Shown here: piece by piece, positions 1-64,000 of the stretch
How positions within the stretch are numbered: position 1 is the stretch's first letter
Layout: the number at the start of each line of letters is the position of its first letter
Origin: Actinomycetes bacterium
GTDB taxonomy: Bacteria; Actinomycetota; Acidimicrobiia; Acidimicrobiales; SZUA-35
DNA length: 64,000 bases
NCBI GenBank assembly: GCA_024280015.1
Contig: JAJRQY010000069.1
Span: forward strand, 800-64,799
Reading direction: 5' to 3'
The notes under the pieces: model-generated
Seen by the model: the letters and a program-made list of their open reading frames with translations, nothing else
Told to the model about the DNA's origin: nothing
Database searches by the model: none
Made by a program: the position numbers and the translations under genes

Positions 1-588
1 TCGACCACCTTCGGGTGGAAGGTGGGTGCCGACCTCAACGTCACCGAATCCAGCATCCTTCATCTGTTGTGCAATCGTCGCCGGGAACAGTTCGAACGCT
101 GTCACGACCTTGTGGTCAAAGGGGGTGCCGTGGGCCTGTGCCGAACGTGATCCAAAGAATGACACCAAGATCGGAGCTCCCGGTTCCAGCACTCGCATCC
201 ATTCCTCAAAGACACTGGGGAGGCGGCGGGGAAGCAGGTGAATGAGTGAGTATCGAGAGATGATTCCTGCCACCGACGAGTCGGTGAAGTCCGGTGCAGT
301 GAGATCGCCAACATGAAACTGCAAGTCAGGGAACGCTTTGTGAGCTTCAGCTATCTGCCCCGGTGAAAGGTCATAGCCAACTACTTTCAAGCCAAGTTTG
401 CACAGGTGAGCAACCACATGACCAGGCCCACATCCAAGGTCAACGACAACACCATCTTGGAGTGCCGCCAGCTTGGCGAAGGCGGCAACCCATTCCAGGG
501 CGTTGGTGTCCCGGTCGAGATCACCAAGAAACAGGCTTGCGTACAGTTCAGCCATCGCGTCGTAGGAGTCTCGAACCTCGTTATCCAC
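1..588 (-). CDS. Class I SAM-dependent methyltransferase (3' end runs off the window)
   Basis: Hand translation of the minus strand from GTG at 588: MDNEVRDSYDAMAELY...VVVDLGCGPGH...YDLSPGQIAEA...YSLIHL...RVLEPGA (motif I DLGCGPG). Not in the ORF track because it lacks a stop in the window. Confidence 0.85.
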   Translation of the reverse strand, partial: MDNEVRDSYDAMAELYASLFLGDLDRDTNALEWVAAFAKLAALQDGVVVDLGCGPGHVVAHLCKLGLKVVGYDLSPGQIAEAHKAFPDLQFHVGDLTAPDFTDSSVAGIISRYSLIHLLPRRLPSVFEEWMRVLEPGAPILVSFFGSRSAQAHGTPFDHKVVTAFELFPATIAQQMKDAGFGDVEVGTHLPPEGGR

Positions 589-1501
589 GGTTCACGCCGC
601 GACTGTCGCCATCGAGTGCATGACCTAGTAGGTCAATGAACACCTCCAGGTGCTTTGGCATGGACCCATGGCGGGTGGCGCAATACCAGGTCCGTATGTG
701 ACTGTCTCGTCCGATCTGTACCGCGCGAACCCCGCCGGCAGTCAGATAGGGGGTGGCGATCCAAGAAGGCATGACGGCTACCGCGTCAGTGTTGGTAATC
801 GTGTCGATCAAGTCATCGTCGAACACCGACAGCATCGACAGTCGGCCGGGTTCAGCTCCGTCCGGGATTGGCAGTGGGATGGGCTGGTCACGGTCAGGGT
901 CGAAACTATCAAACAACATGAGGTGGATGTCGGAGAAATCCTTGGCCTCTGCGTAGGGTCTTCTCGCCCAAGGGTGCTCGACTCCCACGACGGCAACAAG
1001 TTCGTCATCGAAGACCCGTTCCAGGCGAACGCTGTCAGTCTTGTGGTCCAACTGGGTGATGAGGGCAACATCGATCCGGTGCTCAAGCAAGGCTTCGACG
1101 TGTGAAATGTTTTGGTCAGGCTGGACAATGACGCTGGCAGCTGGGTATTGCCGACGGAATCGGTCCACAACATCAGGCAACCAGTCGTAGTTGGTTAGGC
1201 ATTCGGACCAGAAACGGATCATCTCCCTCTGGTCAAGCTGGAGCTCGCGGACGTCTCGCATGGCATCTCGCAGCTCGTGCAAGGTCACACGAGCTGCTTG
1301 CAGCATCCGCTTACCCGCTGGATTAACGACCAGCCCTCGCCCTACGCGATCAAAGAGCTTGGTACCCAAGCATTTTTCGAGTCTCACTAGCCGTTGGCTG
1401 AGGGCCGGTTGGCTAACGAAAAGATGCTCAGCCGCCGCGGTGAGAGTTCCGTACTGCTCCAAGGCCTCCAGCAACTCAAGATCCCGCAGATCTACATCCA
1501 T
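581..1501 (-). CDS. LysR-family transcriptional regulator
   Basis: N-terminal HTH GTLTAAAEHLFVSQPALSQRLVRLE...LFDR; 306 aa; divergent from the SDR gene. Confidence 0.95.
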   Translation of the reverse strand: MDVDLRDLELLEALEQYGTLTAAAEHLFVSQPALSQRLVRLEKCLGTKLFDRVGRGLVVNPAGKRMLQAARVTLHELRDAMRDVRELQLDQREMIRFWSECLTNYDWLPDVVDRFRRQYPAASVIVQPDQNISHVEALLEHRIDVALITQLDHKTDSVRLERVFDDELVAVVGVEHPWARRPYAEAKDFSDIHLMLFDSFDPDRDQPIPLPIPDGAEPGRLSMLSVFDDDLIDTITNTDAVAVMPSWIATPYLTAGGVRAVQIGRDSHIRTWYCATRHGSMPKHLEVFIDLLGHALDGDSRGVNRG

Positions 1502-1514
1502 TAGTTCAGCTTAT
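1500..1514. promoter_or_regulatory. Probable LysR recognition box (ATTAG-N5-CTTAT) overlapping the LysR start codon
   Basis: Imperfect dyad containing T-N11-A at the usual autoregulatory position of a divergent LysR/target pair. Confidence 0.5.
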
Positions 1515-1599
1515 AGATCACATAAGGACTACGTAGTGGAGTTATGTGAGTTCGACGCTTACTGTGAGTCTTCGCCCGACACATCCCTAGGAGAACGAC

Positions 1600-2283
1600 A
1601 TGAAAAGCGATGAGACTGTGGCGCTGGTTACCGGCGCCAACCGAGGGTTGGGACAATCGATCGTCAAGGCGCTTGCCGAGACAGGCGTGCCGCGCATCTA
1701 TGCCGCGTCTCGCAGTCCGTTCCAGTTGCCAGATTTCGGGTCTACCACATCTGTCCTTCCACTCGAACTCGACATTACTGACGCTTCACAGGTCGCCAGC
1801 GCGACATCACTGGCATCGGACGTGACATTGCTTATCAACAATGCTGGGCTCCTTCCGCGTGGTAGCGCCACGTCGGTATCCGAACAAGACTTGCGCGCTG
1901 CTATTGAGGTCAACCTTATTGGCACATGGAGAATGGCCAGCGCGTTCGCGCCGGTCATTGAGACAAACGGCGGAGGTGCCATCGTCAACATCCTCAGCCT
2001 GATCAGCCTGCACAACGCTCCGCCCTTTGCCGCATACAGTGCAGCGAAACACGCATCATGGGCAATGACTCAATCCTTTCGCGACGACCTAGCTGGCACC
2101 CGGGTTCGCGTTATTGCCTGTTTCCCCGGCGGAATAGATACCGACATGCGGCAAGGTGTCCCGGCGATCAAGGCCACCCCCGACAGTGTCGCTTCCTCGA
2201 TCGTTGAGGGGATCATGCGGGGCGACACAGAGATCTTTCCTGACCATGTATCTGCAATGCAAGGCCCGAGTCTGCTCGGTTGA
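1600..2283 (+). CDS. SDR-family NAD(P)-dependent oxidoreductase
   Basis: TGANRGLG, NNAG and YSAAK motifs; RBS GGAGA. Confidence 0.95.
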   Translation: MKSDETVALVTGANRGLGQSIVKALAETGVPRIYAASRSPFQLPDFGSTTSVLPLELDITDASQVASATSLASDVTLLINNAGLLPRGSATSVSEQDLRAAIEVNLIGTWRMASAFAPVIETNGGGAIVNILSLISLHNAPPFAAYSAAKHASWAMTQSFRDDLAGTRVRVIACFPGGIDTDMRQGVPAIKATPDSVASSIVEGIMRGDTEIFPDHVSAMQGPSLLG

Positions 2284-2337
2284 GTTCCGCCATCGGATGC
2301 TCTTCGGAAAGGTGAAGCCGCCGCCGTTGGTCATGTG

Positions 2338-2400
2338 TGAAGGAATTCCTTGACGTCTTTCCCTCCGCGTGACAAAGTCAAGTATGAAGGAATCTCTTCA
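2338..2400. promoter_or_regulatory. Two 16-bp near-palindromic operators (TGAAGGAATTCCTTGA 2338-2353; TGAAGGAATCTCTTCA 2385-2400) with TTGACG -35
   Basis: Seen directly; one copy overlaps the -35 hexamer and the other overlaps the ATG of the ArsR-like gene. Confidence 0.65.
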
Positions 2401-2995
2401 CAATCGAACCGAACCCGCTCCAGCCAAACCCAGACGAGTCATCAACGACATCGAAGCAGTCCGGGCCATGGCTCACCCACATCGAGTGGCCATCCTGTGC
2501 TACCTACTGTCTGGCACCGATCGCACCGCTACCGAATGCGCGGCGGAGGTTGGCGGAACAGCTTCTGCTTGCAGCTATCACCTTCGCGAACTCGAACGGT
2601 TCGGTCTGGTTGAACGAGCAGAACAAATGGATGATGGACGAGCACGACCGTGGCGCGCCACTGCGGTCGGCTTCTCAATCAGGTCTGGGCCACTGGAAGA
2701 CTCCCCCGCCGGGAAGGCGGCCGATCTGGCCCTGAGTCGAGCAGCCCTGATCGACAACCAGCGGCTAATCAAACGATTCTTCGACCGCAGTGACACCATT
2801 GATCAGGCATGGCGAGCAGCAAGCACCTTCGACACCTTCGAACTTTTGGCGACACCGGTAGAACTGAACGTGCTGACCGAAAGGATCGCTGATCTACTTC
2901 GCCCCTACCGGGCACCCATACGTTCGCATGCTCCCAAAGATGCCGACGCGGTTCGCGTCATCTACCAGGCGTTCCCACGTCTGTCTGCCCAATGA
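2384..2995 (+). CDS. ArsR/SmtB-like winged-helix transcriptional regulator
   Basis: RAMAHPHRVAIL...TATECAAEVGGTASACSYHLRELERFGLVE; ATG at 2384 preferred over GTG at 2369. Confidence 0.9.
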   Translation: MKESLHNRTEPAPAKPRRVINDIEAVRAMAHPHRVAILCYLLSGTDRTATECAAEVGGTASACSYHLRELERFGLVERAEQMDDGRARPWRATAVGFSIRSGPLEDSPAGKAADLALSRAALIDNQRLIKRFFDRSDTIDQAWRAASTFDTFELLATPVELNVLTERIADLLRPYRAPIRSHAPKDADAVRVIYQAFPRLSAQ

Positions 2996-3017
2996 GCCTG
3001 CACCACCCTTCCGACCA

Positions 3018-4238
3018 ATGACGCTGCAGCATGGTCGAACAGAACCGTGGCGTCGACGAGACTTTCGCATTGCCGGGGCCGCGGGCCTCATCAACAACAC
3101 CGGCGCCTGGGTCCTACTGGTTGCCCTTCCGGTCTATGTCTTTGTCGAGACAGGTTCGGGAAGAGCGACGGCACTTCTCTTCGTCGCCCAAGTCGTTGCT
3201 GGCGGGGTCATGGGTCCCATCGGAGGAGCATTGGTCGACCGATGGGACTTGCGACTCTCCCTGATCGCCACCAACCTGGCCCAAGCGGTTGCCATCCTGC
3301 CCCTCCTTGGCGTAACACCCGATCGCATCTGGCCGGCCTATGTCGTGATGGCCCTGCAATCCACGCTTCGACAAATCAACGATCCGGCAAACGTCGCCCT
3401 CCTGCCTCGCGTTGTCGAAGCCGACGAACTAACTGCGGCCAACGCTGCGCTCTCAGGCGGGGAAAGCACCGGACGTTTGTTGGGCGCTCCGCTCGGCGGA
3501 ATCCTCGTGGCCTGGGGCGGACTCAACCCCGTAGTCATTGTCGATGGTCTGAGCTTTTTTCTTGTGGCGTTGGCACTCCTGTTCCTGTCCGCTGACACAA
3601 GCCCCCGATCGACGGGCAAGAAGAACGAGAAGATGGTGCGAGAGGGGATCAAGATCGTTCGGTCACACCCGCCATTGCTCGCCCTACTGTCCATCAATGC
3701 TCTGAGCCAAGTCGCTCAAGGGGGATTTGTCATCCTCTTTGTGGCCTTTGTTGTGGAGACATTGGGCGATGATGGGGTCGGTCTCGGCTTTATCCGAGGG
3801 GCGATGGCGCTCGGAGCGCTCCTGGGGGCGGCCATCATCGCTCGTCTTTCCAACAAGGTGGAATCCACGAGACTTTTCGGTGCTGGACTGCTGGGACTTG
3901 GGGCCACCTCACTCCTGTTCTGGAACGCTCCGGCGCTCACAACCACTCTGTGGGTCTATGTGCTGCTCTTCTCATTGTCCGGGCTTCCGGGCTCCGCTAT
4001 TTCGGTTGGGCTCTTTACAACGTTCCAAGTAACCAGTCCACCCCATGCCCTAGGCCGGGTTGCCGGAATCGGGTATGCCGCAGGAGCCATCGGTGTAGCA
4101 ACGGGATCGATCCTGACCAGCTTGCTGATCGATTCGGTGAGCCTCCGCGTCTTGGTCAATATGGAGGCATTCATCCATCTCGCCGCTGGTTTTCTGGCGC
4201 TGTTCTTCGTTCGGTCCCCCGACGGGTCCTCACCCTAG
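3018..4238 (+). CDS. MFS transporter
   Basis: About 12 hydrophobic segments, motif A GALVDRWDLR; start placed at ATG 3018. Confidence 0.9.
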   Translation: MTLQHGRTEPWRRRDFRIAGAAGLINNTGAWVLLVALPVYVFVETGSGRATALLFVAQVVAGGVMGPIGGALVDRWDLRLSLIATNLAQAVAILPLLGVTPDRIWPAYVVMALQSTLRQINDPANVALLPRVVEADELTAANAALSGGESTGRLLGAPLGGILVAWGGLNPVVIVDGLSFFLVALALLFLSADTSPRSTGKKNEKMVREGIKIVRSHPPLLALLSINALSQVAQGGFVILFVAFVVETLGDDGVGLGFIRGAMALGALLGAAIIARLSNKVESTRLFGAGLLGLGATSLLFWNAPALTTTLWVYVLLFSLSGLPGSAISVGLFTTFQVTSPPHALGRVAGIGYAAGAIGVATGSILTSLLIDSVSLRVLVNMEAFIHLAAGFLALFFVRSPDGSSP

Positions 4239-4262
4239 GTGCCAGCGTTAGGGGTACGAGGT

Positions 4263-4865
4263 CTAGGGGGACCGCGACTCGGTCACAAAGCGTGCAACCG
4301 CTGCTGCATCTTTCAGTCCATCGCCGGACTCGACACCTGAAGCAACATCGACCCCCCAGGGCCGAACCTGGCGCACGGCCGCAGCCACATTGTCAGGCCG
4401 CAACCCGCCAGCAAGCAGGATCTTGTGTCTCTCAACGAGATCGCCAACGAGCCCCCAATCAAACGGGACACCACCTCCCGGCGTAGCGGCATCGATCATC
4501 ACAATGTCAGCCCCGAACTCACCCATCAGTTGGACCTCAGAACTACCGGCTGTGAACACCTTGATTACCGTCGATACCCCGGCAGCCACTTCAGCTATTA
4601 CCTCCGGGGATTCCTGCCCATGTAACTGGGCCGCATCAAGACCGAGCCTTCCAGTGATCTCGAGAACCTCGGAGGCACCGTGGTTTCGAAATACACCGAC
4701 CGTCATCACGCCGTCAGGGACCACAGCCAGGACCGCCTTTGCAGCTTTGAGGTCAACGAAGCGGCGTGAGGAAGCAACAAAGTTGAGTCCGATCGCGTCG
4801 GCGTTCGCCTCCACCGCGGACGCGGCGTCTGCCGGTCGCGTAATTCCACAAATCTTGACGAACAC
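4263..4865 (-). CDS. trpF: Phosphoribosylanthranilate isomerase
   Basis: VKICGIT, QLHG.E, LAGGLRPDNV and GVDVASGVES motifs. Confidence 0.95.
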   Translation of the reverse strand: MFVKICGITRPADAASAVEANADAIGLNFVASSRRFVDLKAAKAVLAVVPDGVMTVGVFRNHGASEVLEITGRLGLDAAQLHGQESPEVIAEVAAGVSTVIKVFTAGSSEVQLMGEFGADIVMIDAATPGGGVPFDWGLVGDLVERHKILLAGGLRPDNVAAAVRQVRPWGVDVASGVESGDGLKDAAAVARFVTESRSP

Positions 4866-4981
4866 GGTGTCAACCTACCGACATCATTCCGGGTCGGTCA
4901 CCGAAGCAATCGATGCGGTGAGGGAAGTTCATCTGCGCCTAGCACGACTGACGCGGCGCCGACGAAGTGGCTTCGAGCCAC

Positions 4982-5359
4982 TTAATCACCGAAACCGTCA
5001 TCCGATCTCAGTGCGCACGGGTTGCCGTCAGGATCGCAGAACTCAGCGGTAGTTCCCCAATGGTGACGGACTATCACGAGGTCAACACCCTTGTCTCGAA
5101 GCTCTTCACAGGCAGCTTCGACGTCAAGAACGTTGAAACGGAGCTTGCTGGGACAGACTTCGACCGGTTTTACGTCCGCGTGAGCGGCTCCTCCCATTTC
5201 GACCATCAAGTAAGTGCCGCCAAGTGAAAATGTCGTGAGGTGTTCGCCATCACGATCTATCTCGTGCAAGATCTCCAACTCCAAGACCTGGCCATAGAAG
5301 TGCACGCATTCCTCGTAATTCTCCGTGAAGAGAATAAGCCCTGCGTTCGTGAATTTCAT
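4982..5359 (-). CDS. VOC/glyoxalase-family protein
   Basis: FYGQVLELE...HHWGTTAEFCDPDGN. Confidence 0.85.
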   Translation of the reverse strand: MKFTNAGLILFTENYEECVHFYGQVLELEILHEIDRDGEHLTTFSLGGTYLMVEMGGAAHADVKPVEVCPSKLRFNVLDVEAACEELRDKGVDLVIVRHHWGTTAEFCDPDGNPCALRSDDGFGD

Positions 5360-5540
5360 TTGCTGCCTAGTCTTGGTTGACGGTCCTCAAACTCGTCTGA
5401 GCAAGAAGCAACAGACTATCTCGAGGAGCCTTGAGGCCGAGGATCTCGACACACCAAAGGCTTCAAAGACGCTGTGTAGTGGAGTGACGGGCGCGATGAT
5501 GCCGGCCACTCGACCAGCCGGAACCAGAAGCGTTGGAGAC

Positions 5541-6026
5541 TCACGACGAGATGGCGAAGGTCGAGCAAAGCAAGTCTGTATCAAAGTCCGGCCCGGAGCA
5601 GATCCGATACCACCCCTCGCCCAACTTGGGGAACCCAACACTGTCCGGGCCTACGCCCATCACGCCGATTGATCCGATGGCAAGACCGTTGTCCGGATTC
5701 GCCCAAACCTCCCAGGCAATGGGTTGGTTGCCAAGCAACCATCCCGGGGACCACGCCGTGCCATCCCAGAAATCAAGCCGGTAGGCCACACTGCGGCTTT
5801 CTGACAAGGTGCTGCCAGCTGGAATCAGGACCTCAATACTTCCACTTAACGGGTCGCCGACCATCGTGAATGCATCCTGAGGGACTGGCGCATCAACGGT
5901 GTCTGGGGCGGCAGCGGTCGGCCCTTGTGATCTGAAGGAACAGGCACTGAGCATGAGAGCGAAGACTGTCGCCGCCAGGATGCTGACTGTTGTGCTCCTG
6001 GGCGGCTTACTCACTACGTGAGTCAC
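5541..6026 (-). CDS. Hypothetical lipoprotein
   Basis: Signal peptide with lipobox LSAC; exact start uncertain. Confidence 0.6.
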   Translation of the reverse strand: MTHVVSKPPRSTTVSILAATVFALMLSACSFRSQGPTAAAPDTVDAPVPQDAFTMVGDPLSGSIEVLIPAGSTLSESRSVAYRLDFWDGTAWSPGWLLGNQPIAWEVWANPDNGLAIGSIGVMGVGPDSVGFPKLGEGWYRICSGPDFDTDLLCSTFAISS

Positions 6027-6349
6027 TCCGGGTGCCTACCTGCGGTCGCCAAAAGCACAGAGCCGCTCTACTCGGTCATCGGCTCCACCGACATAGCGCA
6101 CCAAGACTCCCAGCACGGCCTCGACATCCAAGGATCCGGCACTCCACATCTCTTCGAGGTTAGCCCAGTGGTATCCGATCAGATACCGCTGGTCAATGAC
6201 AGGCCGCCGTGCAAAGTTGCCGTACCAAATTGGATGACTGATTTCCGCCAGCCAACAAGACCGGTTCACCATATTGTCCGTCGCACGGGCACGACTATCT
6301 CACAGGCACTGAACATCTTCAGTTTCAAGCCAGATTTGGAAGACTTGAC

Positions 6350-7306
6350 ATGGCGAACTACCACGATTTCCGCTTCGGTGTTCTGGCTGAGGACATGAGC
6401 ACACGAGAGGCTTGGGTTTCTCAAGCACAACGAGCCGAAGCACTGGGTTACTCCACCCTGTTGATTCGCGACCACTTCATCCCGGCCTTTGAAGGATCAA
6501 CGTTTGGACCAGTTGCAGCGCTTGCAGTTGCGGCAGAGGTGACCAAAACACTTCATGTCGGCACACTCGTGATCGACAACGACTTTCGTCATCCGGCCGT
6601 CCTCGCAAAAGAGGTTGCAACGCTGCACCTGCTCTCACAAGGACGCTTCGAACTCGGTCTGGGCGCAGGATGGCTCGAAGTGGAGTATCAGCATTTGGGC
6701 ATTCGCTATGACGCTCATGGCGTCCGCATCGGTCGCTTGGAGGAGGCACTCATCCTGTTCAAACAACTCCTTACCCAGGAACGCGTGACATTCACCGGTG
6801 ACTACTACCAGGTCGATGGCCTCAGGCCCTTTCCACGCCCGGAGGTGAGTCGCCCGCGAATACTGGTAGGCGCAGGCAAGAAACGAATGTGTCGACTAGC
6901 TGGTCGCGAAGCAGACATTGTCGGGCTTATGACCGTCGATACTTCTACGGGAGTCTTGATTGCTGACCCATCAGAGCTCCTGGCATCTGCTGTTGAAGAA
7001 CGAGTGACCTGGGTTCGTGAAGGAGCTGGGTCACGTTCTGAGGACATCGAGTTGAGCTCAACAATGTCTGTGCACTTGACTGATGATCGAGCCGCCTACG
7101 CAGGTCAACAGATCTTGAGTCGAGGCTGGCAAGACGTCACTGTTGATGATGTGCTGGCAATGCCCTCCCAATTCATCGGCACCATCGATCAAATCATCCA
7201 ACAGATGAAGCTTCGGAGGGAGAGGTACGGGTTCTCCTACTACATCGTTCCCGACAAGTCGATGGAGCTGTGTGCCCCGATCATCAGTGCTCTAGCGGGA
7301 CACTGA
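6350..7306 (+). CDS. LLM-class probable F420-dependent oxidoreductase
   Basis: AEALGYSTLLIRDH, FRHPAVLAKEVATL, GRFELGLGAGW. Confidence 0.9.
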   Translation: MANYHDFRFGVLAEDMSTREAWVSQAQRAEALGYSTLLIRDHFIPAFEGSTFGPVAALAVAAEVTKTLHVGTLVIDNDFRHPAVLAKEVATLHLLSQGRFELGLGAGWLEVEYQHLGIRYDAHGVRIGRLEEALILFKQLLTQERVTFTGDYYQVDGLRPFPRPEVSRPRILVGAGKKRMCRLAGREADIVGLMTVDTSTGVLIADPSELLASAVEERVTWVREGAGSRSEDIELSSTMSVHLTDDRAAYAGQQILSRGWQDVTVDDVLAMPSQFIGTIDQIIQQMKLRRERYGFSYYIVPDKSMELCAPIISALAGH

Positions 7307-7308
7307 CC

Positions 7309-7980
7309 ATGACTAGCAACGATGACCCAACGCGTGTCGGCTCCATGCAGCAGTCCGAGGTAACCGCAAGCAACCACAAGACAATCGACCCTTCTATTCT
7401 CTACCTCGGCACCCCGGTCGTATTGGTGAGCACTCGCAACGAAGATGGATCAGCCAACCTTGCTCCGATCTCATCAGCCTGGTGGCTCGACAAGACAGGC
7501 GTGATCGGCATGGGTTCACGTTCGCACACCGTCGCCAATCTCTGGCGCGAAGGGGAATGTGTCTTGAATCTGCCAACAGCAGATCTTGTTGCTGCGGTCG
7601 ACCGGCTCGCCCTAACGACCGGCAGCAACCCGGTGGATCCCTACAAGTCGGCAATCGGGGTTCGCTACGTTCCCGACAAATTCGGTGAAGCAGGTCTCAC
7701 CGAAACAGCTTCGGAGATCGTTTCCCCTCCCCGTGTCTCTGAGTGCCATGTCCAACTCGAAGGCAAGGTCCGGAGCATCAACGAGGTTGGGCCTCCAGAG
7801 GATTACTCACTCGCTATTGAGGTCGAAATCGTCCGCACCCACGTCCACACCTCGATCCTCTCTGCCGGGCATCGACATCACATCGATCCTGACAAGTGGC
7901 GGCCCTTGATCATGAGCTTTCTTGAGTTCTACGCCCTGGGGTCAAAGGTCCACCCTTCCCGACTTGCCGAGGTCTTCTGA
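7309..7980 (+). CDS. Flavin reductase family protein
   Basis: LYLGTPVVLVST.NEDG..NLAPISSAWW; PPRVSECHVQLE. Confidence 0.88.
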   Translation: MTSNDDPTRVGSMQQSEVTASNHKTIDPSILYLGTPVVLVSTRNEDGSANLAPISSAWWLDKTGVIGMGSRSHTVANLWREGECVLNLPTADLVAAVDRLALTTGSNPVDPYKSAIGVRYVPDKFGEAGLTETASEIVSPPRVSECHVQLEGKVRSINEVGPPEDYSLAIEVEIVRTHVHTSILSAGHRHHIDPDKWRPLIMSFLEFYALGSKVHPSRLAEVF

Positions 7981-8094
7981 AGGCTTCGCCCCATTGCGCC
8001 TAGCTGCCGGGGACGAGGAGGAACAACTGCAAGGCTCCCGCAATCAGGATCGCCAGGAGCAGGATGACCATGATGGCCACGGTTCGGGCTCTCA

Positions 8095-9018
8095 TTACTG
8101 TCCACCTTCCAACAGCTCGGGATTGACAGGTGGGATCGTTGTTGGTTTGGTTTGGATGCTCACTGGGGATGGCGCCCCCTGCGGACCATCGGCTTCTCGA
8201 AGGGTGAGTTGTGATCCTTCTTGAGCGGCAAGTTCCATGGCAGCTGAACCTTGGTCGACGGCGAGGGCGACAAGCCCATAGGAGTCAATGATGACACCGA
8301 CCGAGCCGGTTCCAATATCGGCAAAGCTGACGACTCGCTTTGCCGTCCTCGTAGCTCGTCCTCCTTCTACCTGGATGAACTCACCCCAAACCTCAATGTC
8401 TTCCGGGTCGACATTGAGTTGCAGGTTTCCGAACCGATCAACCCACAACACCTCTGCGGTGATTGAGCCGTCATCGGCAACCTGGCTGACCGGCAGAATC
8501 CCCGGGACCAGTCCGGCGGGGTCCATCTGGGTTCCAAGTTCGGCAAAGGGCACCCCACTACACAGGTGGGCGGCGACAGGGGCGAAGACGTCTCGTCCAT
8601 CAAAGGTCGGACCGGGAGCAGCCAGGTGGTAGTCGGTATTGTCCAGAATCACCGCACCGGTCGCTCCTCCAACCAGTGACACGGCGGGAGCGAACAAGCC
8701 ATTGTCGGGACCGATCAGATAGGCCGCGCCGTCGGCAACCTCGATGGCGACCGCCTTGCGGTTGGTGGCTACTCCAGGATCAACCACACCCAAGACGACT
8801 CCGGGTGCCATGTATTGCACGGCCCGGGCTAGAGCGAGGCCGCCGGCACGGATGTCATGAGGCTCAATGTCGTGACTGATGTCGATGACGGCGATGTCGG
8901 GCGCGATGGTGCGAATCACCGACTTGACCACCCCAACAAATTCGTCCTTCAACCCATAGTCGGTGAGAAAGGAGATGGTCGAAAGCTTCGGCTTCATGGC
9001 AAGATCAGGCTTCGTCAT
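8095..9018 (-). CDS. SAM hydroxide adenosyltransferase / chlorinase-fluorinase family (DUF62)
   Basis: TDYG, VVDPGV, GPDNGL, TFxGRD and VDRFGN motifs. Confidence 0.9.
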   Translation of the reverse strand: MTKPDLAMKPKLSTISFLTDYGLKDEFVGVVKSVIRTIAPDIAVIDISHDIEPHDIRAGGLALARAVQYMAPGVVLGVVDPGVATNRKAVAIEVADGAAYLIGPDNGLFAPAVSLVGGATGAVILDNTDYHLAAPGPTFDGRDVFAPVAAHLCSGVPFAELGTQMDPAGLVPGILPVSQVADDGSITAEVLWVDRFGNLQLNVDPEDIEVWGEFIQVEGGRATRTAKRVVSFADIGTGSVGVIIDSYGLVALAVDQGSAAMELAAQEGSQLTLREADGPQGAPSPVSIQTKPTTIPPVNPELLEGGQ

Positions 9019-9809
9019 GAATTGGTGACTGCTCCAAGTTCACGAGACCGACTGGCGGCCGCCACCACCGCATCGATGAGTGCTCCTCTGACTCCTTGCT
9101 GCTCAAGCACCCGCAGTCCGGCCGCCGTTGTCCCCGCTGGGGTCGTCACTCCCGCCCGCAAAGCTCCCGGCTCTTCTCCGGTTTGTTGCAACATGGCCGC
9201 TGCTCCGGCCATGGTTTGATGAGCCAACGTCTTGGCGATCGGTCGAGGCAAGCCCGCAGTAACGCCAGCATCGGTGAGGGCCTCAGCAATCAGGAAGAAG
9301 TAGGCCGGGCCCGATCCGGACAGTCCAGTAACCGCATCCAGCTGGGGTTCGGTGACAAGTACCGCCTCACCGACTGCGGACAAGAACGACAGCGCCCATT
9401 CCAGGTCAGCTTCGCCGGTTGAGCTGCCGCCAGCGGCGGCCGAAGCACCAACCCCGACCAGTGAGGGCGTGTTAGGCATGATCCGGACAACGGGCGTGCT
9501 GGCCGGAACAACAGCCTCAATACTGCCAATGGTAATTCCTGCGGCAACCGAGGCAACCCGCGTCGGAGCTTCAAGCGCAGCGGCCGCAGCCAGAAGGTGA
9601 TGAGGTTTGGTGGCCAGCACGGTGTCAACCCCAGCTTGGGGCGAGTCAAGGACCACTAGTCCGGGAAAGAGTTCGCCCAGGGCTTGTCGTTGTTTTGGGT
9701 CGAGGTCAACAACGGCCAGATCTTCGGGTTGAGCCCAGCCCGAGGCAATCATGCCCCCTAGGAGAGCTTGTCCCATCTTGCCGCCGCCAACCATTTGCAG
9801 CTTTGTCAT
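9015..9809 (-). CDS. proC: Pyrroline-5-carboxylate reductase
   Basis: GGGKMG, RIMPNTP, LSGSGPAY, VTTPAGTT; start at ATG 9809. Confidence 0.95.
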   Translation of the reverse strand: MTKLQMVGGGKMGQALLGGMIASGWAQPEDLAVVDLDPKQRQALGELFPGLVVLDSPQAGVDTVLATKPHHLLAAAAALEAPTRVASVAAGITIGSIEAVVPASTPVVRIMPNTPSLVGVGASAAAGGSSTGEADLEWALSFLSAVGEAVLVTEPQLDAVTGLSGSGPAYFFLIAEALTDAGVTAGLPRPIAKTLAHQTMAGAAAMLQQTGEEPGALRAGVTTPAGTTAAGLRVLEQQGVRGALIDAVVAAASRSRELGAVTNS

Positions 9810-9937
9810 GGTCACCAAGCTACAGCTGCAAGGGTCAATTGGAGCGGAGTCGCTAGGGCTTCCCCGACCCCTGTGCAACACCGCTCCAACCAACGATGTT
9901 GACAACTCTAGGTCGCCATAAACGTATTCCAACGTTG

Positions 9938-10399
9938 TTAAGTGAATTTAGACGCAAAACCTATTTGCAGCGCCGGACGGAAGAACTGTTCGACCCAGAC
10001 ATAGACGGATCCGAGAACTCGATCCAGTTCATCCTCAGTCTCGATGAGTGAGTTGTCCAAGTGCCCTTCAAGGAAGATGCCATCCTCGGCCCCGACGGAA
10101 AACTTGGCTCCGTACATCTTGTGGTTCCGCCTCAGAAGGTGAGCAAAGAACTCTGCTTCGTTCTCGATTGGCCAAGGCATGACATAGCACTCGAAGTACA
10201 GGCTTCGTTGACCCAGCTCAAAACGGACAGTACTGAAGTCCTTCTCTTCACCGGCGAGGCGTACAAACCAACGGCGATTGCCTGGAGTATCCCGCTCGAC
10301 GGAGGCAACAGCAGGGTTCGTTTCCAACTGTTCATCCAGCCAATGATCGAGCACAGCCTCGAGCCGGGCCAGATCCTCTGAACTCTGCAGACCGGGCAT
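9938..10399 (-). CDS. YbjN-domain (T3SS chaperone-like) protein
   Basis: LAGEEK...LLRRN...ELDRVLG...ALQIGF; typical mshA neighbour in Actinobacteria. Confidence 0.8.
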   Translation of the reverse strand: MPGLQSSEDLARLEAVLDHWLDEQLETNPAVASVERDTPGNRRWFVRLAGEEKDFSTVRFELGQRSLYFECYVMPWPIENEAEFFAHLLRRNHKMYGAKFSVGAEDGIFLEGHLDNSLIETEDELDRVLGSVYVWVEQFFRPALQIGFASKFT

Positions 10400-10411
10400 C
10401 CTGCGGTTCTC

Positions 10412-11656
10412 CTACTCGCCGCAGGGGGCCAGAGTCTTGACTGTTACTTCACCGTAGATCTCGCGCAGTCGAGCGGCTGATGTGCTCCAGGTGTACTCGC
10501 GAGCGCCGGCCGCGGCAGAAACCGAGAGGCGACGAGCCCAAACCGGGTCACCAAGGATGAGATCAACCCATTGGGCGTAGACGGCAGGATCACGCGAATC
10601 GACCAGATAGCCCGTGGTGCCGTGCTTGACCAGGGTCAACAAGCCCCCAACGGCGGAGGCAACAACCGGCGTTCCACAGGCAGCAGCTTCCAACGCAACC
10701 AAGCCAAAGGACTCAGAACGGCTGGGCACCAGGCACACGTCGGCGGCCCGATAGTAGGTGGAGAGCAGGTGGTGGGGTTGGGGCGGAACAAAGCGAACCC
10801 GATCACTCAGGCCCAGATCAACAACCAGCTGTCGGATGCGTTCGACCTCATCGCTTCCACCTGCACCACTGGCATCACCAACGATCCAGAGCTTGGCGTC
10901 TTCCCGTTCCAGTTGAGCCAGGCTTTCAATCGCGACGCCAACACCTTTCAGAGGTTGGATCCGACCAACAAACAGCAGTAGCGGTGAATCGTCAGCTTCC
11001 AGGGCCCAGCGCGCTCCGGCTTGGCTGCCGGGCGAGAAGAAGGCTTGGTCAACACCAGGGGGAACGATCTCGACCCGGTCACGATCTACCTCATAGAAGT
11101 AGGCAAGCTGTTCGGCTTCGGGATGACAGTTGGCCAACACCACATCGGCGCAGTGCATCACATCGGCTTCGGCCAGGGCTCGCCGCTCCGGCTCAGGGTC
11201 ACCACTCACGGCCTTGACCCGAGCGAGGGTATGGAAGGTGGTGACTAAAGGCAAGCTCAACTTGCGTTTCACGATCTGACCAGCAACTCCCGACAGCCAA
11301 TAGTTGGCGTGGATCACGTCTGGCTCGAAGTCAATCAAATCATCAATGACACCCAAAGCGAACTCTTCTACCAGTCCCTCCAGTTGTTCCTTGGTGGCCT
11401 CGGGGGGCCCGGCGTCAATGTGGACAACATCGAAACCTGGTTCAACCTGCACTCGGCGAGGTAGGTCCTTGTCCCAACGACGAACATAGACACGACAGAC
11501 CACTCCGGCCTGGGCAAGGGCCGAAACAAGCTCGCGGACATAGACGTTCATACCGCCACCATCGCCTGTGCCCGGTTGGGCCAGAGGAGAGGTGTGTAAG
11601 GAGAGAACGGCGACCCGACGCACGAAGGGTTTCAACGTCTCACAACCTGGTTCCAT
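10412..11656 (-). CDS. mshA: D-inositol-3-phosphate glycosyltransferase (mycothiol biosynthesis)
   Basis: HTSPLAQPGTGDGGGMNVY, GRIQPLKG, SESFGLVALEA; alternative start GTG 11623. Confidence 0.9.
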   Translation of the reverse strand: MEPGCETLKPFVRRVAVLSLHTSPLAQPGTGDGGGMNVYVRELVSALAQAGVVCRVYVRRWDKDLPRRVQVEPGFDVVHIDAGPPEATKEQLEGLVEEFALGVIDDLIDFEPDVIHANYWLSGVAGQIVKRKLSLPLVTTFHTLARVKAVSGDPEPERRALAEADVMHCADVVLANCHPEAEQLAYFYEVDRDRVEIVPPGVDQAFFSPGSQAGARWALEADDSPLLLFVGRIQPLKGVGVAIESLAQLEREDAKLWIVGDASGAGGSDEVERIRQLVVDLGLSDRVRFVPPQPHHLLSTYYRAADVCLVPSRSESFGLVALEAAACGTPVVASAVGGLLTLVKHGTTGYLVDSRDPAVYAQWVDLILGDPVWARRLSVSAAAGAREYTWSTSAARLREIYGEVTVKTLAPCGE

Positions 11657-11677
11657 TCCCTCATGAAGCCATCAGAC

Positions 11678-12214
11678 TCATTTCAGGACGGAGTCAATCG
11701 ACACTTCGCCGTCGCGGTAGCGGCGACCGATCTCCGCTTGGATGGCGTCAATTCGCTCGTGGAGCTGGCGACGAACACCAGAAAGTTCGGCTTCGATGTC
11801 ACCAATTCTCTCAAAGACCATGCGGAGCGAGCCATCGTCCAGCTTGTCGACGCCGGAGAGATCGCCGGGCGAAACAACCTTGTCCAACCGCTCAACCAGA
11901 GACAGGGCGATTGGCCCCGGCTCATTAATGACAACGGCCCGGCCACTTGCGCCTCCGGAACTATCGCCACTCAGAATTTCGGGGAGATTGAAGAGGAGGC
12001 CAGGAACATCGGCTTCGCCCTCGGCCTTACCAGCCCGGCGCTGCAGCTCGTGACCAACAATGTCCAGACGGCCCTGAGAAATCCGCCGAACCAGCGACAC
12101 ATCGTTCTCGGCCTGAGCGGCAGCAACCCGAGCCGACCTCAGATCGGGAAGAGACCGGTCAGTGATATCGGTAAGGGTGTCGTCATTGAGGAGATTGTCC
12201 AGCTGTTCGTTCAC
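11678..12214 (-). CDS. rsiG: RsiG/AmfC-like c-di-GMP-binding anti-sigma factor
   Basis: Two E-x3-S-x2-R-x3-Q/H-x3-D motifs (ENDVSLVRRISQGRLD; EAELSGVRRQLHERID) and C-terminal RRYRDGEVSIDSVL. Confidence 0.85.
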   Translation of the reverse strand: MNEQLDNLLNDDTLTDITDRSLPDLRSARVAAAQAENDVSLVRRISQGRLDIVGHELQRRAGKAEGEADVPGLLFNLPEILSGDSSGGASGRAVVINEPGPIALSLVERLDKVVSPGDLSGVDKLDDGSLRMVFERIGDIEAELSGVRRQLHERIDAIQAEIGRRYRDGEVSIDSVLK

Positions 12215-12273
12215 GTCGAACAGGCTACCGCCAGACTGCTGCCAGGCCCAGTTGGAGGCCGGATCGGCCCTGA

Positions 12274-13182
12274 CTACAGCAACAACAACCAGAGAGGTCC
12301 AGCGATGAGCAGTGAGTCCAGGCGCCGCAATCCGGGTGCCCACGAGTCGCCACGGGGCAGGATGGCCGAGCCAAGAATCTGTCCCAGAGGACAGCAGATG
12401 GCCGTAAGAACAGCGAACAAGACCGCCCGTGGGCCATCGAAGGGGGAAGGTTGGGTGATGGCCAGGGCCGCTCCAGCAACCGCCAAAACAGCAATGCCGG
12501 CAATCGGTCCCTCAATGGCGTTTGCCGATCCTGTTCCAACCAGGTAGTCGCCAACTTCATAGGCGCTAACCAGAATCACCAAGGCAATAGCAGCCCCAAC
12601 ACCCCGACCGGTCAACGCCACTAATGACCCGGCGGCGAGCCCAGCGGGAATAGAGGACCGGATCAAGATGCCGGTGAAGTCCAGCAGGGCTGCTTGTTGC
12701 GACTTGGGACGGTTCTGAAGGCGCGGGGATGCCGCGTTCCCAGTCCCCGCTCCCGCAGAGTTCGCTCCTGAAACGTGGTGATCAACCCCAGACAATGAAT
12801 AGGCAAAGGCAGCAAAACTCAGGATCACACAAGCCAAGCCAAGCCCGAAGGTCCCGGCCAGTCCCGACAAGGCCGTCAGTGCGCCAAATCCGGCGGCGAC
12901 CCTGCGGTCAGAGGGAGCATGGAAAGCCCAAGCGTGCCCGGTCTGCAGACCAGCGATGCCGGCAACAACAACGGCAACACCCGCGACCGCCCATTGGGAG
13001 AGCACGATGGCCAAGACAACGGCGACAAACCACAAGACGCTCAGGGAGATCGTTGGTCGATCAGTTCGATAGGGAACGGCGTAGCGTTCGTTCTTCCAGC
13101 GCTGCTCACGAGCCTTGTTGCGATTCTGCATCGCCGCTGTTCGACGTTCCTTAGCCGTCGCCCTCATCGTTAGTTCGGGCAT
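12274..13182 (-). CDS. Membrane protein, divergent phosphatidate cytidylyltransferase (CdsA)-like
   Basis: Multi-pass; YEVGDYLVG, IEGPIAG and RRLDSLL echo CdsA motifs, but the KR..KD..HGG signature is absent. Confidence 0.6.
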   Translation of the reverse strand: MPELTMRATAKERRTAAMQNRNKAREQRWKNERYAVPYRTDRPTISLSVLWFVAVVLAIVLSQWAVAGVAVVVAGIAGLQTGHAWAFHAPSDRRVAAGFGALTALSGLAGTFGLGLACVILSFAAFAYSLSGVDHHVSGANSAGAGTGNAASPRLQNRPKSQQAALLDFTGILIRSSIPAGLAAGSLVALTGRGVGAAIALVILVSAYEVGDYLVGTGSANAIEGPIAGIAVLAVAGAALAITQPSPFDGPRAVLFAVLTAICCPLGQILGSAILPRGDSWAPGLRRLDSLLIAGPLWLLLL

Positions 13183-13254
13183 AGGTTTGCCTCGCTACTC
13201 CTGGCCTCGCTGTTCTTGATCTCGCTGTTCTTGATCTCGTCGGCAATCATCGGA

Positions 13255-13491
13255 CTATCCACCAGAGACCGGGGGAAGGACCGCGACTTCGTCGGAGTCA
13301 GTCACAGGGTCGGTGAGTTCGGCTTGCACCCCATTAAGCCAAACGTTGGACCCGGCGAGCACCGCGGCAAAATCCGCACCGAACTGCTCTTGAGCCGCGG
13401 CAAGAACCTCGGCCACTGTTGCTCCCGGAATCTCCGTTGATCGGGTACCAGCGGCTTCTCTGGCTTGGGCGAAGAGGCGAAGGGTTGCCAT
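13255..13491 (-). CDS. moaD: MoaD/ThiS-family sulfur carrier
   Basis: LRLFAQAREAAG...DEVAVLPPVSGG with C-terminal GG. Confidence 0.85.
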   Translation of the reverse strand: MATLRLFAQAREAAGTRSTEIPGATVAEVLAAAQEQFGADFAAVLAGSNVWLNGVQAELTDPVTDSDEVAVLPPVSGG

Positions 13492-13644
13492 GATCGTTGA
13501 TTCTAGATCCCGAGAGCTTCCTCGCCACTAGGAAGCCTGACTGGAGCTTCTGGTCACAGCTGGCAGCTACGGCAAAGGATCAACCAGTACTCCCTAGGGT
13601 CAGCAGCCACGGGCGTGAGGTCGGCGTGAGGTCGGCCTAAGGTC

Positions 13645-14262
13645 ATGGGAGTGACCACCCTGCTTCTGACTCGCCATGGCCAATCAACCTGGAATGCCGA
13701 GCGGCGCTGGCAAGGCCAAGCCAACCCACCGCTTTCTGCTCTTGGTCGAGATCAGGCGTACTTCGCCTCACGTCGAGTTGGTGCCGTTGACCTTGTTGCG
13801 TCTTCCCCCCAGCTTCGAGCCCTGGAAACCGCGACCATCATCGCCACCCAGCTAGGCCTCGAACCGGTGATCGTGGTTGAAGACTTGAAGGAACGCTCGG
13901 CCGGACCATGGTCAGGTCTCACCCGCGAAGAAATTGAACAAGAATGGCCAGGGTGGGTCGAATCAGGTGAGCGGCCCGAGGGATACGAGCTGGATGAACC
14001 CCTCTTCGCCCGAGTGGACCAGGCCCTTCGAAGCCTGGTCAGCGAGTACCCAGTGGAATCAATGCTGGTGCTATCTCATGGCGGAGTGATCACCACAGTT
14101 GAATCCAAGCTCGGTCGACAAGACGGCCGAGTGCCCAACCTTTCGGGACGGGTCATTCAGACCAACAACCAATCCCCAGGACAGATTGGCTGGTCTCTTG
14201 GGGAACAGATCCGATTACTGGATGATGACCTGTCAACCGGCGGCGACGGGATTCGGGTTTGA
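13645..14262 (+). CDS. Histidine phosphatase (PGM-like) family protein
   Basis: RHGQSTWN...QGQ, SSPQLRA, SHGG. Confidence 0.92.
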   Translation: MGVTTLLLTRHGQSTWNAERRWQGQANPPLSALGRDQAYFASRRVGAVDLVASSPQLRALETATIIATQLGLEPVIVVEDLKERSAGPWSGLTREEIEQEWPGWVESGERPEGYELDEPLFARVDQALRSLVSEYPVESMLVLSHGGVITTVESKLGRQDGRVPNLSGRVIQTNNQSPGQIGWSLGEQIRLLDDDLSTGGDGIRV

Positions 14263-14777
14263 CCAATGATGCGCAGGCAACTGAGGTCCAGCCTCTTGAC
14301 GCGTTGACAGTTGAGGTCATCCGCAGCAAGCGCCGTAAGAAGTCCTCCCAGGCTCGCCTGGTTGAGAACCGCTTAGAGGTCCGCATTCCTTCTTGGTTTA
14401 GCGACAAGGAAGAGTCCGACACAGTCGAACACTTCGTCAAGAAATTCAAGCGGCGTCACACCTCGGCCACCGTTGACCTCAAAAAACGAGCCGCCTCACT
14501 CTGTCAAAGCTACGGCTATGCCCAGCCATCGTCGGTGCAATGGGTCACCAACCAACGTCATCGGTGGGGCTCTTGCACTCCAGAGCACGGCAGCATTCGT
14601 CTCTCAGACCGGCTGGCCGCCTACCCATCCTGGGTCGTTGACTATGTGCTCTGCCACGAGTTAGCACACCTCACCGAGCCGGGTCATGGACACGCTTTTT
14701 GGGCGCTAGTGAATCAGTACCCCTACACCGAGAGGGCCCGCGGGTTCCTGATCGCCAAGGGGATCGAGGGCGACTAG
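14259..14777 (+). CDS. YgjP-like zinc metallopeptidase-family protein
   Basis: RWGSCT...YVLCHELAHL...HGHAFW. Confidence 0.88.
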   Translation: MTNDAQATEVQPLDALTVEVIRSKRRKKSSQARLVENRLEVRIPSWFSDKEESDTVEHFVKKFKRRHTSATVDLKKRAASLCQSYGYAQPSSVQWVTNQRHRWGSCTPEHGSIRLSDRLAAYPSWVVDYVLCHELAHLTEPGHGHAFWALVNQYPYTERARGFLIAKGIEGD

Positions 14778-15049
14778 GACGAGGCTTGTGTCTGGTCAAG
14801 CTCGGCCAGGGTCAGGTCAACCTGATCCAGCGACTCTGCCAACGAGTCAAGGTCAACCATGCTCGGCAATCTGACCAGAGCGGCCTCAGTGTTGTCGGTC
14901 GCCACTTCGACCTGGGCCGAGCCAGTCCCGGTCACCTCGACGTGTTCTGACCGGACCGGGTCAGCGCCTTCTGACCGGACCGGGTCAGCGCCTTCTGGCC
15001 GGCTGGGGTGATCTGTGTGGCTGGCGGGAAACTGCTCGTTCGAACTCAC
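14774..15049 (-). CDS. Small acidic hypothetical protein
   Basis: Start overlaps the stop of the upstream lipoprotein gene; helical acidic C-terminus; contains the duplicated peptide EGADPVRS. Confidence 0.55.
   Translation of the reverse strand: MSSNEQFPASHTDHPSRPEGADPVRSEGADPVRSEHVEVTGTGSAQVEVATDNTEAALVRLPSMVDLDSLAESLDQVDLTLAELDQTQASS
14945..14997. repeat. 24-bp tandem duplication TTCTGACCGGACCGGGTCAGCGCC x2 (internally palindromic)
   Basis: Seen directly. Confidence 0.9.
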
Positions 15050-16125
15050 TGGTCAAGACTATCTCGACCAACAACCAGGCGTTGGCGAGCAAACGTCAGC
15101 GCCAATGGATCCGACACACCCAAGACCGAGGCAGGCTCACCACTTGAGGGGTCCAGAATCTCGACCCTTGATCCGTCTGGTCCCTTGCGAATGTAGGCCA
15201 GACGTTGCCCGTCAAAAGACAAGTTGCTGATCTGTTCGCCAGCCTCGCCAACCTGCAGGTTGAAGAGTTCGGCTTCGCTGGCCAAGTCTCGGGCAATGAT
15301 CCTGGTCAGGGCGACAACACCATCGCTGCGATAGGTCAGCTCGGTGTAGATCACCTTGCTTCGGTCCGGACTAAGAGCGACAGCCCCATAGGCCGGGCGT
15401 CGGGCGACAACACAAGCTGGTCGACCTGGCCCACCAAGATCAACCTTGGAACCAGCCGAATTGAAGAACAGGAGATCGCCGCAGCTCTCATCGGCGATCA
15501 CCACCGCATGCAGCCCGTTGCTAGCAGCCAGATCAAGCAAGGTCTGGCCTTCGTCCAGAGTGAGAAACTCGGCTCGTTCAAGATTGGGACTCAGGCTGAC
15601 GGTGTCAACGCGGGTGCCCTCAACTGCGATCAGGGCATGAACGGCACCAGTCGCGTCCAAGAATCCGACATCAAGAAGCACTCCCCCGGCGTCATCAAGA
15701 ATGATGGCCTCATCACCCTGGGCACCCAGCCATTGGATCTGGCCCGCTCCTTGTTGGATGACTAGGCCGCCGAAGTAGTCATCTACCAGCTTGTTTACTG
15801 CGATGCTTCCAACCGGGTCCGCAAGTCCGACAATCCCAGATTCTTCATCGTGAACAACCACTCCAGAACTTGCCCCAATCACCACAGAAGGCACGTACCC
15901 CTCTGGTCTTGGCGGAGCGAAGTCTCGAATCGCTGGGGTGGCTTCAGCTCCGTCAGGTTGTTCCTCACCCTCCTCGCTCACCTGTCCCTGTGCTGTGGTC
16001 ACCGACAGACCCGGATCCGCACCCAATTCTGGTTCGCCGATCTCCGCACAAGCCGACAGGAACAAGCCGAGCACAAGTGCAGCAGCGAAAAATACTGTGG
16101 TTGGAGGACAAGAGCGACGATGCAT
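15046..16125 (-). CDS. Hypothetical lipoprotein, probable beta-propeller
   Basis: Lipobox LSAC; ALSPDRSKVIY and SFDGQRLAY repeat-like motifs; the ORF-track extension through the tRNA is rejected. Confidence 0.7.
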   Translation of the reverse strand: MHRRSCPPTTVFFAAALVLGLFLSACAEIGEPELGADPGLSVTTAQGQVSEEGEEQPDGAEATPAIRDFAPPRPEGYVPSVVIGASSGVVVHDEESGIVGLADPVGSIAVNKLVDDYFGGLVIQQGAGQIQWLGAQGDEAIILDDAGGVLLDVGFLDATGAVHALIAVEGTRVDTVSLSPNLERAEFLTLDEGQTLLDLAASNGLHAVVIADESCGDLLFFNSAGSKVDLGGPGRPACVVARRPAYGAVALSPDRSKVIYTELTYRSDGVVALTRIIARDLASEAELFNLQVGEAGEQISNLSFDGQRLAYIRKGPDGSRVEILDPSSGEPASVLGVSDPLALTFARQRLVVGRDSLDQ

Positions 16126-16247
16126 TGTCCAACATGTTGCCATCGGTCGCTGCCTGAGAGGAGCCACTGGCACAAATCTCTTGCTCGCGGCGGCGCCTGC
16201 CAACCCGCTGGGGCGTCGCTTGCTGTTGTGGCCGATAGTCTCGTCTC

Positions 16248-16322
16248 GCCCCTGTGGCGCAGTCTGGTTAGCGCAGTGGACTTTTAATCCATTGGTCGTG
16301 GGTTCGAATCCCACCGGGGGCA
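16248..16322 (+). tRNA. tRNA-Lys(UUU)
   Basis: Cloverleaf: acceptor GCCCCTG/CGGGGGC, anticodon loop CTTTTAA, T-loop TTCGAAT; CCA not encoded. Confidence 0.96.
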
Positions 16323-16323
16323 C

Positions 16324-16453
16324 GTTTTCACCTGCGGTGAAACTCGAGTTAGTTCGCTGAGGCTCACGAACATCGTGGCCTCAAGCCAACCAACAACCAC
16401 ACGCCAACCCACCCAAAGACAGGTTTTCACCTGCGGTGAAACTCGAGTTAGTT
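16324..16453. repeat. Two perfect 31-bp direct repeats GTTTTCACCTGCGGTGAAACTCGAGTTAGTT (16324-16354, 16423-16453)
   Basis: Seen directly; 68-bp spacer; each unit has two internal dyads. Confidence 0.92.
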
Positions 16454-16505
16454 GGCGAAATGTGTGAAGTTACTCATGTCATGCACGGTGGCGATAACCT
16501 GCCGC

Positions 16506-16913
16506 ATGGCCAAAAAGGTGCTTGAACTGGATACGCCCTTCCGAACGGGTGAGCGAGTGGTTGCCGCTCGACCACTTCGGGGAGCGCCAATCGGCACCGT
16601 TGGCAAGGTTCGTTTGGTCAATGGACTCTCGGACTACAACGGCGGCAAGCAGTGGATCCGCTACTGGGTCCGTTTCGAGGACGGAAAGCTGCTTGGCCAG
16701 ATCGACCACAACGATCTCGTCCGACCAGTCCACGTACACGCATGGCAAGAGCGCGAGAACAACAGGATTGAAGAAGCCAACCGACCTCCCGTCGAGGAAG
16801 CCCCAGCGGTCGAATCCTCCTCTGGTGAAGGTGACGGTGGCATTGCCAGCCTCATCCCTGCTGCCCTTCTGGAACGCAGCAAGGCAGCCAAGGCCAGGCT
16901 TCTGGGCGGGTGA
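16506..16913 (+). CDS. Hypothetical protein (SH3-like N-terminal domain)
   Basis: FRTGERVVA...GTVGKV...RYWVRFEDG; TAACCT -10 box 5 nt before ATG; coupled to the next gene. Confidence 0.7.
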   Translation: MAKKVLELDTPFRTGERVVAARPLRGAPIGTVGKVRLVNGLSDYNGGKQWIRYWVRFEDGKLLGQIDHNDLVRPVHVHAWQERENNRIEEANRPPVEEAPAVESSSGEGDGGIASLIPAALLERSKAAKARLLGG

Positions 16914-17830
16914 TCCCCATCCATTCTCGAATACTGTCGGTGGCCGCTCTTGGCGTCATCCTGGTTGCATCCGGTTGCTCACGGCTTGAGCCTTCAACCG
17001 CGGGTTCAGCGGCCGTTCAGATAACCACCTCGACCATCCCCGCTGACGAGGTTGGCCTGTCCGACACGCCAACCACCGCCAACGGCGAACCGACATCAAC
17101 AACGGCCGAGACCACCACGACGTCCACCGCACCAGCCAGCCTCATCGGCGAACTCCAGTTGGACGTTCTCAACCGTTTCCCCCACGACACTTCGGCCTTC
17201 ACTCAAGGCCTGGCCAGCTTCAACGGCGACTTGGTCGAAAGCCTCGGCCTGTACGGAGCATCCGGAGTACGGCGCTATACCGCTGGGACCCCGGAACCAT
17301 TGGCAGCTGTTGACTTGGGTGATGAACTCTTTGGTGGGGGTATCGCCAACGTTGGTGACACGTTCGTGCAGCTGACTTGGCGCGAAGGCAAGGCCATTGT
17401 ACGAAACGCCGAGACTCTGGATGAAGTCAACACCTTTGACTACAGCGGCGAAGGCTGGGGAATCTGCAACGACGGAGTTCAGCTAGTGATGAGTGATGGG
17501 ACTGCCACCCTCACCTTCCGGGATCGCACCACGTTTGAGCCAGTTGGGTTTGTTTCGGTAACCCGTGACGGTCAACCGGTTGTCAATCTGAACGAGCTTG
17601 AATGTGTTGACGGTTTTGTCTGGGCCAATGTTTGGCTCTCTGATGAGATCCTCCGCATCGACCCCGTCAGCGGCGAGGTTGTTGCCTGGGTCGACGCATC
17701 ATCTCTGGTTCCTGCCGGAGTAGCTAGTGACGACGTCCTGAACGGCATTGCCTACTCGGCCAAGAGCGACTCGTTCTTCCTGACCGGCAAGCGGTGGCCA
17801 GAACTCTTCGAAGTTCGCTTCACAAGCTAG
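16910..17830 (+). CDS. Glutaminyl-peptide cyclotransferase (bacterial/plant-type QC), lipoprotein, paralog 1
   Basis: PHDTSAFTQGL, QLTW, GEGWG, LNELE, LNGIAY, TGKRWP. Confidence 0.9.
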   Translation: MIPIHSRILSVAALGVILVASGCSRLEPSTAGSAAVQITTSTIPADEVGLSDTPTTANGEPTSTTAETTTTSTAPASLIGELQLDVLNRFPHDTSAFTQGLASFNGDLVESLGLYGASGVRRYTAGTPEPLAAVDLGDELFGGGIANVGDTFVQLTWREGKAIVRNAETLDEVNTFDYSGEGWGICNDGVQLVMSDGTATLTFRDRTTFEPVGFVSVTRDGQPVVNLNELECVDGFVWANVWLSDEILRIDPVSGEVVAWVDASSLVPAGVASDDVLNGIAYSAKSDSFFLTGKRWPELFEVRFTS

Positions 17831-17836
17831 AGACCT

Positions 17837-18346
17837 TCACGGGCAACAAGCTTTATGGCCTACAAGCTTCATGTTCAACTGAGCAGCCAGCCAGGTTTCC
17901 TGCAACTGCAGCCACTGCCAACCGACTGGAGCCTTGGTTGAGCGTTGAAGTAATGCCATGGAAACCCGCGCAGTAATTGTTTCGGTTTCACCCGTGCTCT
18001 CGCTACCAGTCACGGGAGCCATGAACTCTTGCCATTCTTGGTAGCGCATCAAGATCGAGTCACCATTCACATCCAGGACTTTGGTTTCACGTATCTCAAT
18101 CCTTAGTCCGGGCCTGGTTCCGAAAGCGGGCTTGAAGTTGTGAAGCAGTTCCGAACGAGTGAGGGTGTCGCCGCTCGGTACCACCATCTCAAAGTTGGAG
18201 TGGAGTGAGGCCTCAAAGTCCGCCCAGTCCTCCGCCTTGCCTACACCGTCAAGAGTCCCACTAGTTCCTCCCAACCAGCGAACAAAAAACTCATGCAAAC
18301 GCACAACTTCAGCAGCGACTTGCTGACCTGCCTGAAACTCATTCAT
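17837..18346 (-). CDS. NTF2-like (DUF4440-type) hypothetical protein
   Basis: EVVRLHEFFVRWLGG...F.MV.PSG...RYQEWQ...WLQLQETW. Confidence 0.7.
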   Translation of the reverse strand: MNEFQAGQQVAAEVVRLHEFFVRWLGGTSGTLDGVGKAEDWADFEASLHSNFEMVVPSGDTLTRSELLHNFKPAFGTRPGLRIEIRETKVLDVNGDSILMRYQEWQEFMAPVTGSESTGETETITARVSMALLQRSTKAPVGWQWLQLQETWLAAQLNMKLVGHKACCP

Positions 18347-18364
18347 GTCTTGGTCGCTCGGGTC

Positions 18365-19570
18365 CTACGACAGATAGGACAGGGCCATGGCGGCATGACT
18401 GGCAATACCAACAGCCATGGCTTCCTCATCCAGAATCATGTGGTTGGAATGGCAGGCCGGGGCAGCGTCTGGGCTGACACCGGGAGGGCAGACCCCAATG
18501 CTGGCCATACAGCCGGGAACCTTCTGCAGGATGTAGCTCCAGTCTTCTGCCGCCATGATCGGGGCATCCATCAGATGAGTCTCACCGATTGTCTCCGAAA
18601 GAACGGAGACCGCCATAGCGGTGAACTCTGGGTCATTGATGGTGGGCGGATAGCCCTTCTTGATGGTGACTTCGACCGTGCAATTGTGGGCGGCGGCAAC
18701 ACCTTGGGCCACTCGTTCAAGTGAATCATGAAGCGACTCTCGGGACTCGGCGGAGACCGTGCGAAGCGTGCCAAGCAGATTCACGTCCTCGGGGATGACG
18801 TTGTAGGCGGTGCCACCATGGATGGAAGCAATCGTCAATACGGCGGGCACGAACACGTCAACAGTGCGGGTGATGTGGGATTGCAAAGCCAGAACGATCT
18901 CGCAGGCCACCGGCACCGGGTCAACCGCGATGTGAGGCATGGACGCATGGCCACCTGATCCAACCACTCGGATAGCGATCTCATCGGCCGCTGCCAGCAT
19001 CGGGCCAGGCTTGGTTGCCAGTTCACCCGAGGTCATGTTGGGGGCGATGTGTAAGGCGAAGGCACCGTCGACCTTAGGTGACTCCAAGAGTCCTTCCTTG
19101 ATGGCGAACTCGGCTCCGTGATAGCCCTCTTCGCCGGGCTGGAAGAAGAACTTGACGTTGCCCTTCAGCTCATCTCGACGGGCCGCAAGCAGATGTGCTG
19201 CTCCGGCAAGCATGGCGACATGGGCATCATGGCCACAAGCATGCATCACGCCGGGGTAGTCGCTGGCGAAGGGGAGGCCAGTGTCTTCGGGCATGGGTAA
19301 CGCGTCCATGTCGCCACGAAGCAGCAGTGTCGGCCCCTCGCTGGCCCCCCGCAGGGTGGCGACCACCATGGAGGTCTCCTTGCCGGTGACGATTTCGAGG
19401 TCAAGATCGGCGAGCGAAGCCAGAATCTTCTCTTGGGTTTTGGGGAGGTCCAGGCCGATCTCTGGTTCGGCGTGAATCCGCCGGCGCAGATCGACAATGT
19501 CGGGCAGCAGATCGCTGGCCTCAGCCAGAAGGGCAGGTCCATCAAGAGCAGCTTGTTCAGTCATCACCAT
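18365..19570 (-). CDS. M20-family amidohydrolase (hippurate hydrolase-like)
   Basis: LRGDMDALP, MHACGHDAH, FQPGEEG, GGHASMPH. Confidence 0.95.
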   Translation of the reverse strand: MVMTEQAALDGPALLAEASDLLPDIVDLRRRIHAEPEIGLDLPKTQEKILASLADLDLEIVTGKETSMVVATLRGASEGPTLLLRGDMDALPMPEDTGLPFASDYPGVMHACGHDAHVAMLAGAAHLLAARRDELKGNVKFFFQPGEEGYHGAEFAIKEGLLESPKVDGAFALHIAPNMTSGELATKPGPMLAAADEIAIRVVGSGGHASMPHIAVDPVPVACEIVLALQSHITRTVDVFVPAVLTIASIHGGTAYNVIPEDVNLLGTLRTVSAESRESLHDSLERVAQGVAAAHNCTVEVTIKKGYPPTINDPEFTAMAVSVLSETIGETHLMDAPIMAAEDWSYILQKVPGCMASIGVCPPGVSPDAAPACHSNHMILDEEAMAVGIASHAAMALSYLS

Positions 19571-19650
19571 GTCCTCAGTCTGTCAGGAATCAGTGGTGCT
19601 AACGCAATCTCGGACCAGACACCGGCTGGTAACTCTGTCATCATGAGGAG

Positions 19651-20016
19651 GTGAACGAAGCTCTCATCATCTTGTTGATCCTCGCCTTCATCGTTGCTTA
19701 CCTCCTGCTGAACCATTGGGTCGCCATGCGCGCCCAACGGAAGGGACGGAGCTACAACGCTTTCCTTCTTATTGCCGTAGTCATCAATCCGGTAGTAGCC
19801 CTAGTCATCTTGGAATTCTTGGGGGACAACAGTGCAAACGAGGGTGACCTTGTACGCACCTTGCAGAAGACCAAGCTTGATGACGGAACCATGATGCCTC
19901 GCAAGTACGCCAGCAAGGTCTTGGCGGTCAAGATCATCGACCAGACCGCAGTCGTTCAGATGGACGGTCCAACCGGCACGGTCTGGGTCGCTCGCGAGAA
20001 TGTCCAGAAGATCTAG
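19651..20016 (+). CDS. Hypothetical membrane protein
   Basis: Strong RBS GAGGAG; two N-terminal TM segments. Confidence 0.65.
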   Translation: MNEALIILLILAFIVAYLLLNHWVAMRAQRKGRSYNAFLLIAVVINPVVALVILEFLGDNSANEGDLVRTLQKTKLDDGTMMPRKYASKVLAVKIIDQTAVVQMDGPTGTVWVARENVQKI

Positions 20017-20113
20017 CCGGAGCGGGGCAGTTTCCTGTTCTTGAGATGGTTGCCAATTCGATCAATCAGGCAATATGGGTGACTACGAATGAATTAGTGA
20101 CGAACCTAGAGAC

Positions 20114-20563
20114 TCATCCCAACTCAAGGGCGAAATGGGTGTCGATGCCATCGGCTCCGGTGACGAGGAAGCCGGTTGCCTCATAGAGGGCGATGGCCTC
20201 AAGCCAGGGCGTGTCGGTACTAACAACCACACTCGTCGATCCAGCCTTGCGGGCAGCGACCAGCAGTTCGGCCACGAGGGATTTTGCGATGCCCTGGCGA
20301 CGCCAGTCCCGGTCAACCGATATTCGCAAGATACGAGACACCCCTCGGCCTTCGGGGACCAGGGCACCGGTTCCGACAACACTGCCGTCGGGCACCTCGG
20401 CCACGAGAAAAGTACGGCCATTCGCCGTGTAGTTGGCCTCGATGTTGTGTAGGTCAGGATTTGAGGTCGGGTCATAGTCCTCACCCCAACGATCACGCAT
20501 GCCCGCCTGAATCACAGCTTCAGCCGCTTCTTGATCAGCCGGAGTGAACTCACGAATCCGCAT
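20114..20563 (-). CDS. GNAT-family N-acetyltransferase
   Basis: Motif A SVDRDWRRQGIAKSL and AIALYEATGF; start MRIREF. Confidence 0.9.
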   Translation of the reverse strand: MRIREFTPADQEAAEAVIQAGMRDRWGEDYDPTSNPDLHNIEANYTANGRTFLVAEVPDGSVVGTGALVPEGRGVSRILRISVDRDWRRQGIAKSLVAELLVAARKAGSTSVVVSTDTPWLEAIALYEATGFLVTGADGIDTHFALELG

Positions 20564-20639
20564 CTGCTCAGTTTCCCATCGTGCTCCGGCGACACCCCTG
20601 ACATCTACGGTAGGCGCGGTTGGGGCTACGGTTGCATCA

Positions 20640-21560
20640 ATGCAGTGGCCGCTCCTCAGAACTCTTGTCGTCGCGGTAGGGGTCACCTTCGGTGCCGCCG
20701 CCTGTGGCAGCAACGATGCCACACCCTCACCCCTGGAAAACGAGGGAGCTTCGGCCGCGGTTGAGACAGAATTTGAACAAGCGCCAACAACGGTCACCAG
20801 AACTATCGACAGCGCTACTCCTTCTTCATCAACAACAGCCCCGCAACCGGAGGCCCTCCGCGGCCAGCTCAAGGTTGAAGTCATCAGCGACATACCCCAC
20901 GACGCGTTCTCCTACACACAGGGTCTGCTCTTTGAGAACGGGCGCTTGTTGGAGAGCCAGGGTCGGCGGGGCGAATCAGCACGCTCATGGATCGACACCG
21001 AAGACGGCTCAATCCAATCATCGGTTCACGTGGATGATCCCGAACTATTCGCCGAAGGCATCGCCCTGGTTGACGGTGACTTCATCCAACTCACCTGGCA
21101 AGCGGGTCGTGCCCTGGTCGGCGACGGCGACTCACTCGCCGCCTCCGACGAGTTCTCCTACACCGGTGAGGGCTGGGGTCTTTGCTTCGACGGCGAAAAG
21201 CTCATCCGCAGTGACGGCACCAACACCCTGACCTTCCATGATCCCGGCACATTCGAAACCACCGGCTCAGTCCAGGTGACGGCCGAAGATGGGCAGCCAA
21301 TTGTCAACCTGAACGAGCTGGAGTGTGTTGGCGACCAGGTCATCGCCAATGTCTGGGGCTGGGAACAGTTGATGGTGATTGATGCCGCGACCGGCAAATT
21401 GGACGCGGTTATTGACGCCGCAACACTTCGGCCCAAAGGGGTGCCACTGGACCTTGATCACGCCCTCAACGGGGTGGCCTATGACCCGGCTACTGACACG
21501 TACTACCTCACGGGCAAGCTCTGGCCAACGATCTTCCAGGTTCGACTGGTGCCCTCCTAG
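20640..21560 (+). CDS. Glutaminyl-peptide cyclotransferase, lipoprotein, paralog 2
   Basis: Lipobox AAAC; YTQGL, FAEGI, GEGWG, LNELE, TGKLWP. Confidence 0.92.
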   Translation: MQWPLLRTLVVAVGVTFGAAACGSNDATPSPLENEGASAAVETEFEQAPTTVTRTIDSATPSSSTTAPQPEALRGQLKVEVISDIPHDAFSYTQGLLFENGRLLESQGRRGESARSWIDTEDGSIQSSVHVDDPELFAEGIALVDGDFIQLTWQAGRALVGDGDSLAASDEFSYTGEGWGLCFDGEKLIRSDGTNTLTFHDPGTFETTGSVQVTAEDGQPIVNLNELECVGDQVIANVWGWEQLMVIDAATGKLDAVIDAATLRPKGVPLDLDHALNGVAYDPATDTYYLTGKLWPTIFQVRLVPS

Positions 21561-21569
21561 ACTGCCTGG

Positions 21570-23276
21570 ATCGAACCGTCACCCGAACTCCTGGCCGAAC
21601 AGGAACAGCTTCGCCATGTCCAGGCCGTTCATGGCGCCCATCTGGACCGGGCGCGTCGCCAGGCAGAGTCCCTTGCTTCGGAGGCAGCCGAAGCGTCCGA
21701 GGAGGGCATCCGCGACATCGTAGACGAGGACGCCGAAGCCGATACTGCGGTCCGGGCCGCACTGGTTCGTCAAACTTCTGCTCGAGCCATGATCGGCTTT
21801 CGTCGAGCGGCCGAACTGGAAGCAATGGGCCAGGCCTTGACCTTTGGCCACACCACCGATGAGGACGGGACCCGCACTTCGGTCGGCCGCCTCACGGTGC
21901 TGGATGAAGACGATGTGCTCTTGATCGACTGGCGGGCGGCCGCCGCCATGCCCTTCTACCGCGCAACCCCACTGGAGCGGCTGGGGGTCAACCACCGCCG
22001 CCATCTCCACTACGCCGACAATGAACTGGTCGACTACTCCGACGAACTCTTCGAGCTCAGCCATCTCGGTGACCCCGCCGAAACCGGCAATGAGGCTCCA
22101 GCATTCTCCGCTAAGGACCTGCGAGGTGAAGCCGCAATCCTGGCTGCGGTAACCGCTCCGACCCAAGCCCAAATGCGTTCAGTGGTGGCCACCATCCAAG
22201 CCGAGCAAGATGCCGTTGTCCGAGCTCCCAGCAATGGCACCCTCGTCGTACAAGGCGCACCGGGAACCGGAAAAACCGTGGTCGCTCTGCATCGGGCCGC
22301 CTACCTGCTCTATGACCAGCGAGACATACTCTCCGAATCCGGTGTTCTCATCGTCGGACCAAGTAGTGAATTCCTGACCTATATCGCCGGGGTGCTCCCC
22401 TCCTTGGGTGAGACCGGGGTGGTGTCTGTTACTGCCGAGAAGCTCTACCCCGGCATCCTGATTGGCAAGCCCGAAGACCCAGCCGTAGCCAAAATCAAGG
22501 GCCAGGCCAAAATGGCTCCCCTTCTGGCCAACGCAGTTCAGGATCGGCAACGCCCACCCAAGACCGACCTCCGGGTCTGGTACGGGGCCAACCGAGTGCA
22601 CATGGACCAGCCAACCTTGATGGCCCTCTTTGACCGGGCCAGGCGGGAACCAAATCACAATGCCGGAGCAAATGCCTTCCGCCGAGAACTCATCGAAGCC
22701 CTGTCCGCCATTGTCCACGATCCTGCGTTCTCCAACCTGGATGACGCCAGGGACAGCTTTCGCTCCGACAATCTGGTCGAAGAGTTCCTCCTGCGCCACT
22801 GGCCTCCACTCACTCCCGAGCAAGCCCTCAACGACCTGTTGGGATCCCGAGCCCTACTCAAGCTTGCGGCCCGACACACCGGGTTCGGCGAAACAGAAGT
22901 TCTTACCCTCCAACGCGACCGGGTCAGCGAACGAGCCCTGGATCAGATGCGCTGGACCAACGCCGATGTACCTCTCCTGGACGAGCTGCTTGACCTGGTC
23001 GGCGGACCGCTCGGTGGCCAGAGCGAAGAAGATCGAACTCGAGAACGAGACGAGATCGACGAATTCGAGCTGGCCATGCTGGACGATGACGAGGACGAGC
23101 TCGGTCCAGTCCAAGCTGTCCCGCAGCCAGGCGCCGAGTACGCCCAATCAGTCCTCGACAGCTCCGAGGCACGAGCACAAGACCACCCAGACCTCCTAGA
23201 CAATCCCGGCGTTCTTCGCCTCGATGACCCAGACTTTGATCGCTATGGCCGACGAGATACCGGATACTGGGCATGA
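21570..23276 (+). CDS. helD: HelD-like SF1 helicase / RNA polymerase recycling factor, N-terminal part
   Basis: LIDWRA...PFYRAT, MRSVVATIQAEQD, Walker A GAPGTGKT, ALHRAAYLLY; frame open and coding-like from 21561. Confidence 0.85.
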   Translation: MEPSPELLAEQEQLRHVQAVHGAHLDRARRQAESLASEAAEASEEGIRDIVDEDAEADTAVRAALVRQTSARAMIGFRRAAELEAMGQALTFGHTTDEDGTRTSVGRLTVLDEDDVLLIDWRAAAAMPFYRATPLERLGVNHRRHLHYADNELVDYSDELFELSHLGDPAETGNEAPAFSAKDLRGEAAILAAVTAPTQAQMRSVVATIQAEQDAVVRAPSNGTLVVQGAPGTGKTVVALHRAAYLLYDQRDILSESGVLIVGPSSEFLTYIAGVLPSLGETGVVSVTAEKLYPGILIGKPEDPAVAKIKGQAKMAPLLANAVQDRQRPPKTDLRVWYGANRVHMDQPTLMALFDRARREPNHNAGANAFRRELIEALSAIVHDPAFSNLDDARDSFRSDNLVEEFLLRHWPPLTPEQALNDLLGSRALLKLAARHTGFGETEVLTLQRDRVSERALDQMRWTNADVPLLDELLDLVGGPLGGQSEEDRTRERDEIDEFELAMLDDDEDELGPVQAVPQPGAEYAQSVLDSSEARAQDHPDLLDNPGVLRLDDPDFDRYGRRDTGYWA

Positions 23277-24037
23277 GCGATCGCATCATCCGGGCATCCG
23301 ACAACAATGCCCCCCTCCTGGACGGCGACGGCAACCCAATCTCCGAGCTCGAACTGGACCAGGTCGATGCCGCCATTGACCGTGCCGCCAGTGTGGCCGA
23401 ACTGGCTGCCGGCCAACGATCATGGCGCTTTGGTCATGTCATAGTCGACGAAGCCCAAGACCTAACGCCCATGCAGTGGCGCATGTTGGCTCGTCGAACC
23501 CGCGGCGATTCAATGACCGTTGTCGGCGACCTGGCCCAACGATCCATTGGCGAACCGGGCCGCTGGGCCGATCATCTTCCACCATCAATCAAGAATGTCA
23601 CCTACAAGGAACTGACAATCAACTATCGGGCACCAGCCGAAGTCAACGACTTGGCGACGAGAGTTTTGAGCGAGCTCGCACCCGAGCTAACTGCACCTCA
23701 ATCCATTCGCTCGGTCGGCCACAAACCCGAAGCCATTCCGGTTCGATCAGTGGCGCAGGAACTGGCCTCAATTGTCGAACAGGCACGGGCCAGCCTGGAG
23801 TCGGGAACTCTGGTGGTCATTGGATTGGACCTTCCACCAGAAATTGAGCACCTCACACCCTGGCAAGCCAAGGGCCTGGAGTTCGATTCGGTCATCATTA
23901 TTGAGCCAGCCAGAATCTTGGAAGAGGAGTACGGACTGAGCCTGCTCTATGTGGCAATAACTCGGTCAACCTCGCACCTCACCATTGTGCACCAACGACC
24001 GCTTCCAGCGGTGTTGGCCGACTCGTTCAACCCCTGA
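23273..24037 (+). CDS. helD: HelD-like helicase, C-terminal part
   Basis: Walker B VIVDEAQDL, VGDLAQ, LTINYR, KGLEFD, LYVAITR. Confidence 0.85.
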   Translation: MSDRIIRASDNNAPLLDGDGNPISELELDQVDAAIDRAASVAELAAGQRSWRFGHVIVDEAQDLTPMQWRMLARRTRGDSMTVVGDLAQRSIGEPGRWADHLPPSIKNVTYKELTINYRAPAEVNDLATRVLSELAPELTAPQSIRSVGHKPEAIPVRSVAQELASIVEQARASLESGTLVVIGLDLPPEIEHLTPWQAKGLEFDSVIIIEPARILEEEYGLSLLYVAITRSTSHLTIVHQRPLPAVLADSFNP

Positions 24038-24113
24038 TCATCCAGCCTCATTTGCTCACCACCATCCTGGCCGAACTTCATCTATCGGGGCCAAACGGCT
24101 AACGTTCCAACTC

Positions 24114-24707
24114 ATGCGCTGTCTGGTCATTCACGCCCACCCCAATCCCGAATCCTTCAGTGCCGCCTTACGAGACGCAACGGTCACCGGTCTCCAGTCT
24201 GGTGGGCATGAGGTTGACGTCTTGGACCTGTACGAATTGGGCTATCGGGCAAAGATGAGCGACCAGGAGCATCGTGACTACTACACCATTGCTTCTGAGC
24301 ATCCCGACCCTCAAGTAGCCAGCCACATCGATCTAGTCCGTCAAGCTGACACCCTGGTCTTTGTCTACCCAACCTGGTGGAGTGGCTTTCCCGCCATCAT
24401 GAAAGCCTGGTTGGACCGAACAATGCTTCCCGGTGTCTCCTTCATCAAGAACGATGACACGGGCAAGATCAAACCAAATCTTGACAACGTTCGACATCTT
24501 GTTTCGGTCACGACAAGTGGTGCTTCACCCCTGATGATGCGGGTGGTCGGTGACGCAGGACGACGAACCGTGCACCGAACCCTTCGCCTTGCCTGCCACT
24601 GGCGCTGCAAGTCACACCGCTTCGCCCTGGCTTCCATCGACGCCACCACTCCCGAAGAACGAGCTGAGTTCTTGGGTGAGGTATCCACGGCCATGAGCCA
24701 GCTATGA
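24114..24707 (+). CDS. NAD(P)H-dependent quinone oxidoreductase (flavodoxin_2 family)
   Basis: HAHPNPESF, YPTWWSGFPAIMKAWLDR. Confidence 0.9.
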   Translation: MRCLVIHAHPNPESFSAALRDATVTGLQSGGHEVDVLDLYELGYRAKMSDQEHRDYYTIASEHPDPQVASHIDLVRQADTLVFVYPTWWSGFPAIMKAWLDRTMLPGVSFIKNDDTGKIKPNLDNVRHLVSVTTSGASPLMMRVVGDAGRRTVHRTLRLACHWRCKSHRFALASIDATTPEERAEFLGEVSTAMSQL

Positions 24708-25396
24708 AGCAACAAGCGCAAGACCTTGTTGGCCGTGCCACTGGGGCTGTGAAGCAGAGACGAGGCTTGGGGCAAGGCGCGAAGAACAGCTCAATGGAAA
24801 CACTGGTTGTCCACTACCACCCCCGGGAGGACTCTCTGGGTCGAGCGGCAGCGGCCCGAGTGATTGCTGGACTGACCAAAGCCGGAGCGCCGGTTCGGGT
24901 TCTCAATCTGGCTGCCGATTTCGATCCGGTCTTGACCTTGGAAGAGTGGAACCGTTTCCACGCCTCAAAATCTGACCATTCGGTCCATGCCAATGAGACC
25001 GGCGAACTGGATGAGCACTTCGAGGCCTTGCAATGGGCCACCAGACTGATTCTGGTTCATCCCACCTGGCACGGTGGCCAGCCAGCCGAAATCAAGGGCT
25101 GGTTTGATCGAGTCTGGATGAACGGTATTGCGTGGGAGCTTCCCGAAGGCAAACAGAATCTGCGGGGCCTTCTCAAGAACATCCGGCGTATTGAAATTGT
25201 CACCACTCACGGGTCGTCCCGCTTGATAAACACCCTGCAAGGTGACCCAGGTCGGATCACGGTATTTCGCAATCTGCGATTGATGTGTCATCCACTGTGT
25301 CGAACCCGCTGGAACGCGCTCTATGAGGTCGATCGCAAGCCCCCCGAAGAAATCTCCACCTGGCTGGACAGTATCGAAGAACGTTTTGGACAATAG
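24704..25396 (+). CDS. NAD(P)H-dependent quinone oxidoreductase, paralog
   Basis: HYHPREDS, HPTWHGGQPAEIKGWFDRV; ATGA overlap with the previous gene. Confidence 0.88.
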   Translation: MKQQAQDLVGRATGAVKQRRGLGQGAKNSSMETLVVHYHPREDSLGRAAAARVIAGLTKAGAPVRVLNLAADFDPVLTLEEWNRFHASKSDHSVHANETGELDEHFEALQWATRLILVHPTWHGGQPAEIKGWFDRVWMNGIAWELPEGKQNLRGLLKNIRRIEIVTTHGSSRLINTLQGDPGRITVFRNLRLMCHPLCRTRWNALYEVDRKPPEEISTWLDSIEERFGQ

Positions 25397-26336
25397 CCAC
25401 CCGGCCTTTACCAGCCCCATGAAGGCCGTTGCTGGCACAATGCCGCACGGAGACGGTTGGGCTTTTGAGCTGAAATGGGACGGGATGCGGCTCCATGCCA
25501 GCATTGCTGACGAAGTCGTCGAACTACGATCTGGGTCAGGCCGGGTGATCACATCCAGCTTTCCTGAGCTCGAACCGCTTGGTCGTCACCTTGGTATCGA
25601 TGCGGTCCTAGACGGCGAGGTCGTTGTTTTTGACGCTGATCGGCCCAGCTTCTCTCGGCTGCAACAACGGATGCACACCTTGCAACCCTCGGCCGCCCTC
25701 CTCCAAGCGCACCCCGTTGTCTTCTTGATCTTTGACGTATTGCGCATTGGCGGCCAGGAAACTATTGCCCTTCCTTACCTTGACCGTCGACGACTCCTTA
25801 GCGGGCTGATTGACCAGAAACCTGGTTGGCAAGTTCCGCCGCACGCAGAGGCGAACGGTGAAGCGCTGCTGGACCTAGCCAGGGTGCGAAACTTGGAAGG
25901 AATCGTGGCTAAGCACGTCACCAGCGCCTATCGACCCGATACACGGAGCCCAAGCTGGATCAAGATCAAGATCCGTCGTCGACAAGAATTCGTCATTGGA
26001 GGCTGGCTGCCGGGAACAGGCTCACTGGAGGGTTCGCTAGGTTCAGTTCTGGTCGGGGTCAATGGTCCCGATGGCTTCACCTTTGCCGGAGCAGTCGGAT
26101 CTGGGCTAACCGATCCAGAACGAGTCAAACTCCTCGGCCTGGTGAAGACCACGGCCGGCTGCCCATTTGAATCGACTCCGAGCCTAACGAAGAAGCCAAC
26201 CTGGGTAGACCCCAAGGTTGTCATCGAGGTCTCCTTCGCCGAATGGGAAGTCGGTCATCATTTGCGACATCCCAGCTATGACGGGATCCGGACAGACAAG
26301 GACCCAGACACCGTCTTGCGTGACATCTTCACGTGA
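25386..26336 (+). CDS. ligD: ATP-dependent DNA ligase, LigD ligase-domain type
   Basis: ELKWDGMR, LDGEVV, FDVL, LEGIVAK, WIKIK, LRHPSY.G.R.DK. Confidence 0.88.
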   Translation: MDNSHPAFTSPMKAVAGTMPHGDGWAFELKWDGMRLHASIADEVVELRSGSGRVITSSFPELEPLGRHLGIDAVLDGEVVVFDADRPSFSRLQQRMHTLQPSAALLQAHPVVFLIFDVLRIGGQETIALPYLDRRRLLSGLIDQKPGWQVPPHAEANGEALLDLARVRNLEGIVAKHVTSAYRPDTRSPSWIKIKIRRRQEFVIGGWLPGTGSLEGSLGSVLVGVNGPDGFTFAGAVGSGLTDPERVKLLGLVKTTAGCPFESTPSLTKKPTWVDPKVVIEVSFAEWEVGHHLRHPSYDGIRTDKDPDTVLRDIFT

Positions 26337-26396
26337 CGCGCTTTGGCGACTGCGCCTCGGACGTTCTTTGGTGACGCCTCCTCTAAGGTATGGGTC

Positions 26397-26759
26397 ATGG
26401 ACCGGAGGTTTGACGATCAGATGCGGGTGACTTTCCCCGCGTCCAGTGGCTTCGCCGCTGTCGGGAGAGTGGCTGCAGCTGGTCTCGCCTTTCGGCTTGG
26501 CTTCGATGTCGCCCAAGTCGAAAGCCTCCGCCTGGCGGTTGAAGAAGCAACTACAGCCATGAGCGGGTCAGGTTCCATTACCTTGACTGGCTCCTGGAAT
26601 GATTCTTGCCTCCGTTTGGAATTGGTGAACCCAGCAATGAAGCTGGACAAGACCCAGATTCGTTCCCTAGAACAAACGATGGACGCGCTGGAGACCGATA
26701 CGACCGTAGGCCCAACGGGAATCACCATCCAGATCGGTGATCTACTGGAGGACTGCTAG
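26397..26759 (+). CDS. Degenerate anti-sigma factor (RsbW/HATPase-like)
   Basis: AAGLAFRLGFDVAQVESLRLAVEEA; lacks recognizable G boxes. Confidence 0.7.
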   Translation: MDRRFDDQMRVTFPASSGFAAVGRVAAAGLAFRLGFDVAQVESLRLAVEEATTAMSGSGSITLTGSWNDSCLRLELVNPAMKLDKTQIRSLEQTMDALETDTTVGPTGITIQIGDLLEDC

Positions 26760-27187
26760 CCGGAGCTGCCGAAACCGGCTTCACCGCGGTCATCGGGTGC
26801 TTCGGGCAACTGGGTGGTGGCGACCAAAGCGAAACTTGGAGCGGGCAGAACGAGAAGCTGGGCGATGCGGTCGCCCCGTTCGACCGTGTAAGGCTCACTG
26901 GATGTGTTCAACAAGATCACCTTGATCTCACCTCGGTATCCCGAGTCGACGAGACCCGGGGCGTTCAACACGGTAATCCCATGATTCAGCGCCAAACCTG
27001 ACCGGGGAAGCACCAGTCCACAGGCCTGTTCTGGGACGGCAATGGCGAAACCCGTCGGCACAAGAGCTCGCTCACCAGGGCCAATGGTGACTCCTTGTCG
27101 GGCCGGCAAATCTGCTGCCGCGTCGCCGGCTCGCATCTGGGCAGGAGGTGCAAGGTCTGGGTCAAGGGCGAGTAAAGGTACATCCAT
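26756..27187 (-). CDS. dut: dUTP diphosphatase
   Basis: AAADL, PRSGLA, GLVDSGYRGE, GDRIAQL, RGEAGFGSSG. Confidence 0.96.
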   Translation of the reverse strand: MDVPLLALDPDLAPPAQMRAGDAAADLPARQGVTIGPGERALVPTGFAIAVPEQACGLVLPRSGLALNHGITVLNAPGLVDSGYRGEIKVILLNTSSEPYTVERGDRIAQLLVLPAPSFALVATTQLPEAPDDRGEAGFGSSG

Positions 27188-27224
27188 CAGACACATGACC
27201 CTAGCGAGGGGTAGTGTGTCACCC

Positions 27225-27794
27225 GTGCTGGCCTGGATGGACTTAGAAATGACCGGACTCGATCCGGCAAAACATGTGATCGTTGAGATCGCAACCCTGA
27301 TTACTGACGACGATCTGAACATCGTCGCTGAGGGTCCCGAACTGGTCGTTCACGCCACCGACGAAGAACTTGCTGGCATGGAAGACATTGTCGTCCAAAT
27401 GCACACCAAGTCTGGCTTGCTTGAGCAGATCAAGGCCTCGACCCTGACCCTGGAAGAAGCGGGAGCACAGACTCTGGCCTTTCTACAGGAACATCTGGAA
27501 GAAGGCGCTGTCCCCCTCTGCGGAAACTCCATTGGCATGGATCGTCGTTTCCTGAGTGTCTACCTTCCCGAGATCGAGGAATACCTGCACTACCGGTCAA
27601 TCGATGTTTCCACCATCAAGGAACTCAGCCGTCGCTGGTACCCCAAAGCCTTAGATCGGGCACCGGGCAAGGCCGCAGCCCATCGTGCCTTGGACGACAT
27701 CAGCGAAAGCATCAAGGAACTCCGGCACTACCGCAACACAGTCTTCCTCAGCCCCGAGCCAGCACCAGAAGCAGCTTCCAAAACGGATTCCTAG
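27225..27794 (+). CDS. orn: Oligoribonuclease
   Basis: WMDLEMTGLD, PLCGNSIGMDRRFL, HYRSIDVSTIKEL, HRALDDI.ES. Confidence 0.96.
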   Translation: MLAWMDLEMTGLDPAKHVIVEIATLITDDDLNIVAEGPELVVHATDEELAGMEDIVVQMHTKSGLLEQIKASTLTLEEAGAQTLAFLQEHLEEGAVPLCGNSIGMDRRFLSVYLPEIEEYLHYRSIDVSTIKELSRRWYPKALDRAPGKAAAHRALDDISESIKELRHYRNTVFLSPEPAPEAASKTDS

Positions 27795-28035
27795 AAGAAT
27801 TCTTCTCCCCGTTTGAAGCGGCGAGATCCGGCTATTCAAGGTGATCCCAAGCACCGATCGAGAGCTGCGACCTACTTCTAGTGAGATTTTCGTGGCTTAT
27901 TCGGTTGACATAAGGCTTGATCTCTAGTTCCGTGTACTGAACGGTGACGGGTTCATTCGCGTCAACGAAATTTCAAAACCGCTCTATGGAGCGGTACGCC
28001 ATCCAGCTACTCACCGAGGAAGGGAGACGCCAACC

Positions 28036-28329
28036 ATGATGATTCTTATTCACACTGCAACAGGCACCCTTCTTCAAGAAGAGTCGTGTCGGCGTAGCCA
28101 GTCCTCTGGTTCACAACAGGTCCTTGACCGTGGCGTGAATCATGCCGGCTATTGCGTGGAAGCTGCTCAATCCCGTCCCGGGTTCGCTTTCTCCGACCTG
28201 ATTTCCGGTGCCAAGGGCAATACACGCCCAATGTTTGCGTCCACTCCGTCCTTCGGTGGCGCAATCTGGTTCTCCACCGAGACCACCCCCAAGAAGGACC
28301 ACTCCCAGCAGCGGGAGAGATCGACCTGA
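28036..28329 (+). CDS. Leader uORF of the whiB7-like gene (97 aa)
   Basis: Strong RBS GAGGAAGGGAG; ends 28 nt before an intrinsic terminator; arrangement matches known whiB7/wblC leaders. Confidence 0.65.
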   Translation: MMILIHTATGTLLQEESCRRSQSSGSQQVLDRGVNHAGYCVEAAQSRPGFAFSDLISGAKGNTRPMFASTPSFGGAIWFSTETTPKKDHSQQRERST

Positions 28330-28357
28330 TTCGAAGGAATCTAGGCCGAGACCTCAA

Positions 28358-28398
28358 AGCCGCTGGGAGCACAAGCTCCTAGCGGCTCTTTCATTTTT
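28358..28398 (+). terminator. Attenuator terminator AGCCGCTGGGAGC-ACAA-GCTCCTAGCGGCT + U-rich tail
   Basis: 13-bp stem followed by CTTTCATTTTT; lies in the whiB7 leader. Confidence 0.85.
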
Positions 28399-28546
28399 CA
28401 GGCTCCGGTTCCACCCCAATCACAAAGCTCTCACTCTGATGTCAACCAAGACAGACCGATCACCATCCATCCAACTACCAACATCGTCCAACCAGGTATC
28501 CGCAACTAACTCCGTTCTTACCAGCACAGTCAAATCGAGGGGAATC

Positions 28547-29005
28547 ATGACTACTACCTTGCACGACCGACCACCAATAGGAAAGGCTGGCTCCAACATC
28601 GGAGCACAGCCTGATCTTGAAGCCCAGTTCAACCTAGAAGCAGCGACCATCCGAGAACCTGCCCCACCCCAGGACGCTCCTGAGAGTCTTAGCAGCTCTG
28701 AGGCTTGGTCGGTGCTGGCTGCGTGTCGAGAGATCGATAGCGCTGGTGACTTGTTCTTCTCCGAGGAGTTGCATGAGATTGCCGCAGCTAAGCGGATCTG
28801 CGCCGAGTGCCCAGTGATTGCTCCATGTCTTGAGGGTGCCATCAAGCGCCGCGAGCCCTGGGGTGTCTGGGGCGGACAGATCTTCCTAAATGGTCGGATC
28901 TTGGCCAAGAAGAGGCGACGAGGACGTCCCCCAAAGAACCCACGTCCCGAGGACATGATCCCGGAGATTCCGGTTCCCGAGCACCTGGTGAAGCTGATTG
29001 CTTGA
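28547..29005 (+). CDS. whiB7: WhiB-family regulator of the WhiB7/WblC type
   Basis: C...C.ECP...C, REPWGVWGG and AT-hook RRRGRPPK; RBS GAGGGG. Confidence 0.85.
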   Translation: MTTTLHDRPPIGKAGSNIGAQPDLEAQFNLEAATIREPAPPQDAPESLSSSEAWSVLAACREIDSAGDLFFSEELHEIAAAKRICAECPVIAPCLEGAIKRREPWGVWGGQIFLNGRILAKKRRRGRPPKNPRPEDMIPEIPVPEHLVKLIA

Positions 29006-29157
29006 GCCCGGGTAACGGCCGTTGGGCGATCTTGAGAGTTACCTCTCAGGATTGTCCAACACATGCGAACCCGAGTGACGACGATTAGTAGCGGGACCCG
29101 CCCCCGCTTCTGATCATCAGCCAAACCAGGACCTTGCTAGAGGAGATGCAAACAACG

Positions 29158-29198
29158 CGGCACCACCCGTTCCCTCCGGGTGGTGCCGTTTTCGTTTT
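29158..29198 (+). terminator. Rho-independent terminator
   Basis: CGGCACCACCCG-ttccctc-CGGGTGGTGCCG-TTTT. Confidence 0.88.
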
Positions 29199-29433
29199 CT
29201 TTACCCCACGCTTAAGGCTCCTCCGCCATCATGAAACCCGCCTCTCAGGGCGCTCGTCTTCTTCGCGGGTAGATCCTCCTCCGCAGTTACACATCCGCTG
29301 ATCTGAACATCTGCTGAACCGTGATTCCAACGGACAAATCGGGGAATGCTTCCCGCCCTTCTATGGTTTCCATATGCCACTGGCCCACAGTCGCTGACCA
29401 ACCGTCACTGATCGACCGCTCGGACGAATTCTC

Positions 29434-30036
29434 ATGACCGAATCCTCAAACCCCAAATCATCGGACATCTCCAACTCGACCTCTTCTGGCGAGCCGAAGT
29501 CCAGCCGCAGCCTTCTGGTCGGAATTGGTGTCGCCCTCGTCCTCGGACTGGGATTGCTCGCGTTCGTTGGTGGCAACTCAAGCACAACCAGTACAGGCAA
29601 CGGGGCCGAGCATGCCGCCATCGACTCCATCTATGAGTTCACGCTAGGTGCCCCTGACGGGTCCACCAGTTCGCTCGCTGACTACCAAGGCAAGCCAATG
29701 GTGGTCAACTACTTTGCCGCCTGGTGCCCACCGTGTCGGCGCGAGCTTCCAGATTTCGAAGCTGTGCACCAAGAACTCAGCGACGAAGTAGCCATCGTCG
29801 GTGTCAGCCGAGACAACACCACCAGCGCCTGGCTCGGCCTTGTTGAGAGCGCCGGCCTGACATTCGACACCTTCTATGAGGGAAATGTTGTTGGCTCCTA
29901 TGAATTCGTTGGCGGTCTGGCCATGCCGACTACTGCCTTCGTCAGTGCCGATGGCGAAGTCATGCACACCTTCAGCGGGGCACTCACCCAAAAGGGCCTG
30001 ACTGACCTCATCAACGAGCATCTGCTCACCAACTAG
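29434..30036 (+). CDS. TlpA/ResA-like membrane-anchored thiol-disulfide reductase
   Basis: One TM segment plus VNYFAAWCPPC. Confidence 0.9.
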   Translation: MTESSNPKSSDISNSTSSGEPKSSRSLLVGIGVALVLGLGLLAFVGGNSSTTSTGNGAEHAAIDSIYEFTLGAPDGSTSSLADYQGKPMVVNYFAAWCPPCRRELPDFEAVHQELSDEVAIVGVSRDNTTSAWLGLVESAGLTFDTFYEGNVVGSYEFVGGLAMPTTAFVSADGEVMHTFSGALTQKGLTDLINEHLLTN

Positions 30037-30101
30037 CTCACGAGCTGACACGGCTCACCAGCCTCCAAAATCCTCACTCACGCAACAGACTGGACGACAA
30101 A

Positions 30102-31025
30102 ATGGGAGATCTCCTCGACGCAAGAGCCTTTGCCTTTGGCATGGTGGCTCTTATCAACCCCTGTGGCTTTGCCTTGCTACCGGCCTATCTCGGTTTCTTC
30201 CTTGGCCTAGACGATGACGATGGCGAGCAATCACGAATCGTCGCCCTCAACCGGGCACAAATTGTCGGCCTCTCGCTGTCGGTCGGCTTCCTCCTGGTGT
30301 TTGGAGTAATCGGCCTAGTCTTCGCCGGACTTTGGAACTCCATTGCCGACTACATGCCATACGTCACTATTGTCATCGGTGTCGGACTCATCGTTCTTGG
30401 CATCGCAATGCTGCGAGGCTTTCAGCCGTTGCTGAAACTGCCAAAGCTTGAAAAGGGAACCGGCTCCCGCTCAGCAGTCAGCATGTTCCTCTTCGGCATC
30501 TCCTACGCCATTGCTTCCCTGTCCTGCACCATTGGCATCTTCCTCAGCGTCATCGGAACCTCAGCGTCGGGAGCCTCGTTCGCCAGCCGCTTCGGGTCGT
30601 TCCTTTCCTACGGTTTAGGCATGGGGCTATTGGCTACCGTGCTTACCCTTGCCGTCGCCTTTGGTAAGAAGGGCATCGTCAACCGCTTCCGCCAGGTCCT
30701 CCCCAAGATCAACATGGTCTCGGCAGTAATGTTGCTGGTTGTTGGTGTCTATGTCGCTCTCTACGGCATCTGGTCCTACCAGATCTTCAGCACTCCGGCT
30801 GGTGAACCCCTCAACCTCACACCATGGATCGATTCCATCATCACCACCGCCGAAGGCATTCAAACCGACGCTTCCAACTGGTTCGCCGCCGATGTCTCCA
30901 TTGGATCCAGCACCATGGCTCGCACCACCATCTTGGGTTGGGCCTTCTTCATCTTGAACGCTGGCCTCATCATCGCTGGTGCGGTTGCCCGTCGGGGCAA
31001 GTCGATCACTCCTCAGATCGGCTAG
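30102..31025 (+). CDS. ccdA: Cytochrome c biogenesis protein CcdA/DsbD family
   Basis: NPCGFALLPAYL and SLSCTIG redox cysteines; multi-pass. Confidence 0.88.
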   Translation: MGDLLDARAFAFGMVALINPCGFALLPAYLGFFLGLDDDDGEQSRIVALNRAQIVGLSLSVGFLLVFGVIGLVFAGLWNSIADYMPYVTIVIGVGLIVLGIAMLRGFQPLLKLPKLEKGTGSRSAVSMFLFGISYAIASLSCTIGIFLSVIGTSASGASFASRFGSFLSYGLGMGLLATVLTLAVAFGKKGIVNRFRQVLPKINMVSAVMLLVVGVYVALYGIWSYQIFSTPAGEPLNLTPWIDSIITTAEGIQTDASNWFAADVSIGSSTMARTTILGWAFFILNAGLIIAGAVARRGKSITPQIG

Positions 31026-31115
31026 TCGGCCAACAAACCGCTTCTGGTGCCGGTAGAGCATGAAATACGAGGCTCTGCTGGTGCCAGAATAATCAATCTG
31101 GTGCAGAATGGTCGG

Positions 31116-31781
31116 GTGCAGCCGGTCTCTCATGAACCCATCCCTTTCGGTGATCTACTGCGGGTCGATGGCGTGAAAGAAGAGCTGGAGCTTCGTTCCA
31201 GTATCGGCTTTTGCGCTCTACACGGGGGAAACCTCGAACGGGTCACCGACCACATCGCCCGTGAAGCCGCCTTCAGATCGGGAGCCTCCTACTACGGAGT
31301 TCTACAACCCGGAGGCATGCGTCATCACATCCCGTCGGCCCAGCTGGATCCCGCTCAGTCGTCCAATCTGACATCGTTCATTGATCACTGCGATGTTGTG
31401 ATTTCCGTCCACGGCTTTGGCCGACACGGTCACTGGTCAACCTTGCATCTTGGTGGTCGCAATCGTCAGCTGGCCAAACATGTTGCCCACCATCTGCGCT
31501 GGAGCCTGGCCGCCTACAGGATCATCGACGAGCTGGAGGCAATTCCCCGAGAGCTTCGTGGGCAACATCCAGACAATCCCTGCAACTTGTCTTCCTCCGG
31601 TGGTGTGCAGATCGAGCTTCCACCCCGAGTGCGAGGGCTGTCCCCGCTTACTCAGCACTGGCCAGGTCATGATCCAGACCAGGAAGCATTTCCCCACATC
31701 AACCAGCTGATCGATGGCTTGGTCAACGCGGCGACGACGTGGCCGCCGCCAGCTTCAGCTACGAACGGCACGATCAGTTGA
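31116..31781 (+). CDS. Poly-gamma-glutamate hydrolase family (DUF867/PghP-like)
   Basis: HGGNLERVT, HIPS, ISVHG, G.HPDNPCN, GVQIEL. Confidence 0.78.
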   Translation: MQPVSHEPIPFGDLLRVDGVKEELELRSSIGFCALHGGNLERVTDHIAREAAFRSGASYYGVLQPGGMRHHIPSAQLDPAQSSNLTSFIDHCDVVISVHGFGRHGHWSTLHLGGRNRQLAKHVAHHLRWSLAAYRIIDELEAIPRELRGQHPDNPCNLSSSGGVQIELPPRVRGLSPLTQHWPGHDPDQEAFPHINQLIDGLVNAATTWPPPASATNGTIS

Positions 31782-31801
31782 CGGGTTTGTAACCTGGGAG
31801 C

Positions 31802-32722
31802 ATGGAATACCGGATCTTCACCGAACCCCAACAAGGTGCCTCCTATGACCAACTTCTTGCCGTGGCAAGAGCCGCAGAAGCGTCCGGATTTGGCGCCTTC
31901 TTCATCTCCGACCACTTCCAGAAGATGGGAGAAGGAAGCGGGCTGCCCGGGCCAACCGATGCGTGGGTGACCCTTGGGGGTATTGCTCGCGAGACCACTC
32001 GAATTCGACTGGGAACGTTGGTGAGCCCGGTGACCTTCTATCAACCCGGACCGCTGGCCATCACCGTCGCTCAGGTCGACGCCATGAGCGGTGGTCGAAT
32101 CGACTTCGGATTCGGCGCGGGCTGGTTCGAATCTGAGCACACGGCCTATGGAATCCCCTTCCCTGACCTGGGTGAACGCATGAACCGGATGGAAGAGGCC
32201 CTGGAGCAAATCGTTGGGCTCTGGACAACACCGGAGGGTGAGTCCTACAACCATGAAGGCCAGTACCACACCTTCGTCGACTCACCGGCCCTACCCAAGA
32301 CAGCTCAAACTCCTCATCCTCCAATCATCATTGGTGGCGGAGGCAAAAAGCGCACCCCGCGCATGGTTGCCCGTTTCGCCAATGAATTCAATGTTCCGTT
32401 CACCCAAATCGAGAAAGTTCCCGCAATCCTGGCCAATGTCGATCGGGCCTGTGAAGCAGTCGAGCGCGATCCTGCGACGCTCATCAAGTCCGCCGCCCTT
32501 GTTCTCTGCGCCGGATCTGACAGCTCGACAATCCAGCGTCGCGCCAGCAAGCTCGGCCGCGACGTTGAAGAACTCAAGGAGAACGGCTTTTGTGGCACCT
32601 TCGCCGAATTGGAGGAACGGGCCGCCTCCTATGCCGAACTCGGCATCACCCGTCTCTACCTGCAGGTTCTTGACCTTTCGGACCTGGATCACCTCAGCGA
32701 AACAGGAGCAGCCTTGCTCTAG
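31802..32722 (+). CDS. LLM-class F420-dependent oxidoreductase
   Basis: FTEPQQGASY, SDHF, PGPTDAWVTL, VDAMSGGR. Confidence 0.92.
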   Translation: MEYRIFTEPQQGASYDQLLAVARAAEASGFGAFFISDHFQKMGEGSGLPGPTDAWVTLGGIARETTRIRLGTLVSPVTFYQPGPLAITVAQVDAMSGGRIDFGFGAGWFESEHTAYGIPFPDLGERMNRMEEALEQIVGLWTTPEGESYNHEGQYHTFVDSPALPKTAQTPHPPIIIGGGGKKRTPRMVARFANEFNVPFTQIEKVPAILANVDRACEAVERDPATLIKSAALVLCAGSDSSTIQRRASKLGRDVEELKENGFCGTFAELEERAASYAELGITRLYLQVLDLSDLDHLSETGAALL

Positions 32723-32744
32723 CCGGGACTAGAGGCTCGGCCAG

Positions 32745-33386
32745 CTAGGGGTTCAGGCGACTCAAGGTCCAGGGGTGGTCGGCGCTCGGCCGACTGAAGC
32801 GGAGCCGGTCATGAAGCCGACTAGGTCGGCCCTGCCAGAATTCGATCGATGTTGGTATCACCCGGTAGCCACCCCAGTGGGATGGGCGAGGAACCTCATC
32901 AGGAAAGCGGTGATCAGTTTGGGCCACTCGCTCTTCGAGGGCGGCTCGGTTAGCCAAGGGCTTGCTCTGGGCTGAGGCCCAGGCCCCCAACTGTGACTCA
33001 CGCGGTCGCAGGGCGAAGTAGTGCACGGCTTCACCATGAGTCAGACGTTCGGTGGTGCCGGTGATATTGACCTGTCGTTGCAGTTGCAGCCACGGGAAGG
33101 ATATTGCTACCGCGGGATTCTGGGCCAGGTCTGCTGCCTTGTCGCTCTCGTAGTTGGTGTAGAACTCGAAACCGCCCTTGCTCAGCCCCTTCAGCAGTAG
33201 ATGGCGAGAGGAAGGTTGCCCGGCAGAGTCGACCGTTGAGACCACCATGGCATTTGGTTCATGAACCTCAGCCTTGACTGCTTCGGCTAGCCAGATCTGG
33301 AATTGTTCCAATGGGTCATCCACCAGTTCACCCTCGTCCAGGCCGCGGATTGCGTACTCATAGCGCATTCGAGCAAGATCCATCAC
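32745..33386 (-). CDS. pdxH: Pyridoxamine 5'-phosphate oxidase
   Basis: FYTNYESDK, SQLGAWAS.QS, WGGYRV, EFWQGR.SRLHDR. Confidence 0.96.
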   Translation of the reverse strand: MMDLARMRYEYAIRGLDEGELVDDPLEQFQIWLAEAVKAEVHEPNAMVVSTVDSAGQPSSRHLLLKGLSKGGFEFYTNYESDKAADLAQNPAVAISFPWLQLQRQVNITGTTERLTHGEAVHYFALRPRESQLGAWASAQSKPLANRAALEERVAQTDHRFPDEVPRPSHWGGYRVIPTSIEFWQGRPSRLHDRLRFSRPSADHPWTLSRLNP

Positions 33387-33407
33387 CTCAGTCTGGCAGA
33401 CATGAAC

Positions 33408-33459
33408 CGTACTGACACCGCTACAGCATGTCCCAGCATGCTCTAGCGGTGTCGGTACG
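33408..33459. repeat. Inverted repeat with 23-bp arms in a divergent intergenic region
   Basis: CGTACTGACACCGCTACAGCATG-tcccag-CATGCTCTAGCGGTGTCGGTACG. Confidence 0.85.
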
Positions 33460-33530
33460 AACTATTGAGGGGATCCCGACTGGGGCCCAGCGCGGCCGTT
33501 GACCGGAGGTGTGAGCGATAGCGTGATCGG

Positions 33531-34442
33531 GTGCCAGCAATCGAGGTGGAGAACCTAACCGTCCGCTATGACCGTCCTACTTCGGGCAAGGCAGCCCTGG
33601 ACAAGGTCAGCTTCGCCGTTGAGCCCGGTCAGATTGTTGCCCTGCTTGGGCCCAACGGCGCAGGCAAAACAACAGCACTGGAGGCCATCGAGGGATACCG
33701 CTCACCTTCGGGAGGGTCGGTTCAAGTCTTCGGTCTCGACCCGGCAACACATCGGAGCGAACTTGCTCATCGCTGGGGCGTCATGCCTCAGGCGGGTGGC
33801 ATCCCGATGGGCCTCACGGTCGGGGAGGCCGTTCGGCTCTTCAGCGAACTCCATGGCTATGGCGGAAACACCAATGAGTTGCTGTCCGCAGCAGGGCTCA
33901 GTGATCTCAAGAAGCGACGCTGGCGGCGCTTGTCTGGTGGTGAGCAGCAACGACTCAGCCTCACCCTGGCCTTGTGCGGGGGAAGCGACCTCCTCTTGCT
34001 GGATGAACCAACAGCAGCCGTTGATGCCGAAGGTCGCCAGCGGGTACTCGGCATCGTTCGGGAGCGAGCCAGTTCCGGGGGTGGTGTTCTGATCACAACC
34101 CACCGTTTCGACGATGTCGAACAGATTGCGGACCGAGTCATCATCCTGAATCACGGGGCGGTAGCAGCAGCCGGAACTTTGGATGAACTCACTTCCGGCG
34201 GACAAGAGATCCGCTTCACCGCGCCCGCCGGGCTGACTGTCGCTGAACTTGGCGCCAAGTTGGGGTGCGAAGTCAGCGAACCCAAACCCGGAAACTATCT
34301 CGTCCAAACGGTTCCAGAACCTCAGGCCGTTGCCGCCATCACCGCTTGGCTGGCCGATCAGGGCCACACCATTGGCCACCTTCAAGCAGGAACACAAAGC
34401 TTGGAAGAAGTGTTCCTCCAGATCACCGGAGCGCAATCATGA
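33531..34442 (+). CDS. ABC transporter ATP-binding protein
   Basis: GPNGAGKT, LSGGE, LLLDEPT. Confidence 0.95.
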   Translation: MPAIEVENLTVRYDRPTSGKAALDKVSFAVEPGQIVALLGPNGAGKTTALEAIEGYRSPSGGSVQVFGLDPATHRSELAHRWGVMPQAGGIPMGLTVGEAVRLFSELHGYGGNTNELLSAAGLSDLKKRRWRRLSGGEQQRLSLTLALCGGSDLLLLDEPTAAVDAEGRQRVLGIVRERASSGGGVLITTHRFDDVEQIADRVIILNHGAVAAAGTLDELTSGGQEIRFTAPAGLTVAELGAKLGCEVSEPKPGNYLVQTVPEPQAVAAITAWLADQGHTIGHLQAGTQSLEEVFLQITGAQS

Positions 34443-35173
34443 ACACCAGCACCACACGCTCCCGGATCATTGCTCTTGCTCGGACCGACCTACAAGTAGC
34501 GGCCAGGGACGGCGAACAGCTTTTGCTGACACTTGGTTTACCAATCCTGTTGCTTGTGTTCTTTTCTAAGGTTGACATTGTCCCAACCGGCGACGGCGAA
34601 CCCGTCGATTTCTTGGCTCCCGGCATCATTTCATTGGCCCTACTTTCGGTGGCCTACGTCAGGCTCGCCATCGGTCTTGGCTTTGATCGGGGATTCGGCG
34701 CCATCAAGCGGTTGGCCATCACTCCCCTGCGAGTGAATGAGTTCTTGGTGGCCAAGCTGGCGACCACGGTCGTACTCTTTGGCGTGCAACTTGTGTTGTT
34801 GGCTGCCATTGCCGTAGCCATCGGCTGGCGGCCACAGGTTTCAATCTCGGTACCCGTGGTCATCATGTTGGGCCTGGTGGCCTTTACTGGCCTGGCCTTC
34901 GTCACCGCCAGCATTGTCGACGGCCTTACCTCACTGGCCCTGGCCAACGCCCTCTACATCATCTTGCTGTTGCTCAGTGGCCTAGTCTTCGATATTGAGA
35001 AGATGCCCGGCTGGTTGCAAGCCATCGTCAAGCTCTTGCCGTCCACCGCGCTGGCCGAGCTTCTCCGGTCCGGATTCTCCGACACCACTGGTGCGGTCTG
35101 GGCCTGGCTCTGCCTGAGCTTTTGGGCCATCGGCGCCCCGATCCTGGCCTCCCGCCTCTTCCGCTGGGAATAG
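34439..35173 (+). CDS. ABC-2 type transporter permease
   Basis: Six TM segments; RDGEQLLL, ends FRWE; ATGA overlap. Confidence 0.9.
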   Translation: MNTSTTRSRIIALARTDLQVAARDGEQLLLTLGLPILLLVFFSKVDIVPTGDGEPVDFLAPGIISLALLSVAYVRLAIGLGFDRGFGAIKRLAITPLRVNEFLVAKLATTVVLFGVQLVLLAAIAVAIGWRPQVSISVPVVIMLGLVAFTGLAFVTASIVDGLTSLALANALYIILLLLSGLVFDIEKMPGWLQAIVKLLPSTALAELLRSGFSDTTGAVWAWLCLSFWAIGAPILASRLFRWE

Positions 35174-35182
35174 GGGCTCGGA

Positions 35183-36046
35183 TTACTTGGAGGCGAGCTG
35201 TTGCTCGGGCAAGGTGTTGCGCTTACGGTGACGATCCTGACGTGCCTTGCGATCAACCTCATCGGTGTCACCCAGCGAACGAGTGAAGATGACAAGAATC
35301 GTGATCCAGATGAACCATCCGCCAAGGATCTTCATGATGGCACCGGCCAGCTGCTGGTCGGCCAGAACATCCAGGCCCCAAAGACGAAACGGCGTGTCGT
35401 AGTGCCGATAGACAACATCATCAGCAAAGACCAGCCAACCACCGGGCACTGTTGGCACGACCGACATCAAGAACAGGTAGAGGCACTGACCGAGCGGCGG
35501 CAGTCGCCATTCGCTAATTGGCCCGATGACCGGTATCCACATCAGCAATCCTGAGGAGAAGATGATCAGATGGAAGGAAAAGTGTAGGGCCGCAGAATCG
35601 GCTGACCACTGGACGATTTTGGTCCAGTGCAAGAACATGGTCAGTAAGTTGAACAGGGCGCCAGCGATCAGGGGCGAGGAGACCTTCTTGAAACTCCGCC
35701 ACAAGCGCGTATCTGGACGAACGAGAAGCTCGAAGACCCAGCGCGGGGTGGCCAGCACAAAACAAGCTGGGATCAGCATTGACAGTAATAGATGCTGGAG
35801 CATGTGGACCGAATAGAGATAGTCCTCGGCAATATCGTGCATCGGCCAGTCCGAGGCCAGCCACATCATGGTGAGGCCAAGCCCAAACCAGATTTTCTGG
35901 CGCCGATGAATAGCCGGATATCCAGCGGCAATTGCCTTGGGCTGCAGAACCTTGGCCGAATAGCCACCAATGGCGAGAGCGCCCAACACCAGGACCCACA
36001 CTTCAGGGTGGGGCACCCAGGGAACGGGGCCGCTGATGGCAAACAT
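35183..36046 (-). CDS. ctaG: Cytochrome c oxidase assembly factor (Caa3_CtaG)
   Basis: YLYSVHMLQHLL, DQQLAGAIMK. Confidence 0.88.
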   Translation of the reverse strand: MFAISGPVPWVPHPEVWVLVLGALAIGGYSAKVLQPKAIAAGYPAIHRRQKIWFGLGLTMMWLASDWPMHDIAEDYLYSVHMLQHLLLSMLIPACFVLATPRWVFELLVRPDTRLWRSFKKVSSPLIAGALFNLLTMFLHWTKIVQWSADSAALHFSFHLIIFSSGLLMWIPVIGPISEWRLPPLGQCLYLFLMSVVPTVPGGWLVFADDVVYRHYDTPFRLWGLDVLADQQLAGAIMKILGGWFIWITILVIFTRSLGDTDEVDRKARQDRHRKRNTLPEQQLASK

Positions 36047-36067
36047 GGTCAACTACTCCCAGACGAA

Positions 36068-36406
36068 CTAGACGTTGAATTCGAAGGTAGCGACCACCGT
36101 GGTATAAACCGCCAAGGCGACCACAATCCCAGCGGCGAACGCCATGGTAAAGATCTTGCCGTTGAGCATTTTCATGTCGAACCATAGGTGCATGAACACC
36201 CCAGCAACAATAACGAACTTGACCAGCATCATCACGATGAGCGGAACGACCAGGGCCGGTCCGGAGAATCCGAGATAGGACCACAACACCTCGAACGCAG
36301 TGATGACAGCCAACAAAAGGAAGACTAGCCAGTACTGGGTTTCGGTTGGATGAGCATGGTCGTCGTGGGACTCATGCTCGGTGGATGGGGTTGCAGTGTT
36401 AGACAT
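36068..36406 (-). CDS. Cytochrome c oxidase subunit IV family
   Basis: Y..VF..LAVITAFEV...KF..V...FMHL.FD. Confidence 0.88.
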   Translation of the reverse strand: MSNTATPSTEHESHDDHAHPTETQYWLVFLLLAVITAFEVLWSYLGFSGPALVVPLIVMMLVKFVIVAGVFMHLWFDMKMLNGKIFTMAFAAGIVVALAVYTTVVATFEFNV

Positions 36407-36415
36407 GGTTCGCCT

Positions 36416-37114
36416 TTACGGAATGAGGTAGACGATGGTGAAAATTAGGACCCACACAACGTCAACGAAGTGCCAGTACAAGCCGACAAGCTCGACGGTC
36501 TCGGCTCGGTCTTGGTTGAGTTTGCCCTTGAACGAGAGCACAAGCAGGGTCATCAGCATGACAATTCCGCCGCTGACGTGGATCCCATGGAAGCCAGTGA
36601 GGGTGAAGAAGGCCGATCCAAGCAAGCTGCCGGTGAAGGAAAGTCCCTCTTCCTTGAAGGCAGTGAACTCGGCAATCTGACCGGCAATGAAGAACGAACC
36701 AAGCAGGGCCGTTGTCCCCAACCAGATTCGCAGGTTCTTATAGTCGGCTTCACTGATGGCCTTGTGAGCCAGCACCATGGCCAGCGAGCTCATCAACAAG
36801 ATGAATGAGCTAAGGGAAGTGAACGGGATATCGAAGAGGGGCTCAACAGACCCAGCGGCCCGCATTTCCTCGACCAGAGTGGGATTGGAGATCGAGTCGA
36901 CCACCACGGGGTTGCCAGCCAAGATCTCGGTCAGGAACCGAGCCTTGGACAGCAGGTAGGTGGAGATCAGAGCACCAAAGAGCAGGCACTCCGAACCAAG
37001 GAACAGCCACATGGCCAGCTTCATGTTGGACAGGTTCAGGCTGGTCGCATGCCCAGCATGCTCGTCCTCGACATGGTCGGTGGCCTGCTCGGCAACTACG
37101 GCGGCATCAGACAT
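36416..37114 (-). CDS. ctaE: Cytochrome c oxidase subunit III
   Basis: MWLFLGSE, FFTLTGFHGIHV, GLYWHFVDVVW. Confidence 0.95.
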   Translation of the reverse strand: MSDAAVVAEQATDHVEDEHAGHATSLNLSNMKLAMWLFLGSECLLFGALISTYLLSKARFLTEILAGNPVVVDSISNPTLVEEMRAAGSVEPLFDIPFTSLSSFILLMSSLAMVLAHKAISEADYKNLRIWLGTTALLGSFFIAGQIAEFTAFKEEGLSFTGSLLGSAFFTLTGFHGIHVSGGIVMLMTLLVLSFKGKLNQDRAETVELVGLYWHFVDVVWVLIFTIVYLIP

Positions 37115-39089
37115 TGACGGTGCTCGCGATCTCGGCGTGATCAGACTTGTGATCGTCATGTCCGTGGGGAAGATCAAGATCATCGGCAGGCTCAAGGGCC
37201 CAGCCGTACAGGCTAACGACCATGAGGAAGCCTCCAGGGATCGTCAACCATAGCGAGAAGATCAAGCCGTAGCCGATGAGGGGCAGCGAAGCGGCCAACA
37301 GGAGCGGCCAATAGGACGGCGCAGGAAGATGAACGCCTTCACCGTTGCCGGGCTGGGCAATGTCGGCACCATGAGCGACCTTGCGCAACTTGCCGTTCTC
37401 GTCCTCGGCATACTTCTGATGCCAGAAGTCATCAACGGAGACAATCTGCGGGTCATAGTCAAAGTTGTGTTCTGGGGCTGGACTCTGAATTGACCATTCG
37501 ATGGTACGGGCGTCCCAAGGATCAGGTCCCGGGTTCGGCTTGCCGGCCTTGTTCCACCGATACAGAGACAGGAAGACGTTGGTGATGAAGAGCAACACGC
37601 CTGATGCGAGGATGAAGGAACCAACGGTTGCCCAGAAGTTCCACAGGTTGAATCCCATGGCATCGTCATAGGTCTGCATCCTTCGCGGCATTCCCTGCAA
37701 TCCGAGAATGTGCATTGGCCCAAAGGTGAGGTTGAAACCAACGACCATGGTCCAGAAGTTCCACTTGCCCCACTTCTCATTCAGCATGTGGCCAAACACC
37801 TTCGGCCACCAGAAGTAGAAACCGGCCATGAAGCCGAAGAGGGCGCCACCAAAGAGCACATAGTGGAAGTGGGCCACAATGTAGTAGGTGTCAGTTTGCT
37901 GAGTGTCCGAGGGGGCCATGGCGTGAGTAACACCAGACAGGCCGCCGACGGTGAACTGGGTGATAAGTCCAATGGAGAACAACATGGCGGTGTTCAGGGT
38001 CAACTTGCCGCCCCACAAGGTGGCAACCCAATTCAGGATCTTCACACCGGTTGGCACGGCGATAAACATGGTGGAAAGAGCGAAGGCGGTAACCGACAAC
38101 GGTCCGATTCCAGAAACGAACATGTGGTGGGCCCACACACCGAAGCCCATGAAACCAATAGCAATGCCAGAAAAGACCATGAAGGGATAGCCGAAGATTG
38201 GTTTTCGGGCGAAGGTTGGGATGACCTCGGAGACAATGCCGAATGCAGGCAAGATCATGAGGTAAACCTCAGGATGGCCAAAGATCCAGAATAGGTGCTG
38301 CCACAAGAGCGGGTCTGCCCCTTGCTCGACGTTAAAGAAGTTGGCATCAAAGACCCGGTCCATCAACAACAAGACCTGAGCAACAGTGATGACGGGGATG
38401 GCGAACAGGAGAAGGAACTGGGTAACCAGGGACATCCACACGAAGATTGGCATCTTCATCAGGTCCATACCGGGGGCCCGCATGTTCAGGACCGTGGTAA
38501 TCAAATTGATGGCGCCGCTTAGAGAGGCAATGCCGGTGATCAGTAGTCCGACGTTCCAAAAGTCAATGCCGTGCGACGGTGAGTAGGCAACGCCATTGTT
38601 TGGTGCGTAGTTGAACCAGCCACCATCGGCACCTCCACCGAGGAACCAGCTGGAGTTCAGCATCAGCCCTCCGAGGAAGAAGCACCAGAAGCTGAAGGCG
38701 TTGATTCGGGGGAAGGCAACATCTCGGGCACCGATTTGCAAGGGCAACAAGAAGTTGGCAAAAGCAGCACCGATGGGCATCACCACCAAGAAGATCATGA
38801 TCGTGCCGTGCATGGTGTACACCTGGTTATAGGCATCTGCCGACAAGAAATTGCTATTTGGTGTAGCCAGCTGGATTCGAATGAGCAGGGCAGCAACCCC
38901 GCCAATCAGCATGAAGAATACGGCCGCTGAGCCATACATGATGCCGATCTTCTTGTGATCGACAGTCGTCAACCAGTCTTTCAGGCCAGTCTCTGACCGT
39001 GGCCGGGAGAAAACTCCAAGCGGATTGGCTACTCCAGGCTTGTCACCTTCGGGAAGGCTGTAGCGGAGGGGCTCGTTAAAGATCGCCAT
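37107..39089 (-). CDS. ctaD: Cytochrome c oxidase subunit I (A1 type)
   Basis: TMHG, GHPEVY, WAHH, HFHY, GMPRR. Confidence 0.97.
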   Translation of the reverse strand: MAIFNEPLRYSLPEGDKPGVANPLGVFSRPRSETGLKDWLTTVDHKKIGIMYGSAAVFFMLIGGVAALLIRIQLATPNSNFLSADAYNQVYTMHGTIMIFLVVMPIGAAFANFLLPLQIGARDVAFPRINAFSFWCFFLGGLMLNSSWFLGGGADGGWFNYAPNNGVAYSPSHGIDFWNVGLLITGIASLSGAINLITTVLNMRAPGMDLMKMPIFVWMSLVTQFLLLFAIPVITVAQVLLLMDRVFDANFFNVEQGADPLLWQHLFWIFGHPEVYLMILPAFGIVSEVIPTFARKPIFGYPFMVFSGIAIGFMGFGVWAHHMFVSGIGPLSVTAFALSTMFIAVPTGVKILNWVATLWGGKLTLNTAMLFSIGLITQFTVGGLSGVTHAMAPSDTQQTDTYYIVAHFHYVLFGGALFGFMAGFYFWWPKVFGHMLNEKWGKWNFWTMVVGFNLTFGPMHILGLQGMPRRMQTYDDAMGFNLWNFWATVGSFILASGVLLFITNVFLSLYRWNKAGKPNPGPDPWDARTIEWSIQSPAPEHNFDYDPQIVSVDDFWHQKYAEDENGKLRKVAHGADIAQPGNGEGVHLPAPSYWPLLLAASLPLIGYGLIFSLWLTIPGGFLMVVSLYGWALEPADDLDLPHGHDDHKSDHAEIASTVNV

Positions 39090-39103
39090 GGGATCAATAG
39101 CTC

Positions 39104-40384
39104 CTAATCGAGGGTCGCCAAGTAGGCGACGAGATTGTCAAGATCAATATCGGACAGGGTGTCGAAGGAGGGCATGCCGCGCCTGCCTTCGGCAAACATT
39201 GCCTTCCGGCTTGGCGCATCCTTGATCCACGCCAACACATCGGCCTCATTGAACTTGCCAATATCGGACAGATTCAGGTACTGGTCAGTGTCCAAGTTGT
39301 CATCATCGGGATCGATCCCGAAGTACTGACTGTAGGTGGCGCCAGCAAAGACACTTCGGCTAGCGAAGTGGGTCAGATTCGGGGCCGCGCCATTGAGCAG
39401 GTCAGCTTCGAAATCTTTGGGATACGCGTCTTGCAGATCCTGGTCGTCATTGCTGACAACATGGCAACGAGAGCACTGGGAGACAAAGACGTCATAGCCG
39501 GCACGTTCATCGGTGCCCTCGGCTGGGACTTCTGACGGCGCACTCTGTTCGGCCAACCACTGATCGAACTCGGCCTCAGGAAGCACAACGACGCTCATCC
39601 GCATTCGTGCATGGGACAGACCACAGAACTCGGTGCACCACCCGTTGTACTCGCCAGGCTCATCCGCATGGATTGACCAGTAGGTCAGGCGCCCGGGAAC
39701 GGTGTCTCGCTTTCCGTTGAGGCGCGGAATCCAGAAGGAGTGCACAACGTCGCGAGAGGTCAGGGTTAGGTCGACCTGTTGGCCTGCGGGAATGACCAGC
39801 TGATTGGGGACCGAAAGGTCATCGTCATCAAGCGCGATGTTGAGTGGCCATTCCTTGTCGTCCTGGTCGCCGGTTCCTTCGGGTCCATACAACTCGCCGT
39901 CACCATCGGCATCTTCGAAGAAGCCATCACCATCAATGTCATAGCGGTATTCCCACCACCACTGGTTGCCAATAACCATCACGTCAAGTTCGCCCGGCGC
40001 GTTGTCCTCTTCCAGCTGCCAGATGGTGTTGACCATGGGGACGGAGATGGCGGCCAAAAAGATGGCTGGGGCAATAGTCCAACCAAGTTCGGCCACCTTG
40101 TGGCCATGGACCTGGGCCGGGAGGTCGTTCTCATCATAGTCCTCGGGCTTGACTCGACCCTTGATGGTGAGGGCAATAGTACCGCCAACCACCAGTATGA
40201 AAACAACGAGGACAATCCACCAGATGTGGACCATGGAGTCATAGATGGTTTGAGCCTTCTTGCCGCGTGGCTCAAAGGTGTTGAGGGGCTTGTCGTCGGC
40301 GCACGAAGCGGCCAGCAACGTCAACGCCAAGAGGGTCACGCCACCGCGGACATTGAAACGTCGCAAGGGATTCCTTGAGGTCAT
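39104..40384 (-). CDS. ctaC: Cytochrome c oxidase subunit II with fused cytochrome c (caa3 type)
   Basis: Lipobox AASC; DVVHSF...CTEFCGLSHARM (CuA); CSRCH heme c motif. Confidence 0.95.
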   Translation of the reverse strand: MTSRNPLRRFNVRGGVTLLALTLLAASCADDKPLNTFEPRGKKAQTIYDSMVHIWWIVLVVFILVVGGTIALTIKGRVKPEDYDENDLPAQVHGHKVAELGWTIAPAIFLAAISVPMVNTIWQLEEDNAPGELDVMVIGNQWWWEYRYDIDGDGFFEDADGDGELYGPEGTGDQDDKEWPLNIALDDDDLSVPNQLVIPAGQQVDLTLTSRDVVHSFWIPRLNGKRDTVPGRLTYWSIHADEPGEYNGWCTEFCGLSHARMRMSVVVLPEAEFDQWLAEQSAPSEVPAEGTDERAGYDVFVSQCSRCHVVSNDDQDLQDAYPKDFEADLLNGAAPNLTHFASRSVFAGATYSQYFGIDPDDDNLDTDQYLNLSDIGKFNEADVLAWIKDAPSRKAMFAEGRRGMPSFDTLSDIDLDNLVAYLATLD

Positions 40385-40387
40385 GAG

Positions 40388-41179
40388 TTATTCGCCTTCA
40401 CCTTCGCCGTGGCCACCGTCATCAGCCCCATCGCTTACTCCCTGATGCTCAAAGTCTCGGATCCCTTTTTGGGCACCGAAGATACCGCCGCCGAGAATAG
40501 CCAGAGCACCGACGACCATGATGGTAGAGACAAGGCTTCGTGGCAGGTCCCGCTTGGACATCAGCACGGCAAGACCAAAGACGGTCAGGGTGACAATGGC
40601 GCCGATCACGACCGCAGCAACCGCTGAAACGGTAAGGAATACTCGGGAGCCGGCAATGGCAATGGTGCCGAACAACAGCATGCCAAGCATTGGAACCTCG
40701 ATTGGCCCAAGAACGCGCGAACGGATGATGGCATTGGCTTCGGGGTCACCAGATGCCCGGTCAGACCAAGCCGTGATCATCCACTCGATGGCCATGACGA
40801 CCAAGGTGAGGAGGCCAAGGACTAAGAAGGCCTTGCTCATGGCCAGGCCAATGATCAACAAGGCCACACCAAAGGCGGTGATGGGAGCCCAATAAACCGA
40901 GCTAAGGGTTGGCAGTGCGGGAACCGTTGAGACTCCAGCCGAATCGGCCATTGCTTGGGCATCACCGTCACGAGTAGCAATGCCAACCATGGCCAGAGCA
41001 AAGGTCACAAGGCTGGTAAAGATCAGGATGGTGTAACCAAGGTGAGCGCCGACGCCCCCCTTGTAGCCGACGCTGACCACACCAATCGGGTCACCGCCGG
41101 TGACTAAGCCGTAGACCATGGCACCAAGAAGCGCTGCTCCTGACAATGCCAATAGATATTTTGAACCCCAGGTGAGCAT
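40388..41179 (-). CDS. Membrane protein with a CtaF-like / CtaD C-terminal-like helix pair
   Basis: YWAPITAFGVALLIIGL resembles CtaD YWPLLLAASLPLIGYGL; stop lies 3 nt before ctaC. Confidence 0.6.
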   Translation of the reverse strand: MLTWGSKYLLALSGAALLGAMVYGLVTGGDPIGVVSVGYKGGVGAHLGYTILIFTSLVTFALAMVGIATRDGDAQAMADSAGVSTVPALPTLSSVYWAPITAFGVALLIIGLAMSKAFLVLGLLTLVVMAIEWMITAWSDRASGDPEANAIIRSRVLGPIEVPMLGMLLFGTIAIAGSRVFLTVSAVAAVVIGAIVTLTVFGLAVLMSKRDLPRSLVSTIMVVGALAILGGGIFGAQKGIRDFEHQGVSDGADDGGHGEGEGE

Positions 41180-41191
41180 CGTTTGACGGTC

Positions 41192-41809
41192 CTACTTGGT
41201 GATGTAGATGGCGTACCAAACAACGAGGTACAGCACAACGGCGACATTCCAGAACAGAGCAGCGCCATAAATGCCTTCAACATCTTTGGCGTTGTAGTTG
41301 CCACCTAAGGTACGCAATCCCATGACTATCACGTACAGCATTGCTGCGGCCATGATCAACATGTGGGCACCGATAAGGGCGTAGAACAAGGGGGGACGAG
41401 CCAGCTCGTCCCCGGCGGCAGGCATTCCCATAATCTCAAGTAAGAAGCCAGTCTGGGCAAGATAGGCGAAGCCAAAGACAACACAAAGCGACAAGGCAAT
41501 GTGGGTGTTTGCTCGGTCGTCATGGCGAATGGCTGATACAGCCCAGGCCATAGCCACCATGGACATGACCAGGGTGATGGCCATCATGTTGGGCTGGGTC
41601 AGGGGGATGGTGACTCCCTTTGGCAGCCAGATTTCGCCTTGGGCCAAGACCGCAGCCCGGCTCTGCACATAGATGCCAAGCAAGCCAGCCATGCCCATGG
41701 TTGCCGCCATGGCAGCTAGGGCGGTGCCGATCACCAACAAGCGAGGCCGAGAGGCCTCGGGTGCAGCAACAGTTTCGGGGAGGGCGTCGAAGACGGTGAT
41801 ATCGGTCAT
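41192..41809 (-). CDS. Divergent cytochrome c oxidase subunit III paralog
   Basis: FYALIGAHMLIM and ALFWNVAVVLYLVVWYAIY align by eye with CtaE FFTLTGFHGIHV and GLYWHFVDVVW. Confidence 0.78.
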   Translation of the reverse strand: MTDITVFDALPETVAAPEASRPRLLVIGTALAAMAATMGMAGLLGIYVQSRAAVLAQGEIWLPKGVTIPLTQPNMMAITLVMSMVAMAWAVSAIRHDDRANTHIALSLCVVFGFAYLAQTGFLLEIMGMPAAGDELARPPLFYALIGAHMLIMAAAMLYVIVMGLRTLGGNYNAKDVEGIYGAALFWNVAVVLYLVVWYAIYITK

Positions 41810-43485
41810 CAGGCTTCCTCTGCCTTGTTCGGCGTGGGTTGGCTCAGTACGGCCATACCGCTCGTTGACTCCATGACTGGTGCGGAAGCAAAGTTGCCAA
41901 GGGAGGGTGGTGAAGACGTGGTCCACTCAAGTGACTGCCCAGACCACGGTTCGGGTGTTGTTCCCGTTCCAAGTGCGGTGCGAGCCAGGTTGGCAAGAAA
42001 CACTAGAGCACCCAGGCCGAGTACAGCGAAGCCAATGGTGGCTAGCACATTGAGCACCTCCACCCCATCCTTTGGTCCAACACCGATGCCAGGAAGTGCT
42101 GGTTGCTCCAGCATGCCGCTGATGACATAGGCGCCGCCCCAGGCAATCGTGCCAGCAGAGACGAGCAAGATGCTCAGCATGCCTAGCTTGTCGTCCAGCG
42201 AACGGCCCCAAATCTTGTGACCCCAATGATGGACTGAGCTCACGATTCCGAGCAAGACCGCCCCGAGGATCAAACCACGAATGCCTTCGTGGAACGAAGA
42301 GTCGGCAAGGCGCAGGGCTGAGCTGACGTCGATCTCACTGTTTGAAGCATCGGCAACGAATTCGAGAATTGGTTCGATCAGCGCCAGGAGGGCAACGAGG
42401 GCGCCAACCGCAAGTAAGGCCATAGCGGCCATGCCAGCAACAAGCGGGGTGTTAGTGGCCGGCTTACCGTTCTTGACCGCATCAGCGGCCATGCCAAGGA
42501 GAAGGAGGATCGGAACCACGGCGGCAAGAACTCCGAGGACAAGCACGGCATTGTCAAACTCGATGGCTCGGCCACGACCTCCGAAAGTCAGGATGTCTGC
42601 CCCGAACGAAAGGACAAGTAACGAGCCGATCAAGGCAAGCGCTGGCTTGTGGAATCGGACCCTTGACTCGGATTGGGTCGCGACAACATCGAGTCCCATG
42701 CCCAGGACAGGAATGCCGACCCAGTACAGAGCCGGTGCCAGGCTGAGGCTATTGAGGATGGACAGCAGGGCTTGACGATCGACCTTGGTGGACAAGTAGT
42801 CAGCGCTGACATCGGCGTAGGCCAAGCCAAGCTCGCCAATCAGGATCGGGAGGGTGAGGAGCCCAAGAAGGGAGAAGACCAGGAATGACCAGGTGCTGAT
42901 TGGCACGTGTTCCAACCGCATGCCGATGGTTCGAGCACCGAGGATGGTGGTTGCGATGCAGACAAAGGCCCAGCAGAAACCGACAAGCATGGTTCCAAGG
43001 GCCAAGATCCACAGCAGGACGGCATCCTTGGAACCACCGGCTGGTCCGCCGTTGGCCACCACAGCCAAGATCAGGATTCCGGTAGCGAGAAGCCACGTCC
43101 AAAAGGCGCCAGCTGCCCCACGGCCAAAGGCGATGGCTGATGCGCCAACCTGGAGTGGTGTGAGGTAGGTGGCTAAGCCGATGAGGACGGGGATGACACC
43201 ACCAAAGAGCAGGAGGGTTCTTCCCGCTGACCAAGCTTGAACGAATTGTCCCTCGTCTTCAAACAATCCAACGGAGCCGAGGTCGATCAGTTCGATGCTG
43301 GCAATCGTGGACAAGACCAGAGCTAGGAGCACAAAGGCGGCGCCAGCACCAATCCACATCCGACCGATCGTCTTGTGATCGCTGGTGCTCAAGACGCGTT
43401 CCAGAGCGGGCCTGGCAGCGGAATCGGAGGTCTGGATTGAGTCAGTCGTTGAATCAGTCTCGGTGCGAGTTTGAGTCAATGCCAT
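41809..43485 (-). CDS. Heme-copper oxidase subunit I paralog lacking metal ligands
   Basis: TSDHKTIG, PLQVGA..IAF.R, TTILGAR..GM, W.HKIWG and PWSGQSLEWTTSSPP align with CtaD; His ligands absent. Confidence 0.82.
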   Translation of the reverse strand: MALTQTRTETDSTTDSIQTSDSAARPALERVLSTSDHKTIGRMWIGAGAAFVLLALVLSTIASIELIDLGSVGLFEDEGQFVQAWSAGRTLLLFGGVIPVLIGLATYLTPLQVGASAIAFGRGAAGAFWTWLLATGILILAVVANGGPAGGSKDAVLLWILALGTMLVGFCWAFVCIATTILGARTIGMRLEHVPISTWSFLVFSLLGLLTLPILIGELGLAYADVSADYLSTKVDRQALLSILNSLSLAPALYWVGIPVLGMGLDVVATQSESRVRFHKPALALIGSLLVLSFGADILTFGGRGRAIEFDNAVLVLGVLAAVVPILLLLGMAADAVKNGKPATNTPLVAGMAAMALLAVGALVALLALIEPILEFVADASNSEIDVSSALRLADSSFHEGIRGLILGAVLLGIVSSVHHWGHKIWGRSLDDKLGMLSILLVSAGTIAWGGAYVISGMLEQPALPGIGVGPKDGVEVLNVLATIGFAVLGLGALVFLANLARTALGTGTTPEPWSGQSLEWTTSSPPSLGNFASAPVMESTSGMAVLSQPTPNKAEEA

Positions 43486-43661
43486 GGTTGCGGGGGCCTC
43501 AGCGCGGTTCGGTGGATACAGGACGGATTTCGCTGCCGTCGAGAACGAGGCGGCAAGAACGAGCTGTCAGACAAAGGCCCAACGCATCGCGCGTCAGGCC
43601 CACCCAAACAGCAGGCTCGTACTCTAACCGCTCTAGAGTCAGGATCGGAAACTCTGCTCAT

Positions 43662-44567
43662 TCAGGTTCCCCAACCAACCAACATGTCGATGGCAACGGC
43701 GGCAAACAAGATGGTGAGATGGGTGATGGAGAAGCCAAAGTAGCGGATGGCTTTTTTCTCGAGAACCGCCGGATTCGTCTCTCGAACAAGATCCAGAGCA
43801 CCGCCGGAGAACATGGCTCCGACAACGACGGCCGAACCAACGTAGATCCAGCCCATATTGGCCACTGGCCACAAGGCAAGGCTGACAGCCCAGACAATGA
43901 GGGAGTAGACAAACATTTGACGGGCCGTCGACTTGTGCCCGGCTACCACCGGCATCATTGGAACTTCGGCCGCGGCATAGTCAGATTCGTAGCGGATGGC
44001 CAAAGCCCAGAAGTGTGGTGGGGTCCAAAAGAAAACCACCAAGAACAGCAGGACTGCGGGCCAGCCAACCGAGTTGGTGACCGCTGACCAGCCAATCAGT
44101 ACTGGAGCGGCACCAGCGACCCCGCCAATGACAATATTTTGAGTCGAGGTTCGTTTCAGCCAGATGGTGTACACGAACACATAGAAGAGGCAGGCAGCAA
44201 CGGCCAGGGCAGCGGAAAGCAGGTTTACGAAATGCCAGAGGTAGAAGAAAGCCACGATTTCTAGACCAATGGCGAAGATCAGTCCTTCTTGGGGCTGGAT
44301 CTCGCCAGTGACGAGCGGTCGCCCCTTCGTCCGTTCCATCTTGGCGTCAATATCTCGATCGACGTACATATTGATGGCGTTGGCGCCGCCGGCTGACAGT
44401 GAGCCACCAATGACCGTGTTGATCATGAGCCAGACAGAGGGCATGCCGCGTTCAGCCAGCACCATTGTCGGCACAGTACTGACAAGGAGTAATTCGATAA
44501 TTCGAGGTTTGGTAAGGGCGACGAATGCCCCCACCCTTGATCGGGTCACAGATGCGGTTAGAACCAC
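43662..44567 (-). CDS. ctaB: Protoheme IX farnesyltransferase (heme o synthase)
   Basis: ALTKPRI, DRDIDAKMERTKGRP, NIVIGG, WTPPHFWAL; start uncertain. Confidence 0.95.
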   Translation of the reverse strand: MVLTASVTRSRVGAFVALTKPRIIELLLVSTVPTMVLAERGMPSVWLMINTVIGGSLSAGGANAINMYVDRDIDAKMERTKGRPLVTGEIQPQEGLIFAIGLEIVAFFYLWHFVNLLSAALAVAACLFYVFVYTIWLKRTSTQNIVIGGVAGAAPVLIGWSAVTNSVGWPAVLLFLVVFFWTPPHFWALAIRYESDYAAAEVPMMPVVAGHKSTARQMFVYSLIVWAVSLALWPVANMGWIYVGSAVVVGAMFSGGALDLVRETNPAVLEKKAIRYFGFSITHLTILFAAVAIDMLVGWGT

Positions 44568-44723
44568 GGAACATAGGGTACCGAGCGATGTCAAGAGCAG
44601 ACGGTGCTGAGTTGTGAACTCTGGCCGGTCGCCGATTGTTCTTGCTTCTTGTTCTTGATGCGTCAATTCTTTCTGTGCTCCAGGGAGTAGAAGTTGCCCC
44701 TCTAGTCTCCGCTCCTTAGCGTT

Positions 44724-45800
44724 GTGGTGGTGACCATTGCCAATCCGGAGACGAGCCCTGAAGCGGCCACCGGCATTTCGGCCAACCGGTATCGCCAGAT
44801 CGTTGGTGTTGCTGGTGTTTTCCTGGTGCTGATTGTCCTCAGTGGCTCCGCCGTACGACTAACCCAAAGCGGTCTTGGGTGTGAAGACTGGCCGAAATGC
44901 TCCGAAGGCCAATTGGTGCCTGAGTGGGCCTTCCATAGCTGGATCGAATTTGGCAACCGCCTGATCTCCGGTGTCATTGGCGTCATTGTTATTGCCGCTG
45001 CCCTTGGTGCCTATCGGCGAGTTCCCCGACGACCTGACCTGTATCCCTGGGCCTGGGGTTTGGTTGCTGGAGTGCTGGCCCAAGTCGTTCTTGGGGGCAT
45101 GACGGTCTGGGTCGACCTGCATCCCCTCTTCGTGAGCGTGCACTTCCTCCTGTCAATCGTCTTGATCTGGAACGTCATGGTCTTGTGGCGCAAATCTGCT
45201 ATCGAAACTGATGCGGTTGAGACCAACGCGACTGAGACCGACTCGATCCTTCAGCAAGCCGCTGGCCAGTCTCCTTCAGCGCTCACACTGACTCCTTCAG
45301 CGCTCACACTGAATCTCAGCCGGGCAGTGATGGTTATGGCAACCGTGGTGCTCATGGTTGGCACCTTGGTCACCGGTACTGGACCCAATAGTGGTGACAG
45401 CCAGGCCCTTCGCCTGTCCTTTGATCTCCGTTCCATTGCCCAGGTGCATAGTGCAACGGCCTGGGTCCTGGTTGCTCTCATTGTTGCTTTGGCCTTTCAG
45501 TTGCGGTCACAAGCAGCAGCGACAAGGTTTGAGGGGTCTGGGGGCAAGACGCCTTTTGCCCAGGTCCAGGTCCTCCTTGCACTAACCGTGAGCCAGGGGG
45601 CGTTGGGGTACCTGCAATACGCACTCGGGGTCCCCGCTGGTCTGGTCGAGCTGCATGTTGCTGGCTCACTTGCGGTCTGGTGTGTCGCCCTGTGGTTGCA
45701 CCTAACTCTGGGAAGCATGACGTCAGCCGGAAGTGCCGTGACTAGCTCGACCTCAGCTATTGTCACCGACTCAGGCCTGACCCCCGGGGGTATTTCATGA
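44724..45800 (+). CDS. ctaA: Heme A synthase (COX15/CtaA)
   Basis: VRLTQSGLGCEDWPKC, IEFGNR and conserved His residues. Confidence 0.92.
   Translation: MVVTIANPETSPEAATGISANRYRQIVGVAGVFLVLIVLSGSAVRLTQSGLGCEDWPKCSEGQLVPEWAFHSWIEFGNRLISGVIGVIVIAAALGAYRRVPRRPDLYPWAWGLVAGVLAQVVLGGMTVWVDLHPLFVSVHFLLSIVLIWNVMVLWRKSAIETDAVETNATETDSILQQAAGQSPSALTLTPSALTLNLSRAVMVMATVVLMVGTLVTGTGPNSGDSQALRLSFDLRSIAQVHSATAWVLVALIVALAFQLRSQAAATRFEGSGGKTPFAQVQVLLALTVSQGALGYLQYALGVPAGLVELHVAGSLAVWCVALWLHLTLGSMTSAGSAVTSSTSAIVTDSGLTPGGIS
45271..45312 (+). repeat. In-frame 21-bp tandem duplication in ctaA (PSALTLT x2)
   Basis: CTCCTTCAGCGCTCACACTGA x2. Confidence 0.9.
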
Positions 45801-46120
45801 GTGAGATCACCGTGAGCAAAGTTCTCATGAGTGAAACCGCGCCGATGGAAGTCTTGTTGCCCGAGGGTGATGTGCTGGTCGATGAGGACCGTCCGTGGGC
45901 AGTCATTGTTTGGAACGACCCGATCAACCTGATGAACTATGTCAGCTTCGTCTTCCGCAAGTTGTTTGGATTCGGTCAGGCCAAAGCCGACAAGTTGATG
46001 CGTGATGTGCATGAGAAGGGTCGAGCCAATGTGGCAACAGGAACCCGCAGCGAGTGTGAGCGCCACGTTCATCAGCTTCACTCCCACGGGCTTTGGGCCA
46101 CCATGGAACACGATGAGTGA
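45797..46120 (+). CDS. clpS: ATP-dependent Clp protease adaptor ClpS
   Basis: VIVWNDPINLMNYV...LMRDVHEKG...GLWATME. Confidence 0.93.
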   Translation: MSEITVSKVLMSETAPMEVLLPEGDVLVDEDRPWAVIVWNDPINLMNYVSFVFRKLFGFGQAKADKLMRDVHEKGRANVATGTRSECERHVHQLHSHGLWATMEHDE

Positions 46121-46129
46121 GGGTGGCCC

Positions 46130-46693
46130 GTGAGCGACCATAAAGAGCAGCCATCTGGGGAGTCTGAGGACTCTGACGGGTTGGGGCCGGAGGAACTCGA
46201 ACAAGACAGTGAGGTGGTGTTCCGGCCTCTGGTCACCGCCTTGGATAGTGGCAGGTTCCGGATGGACTTTCCGGACAATCTTTGCCAGCTTTTGGTGTCT
46301 TTGGCTGAGGAGTTGGATGAGGTGCTGGACAGCGACTCACCGGACCTGACCCGCCTGTTTCCCACGGCCTACGCCGATGACCCAGACATGGATGCTGGCT
46401 ATCAGATCCTGGCTCGGGGCCAGCTGGTTGACCACCGCCGGGCTGCTATCGAGACCGTACGCGAATCGATGGACTCCAAGGAGTTGGATGAGGAGCAGCT
46501 GAACTCCTGGATGCTGGTCATCAACGATCTCCGCCTGGTGATCGGAACTCGGCTTGACGTGAGTGAAGACGACGAGCTGATGTTTGAGAGCCCCGATCCT
46601 GAGGATCCGAACAGCTATCTGACCGAGGTGTATCGGGTGCTCGGCTTCATGCTGGGCGACATTGTTGATGCCTTGACTGGTGCCCTCCCCTGA
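46130..46693 (+). CDS. DUF2017-family protein
   Basis: RLFPTAY...W...INDLRLVIGTRL; usual clpS neighbour in Actinobacteria. Confidence 0.85.
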   Translation: MSDHKEQPSGESEDSDGLGPEELEQDSEVVFRPLVTALDSGRFRMDFPDNLCQLLVSLAEELDEVLDSDSPDLTRLFPTAYADDPDMDAGYQILARGQLVDHRRAAIETVRESMDSKELDEEQLNSWMLVINDLRLVIGTRLDVSEDDELMFESPDPEDPNSYLTEVYRVLGFMLGDIVDALTGALP

Positions 46694-46798
46694 TCCTCGA
46701 CGAACCCCTGGACTAGCAAGAGACGGGTCCCCCTCGACTCGGGCTCGAGGCTGACTCAGTCGGGGCGCAATTCCGGCAGGTGATTCAGGCTGGATCAA

Positions 46799-47698
46799 TC
46801 AGGCTGGGTAGTAGAAGATTCCGGCTGTACCTGGTCCGGTTTGGGCGGCGACGGAAGGTCCGACCCGGTAGTGCACGAAGCCTTTGACTAACGGGTTGGC
46901 GGCCAAAAGAGCATCCAAGCCTTCGCTCATCGGAGCCATTTCCGGGCCAGCCAGGGAAGACGCCACCCGAATCTCGACCTGGTCGCGCAATGCGCGGCTG
47001 GCCATGGCCTGGACGGCTTCCTCGGTGGTGAACACGGTGTCCACCACTTCTAACTCACCACCACCGGTCCACAGCACCATGATGCCCTCTTCTTCGTCTG
47101 TGCTGTCTGACGGGTCTGACTGGTCTGTGCGGTCTGACTGACCGCCGAGGCCGACCTGCTGGAATCGGCCAGACCGGCCGGCCAGCTCCAGGCCTTGCAG
47201 GACAAAGACACTCTCAACCTTGCCCGACATCTGATTTGCTGCCCCAATGGCCTCATGGACCGAAGCTCCGGCCTCCAAGGCTTCGTGGGCGGCGATGACA
47301 CAGCAGGCCACACCGAAGGATGCGGTTCCGGTGTCGACAATGTGGAGAGGAATCGAGGTCTGGGTGGCCGCAACCTTGGCGCTCTGAACAGTTCCTGAAT
47401 AGTCCGAGCTGACGAGGATGGCGAGAACCTCGGTTGCCCCGGCCACAGCTGCTCGTTCGACTGCTTCTACAAAGAGTCCCGGCGGGGGTTGTGATGTTGA
47501 GAGGTCAGATCCGGGTTGATGCAGACGATAGAACTTGTCGGCATCGAGGTCGACGCCTTCTTGATAGTCCTGGCCGTCGAGACTGATGGTCACGGGTATG
47601 ACCTCAACCTGGTATTGCTGGATCAGCTCGGGAGTCAGTTGGGCCGACGAGTCGGTGATCAGGGCAATGTCTGGTTTGGGCACAGGCAACAAACTCAT
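46799..47698 (-). CDS. DegV-family fatty-acid-binding protein
   Basis: ITDSSA, STSQP, SGT.QSA, SGR, GPGT.G. Confidence 0.9.
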   Translation of the reverse strand: MSLLPVPKPDIALITDSSAQLTPELIQQYQVEVIPVTISLDGQDYQEGVDLDADKFYRLHQPGSDLSTSQPPPGLFVEAVERAAVAGATEVLAILVSSDYSGTVQSAKVAATQTSIPLHIVDTGTASFGVACCVIAAHEALEAGASVHEAIGAANQMSGKVESVFVLQGLELAGRSGRFQQVGLGGQSDRTDQSDPSDSTDEEEGIMVLWTGGGELEVVDTVFTTEEAVQAMASRALRDQVEIRVASSLAGPEMAPMSEGLDALLAANPLVKGFVHYRVGPSVAAQTGPGTAGIFYYPA

Positions 47699-47891
47699 CT
47701 TTCGGAGTCTCTATTCCGGTCGGGCGGAGAGTTCCGCCAGAACTTCCCACCGTATGAGGACAAACGGAACGAGCAAGTCTCACCCCTCAGCAAGACCATG
47801 CCGCCCCACCAAGAGCCAAGACCAAACAAGAGCAGCCAGAAAAGTTGGACCTGACGCTAAGGAACTACAGAATCAGGCCGTTGAAACAAGC

Positions 47892-48647
47892 ATGGCAAGC
47901 AGAGCACCCAGAATCATCACCCTGGTGATAGTGGCACTCAGCTTGCTGACCGCCTGCATACCAGGCGGCCCAGACGAACCACTGGCCTACTCCGAAACCC
48001 CCGACTTCTGCCACACCCTCATTGCCTTTGGCCAACAAACCCTCGTCAACGACGATCCCGCAGTACCGACCGGTACCCCCGCAGCGATGACCGAAGAGTT
48101 CGCCGACACCATGCTCGCCTCGGAATCACTCAAATCCAAACACCGCAACCGGCTCGAAGAAATCCGAGACGAGCAAACTCTCTACACCTTCCTCGATGAC
48201 GAAACGTACTACAGCGAAACCGTTGCAATATTCAACCAGATGGCCGACGCCTGTAACGCTGAACCAACCATCCTCTACACCGGCACACCCTCACTAGTCC
48301 GCAAACACACCGCAGCAATCGAGTTCTGCAACACCATCAACAACTCTTGGACCTGGTTCGTCGGCATGCGACTGTCTCCAACGGGACTCGATGACCTGTG
48401 GGCCGCCCGCTCAGCCTTCCCAGTCGAATTCGAACCCTTCTTCACCTTCTCCTACCTCATGGCTGTCCCCGATGACCAGCTGGATGGTCCAGCCGTGCCT
48501 CGAGACGAGATCGACGCCGCACTGGACTACGGGTACAGAATGAACAACAGGAGTTGGGTGTCGATGCAACGTTCTCAGGCGAACTTGCAAAATGTGGCGA
48601 TCGGCGAATTCTGTGAGTCAATCAATCCGAGCCTAGAAGCAGACTAG
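47892..48647 (+). CDS. Hypothetical lipoprotein
   Basis: Lipobox LTAC; C/A-rich coding strand. Confidence 0.65.
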   Translation: MASRAPRIITLVIVALSLLTACIPGGPDEPLAYSETPDFCHTLIAFGQQTLVNDDPAVPTGTPAAMTEEFADTMLASESLKSKHRNRLEEIRDEQTLYTFLDDETYYSETVAIFNQMADACNAEPTILYTGTPSLVRKHTAAIEFCNTINNSWTWFVGMRLSPTGLDDLWAARSAFPVEFEPFFTFSYLMAVPDDQLDGPAVPRDEIDAALDYGYRMNNRSWVSMQRSQANLQNVAIGEFCESINPSLEAD

Positions 48648-48682
48648 TCACCGGGCACACACTTCTCTGGATGCTCCAACAA

Positions 48683-49009
48683 TCAAGTGATAGCGGCGAT
48701 AATCCAATCACCCCGGCCAGCAGCATCGCGATACAACCCAACCAACCCAGCCGCCACCCGAGCTACATCAACAGGAGAAGCAAACATCGCCGGACCAAAA
48801 CCCAAATCCTCACCAACCGGCACACCGGTCATCAACGGCTCACTCACCTCAAGAGACCCCCCAATCAACACCTGCGCCGCATCCCACAACTTCCCCAAGT
48901 CAATACCCGAATCCAACACAGCCAAAACCGACTCGACATCACCACCAGACTCCATAGCCGCAATCAACTCCGCAGACAGGTGACAGCCTCGGTTTTTCGT
49001 CCTTTCCAT
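48683..49009 (-). pseudogene. Probable YfbM/DUF1877-family remnant
   Basis: IDLGKLWDA, VGEDLGFGPA and LYRDAAGRG resemble DUF1877 motifs; short, with the N-terminus and a central segment apparently missing. Confidence 0.5.
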
Positions 49010-49361
49010 TCATCGGTAAGGACACCGTCTTTGGCTATCGCTAGATCACACAAAAACGAATGCACTACACGGTCATCGGTCGGATAGAGGCGGCACTCAA
49101 TCGTTTGGTTCAGGACGTCTTCGGTGTCATGGATCTCAATCGGACCCCGGCCATGGCGAGGGGCAACATCGTCTGAATCAACCATCGCTAAGAGCCTTCT
49201 CCCAGTCCGGGGCCCATGATACTGGTCGACAATGCGCTGGGGATTCACACCTCACCTACGGCCATGTTAGTGCCGGCGAGTGAGCCGCCCAGATCTCGGA
49301 CGGCTCAGTGTGTTGTCCCTGCTCGCGGCCACCCAGCAGTCACGATCGGGCTATTTGCTGC

Positions 49362-49982
49362 CTAACGAGCAGCCCGGAACCTCAGGAAAATCACGGTGCT
49401 GGAAACAGCGGCGCCAACCGGCAGGGCCACGGTTGGAGCCGGGCCCCACAAGTTGGACAAGCCTCGACGCCACCAGAGCAAGGCCAGACCGACCCACGAA
49501 ACCGAGGCCACCGTGGTGGTGGCAAAAGCTCGTTGTTTCCATTGGGGTAAGGCGGCAGTTGCGAGGGCAACCGCTATGTCAAAGGGAAAGAAGGCGGGGA
49601 AGGTGGCCAGAACCTGTCCAACTCCAGTCGCCACTCCCTTGCCACCACGAAAGCCAGACCAGACCGGGTGGCAGTGGCCTATCACCGCACTGCTGGACGC
49701 CACCTGGGCCAAGGCCGGCCCAGCCATACCGCCTCCAAGTGCACGACCACCCAGTCTTCGGCCAAGACTGGCCGCGGTTGCCCCCTTGGCAATATCAACA
49801 GCTAAGACCGCCAACCCAAACTTCGGGCCGAGAACCGATGCCGCATTCGCAGCCCCTGGATTACCACTACCTGACTGGCGCAGGTCGGGTCCCCCAGCAA
49901 CACGCGAGGCAATGTCCGCACTGGGGATCGTGCCCAACAGGTATCCCCCAACAGCACTGATGAAGATGTCTCGCGTTCGCAC
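49362..49982 (-). CDS. plsY: Glycerol-3-phosphate acyltransferase PlsY
   Basis: YLLGTIP, GSGNPGAAN, DIAKG, GH.HPVW..FRGGKGVAT. Confidence 0.92.
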   Translation of the reverse strand: MRTRDIFISAVGGYLLGTIPSADIASRVAGGPDLRQSGSGNPGAANAASVLGPKFGLAVLAVDIAKGATAASLGRRLGGRALGGGMAGPALAQVASSSAVIGHCHPVWSGFRGGKGVATGVGQVLATFPAFFPFDIAVALATAALPQWKQRAFATTTVASVSWVGLALLWWRRGLSNLWGPAPTVALPVGAAVSSTVIFLRFRAAR

Positions 49983-50239
49983 CCTTGGACCCTATTGCCA
50001 ACGAGTCCGGCATTGCCAAAGCAGATTCAACGAAGATCCACAGCTGAAGATAATGGAGTTGACGACCCGTTATTGGGTCGCCAAGTGCATTATCTACGCG
50101 GAGGGGCTGATCTAGAGCAGCCGGCAAGAGTGAGAGGCAGAGCAAACTGGGCAGGAGTGCTTGAAAATGTGGTGGCGGTTTAGATGCTGCGTGCTACATT
50201 GATTCAGCCTTGCGGGGCACCAGCCTCCATTGTCACCGA

Positions 50240-50312
50240 GCCCCCATCGTTCAGTGGCCTAGGACACTGCCCTTTCACGGCAGGAACACGGGTTCGAATC
50301 CCGTTGGGGGTA
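50240..50312 (+). tRNA. tRNA-Glu(UUC)
   Basis: Cloverleaf; anticodon loop CTTTCAC. Confidence 0.96.
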
Positions 50313-50426
50313 CTACAGCCTCCGATTTTCTCGAAAATCGGAGGTCACGAATAGCAAGTTCTTGTTCAACCGGAATGAGGTCAGTGGCCGTCAAAAGCCA
50401 CCGGCAATATTCCAACCGAACAAACT

Positions 50427-50501
50427 GGTCCCGTAGTGCAGTCTGGAGTGCACGCCGCCCTGTCAAGGCGGAGGTCGCGAGTTCAAATCTCGTCGGGACC
50501 G
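50427..50501 (+). tRNA. tRNA-Asp(GUC)
   Basis: Cloverleaf; anticodon loop CTGTCAA. Confidence 0.96.
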
Positions 50502-50632
50502 CTGAAATCCTTCGGATTTCTTGGAGTCATTCGCTAGGCGAATTCTCCCATGGAATCCTCCGGTGTAAGCCGGTTCGGTTCCTTGGAGAAACCGGCAGAG
50601 CGAATTCTTCTGGAGACCATCGGTTTCAAGAT

Positions 50633-50705
50633 GGTCGGGTAGCTCAGTTGGCAGAGCGACCGCCTGAAAAGCGGTAGGTCACCGGATCGACGCCGGTCCC
50701 GACCA
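50633..50705 (+). tRNA. tRNA-Phe(GAA)
   Basis: Cloverleaf; anticodon loop CTGAAAA; T-loop ATCGACG. Confidence 0.94.
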
Positions 50706-50715
50706 CATCAGTGTT

Positions 50716-50743
50716 TGTGCCCGACAGTTAACTGTCGGGCACA
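50716..50743. terminator. Perfect 28-bp palindrome, probable bidirectional terminator between the tRNA operon and purB
   Basis: TGTGCCCGACAGTTAACTGTCGGGCACA. Confidence 0.75.
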
Positions 50744-50764
50744 GCTCGTTTTGCGCTACAGGAC

Positions 50765-52183
50765 CTACAGGATCTCGCCACCGCGATAAGAAGAAGCCTC
50801 TGGATTCGCTTCGAGTAAGACATTCACTCGACGGCAGAACCCACTGATTTGACCATCAATCGTGCCCAACATTGATGTTGGGTCCGCAATCAACGTTTCG
50901 AGTTCGGCCTGATTGCCGGGGAAGGCCCCGTCGTCGGCCAGGCGTTGCAGCAACGCCTGGCCGTCACCCTCGCCCTCCCGCATGGCCAGCGCCGTTGCCA
51001 CCGCATGATCCTTGATCAGCTCATGGGCACTCTCTCGCCCAAGACCAGCATTAACCGCATGCATCAGCAGGGTTGTGGTGGCCAAGAAGGGCAAGTACCG
51101 GTCGAGCTCTTCGGCCACTACCGCCGGGAAGACCCCAAACCCTTCCAGCACCGAGAACGACGTCTCTAACAGCCCATCCAAGGCAAAGAACGCATCGGGA
51201 ATTACCACCCGCCGAACCACCGAGCACGAAACATCACCCTCGTTCCATTGCTCGCCCGAAAGGCCAGAAGCCATGGTGACGTGGCCCTTCAAGATGACCG
51301 CAAGCCCACTGATTCGCTCGCAACTGCGAGTGTTCATCTTGTGAGGCATGGCCGATGAGCCGACCTGACCGGGCCGGAACCCCTCCGTTACTAGATCATG
51401 TCCGGCCATCAGACGGATGAGTAGGGCCAGGTTTGCTGGCCCAGCAGAAAGTTGGGACAAGGCAGCGACCAAGCTGAAGTCCAAGGATCTGGGATACACC
51501 TGGCCGACCGCGTTCATGACCTTTGGAATCCCAAGCTCATCAGCGACCTGCTGTTCCAACTGGGCGACAGTCTCCGCCGACCCCATCAGGAAGGAGAGAT
51601 CCTGCTGAGAACCAACTGGCCCCTTGAGCCCACGCAAGGCAAAACGTGACTGGATATCACGGAGATGCTCGAGACCCATCAAGAGTTCTTCGCCGAACTG
51701 GGCAAACCGCTTCCCGATCGTTGTTGGTTGGGCGGCAACATTGTGGGTCCGCCCTACCACCACAGTCTCGGCATAACTGGCGGCCAATCGGGCAATCTGA
51801 CCAAGCAACGCAACAACCCGATTGTCGATGAGTTGCAGCGCTTTCCAAGTGAGGAGCTGTTCCACATTCTCGGTTGCATCCCGAGAAGTCAGTCCCTTGT
51901 GCAAGTGTTGATGTCCAGCAAGCGCACAAAATTCATCCAGTCTGGCTTTCACATCATGGCGAGTCTCGATCTCACGTTGACGAATCGATTCCAAGTCGAT
52001 CTGATCAAGAACGGCCTCATAGTCAGCGATGACACCGTCTTCGGCCGCCAGTCCAAGGTCGGCTTGGGCTCGCAATACGGCCAACCAGAACTGTCGCTCA
52101 GTTCGAACCCGGTTGATCGGGTCGAACAGGCTCACCATGGCCGGGCTGGCATAGCGGTCTGCCAAAACATTGGGAATCGACAC
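50765..52183 (-). CDS. purB: Adenylosuccinate lyase
   Basis: RHDVKA, GRTH..AQPTT.GKR, GSSAMPHKMN. Confidence 0.95.
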   Translation of the reverse strand: MSIPNVLADRYASPAMVSLFDPINRVRTERQFWLAVLRAQADLGLAAEDGVIADYEAVLDQIDLESIRQREIETRHDVKARLDEFCALAGHQHLHKGLTSRDATENVEQLLTWKALQLIDNRVVALLGQIARLAASYAETVVVGRTHNVAAQPTTIGKRFAQFGEELLMGLEHLRDIQSRFALRGLKGPVGSQQDLSFLMGSAETVAQLEQQVADELGIPKVMNAVGQVYPRSLDFSLVAALSQLSAGPANLALLIRLMAGHDLVTEGFRPGQVGSSAMPHKMNTRSCERISGLAVILKGHVTMASGLSGEQWNEGDVSCSVVRRVVIPDAFFALDGLLETSFSVLEGFGVFPAVVAEELDRYLPFLATTTLLMHAVNAGLGRESAHELIKDHAVATALAMREGEGDGQALLQRLADDGAFPGNQAELETLIADPTSMLGTIDGQISGFCRRVNVLLEANPEASSYRGGEIL

Positions 52184-52324
52184 GACTGTCTCCGTCTCGC
52201 TTGGTCTCGCGTTTGTCTTCTAGGTGTTTTCCTGCGTTTGTTTGGTCCAAACGACTACTCAAGCCAACGAAAAAAGCTGCCGACCTTTGAGAGATAACAG
52301 TCTGCCCGGAAAATACCTGAGGAG

Positions 52325-53860
52325 GTGGCCGACATGAACGGACGCTGCAAAAACGACCCTCTAGATACTGCTGACGACGTCTGCGGTATCTGTGGTGATG
52401 AATTCTGCTCTGCCTGTCTCATAACGGCCCGGATCGGCAAGAAGAAGCTGGTGTGCAAGAGCTGCGCGGTCGAGCACAGTGGGCTGCGCGCCGGTCAAAA
52501 ATCAAAAGTGGCGAGCAAGCATCAGGTCCGCAAACAGAAGCGCAGCCTCAAATCCAGTTCACCACAAGGTGGAAACAATACCTTCACCTTCTTTGATGAC
52601 CCTGATTCAACCTTCGAGTACGACCTCGAAAACGCTCGAGAAGCGCCAGAGACACAAGTCTCCTCTGCTGGTGCTTCCGAGTCTGGCAAGTCCAAGAAGA
52701 AAAAGAAGCGTCGCGGCAAGTCCGAACCTGTCAAGGCAAAGACGACAAAGCCATCCAAGGACGAGTCGAAGAATCGTCGAGCCAAGATGGCTGGCCGTCG
52801 CAAGAACAACCTGGTCGAAACAGCGATGGCTGGCCCTGCCGCCACCGCACCAGAACAGGCGCAGAACATCCCGGCACCAACCAGCAAGGATGTAGCCACC
52901 GAACCACAGACCCCCGTTTCCCAGGTCGAGGCTGTGGCAACCAACCCGCCACCACCAGCAGCTTCAGAAGCCACTGCTCCGGCAACAACCGTTCGGCCAA
53001 AGCCAGTGAACACTCCGGTGACCGCTGCTCTAGCTGAGCCGTCGAGCCCTTCGGCTGCAGACCTGTTGAGCGTGCTCAAAGCCGACGAAGCCGCAGCAGC
53101 GTCAATACCCACGGTCGAGGGGGCCGCCAGCAACCTCAATCTGGAAACATCACCCTTTTCTGACCCGTTTGCTGACCCGATTTCCATAGCCTCCGGCGTG
53201 GCTGAGGCCACCAAAGGCGAGCCATTGGCGGGTGAGTTGCCACTCAACGCATTACCGGAGCTTGCTTCCAATGGAGCAGAATCGGCGCAACACAAGCGCC
53301 GAAGTCCGGGAGACGGGACTGTTTCTGGCCAGGGAAGACAGAGTCGCAGCAATATCAGCGACCCGTTTGCCGCTGGCTCAGCGTCACCATTCCCATCGGA
53401 CTCTCCGACGCCAACCCCACTGCCAGAGATTGTGCCTCAAGAGATCGAGTACGAGCCAGTAGCTTTCGAACCGGAGCCACAGACGTTCGATGCAGACACG
53501 TTCGATGCAGACACGTTCGAACCCTTGACCCCTGAACCGGCGGTCTTCACCTCATCGCTTCCTCTTCCGGAGCCACTGGGAATAGAAACTCCAGAGACTG
53601 CCAACTTCGAGACCGACTCATTCGAGACCGACTCATTCGAGACTCATCTCTCACAAACAGCCACACCGGAACCGGTTCTAGTTTCGGCAGTAGCTGAAAC
53701 CGAGTCTCACGCTGCCTCCATGCCAGGCGAAGAATCCTCTGAAACGGTCAAGGCAGACACTGATTCCAACGGTGACTGGATTCCACCCCTGCTGCGAGGA
53801 ATGGCTCCTGTAGCCGAGCGCGAGGGCTTACCACTACCCCAGCGACGACAAGAAGACTAA
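52325..53860 (+). CDS. Hypothetical protein: B-box-like Zn finger plus long low-complexity tail
   Basis: C..DP...A...CGICGDEFCSAC...CKSC; K-rich, then A/P/E-rich. Confidence 0.7.
   Translation: MADMNGRCKNDPLDTADDVCGICGDEFCSACLITARIGKKKLVCKSCAVEHSGLRAGQKSKVASKHQVRKQKRSLKSSSPQGGNNTFTFFDDPDSTFEYDLENAREAPETQVSSAGASESGKSKKKKKRRGKSEPVKAKTTKPSKDESKNRRAKMAGRRKNNLVETAMAGPAATAPEQAQNIPAPTSKDVATEPQTPVSQVEAVATNPPPPAASEATAPATTVRPKPVNTPVTAALAEPSSPSAADLLSVLKADEAAAASIPTVEGAASNLNLETSPFSDPFADPISIASGVAEATKGEPLAGELPLNALPELASNGAESAQHKRRSPGDGTVSGQGRQSRSNISDPFAAGSASPFPSDSPTPTPLPEIVPQEIEYEPVAFEPEPQTFDADTFDADTFEPLTPEPAVFTSSLPLPEPLGIETPETANFETDSFETDSFETHLSQTATPEPVLVSAVAETESHAASMPGEESSETVKADTDSNGDWIPPLLRGMAPVAEREGLPLPQRRQED
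53483..53643 (+). repeat. Two in-frame 15-bp tandem repeats (TFDAD at 53483-53520; FETDS at 53606-53643)
   Basis: ACGTTCGATGCAGAC x2.5 and TTCGAGACCGACTCA x2.5. Confidence 0.88.
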
Positions 53861-53914
53861 TCCTTCCGGGCATCATGAGCATTCGTTTGCTCAGCTAATA
53901 AGGACCAGTATTGA

Positions 53915-55231
<1,317 letters not shown>

Positions 55232-56929
55232 TCAATTGTCCGGGATTGTGTACCGGACGCCTTCGCGTATGGAATCAAGGGTGACTTCAGGCAACACAAA
55301 GGCCAGAACCGACGACAAGTCGGCGGCATTTGGCAACAAGCAGGCGGGGATTCCACTGGCCTTCAGCTCGGTCACGCGTGCTGGCCGAACCTGACCCATC
55401 TGAACCGGGATAGTGATCAGCGATTCTCGGACTACCCCGGCTCCTTGGTCAACAACAACTGATGCATTCTGTTCGACCAGGTACGAGACGGCCGAGTCCC
55501 AATTGGTAAACCGTTCCGCCCACGCTGGACTGAGCGCCTTGGCTTGTGACTCAACGGTGGTGGCTAGAAGTCTCGGCCCGCTACCACGCCCCGGATCAAT
55601 GACCGTCCGGATCGTTTGCATGGGTCCGTTGATCGGATTGGACTTATTGGTCGGTCCGAGTTCGCCAGTGCGGGTGTGTTCAATCGTCTTCACCCGGTGA
55701 GCAGGCAGCCCATCAGAACCCAAGCGCGAGCCGAGTACATGCGGGGTTGAGTCCAATGCCGTACTGAAGAAATAGATGGAATCCTGAGCCGTCCGAGAGT
55801 CGTCGGGTTGAACATAGAGCCGCCAGTTTGTCTGATTCGGAGACGGAAAGACCTTGCGAAATGGGCCCAGGAATCGCGGCCCGAATGAGCCGTGGTTGTA
55901 GGTCAGAACCGAGACAGGGGTGTAACCATCAAGATCATCACACGCCAGCGGATAGGGCAGAACTGTCTGCGCCTGCTCCGTCGGTATCAGCCAGTTGAGG
56001 TACACGACATCACGAATATCACTTCGGAGCCTGGCAAAGGGCATGACCCGAGTCATGTCTCGAACGCCACGACTATTGAGGACCCCAGCAAGAAGTGAGA
56101 CTGGGCCCGTTGTTGGCCAGACCAGGTGATGGGCGATGTCCGAACCCCTGCCAGCCAAACCTCCTGCGGTTAAGGAGTAAAAATGATGTAGCCGGCCAGC
56201 AAGATCAGCGGCAACAAAGGCCCATAGGCAGACTGCCAGGAAGCCCACTCCAGCAAATACGGTGATGGCGAGGGTCGGTTCCCAGTCCAGCCACACTTGA
56301 CCAGCGGTCAACACCGTCAAGATGAACAGGGCCAAGCTTAGGAAGCCGACCAGCTTGCCCGAGAACCCGCTCCACCAACCCTCGATGCCAGCACCCAGCC
56401 GCAAGGCCCGGTGCCAAGCCAAGGTCATGAAGAGATAGACGAAGCCGCCCCACACGCCAATCACCGAAAGCAGCGAGTTCTGTTCCTGCCCGAACAACTC
56501 CAGGTTCGAGGCTGACTGAGAAGCCCGAGCAGCGGTATCGATATGGGAGGTGATCAGTCGCCACTCGCCCACTTGTTCGGGGATGGAGGCAGCAAGATTG
56601 AAGGCAAGGCCAGCCAGCGCCCACTTCAGCGCCAGCCGATTTGACCGGGTACGTAACCACAAGATCAGGGTCACACTGATGAACACATCAGACAAAGCAG
56701 ATAGCTGCCACGGCAACCACCCCAACCGCCAGATCCATGGATGCCGCGCCACATAGGCAGCCCGGTCCGTCGCCGGGAGGGCAACATCAAAGCCTGGCTG
56801 GACCATGAGTGCCATGGTCCCCAGAGCAACCAGGTGAACAACAAGAAAGAACGCGAGCGCCCAGATCAACCACTGGTAGCGCTGTCGCTCTTGGCTTGTC
56901 CCTGCGACTGGGTGTACGCCACCGTTCAC
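55232..56929 (-). CDS. Multi-pass membrane domain fused to a DUF2071 (YqjF-like) domain
   Basis: About 6 TM segments, then VVYLNWLIP...TNWRLYV...IYFFS. Confidence 0.65.
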   Translation of the reverse strand: MNGGVHPVAGTSQERQRYQWLIWALAFFLVVHLVALGTMALMVQPGFDVALPATDRAAYVARHPWIWRLGWLPWQLSALSDVFISVTLILWLRTRSNRLALKWALAGLAFNLAASIPEQVGEWRLITSHIDTAARASQSASNLELFGQEQNSLLSVIGVWGGFVYLFMTLAWHRALRLGAGIEGWWSGFSGKLVGFLSLALFILTVLTAGQVWLDWEPTLAITVFAGVGFLAVCLWAFVAADLAGRLHHFYSLTAGGLAGRGSDIAHHLVWPTTGPVSLLAGVLNSRGVRDMTRVMPFARLRSDIRDVVYLNWLIPTEQAQTVLPYPLACDDLDGYTPVSVLTYNHGSFGPRFLGPFRKVFPSPNQTNWRLYVQPDDSRTAQDSIYFFSTALDSTPHVLGSRLGSDGLPAHRVKTIEHTRTGELGPTNKSNPINGPMQTIRTVIDPGRGSGPRLLATTVESQAKALSPAWAERFTNWDSAVSYLVEQNASVVVDQGAGVVRESLITIPVQMGQVRPARVTELKASGIPACLLPNAADLSSVLAFVLPEVTLDSIREGVRYTIPDN

Positions 56930-56953
56930 CTCATGATGCTAGCCAACTAGGGG

Positions 56954-59479
56954 CTACAGATCAGCATTGACCACAGTGGAGAACTCTCCGTCCTGATCAA
57001 TATCGATCTGAACGCCTTGCCCATCGGCAAGCTCACCATCCAGAATCAAGACTGCCAGACGATCGGCGATCTCTGACTGGATCACCCGCTTGAGCGGACG
57101 GGCACCAAAGGCCGGGTCATAGCCAATGGCCGCCAGCTTGGTTTTTGCTTCGGAGCTGACTTCAACCGAGATCCTTCGCTCGGCCAGCCGCCGGTCAAGG
57201 ATCCCAAGCTGGATGTCGACGATCTTGGTCAGGTCGTCCTTGGTCAGTTCGGAGAAACGAACGATGTCATCCACCCGGTTGATGAACTCAGGCCGGAAGA
57301 AATCTTTGGGATCACCCTGCAAGTTCGAAGTCATGATTAGCACCACATTGCTGAAGTCAACGGTGCGGCCCTGGCCGTCGGTGAGGCGGCCATCGTCCAG
57401 GAGTTGCAACAAGACATTGAACACGTCCGGGTGAGCTTTCTCGACCTCATCCAGAAGCACCACGGCGTAGGGCCGGCGACGAACAGCCTCGGTTAGCTGA
57501 CCACCTTGGTCATAGCCGACATAGCCGGGAGGGGCGCCAATGAGTCGACTCACGGAGTGCTTCTCCATGTACTCACTCATGTCAATGCGGGTCATTGCCC
57601 GCTCATCGTCGAAGAGGAAGTCGGCCAGCGCCCGCGCCAGCTCTGTCTTGCCAACACCAGTTGGGCCAAGGAAAAGAAAGCTGCCAATAGGTTGACCGGG
57701 GTCCGACAAGCCGGCCCGACTTCGACGTATGGCGCTAGCTACTGCTCGCACTGGTTCGTCTTGACCAATCACTCGACGATGGAGTTCGTCCTCGAGTCGC
57801 AACAGCTTGCGTGATTCTGATTCCATAAGCCGGCTGACGGGGACTCCCGTCCAGCGACTGACCACCTCGGCAACATCTTCCTCATCCACCTCTTCCTTGA
57901 GCATGGTGAGGTTGGCTTGCAGCTTGGCCAAGGCATCCGTTGCTTCGGCAATCTTGGCTTCGAGTTCGGGCATGCGGCCATATCGCATCTCGGCGGCACG
58001 CTCCAGGTCGGGCTCACGTTCCAAGTCACGACCAAGGGTTTCTTGTTCTTCCTTGAGTTGACGAATGGTGTCAATGGCATCCTTCTCGTTCTGCCAATGA
58101 GCCTTCATCCCCTGAGATTGCTCCTTCAGATCGGCCAGATCGGCATCCAGCTCGCCCAGACGCTCGATCGAAACAAGATCAGTCTCCTTAGCCAGAGCAA
58201 CCCGTTCCATTTCCAACTGGCGGATCTTGCGTTCCACCACGTCGATCTCCGTCGGTAGGGAGTCGATCTCGATGCGGAGCTTGGAAGCAGCTTCATCCAT
58301 CAGGTCGATGGCCTTGTCCGGAAGGAAACGCCCGGTGAGGTAGCGGTCAGAGAGCTTGGCCGCGGCGATCAGCGCGGCATCTTGAATGCGGACTCCGTGA
58401 TGAACCTCGTAGCGTTCCTTCAGACCACGCAGGATGGCGATCGAGTCTTCAACCGTTGGTTCACCAACCAAGACCTGCTGGAAACGACGTTCGAGGGCAG
58501 CATCTTTCTCGATGTACTTGCGGAACTCGTCCAGGGTCGTTGCCCCCACCATGCGGAGCTCACCGCGGGCAAGCAAGGGCTTGAGCATGTTGGACGCATC
58601 CATGGCCGATTCGCCAGTCGCACCAGCACCAACAACGGTATGCATCTCATCAATGAAGGTGATGACCTCGCCTTGGGCGTCGGTAATTTCTTTCAGTACC
58701 GCCTTGAGTCGTTCTTCGAACTCGCCGCGAAATTTGGCCCCAGCCAGCATGGAGGAAATGTCAAGTGAAATGACTCGCCGATTGCGCAGGCTGTCGGGAA
58801 CATCGCCCTCGACAATGCGCTGAGCCAAGCCTTCGACGATCGCCGTCTTGCCAACACCAGGTTCGCCGATGAGCACGGGGTTGTTCTTGCGGCGGCGGCT
58901 AAGCACCTGGACGACCCGACGGATCTCTTCATCCCGTCCAATAACCGGATCGAGCTTGCCCGCACGGGCATCCTCAGTCAGGTCCCGGCCGTATTTTTCC
59001 AAGGCCTGAAACTGGTCCTCGGGAGTTTGATTCGTCACCCGATGTGAGCCGCGGACTTCCTGCAGGGCTTCGAGCAGTTCCTGTCGGGAGAGATCCAGGC
59101 GGCGAGCGGTTGCTCCACCTGGGTCGGGGTTGGCGAGGCCGAGCAGGAGATGCTCAGTGGACAAGAAGTCATCGCCAAGCTCACTTCTTACTGAGTCGGC
59201 ATCGGCCAGAACTCGGCTTGTCTGCTTAGAGAACTGGGCGTCACTTCCATAGGCCTTTGACAAGTCGTCAAGGGCTGCTTCGGTGTCCTTGCGGACAGTG
59301 CTTGGTTGGCGGCCTACTTTGGTCAGCAGGGGCAACACCACTCCCTCAACTTGTCCGAGAAGAGCGATGAGTAGATGGTCCGGCGTTACTTCTGCGTGCG
59401 AGTCAGTTTTGGCTCGCTCAATAGCAGAGGCAACAGCCTCTTGAGTTTTGATTGTCCAGCGGTTGGTGTCGAAGGCCAT
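56954..59479 (-). CDS. clpB: ATP-dependent chaperone ClpB
   Basis: Two AAA modules ([16 protein letters not shown]) and a coiled-coil middle domain. Confidence 0.96.
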
Positions 59480-59546
59480 GAGAGGTCACTCCTTGCTTTG
59501 GGCGGAGGCTCCGGGGAGCCCCAGAATTGGTCGGCCCGCTGTTTTC

Positions 59547-59924
59547 TTAACGGCGCCGCTTATAGACCGTCACTGCTTTGGTGACGGGAACGATTTCTCG
59601 CCGGTGTTGACGATGGGCATCGTTCACTGCTTCTTTGGCAGCGATGCGTAGTTCATTCATCGCTTTCTTGGTTTCGTCTAGTTCGTTTTCCAGGGCAAGA
59701 ACTCTTTTGACGCCGGCCAGGTTGAGGCCCTCATCGGTGAGTTCAAGAATTCGTCCAAGCTTGCTCAGGTCGGCGTCGCTGTAGCGGCGTGAACCGCCAC
59801 CAGTTCGAGCCGGGCAGAGCAGGCCTTTTCGTTCATAGATTCGAAGGGTTTGGGGATGGACACCAGCAATCTCCGCCGCCACGGAGATCACATACACGGC
59901 GTGACTCGGTGACTTAGGATTCAT
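59547..59924 (-). CDS. hspR: Heat-shock repressor HspR (MerR family)
   Basis: YVISVAAEIAGVHPQTLRIYERKGL; last gene of the dnaK-grpE-dnaJ-hspR block. Confidence 0.95.
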   Translation of the reverse strand: MNPKSPSHAVYVISVAAEIAGVHPQTLRIYERKGLLCPARTGGGSRRYSDADLSKLGRILELTDEGLNLAGVKRVLALENELDETKKAMNELRIAAKEAVNDAHRQHRREIVPVTKAVTVYKRRR

Positions 59925-61108
59925 TAGCTGGCCTCGGAGTCTTTCGATGCGTGGCTCGGGTTAGGTGAACCATTGGGCGGCGTGCTCGGGGCAGCCGGTC
60001 GACCAAGAGCAAGATCGAGGGCTTCTACCGCTTGGCGTTGCTCGTCGGTGAGACTGCTTGGCACAACCACATCAACAGTGACCAGCAGGTCTCCGGTTGA
60101 GGACTTGGTTGTGACACCCCGTCCCTTTACTCGGAAGGTCTTGCCACTCGGGGTGCCTGCTGGCATCTTGAGAGTGACGGTCTTGCCATCCAGCGTCGGG
60201 ACCTTGATCTTGTCGCCGAGTACTGCTTGGGAGAACGACACCGGAACATCGACGGTGAGGTGTTTGCCTTTGCGGCCAAAGACCTTATGAGGGGCGACAT
60301 CGATGATGACGAAGAGGTCACCATGGGGACCGCCGTGTCGGCCTGGTCCGCCTCGCCCCTTGAGGCGGATCTTCTGACCGTTCTTGACTCCGGCGGGGAC
60401 ACGCAACTTGACCTGTCGTGTCTTTCGTTCAAGGCCAGTTCCACGGCAGGTTCCGCACTTGTCGGTAATGATCTTGCCTCGGCCGCCACATTGGGGGCAG
60501 GGCTGGCTGAGGGAGAACATGCCTTGGTTCTCGTCCAACACTCCCCGACCGCCGCAGCGGGAGCAAGTAGCGGGTTTGGTCCCCGGCTTGGCTCCTGAGC
60601 CACTACATGTGGTGCACGGAGCGTCGGAGATGACGTGGACCGAGGTGGTAACACCGTTGACGGCATCTTCGAAGCTGAGGTGGAGACGTGACTCGAGGTC
60701 ATCACCCTTTGTCGCTGGATTGGCTCGTTGTTGAGGTCCACGCCCGCCCTGACCAGCACCGCCTCGACCGAACACGCCACCGAGTAGGTCACCGAGATCG
60801 AGATTGTCGAAGTTCATGGTGCGACCGGCACCCGCTCCGGCTCCAGGATTGAATCCACCAAAGCCACCAGCAGGACCGAGGCGCCGCATCTCGTCGTATT
60901 CTTTGCGCTTGTCGCTGTCGCCAACAATGTCGTAGGCGGCGGAAATGCTCTTGAACTTCTCTTCGGCCTTCTCATCTCCGGAGTTGGCGTCGGGATGGTA
61001 TTTGCGAGCGAGTTTGCGGTACTTCTTGGTGATCTCTTTTTCGTCAGCGTCTTTGGCGACACCAAGCACCTTGTAGAAGTCTTTCTCTAACCAATCATGT
61101 TGTGACAT
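59924..61108 (-). CDS. dnaJ: Molecular chaperone DnaJ
   Basis: HPD J-domain and four CxxCxGxG repeats. Confidence 0.97.
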   Translation of the reverse strand: MSQHDWLEKDFYKVLGVAKDADEKEITKKYRKLARKYHPDANSGDEKAEEKFKSISAAYDIVGDSDKRKEYDEMRRLGPAGGFGGFNPGAGAGAGRTMNFDNLDLGDLLGGVFGRGGAGQGGRGPQQRANPATKGDDLESRLHLSFEDAVNGVTTSVHVISDAPCTTCSGSGAKPGTKPATCSRCGGRGVLDENQGMFSLSQPCPQCGGRGKIITDKCGTCRGTGLERKTRQVKLRVPAGVKNGQKIRLKGRGGPGRHGGPHGDLFVIIDVAPHKVFGRKGKHLTVDVPVSFSQAVLGDKIKVPTLDGKTVTLKMPAGTPSGKTFRVKGRGVTTKSSTGDLLVTVDVVVPSSLTDEQRQAVEALDLALGRPAAPSTPPNGSPNPSHASKDSEAS

Positions 61109-61176
61109 GTTCACCTCCTCGGTGCATCATCTTGTTTCGTGCGATATCAGTGGATGACATTGCCAGTTCGCGAGTT

Positions 61177-61845
61177 CTACCCCTGGGTTTTGACCATGGC
61201 TGGGCGGATCACGTGACCCTTCCAGCCATAGCCGATCCGTAGTACTTCGGCCACGACAAGCCCATCAGACCCATCGCCTTCTTCGTGCATCACGGCTTCG
61301 TGCTGCTCGGGGTCAAAGGCCGCTCCGGCCGGATCTAAGATTTCTAGACCTTGCCGGGTGAGGGCATCGAGCAGGGCCTTTTGCACCCGTCCGATGTCTT
61401 CAGGGTTTGATCCTTCGGCCGGATTGGCCATCGCCAATGCGCAGGCATCCAGAACTGGGAGCAATTCACTAACCAGCGAATCGTTTGCCCGGGCCCGGCT
61501 GTCAGCCTCTCGTTTGGCAACAGCCTTCTTGTAGTTCTCAAACTCGGCCTGGAGACGACGAAAGCCGTCCAGATAGCCATCACGTTCCTGCGCCACCAGT
61601 TCGAGTTCGCTGAGAGGGGGTGCTTCCGGAACGGAGGTTGGGTTCGTGGAGCCGGCGACACCGGCCGCCCCGGACTCAACCTCAGTTGAGTCCAGAAGGT
61701 CGGCAAGTTCAGCGTCAAGGGCATCGGCGCCAGTGGCAGGGGGTTCGCCGGCTTGGCCACCAGAACCGAATTGTTCCGGATCTGAAGCCCCGGCGCTACC
61801 CACGTCAGGCTCTTCGCCTGAGGAGTCTCCGGGACGATTGCTCAC
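61177..61845 (-). CDS. grpE: Nucleotide exchange factor GrpE
   Basis: [22 protein letters not shown]...IRPAMV. Confidence 0.95.
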
Positions 61846-63683
61846 TCGGAGTCCTCGTCATCTTCTTCGATGATCTCGGCGTCAACGACCTCGTCATCAT
61901 CAGGAGCCGCAGCTGCTTCGCCCTCACCACTGTCGGCCTCGGCCGCAGCTTGCTCATAGAGCTTGGTGCTGATGATTTGGGTTGCCGCCATCAGGGCGTC
62001 GGTCTTGTCCTTCATAGCTTCGAAGTCGTCTTCGCCAATGACTGTCTTCAGCTCGGCGAGGGCTTCCTCGACTGGGGCCTTCTCATCATCGCTGAGAGAC
62101 TCGCCTTGTTCACGCAGAAGCTTCTCGGTGTTGTACACCAGGCTGTCGGCCTCATTCTGAATTTCGGCCTCTTCAAGACGCTGCTTGTCTTCCTCGGCGT
62201 GAGCCTCGGCATCCTTGATCATCTGGTCGATGTCATCCTTGGACAGTTTGGACTCACCGGTGATGGTGATAGCGGTTTCCTTCTGGGTGGCCAGATCCTT
62301 GGCACTGACGTGCACGATGCCGTTGGCATCAATGTCGAAGGTGACTTCGATCTGGGGCACACCACGAGGGGCCGGGGGTAGTTCGCTGAGTTGGAATTTC
62401 CCGAGCGTCTTGTTGTAGGCCGACATCTCGCGTTCACCTTGCAAGACATGGATCTCTACTGATGGCTGATTGTCATCGGCGGTGGTAAAGGTCTCGGTGC
62501 GGCGAGTCGGGATGGTGGTGTTTCGCTCGATGAGCTTATGCATGACCGAACCCTTGGTCTCGATACCGAGGCTGAGGGGGGTGACATCAAGCAGGAGGAT
62601 GTCTTTGACATCGCCCTTGAGCACGCCAGCCTGTACGGCGGCGCCAACGGCCACCACTTCATCAGGGTTGACGGACTTGTTTGCTTCCTTGCCGGTCATG
62701 GATTCGACCAGTTCAGATACTGCTGGCATACGAGTGGAGCCACCGACCATGACAATGTGGTGGATGTCGTCGTACTTCATGCCAGCGTCTTTGATGGCAG
62801 CCTCGACAGGCTTGCGCACTCGGGCAAGGAGGTCGGCGGTTAGCTCTTGGAACTTGGCCCGGGTGAGGGTCAGTTCAAGGTGGAGCGGACCTTCGGCTGT
62901 TGCGGTGACGAAGGGAAGGTTGATCGAGGTGGACTGGGTAGTCGACAGTTCGATCTTGGCCTTCTCGGCTGCTTCCTTGAGTCGCTGGGCCGCCATCTTG
63001 TCCGCACCAAGGTCAACCCCGTGAGCGTTCTTGAACTCGGTAACCATCCAGTCAATGACCGTATCGTCCCAGTCGTCGCCACCAAGCTTGGTGTCGCCGG
63101 ATGTGCTTTTCACTTCAAACACACCGTCGCCAATTTCCAGGACGGATACATCAAAGGTTCCGCCTCCGAGGTCGAAGACCAGGATGGTTTGATCCTCGCC
63201 TTCCTTGTCCAACCCATAGGCCAGAGCAGCGGCGGTTGGCTCATTGATGATTCGCAGAACCTTCAGACCAGCAATGGCGCCAGCCTCTTTGGTTGCGGTT
63301 CGCTGGGCGTCATCGAAGTAGGCGGGAACGGTGATGACGGCTTCGGTGACGGTGTCACCGAGATAGGCCTCAGCATCGCGCTTCAACTTCATCAGAATAC
63401 GAGCGCTGATTTCTTGAGGGTTGTACTTCTTGCCGTCAATGTCGGTGGTCCAGGTGGAGCCGACGTGACGCTTGACTGACCGGATGGTGCGGTCGGGGTT
63501 GGTGATGGCTTGGCGCTTGGCCACTTCACCGACGAGCACTTCTGCATCGTCCTTGGAGAAGGCAACGACCGAGGGGGTCGTGCGTGCGCCTTCAGAGTTT
63601 GGAATTACTACGGGTTCGCCTGCTTCGAGAACGGCTACGACGGAGTTGGTGGTTCCGAGGTCGATGCCTACTGCCTTTGCCAT
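61842..63683 (-). CDS. dnaK: Molecular chaperone DnaK
   Basis: [19 protein letters not shown]. Confidence 0.98.
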
Positions 63684-63784
63684 GGAATCTCCTTGAGATC
63701 TGGGTTTCTTTGGGGTTGGTTCGGGGTGTGTCTGTCTTGACCGAACCCCGAGTGTCTGACCTGTCTATCGGCCATCTGTTTCCA

Positions 63785-63815
63785 ATACTAACAACCTGAG
63801 TGCCTTATTGTCAAC
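63785..63815 (-). promoter_or_regulatory. dnaK promoter (TTGACA-18-TAGTAT) overlapped by a HAIR operator GTTGACA-N7-ACTCAGG
   Basis: Partial match to the HspR consensus CTTGAGT-N7-ACTCAAG, upstream of the dnaK-hspR operon. Confidence 0.8.
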
Positions 63816-64000
63816 TTTATTGAGGCCGATAGCAGTATGCCTTGAAAGACAGGGCCTTAGATCCGGTCCACAGCAGGCAACAGGGACTGCTGTGACTGGT
63901 GTCGCAGCAGGGTTGAACCAAGACCAAAAGTCCAAGCAATCGGGTGGATCTGCTCTGCCGCATGGTCAACCGATGACCTATCTTGTCGGCTGTCCGGTGA

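What the first reader, a model, noticed from the sequence alone, without database searches (positions are those of the whole stretch)
40388..43485. Cofactor-less pseudo-oxidase module (subunit I', III' and a CtaF-like protein) heading the caa3 operon
Seen: the 558-aa ORF aligns by eye along its length with the intact CtaD a few kb downstream, but every metal-ligand and proton-path residue is replaced: TMHG->SAGR, D-channel ARDVAFPR->ASAIAFGR, GHPEVY->LAPALY, WAHH->GADI, AHFHY->GIRGL, PRR->PAL. Structural motifs (DHK.IG, PLQ.GA, PW...EW...SP) are kept and the frame is intact. It is translationally coupled (TGATG) to a divergent subunit III paralog and followed by a CtaF-like membrane protein abutting ctaC. 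Established: those six His are invariant in active heme-copper oxidases. Inference: a maintained non-catalytic copy of the oxidase membrane core, possibly a pseudo-protomer in a heterodimer, a supercomplex scaffold, an assembly chaperone or a repurposed channel. I know of no characterised system like this.
Basis: partly seen in the sequence, partly recalled or inferred. Interest (0 to 1): 0.88.

Follow-up and report, generated by a model that had tools for sequence, protein, structure and literature searches.

The report
Cofactor-less ghost oxidase beside caa3
Three conserved genes in front of a normal respiratory oxidase operon encode a copy of the oxidase's membrane core that has lost its haem and copper ligands yet is kept under selection, so it probably has a non-catalytic job that nobody has described.

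Summary
The 558-aa ORF (I′, 43485..41809, minus strand) is a true COX1 homologue: Pfam E 8e-24, 24% identity to the neighbouring CtaD, and an AF2 model (pLDDT 90.6) that matches aa3 subunit I at TM 0.8. It has none of the six His ligands and no D/K-channel residues. It overlaps a 5-TM COX3-like gene (III′) by one base. A 263-aa protein (X) follows and stops 3 nt before ctaC.

It is not a decaying duplicate. dN/dS against an 86%-identical relative is 0.09-0.11 (I′), 0.04 (III′) and 0.07-0.09 (X). All 20 relatives first examined keep the order ctaB-I′-III′-X-ctaCDEF, as do three later ones. X occurs in 106 of 151 genomes of the order, and full-length X was found only there.

New findings:
- X is a fusion. 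Its first half is CtaF (subunit IV)-like. Its second half is the 3-TM anchor of a blue-copper protein that follows ctaG in other lineages of the phylum. X has lost that copper site in 21 of 21 cases.
- Some distant I′ relatives keep both low-spin haem histidines, so cofactor loss was stepwise.
- A complex prediction docks the CtaF-like half of X onto I′/III′ (0.76 against 0.36 for the best control).

Seven literature searches found no description. The function is inferred: most likely a redox-dead accessory module of the caa3 oxidase.

The parts
41809..43485 (-). I′: 558-aa paralogue of haem-copper oxidase subunit I with 12 TM helices. It has 0 of 6 His ligands and no D-channel Asp/Asn/Glu, no K-channel Lys and no PRR arginines.
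   Evidence: Pfam COX1 E 8e-24. NCBIfam CtaD_CoxA scores 133 bits against a cut-off of 670.75. 24% identity to CtaD. AF2 pLDDT 90.6, pTM 0.92. Foldseek best match is 9gy6_F, mycobacterial aa3 subunit I, E 1.3e-20, TM 0.80. Ligand columns.
41192..41809 (-). III′: 205-aa, 5-TM paralogue of subunit III. Its ATG shares one base with the I′ stop codon (TGATG).
   Evidence: Pfam COX3 E 3.8e-7, 30.7 bits against a cut-off of 23.8. NCBIfam aa3_CtaE_Actin scores 39.5 bits against a cut-off of 190. 19% identity to the real CtaE in alignment A3. Stop/start overlap of 1 or 4 nt in 14 of 18 orthologous loci resolved. My references 41192-41812 carry one extra upstream codon (Leu).
40388..41179 (-). X: 263-aa, 7-TM protein. 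Residues 1-140 form a CtaF (actinobacterial subunit IV)-like four-helix half. Residues 141-160 form a conserved cytoplasmic loop (orthologue consensus ERATGD...NR..R.R.M.P.E.P). Residues 161-240 form a 3-TM anchor homologous to that of a blue-copper protein. The tail is acidic.
   Evidence: The window protein has no Pfam/NCBIfam hit. Among 21 orthologues, Cyt_c_ox_IV matches 5 (best E 1.1e-4) and Cupredoxin_1 matches 3. Profile positions 4-132 match C. glutamicum CtaF 7q21_F, E 0.0033. Profile positions about 129-270 match blue-copper proteins in 89 genomes outside the order. AF2 pLDDT 71.9.
43486..43661 (-). 176-nt spacer between ctaB and I′. It is the only sizeable gap in the gene row and a possible internal promoter or leader.
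   Evidence: Coordinates. The consensus promoter/terminator scan found nothing there.
43662..44666 (-). ctaB (haem O synthase), directly upstream on the same strand.
   Evidence: Pfam UbiA E 6.9e-66. Lies next to I′ in 18 of 20 loci; in L050 the only ctaB hit is about 8 kb away, and in L043 none was found.
39104..40384 (-). ctaC: genuine subunit II with a fused cytochrome c domain. Starts 3 nt after the X stop.
   Evidence: Pfam COX2 E 3e-21 plus Cytochrome_CBB3/Cytochrom_C. NCBIfam CoxB scores 175.5 bits against a cut-off of 147.7.
37107..39089 (-). ctaD: genuine subunit I (660 aa) with all ligands and a C-terminal Cyt_c_ox_IV-like two-helix extension.
   Evidence: Pfam COX1 E 2.8e-158 and Cyt_c_ox_IV E 2.2e-8 at residues 574-633. 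NCBIfam CtaD_CoxA scores 702.8 bits against a cut-off of 670.75.
36416..37195 (-). ctaE: genuine subunit III. The start codon is uncertain and probably lies downstream of 37195.
   Evidence: Pfam COX3 E 4e-22.
36068..36406 (-). ctaF of the COX4_pro type.
   Evidence: Pfam COX4_pro E 1.5e-7.
35183..36052 (-). ctaG (Caa3_CtaG assembly factor), the last gene of the row.
   Evidence: Pfam Caa3_CtaG E 1.2e-43.
44724..45800 (+). ctaA (haem A synthase), divergent from ctaB.
   Evidence: Pfam COX15-CtaA E 2.9e-23.

Best explanation
I′, III′ and X are made together with the caa3 oxidase. They assemble into a redox-dead 'ghost' of an actinobacterial aa3 oxidase core: subunit I-like, III-like and IV-like parts, plus a membrane anchor of the kind that holds a cupredoxin outside the cell.

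Shown:
- the homologies and the subunit I fold;
- complete loss of the haem a, haem a3 and CuB ligands and of the proton-channel residues in this protein;
- loss of the copper site in X;
- strong purifying selection;
- invariant operon position across the order.

Supported by a model only: the CtaF-like half of X docks at the I′/III′ junction.

Inferred: the module performs no oxygen chemistry and pumps no protons. It serves as a stoichiometric structural partner of the working oxidase encoded immediately downstream, as a pseudo-protomer or supercomplex scaffold. The second half of X is homologous to the anchor of the operon's blue-copper protein in sister lineages and makes no confident contact with I′/III′. 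It is the likely bridge to the real enzyme.
For: Homology and fold.

Ligand loss. The window protein has 0 of 6 His. Of 143 family members, 125 have none of the six, and the three CuB columns hold His in only 2, 1 and 2 members.

Selection. dN/dS is 0.087/0.111 (I′), 0.038/0.036 (III′) and 0.073/0.087 (X) at dS 0.65-1.0. I′ is 28-45% identical across genomes whose CtaD is 60-81% identical, and all its ORFs are intact.

Synteny and coupling. All 20 loci keep the order I′-III′-X-ctaC-ctaD-ctaE-ctaF, with ctaB directly upstream in 18. Three more loci do so too. The junctions are 1-nt, 12-nt and 3-nt in the window. The I′/III′ stop and start overlap in 14 of 18 loci.

Distribution. The X profile hits 106 of 151 genomes of the order, or 81 of 119 high-quality ones. 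Two genomes without it (G029, G047) also lack this operon type and have only a ctaD 42-45% identical.

X as a fusion. Copper motif C..H..M is present in 9 of 9 out-group proteins and 0 of 21 X.

Complex model. Score 0.76 in three runs (0.76, 0.76, 0.75) against a best control of 0.36. That mark was reached by 58 of 80 solved complexes and 2 of 110 mismatched pairs. The runs share at least 91% of contacts, and the partner's pLDDT is at least 67. All confident contacts of X lie in residues 3-144.

The C half of X is as conserved as the N half (0.53 against 0.49 mean column identity).
Against: No expression, protein or interaction data exist. No RNA-recorded run was listed.

Attachment to the real caa3 oxidase was not tested.

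The window's subfamily has gained its own conserved histidines: H420 in 96, H279 in 86, H419 in 79 and H399 in 78 of 102 members. These could bind a metal, so 'cofactor-less' is not proven.

About 15% of distant family representatives keep both low-spin haem ligands: 20 of 137, including one probable ordinary oxidase. The ancestral role may therefore have been redox-active.

ctaB and ctaG, which are assembly genes, lie in the same row, so operon membership does not separate a structural subunit from an assembly factor.
Confidence: 0.5

Rival explanations
1. Assembly platform. I′/III′/X is a transient scaffold or chaperone that receives haem a from CtaA/CtaB, or copper, or nascent CtaC/CtaD, during biogenesis of the caa3 oxidase. 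It is not part of the finished enzyme.
For: The genes lie between ctaB (haem O synthase) and the structural genes, with ctaA divergent and ctaG at the end. X derives in part from the anchor of a copper protein. The subfamily has conserved histidines at new positions.
Against: The usual haem a insertion factor Surf1 is present elsewhere in the genome. I′ lacks all known haem ligands. Sister lineages assemble an orthologous oxidase (CtaD 55-61% identical) without I′ and III′. Tight translational coupling suggests stoichiometric production.
Confidence: 0.2
2. Still a cofactor protein. The fold has been re-tooled to hold a different metal or a haem through new ligands, for example as a copper or haem store, a sensor or an electron relay. 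Distant members with both low-spin haem histidines would be the redox-active form.
For: Gained conserved residues in the 102 closest members: H420 in 96, H279 in 86, H419 in 79, H399 in 78 and C176 in 65. Of 137 full-length representatives, 15 have exactly the H94+H409 pair and 5 more have it with other histidines, one of which is probably an ordinary oxidase. The CuB columns are mostly Gln in the wider family, 58 and 90 of 137.
Against: None of the new histidines is invariant, and H399 lies about 20 residues along helix 10 from H419/H420. The window protein has Gly, Ala, Leu, Ile and Gly (and a gap) at the old ligand columns. I could not read coordinates from the model to test whether the new histidines cluster.
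Confidence: 0.13
3. Independent membrane function. The old oxidase scaffold is reused as a channel, transporter or lipid/quinone-binding protein and is merely co-transcribed with the oxidase.
For: The 12-TM fold has three pores. The loss of haems could open cavities. The family has evolved fast but under constraint.
Against: All known proton-path residues are replaced by Ala, Ser, Leu or Val. The residues conserved in at least 90% of 120 members are mostly loop and structural residues shared with CtaD, with few new polar ones (R42, R89, D154). Small residues at the ligand columns suggest tighter helix packing rather than open cavities (inference). The module was never found away from this operon in the 23 loci read.
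Confidence: 0.12
4. Decaying duplicate: a pseudogene remnant of a duplicated oxidase operon.
For: All catalytic residues are lost. The stem branch is long, at 1.54 substitutions per site.
Against: dN/dS is 0.04-0.11. ORFs are intact in 23 of 23 loci read. At least 149 cluster representatives at 50% identity score 336 bits or more against the family profile. 66 columns are at least 90% conserved. The AF2 model is confident.
Confidence: 0.01

Closest known systems
A-family haem-copper oxidase subunit I (CtaD/CoxA), especially that of the actinobacterial bcc-aa3 supercomplex (PDB 9gy6, 7q21, 6hwh)
   Same: Same 12-helix fold (TM 0.77-0.80, 23-25% identity). Same conserved loop motifs. Same partners by homology: subunit III-like and CtaF-like.
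   Different: No haem a, haem a3 or CuB ligands, and no D or K channel. Scores far below the NCBIfam equivalog cut-off, 133 against 670.75. Lacks the C-terminal extension of the neighbouring CtaD.
gNOR family of the HCO superfamily (Murali et al. 2024, PMC11214002; passages read)
   Same: A family in the superfamily that departs from the 'invariant' histidines. Its second subunit has a cupredoxin fold without CuA ligands.
   Different: gNOR replaces one histidine with Asp and is thought to be catalytic. I′ replaces all six with non-ligating residues.
Actinobacterial CtaF (subunit IV, Pfam Cyt_c_ox_IV)
   Same: The N-terminal four helices of X align with the whole of C. glutamicum CtaF (E 0.0033). 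5 of 21 orthologues hit the Pfam model. The model docks this half onto I′/III′.
   Different: The window protein itself is below every Pfam threshold. It carries three further helices and a conserved cytoplasmic loop.
Membrane-anchored type-1 (blue) copper protein encoded after ctaG in other Actinomycetota lineages (an uncharacterised family as far as I could tell)
   Same: The loop and 3-TM anchor are homologous (E 1e-9 to 1e-25 in 89 genomes). 6 of 21 X keep a roughly 100-aa C-terminal domain, which Pfam calls Cupredoxin_1 in three of them.
   Different: The C..H..M copper motif is present in 9 of 9 out-group proteins and 0 of 21 X. In the window protein the domain is replaced by an acidic tail.
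Catalytically dead paralogues used as structural subunits of respiratory complexes, such as the peptidase-like core proteins of mitochondrial bc1 (recalled, no call)
   Same: An enzyme fold kept for architecture after loss of its active site.
   Different: Here a whole multi-subunit membrane core has been duplicated and stripped, and its partner complex is not yet shown.

Membership tests
Haem-copper oxidase subunit I (Pfam COX1 / functional HCO) | Sequence match to the family model above the curated threshold | tested here: met
   PF00115 scores 84.7 bits against a cut-off of 34.8, E 8e-24.
Haem-copper oxidase subunit I (Pfam COX1 / functional HCO) | Twelve-helix subunit I fold | tested here: met
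   AF2 pLDDT 90.6 with 12 TM helices. Foldseek gives TM 0.75-0.80 to solved subunit I chains, with 91 hits at E <= 1e-3.
Haem-copper oxidase subunit I (Pfam COX1 / functional HCO) | Six histidine ligands of the low-spin haem, high-spin haem and CuB | tested here: not met
   0 of 6 in the window protein: Gly, Ala, Leu, Thr or a gap (depending on the alignment), Ile, Gly. 125 of 143 family members have none.
Haem-copper oxidase subunit I (Pfam COX1 / functional HCO) | Cross-linked His-Tyr cofactor | tested here: not met
   The Tyr column is kept (Y in 122 of 143), but its His partner is Ala here.
Haem-copper oxidase subunit I (Pfam COX1 / functional HCO) | D- and K-channel residues of the A family (Asp, Asn, Glu, Lys) | tested here: not met
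   D123 to Ala, N130 to Ala, E274 to Ala and K350 to Leu. In the family these columns hold A/S/T, A, A/Q/S and V/L/T.
NCBIfam CtaD_CoxA equivalog | Score above the curated cut-off | tested here: not met
   133 bits against 670.75. The neighbouring CtaD scores 702.8.
Oxidase subunit III (Pfam COX3) | Match above the curated threshold | tested here: met
   III′ scores 30.7 bits against 23.8. It falls below the NCBIfam aa3_CtaE_Actin cut-off, 39.5 against 190.
Actinobacterial CtaF (Pfam Cyt_c_ox_IV) | Match to the family model or to a solved CtaF | tested here: inconclusive
   The window X has no hit. 5 of 21 orthologues hit, best E 1.1e-4, below the gathering score. The profile matches C. glutamicum CtaF at E 0.0033. 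One Atlas neighbour cluster is named 'Cytochrome c oxidase polypeptide IV', score 0.92. Foldseek of the X model finds nothing at E <= 1e-3.
Type-1 blue copper protein (cupredoxin) | Cys-His-Met copper ligand motif in a cupredoxin domain | tested here: not met
   0 of 21 X have C..H..M, and the window X has no such domain. 9 of 9 out-group homologues of the anchor have the motif.
Pseudogene / decaying duplicate | Frame disruption or relaxed selection (dN/dS near 1) | tested here: not met
   dN/dS 0.04-0.11. ORFs are intact in 23 loci.

The most novel reading that the evidence does not exclude
An entire oxidase core (subunits I, III and IV plus a cupredoxin anchor) was duplicated and stripped of every redox centre. 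It became an obligate, redox-silent partner of the working caa3 oxidase in most Acidimicrobiales. This would be the first pseudo-enzyme complex in the haem-copper oxidase superfamily. It may have a new histidine-based site on the cytoplasmic face (H279/H419/H420) that gives it a regulatory or metal-handling role. X would be the physical bridge between ghost and enzyme.
Probability: 0.3. Interest if true: 0.9.

Novelty: new variant of a known kind. Interest (0 to 1): 0.78.

Why it matters
The six histidines of subunit I are treated as the defining invariant of the haem-copper oxidase superfamily. A 2024 survey calls gNOR the first family to replace even one of them.

Here a large family lacks all of them. 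The top 150 cluster representatives at 50% identity all score 336 bits or more against its profile, one of them a probable ordinary oxidase. Its partner X occurs in 106 of 151 genomes of an abundant environmental order. The family is under purifying selection and is always wired into a working oxidase operon.

If it is a structural partner, it opens a new question: how are respiratory complexes organised in a major, little-cultured actinobacterial lineage? It also offers a natural experiment on what the subunit I/III scaffold does apart from catalysis.

There is a practical point too. Public records name these proteins 'cbb3-type cytochrome c oxidase subunit I', so automated metabolic reconstructions may count an oxidase that is not there.

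Tried and rejected
Origin of I′. A 66-row tree (quick IQ-TREE, LG+G4) makes I′ one clade (support 100) on a stem of 1.54. It places I′ outside the clade of operon CtaDs, but not resolved against another paralogue of the same genome. No donor or date can be claimed. I left out every second I′ row and the fragment from L048. The paralogue from L003 was never in the set, because my tblastn filter did not recover it.

A 'missing link'. P0258 scored 346 bits with the I′ profile and has all six histidines. It is 38% identical to CtaD and 25% to I′. Its best genome match in 301 genomes of the class is 45%. Its metagenome relatives (50% or less) sit in ordinary ctaC-ctaD-ctaB loci. I treat it as an ordinary oxidase at the tail of the list.

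Expression. The look-up of sequencing runs listed three holders from one study, and none is on record as RNA: no RNA holder listed.

Promoter/terminator scan. One promoter-like site, on the wrong strand. 13 terminator-like sites against 8.6 expected, all inside genes. Uninformative.

Fold search of the X model. Nothing at E <= 1e-3.

Single-sequence tblastn of the X C-half against the out-group loci. Nothing significant (best E 0.036); only the profile finds the anchor.

Surf1 replacement idea. Rejected, because Surf1 is present.

A first census with I′ as query at E <= 1e-40 gave 45 of 301 genomes. This undercounts, because three 'negative' genomes have a more divergent I′ in the same place.

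Not available:
- Supplements of papers were not seen. The supplementary datasets of PMC11214002 may list families without ligands.

Unpublished genomes:
- The tallies include G330 and G413; G496, G737, G464, G780, G581, G629, G420, G531 and G436; and G212, G275 and G254.
- Locus L089 (G464) is one of the 10 loci and one row of the tree. I left it out.

Full report
WHAT IS THERE. On the minus strand the window carries one tight gene row:
- ctaB (44666..43662, UbiA family), followed by a 176-nt spacer;
- I′ (43485..41809, 558 aa);
- III′ (41809..41192, 205 aa; its ATG shares the A of the I′ stop, TGATG);
- X (41179..40388, 263 aa), after a 12-nt gap;
- ctaC (40384..39104, COX2 plus cytochrome c), after a 3-nt gap;
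- ctaD (39089..37107, 660 aa, COX1 plus a C-terminal Cyt_c_ox_IV-like extension);
- ctaE, ctaF (COX4_pro) and ctaG (Caa3_CtaG).

ctaA is divergent upstream of ctaB. The flanks are housekeeping genes: an ABC-2 transporter, DegV, adenylosuccinate lyase, adenylosuccinate synthetase and ClpB. The genome (4.8 Mb, 175 contigs, 96.6% complete) holds three ordinary COX1 genes besides I′. It also holds Surf1 and cytochrome b genes on other contigs.

I′ passes the Pfam COX1 threshold (84.7 bits against 34.8). It aligns with the CtaD 4 kb downstream over nearly its full length (131/548 identical, E 2e-27). With 60 homologues it folds into a confident 12-helix model (pLDDT 90.6, pTM 0.92). The best structural matches are subunit I of the mycobacterial and corynebacterial bcc-aa3 supercomplexes, E. 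coli bo3 and Paracoccus aa3 (TM 0.75-0.80, 18-25% identity).

In alignments of 120 and of 143 family members with CtaD, the window protein has no histidine in any of the six ligand columns. Two of the alignments give Gly, Ala, Leu, Thr, Ile, Gly. The third puts a gap in the fourth column. It has Ala for the D-channel Asp and Asn, Ala for the Glu of GHPEVY, Leu for the K-channel Lys, and no PRR arginines.

What is kept are structural and loop motifs shared with CtaD: DHK.IG, PLQ.GA..AF.R, GG..GG, R..GM.L...P...W, W..K..G and PW...LEW...SPP...NF. In all, 66 columns are at least 90% conserved in 120 members.

III′ is a weak but above-threshold COX3 match with five helices.

IT IS MAINTAINED, NOT DECAYING. 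An 86%-identical orthologue lies on the chromosome of an Acidimicrobiales MAG (L055). Against it, dN/dS (NG86/YN00) is:
- 0.087/0.111 for I′;
- 0.038/0.036 for III′;
- 0.073/0.087 for X;
- 0.027/0.028 for ctaB, 0.047/0.047 for ctaC and 0.029/0.025 for ctaD, at dS 0.65-1.3.

In 20 genomes from many families of the order, all 20 keep the order I′-III′-X-ctaC-ctaD-ctaE-ctaF with intact reading frames. ctaB lies directly upstream in 18 of them. I′ is only 28-45% identical to the window's, while CtaD is 60-81%. The I′ stop and III′ start overlap by 1 or 4 nt in 14 of the 18 loci I could resolve.

Three genomes that a strict I′ search had scored as negative turned out to have a more divergent I′ in the same place.

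A profile of X, which has no paralogue to confuse the count, finds it in 106 of 151 genomes of the order. That is 81 of 119 high-quality genomes and 85 of 123 genera. Two genomes without it also lack this operon type.

Against 1.84 billion cluster representatives, the I′ profile gives 943 hits at E <= 1e-30. The best 150 all score 336 bits or more.

WHAT X IS. The window's X has no Pfam or NCBIfam hit. Its orthologues give it away.

First half:
- 5 of 21 orthologues match Cyt_c_ox_IV weakly (best E 1.1e-4).
- Profile positions 4-132 cover the whole of C. glutamicum CtaF (7q21_F, E 0.0033).
- Positions 70-137 also hit the C-terminal extension of CtaD in several genomes (E about 4e-6).

Second half. 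In a sample of 401 genomes of the phylum, full-length X occurs only in the window's order, in 21 of the 23 genomes sampled there. In 89 further genomes only the second half of the profile (positions about 129-270) matches, at E 1e-9 to 1e-25.

I read ten such loci (one from an unpublished genome). All ten have ctaC-ctaD-ctaE-ctaF, nine of them with ctaG, and none has a second COX1. In the nine published loci the matching gene follows ctaG directly in eight and ctaF in one. It encodes a protein of 211-328 aa: the conserved loop, three TM helices, and a genuine type-1 copper domain. Nine of nine have a C..H..M motif, and two were checked by Pfam as Cupredoxin_1/Copper-bind.

So X is a fusion of a CtaF-like four-helix half and the anchor of that blue-copper protein. 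None of 21 X has the copper motif. Six keep a roughly 100-aa C-terminal domain that Pfam still calls Cupredoxin_1 in three. The window's X ends in an acidic tail instead. The AF2 model of X shows seven membrane helices at moderate confidence (pLDDT 71.9).

THE FAMILY SHOWS STEPWISE LOSS. Among 143 members, mostly close relatives, 125 have none of the six histidines, 12 have one, 5 have two and 1 has three.

Among 137 full-length, non-redundant representatives, 83 have none, 29 have one, 20 have two, 3 have three, 1 has four and 1 has six. Of those with two, 15 have exactly the pair that ligates the low-spin haem. The one with six is probably an ordinary oxidase.

The three CuB columns almost never hold His and are mostly Gln in the wider family. 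The binuclear centre therefore went first, and the low-spin haem site went later in most lines, including the window's.

The window's subfamily (102 members) has instead gained conserved residues at new positions: R42 in 101, D154 in 100, R89 in 98, H420 in 96, H279 in 86, H419 in 79 and H399 in 78. I could not test whether these histidines cluster in space.

DO THE THREE PROTEINS BELONG TOGETHER? A complex prediction of I′ (residues 31-545), III′ and X, each with its own alignment and X as the scored partner, gave 0.76, 0.76 and 0.75. The best of three controls gave 0.36. That mark was reached by 58 of 80 solved complexes and 2 of 110 mismatched pairs. The runs share at least 91% of contacts, and the partner's pLDDT is at least 67.

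All confident contacts of X come from residues 3-144, the CtaF-like half. They touch I′ (110-137, 154-165, 182-192, 210-223, 287-314 and 529-535) and III′ (16-53 and 159-172). The model supports binding but does not show it. Because CtaD/CtaE/CtaF complexes are solved, the pass may reflect likeness rather than an independent inference.

The second half of X makes no confident contact, yet it is as conserved as the first (0.53 against 0.49 mean column identity; the cytoplasmic loop scores 0.59). This is the basis for the inference that it binds something else, most simply the real oxidase that its out-group homologue accompanies.

HOW IT MOST LIKELY WORKS. My best reading, at about 0.5, is this. 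I′/III′/X is a redox-dead ghost of an aa3 core. It is made in step with the caa3 oxidase and attached to it as a structural partner, either a pseudo-protomer or a supercomplex scaffold. X is the bridge.

Steps shown: homology, fold, loss of ligands, selection, synteny and distribution. Step supported only by a model: the three form one module. Steps inferred: no catalysis, no pumping, and attachment to caa3.

Rivals:
- a biogenesis platform (0.2);
- a re-tooled cofactor or metal site (0.13);
- an unrelated transport or binding function (0.12);
- decay (0.01).

IS IT KNOWN? Seven full-text searches found nothing on a ligand-less subunit I paralogue. I read passages of four papers:
- Murali et al. 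[quoted passage not shown]
- A review of oxidase assembly proteins (PMC9145763) does not mention such genes.
- A marker study of Acidimicrobiia (PMC5962788) does not mention them either.
- An acid-mine-drainage MAG paper (PMC8357290) reports 'cbb3-type' oxidases in Acidimicrobiales MAGs.

Public records name I′ relatives 'cbb3-type cytochrome c oxidase subunit I'. Whether that explains such reports I did not test.

VERDICT. It is refined by three new points: X is a fusion with a de-metallated copper-protein anchor, cofactor loss across the family was stepwise, and the subfamily has gained histidines. I rate it a new variant of a known kind, a pseudo-enzyme derivative of the haem-copper oxidase core, of high interest. 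Its function is still open.

Noticed in passing
L081-L090 (for example L083:9491-10150:+, L082:6565-7215:+): In other lineages of the phylum, the caa3 operon ends with a protein of about 211-328 aa made of a 3-TM anchor and a genuine type-1 copper domain (C..H..M in 9 of 9). It follows ctaG directly in 8 of the 9 published loci. It may be a tethered electron donor or copper-handling subunit of the oxidase. I found no name for it.
   Followed up: partly
window 37107-37400 (CtaD residues 574-633): The genuine CtaD carries a C-terminal two-helix extension that matches actinobacterial subunit IV (Cyt_c_ox_IV, E 2.2e-8). A separate COX4_pro-type ctaF is also present, so the real enzyme has two kinds of 'subunit IV'.
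   Followed up: partly
window 39600-39900 (CtaC residues about 150-195): The real subunit II has a long acidic insertion (runs of D, E and G) just before the stretch that Pfam matches to the COX2 cupredoxin domain (residues 190-265). I did not compare it with relatives.
   Followed up: no
I′ residues 279, 399, 419, 420, 423 (window about 42651, 42291, 42231, 42228, 42219): These histidines are conserved in the window's subfamily but not in CtaD: H420 in 96, H279 in 86, H419 in 79, H399 in 78 and H423 in 55 of 102 members. They could form a new site on the cytoplasmic face. I could not check their spatial clustering.
   Followed up: partly
P0104, P0113, P0114, L040:9194-10786:+, L044 (I′ at 8953-10536, minus strand): These distant I′ relatives keep both axial histidines of the low-spin haem while lacking the CuB ligands. 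They may be one-haem intermediates.
   Followed up: partly
one search hit list (for example P0033, P0046, P0047, P0061): Public records name I′ relatives 'cbb3-type cytochrome c oxidase subunit I'. That is wrong on two counts: the family is A-type by similarity, and it lacks the ligands. The name may inflate oxidase inventories of Acidimicrobiales MAGs.
   Followed up: no
G000:C67:12222-16574 (L003, L182): A third COX1 gene of the genome (310 bits) lies next to a weak cytochrome b-like match inside an 841-aa open frame. This could be an unusual fused or adjacent oxidase/cytochrome b arrangement.
   Followed up: no
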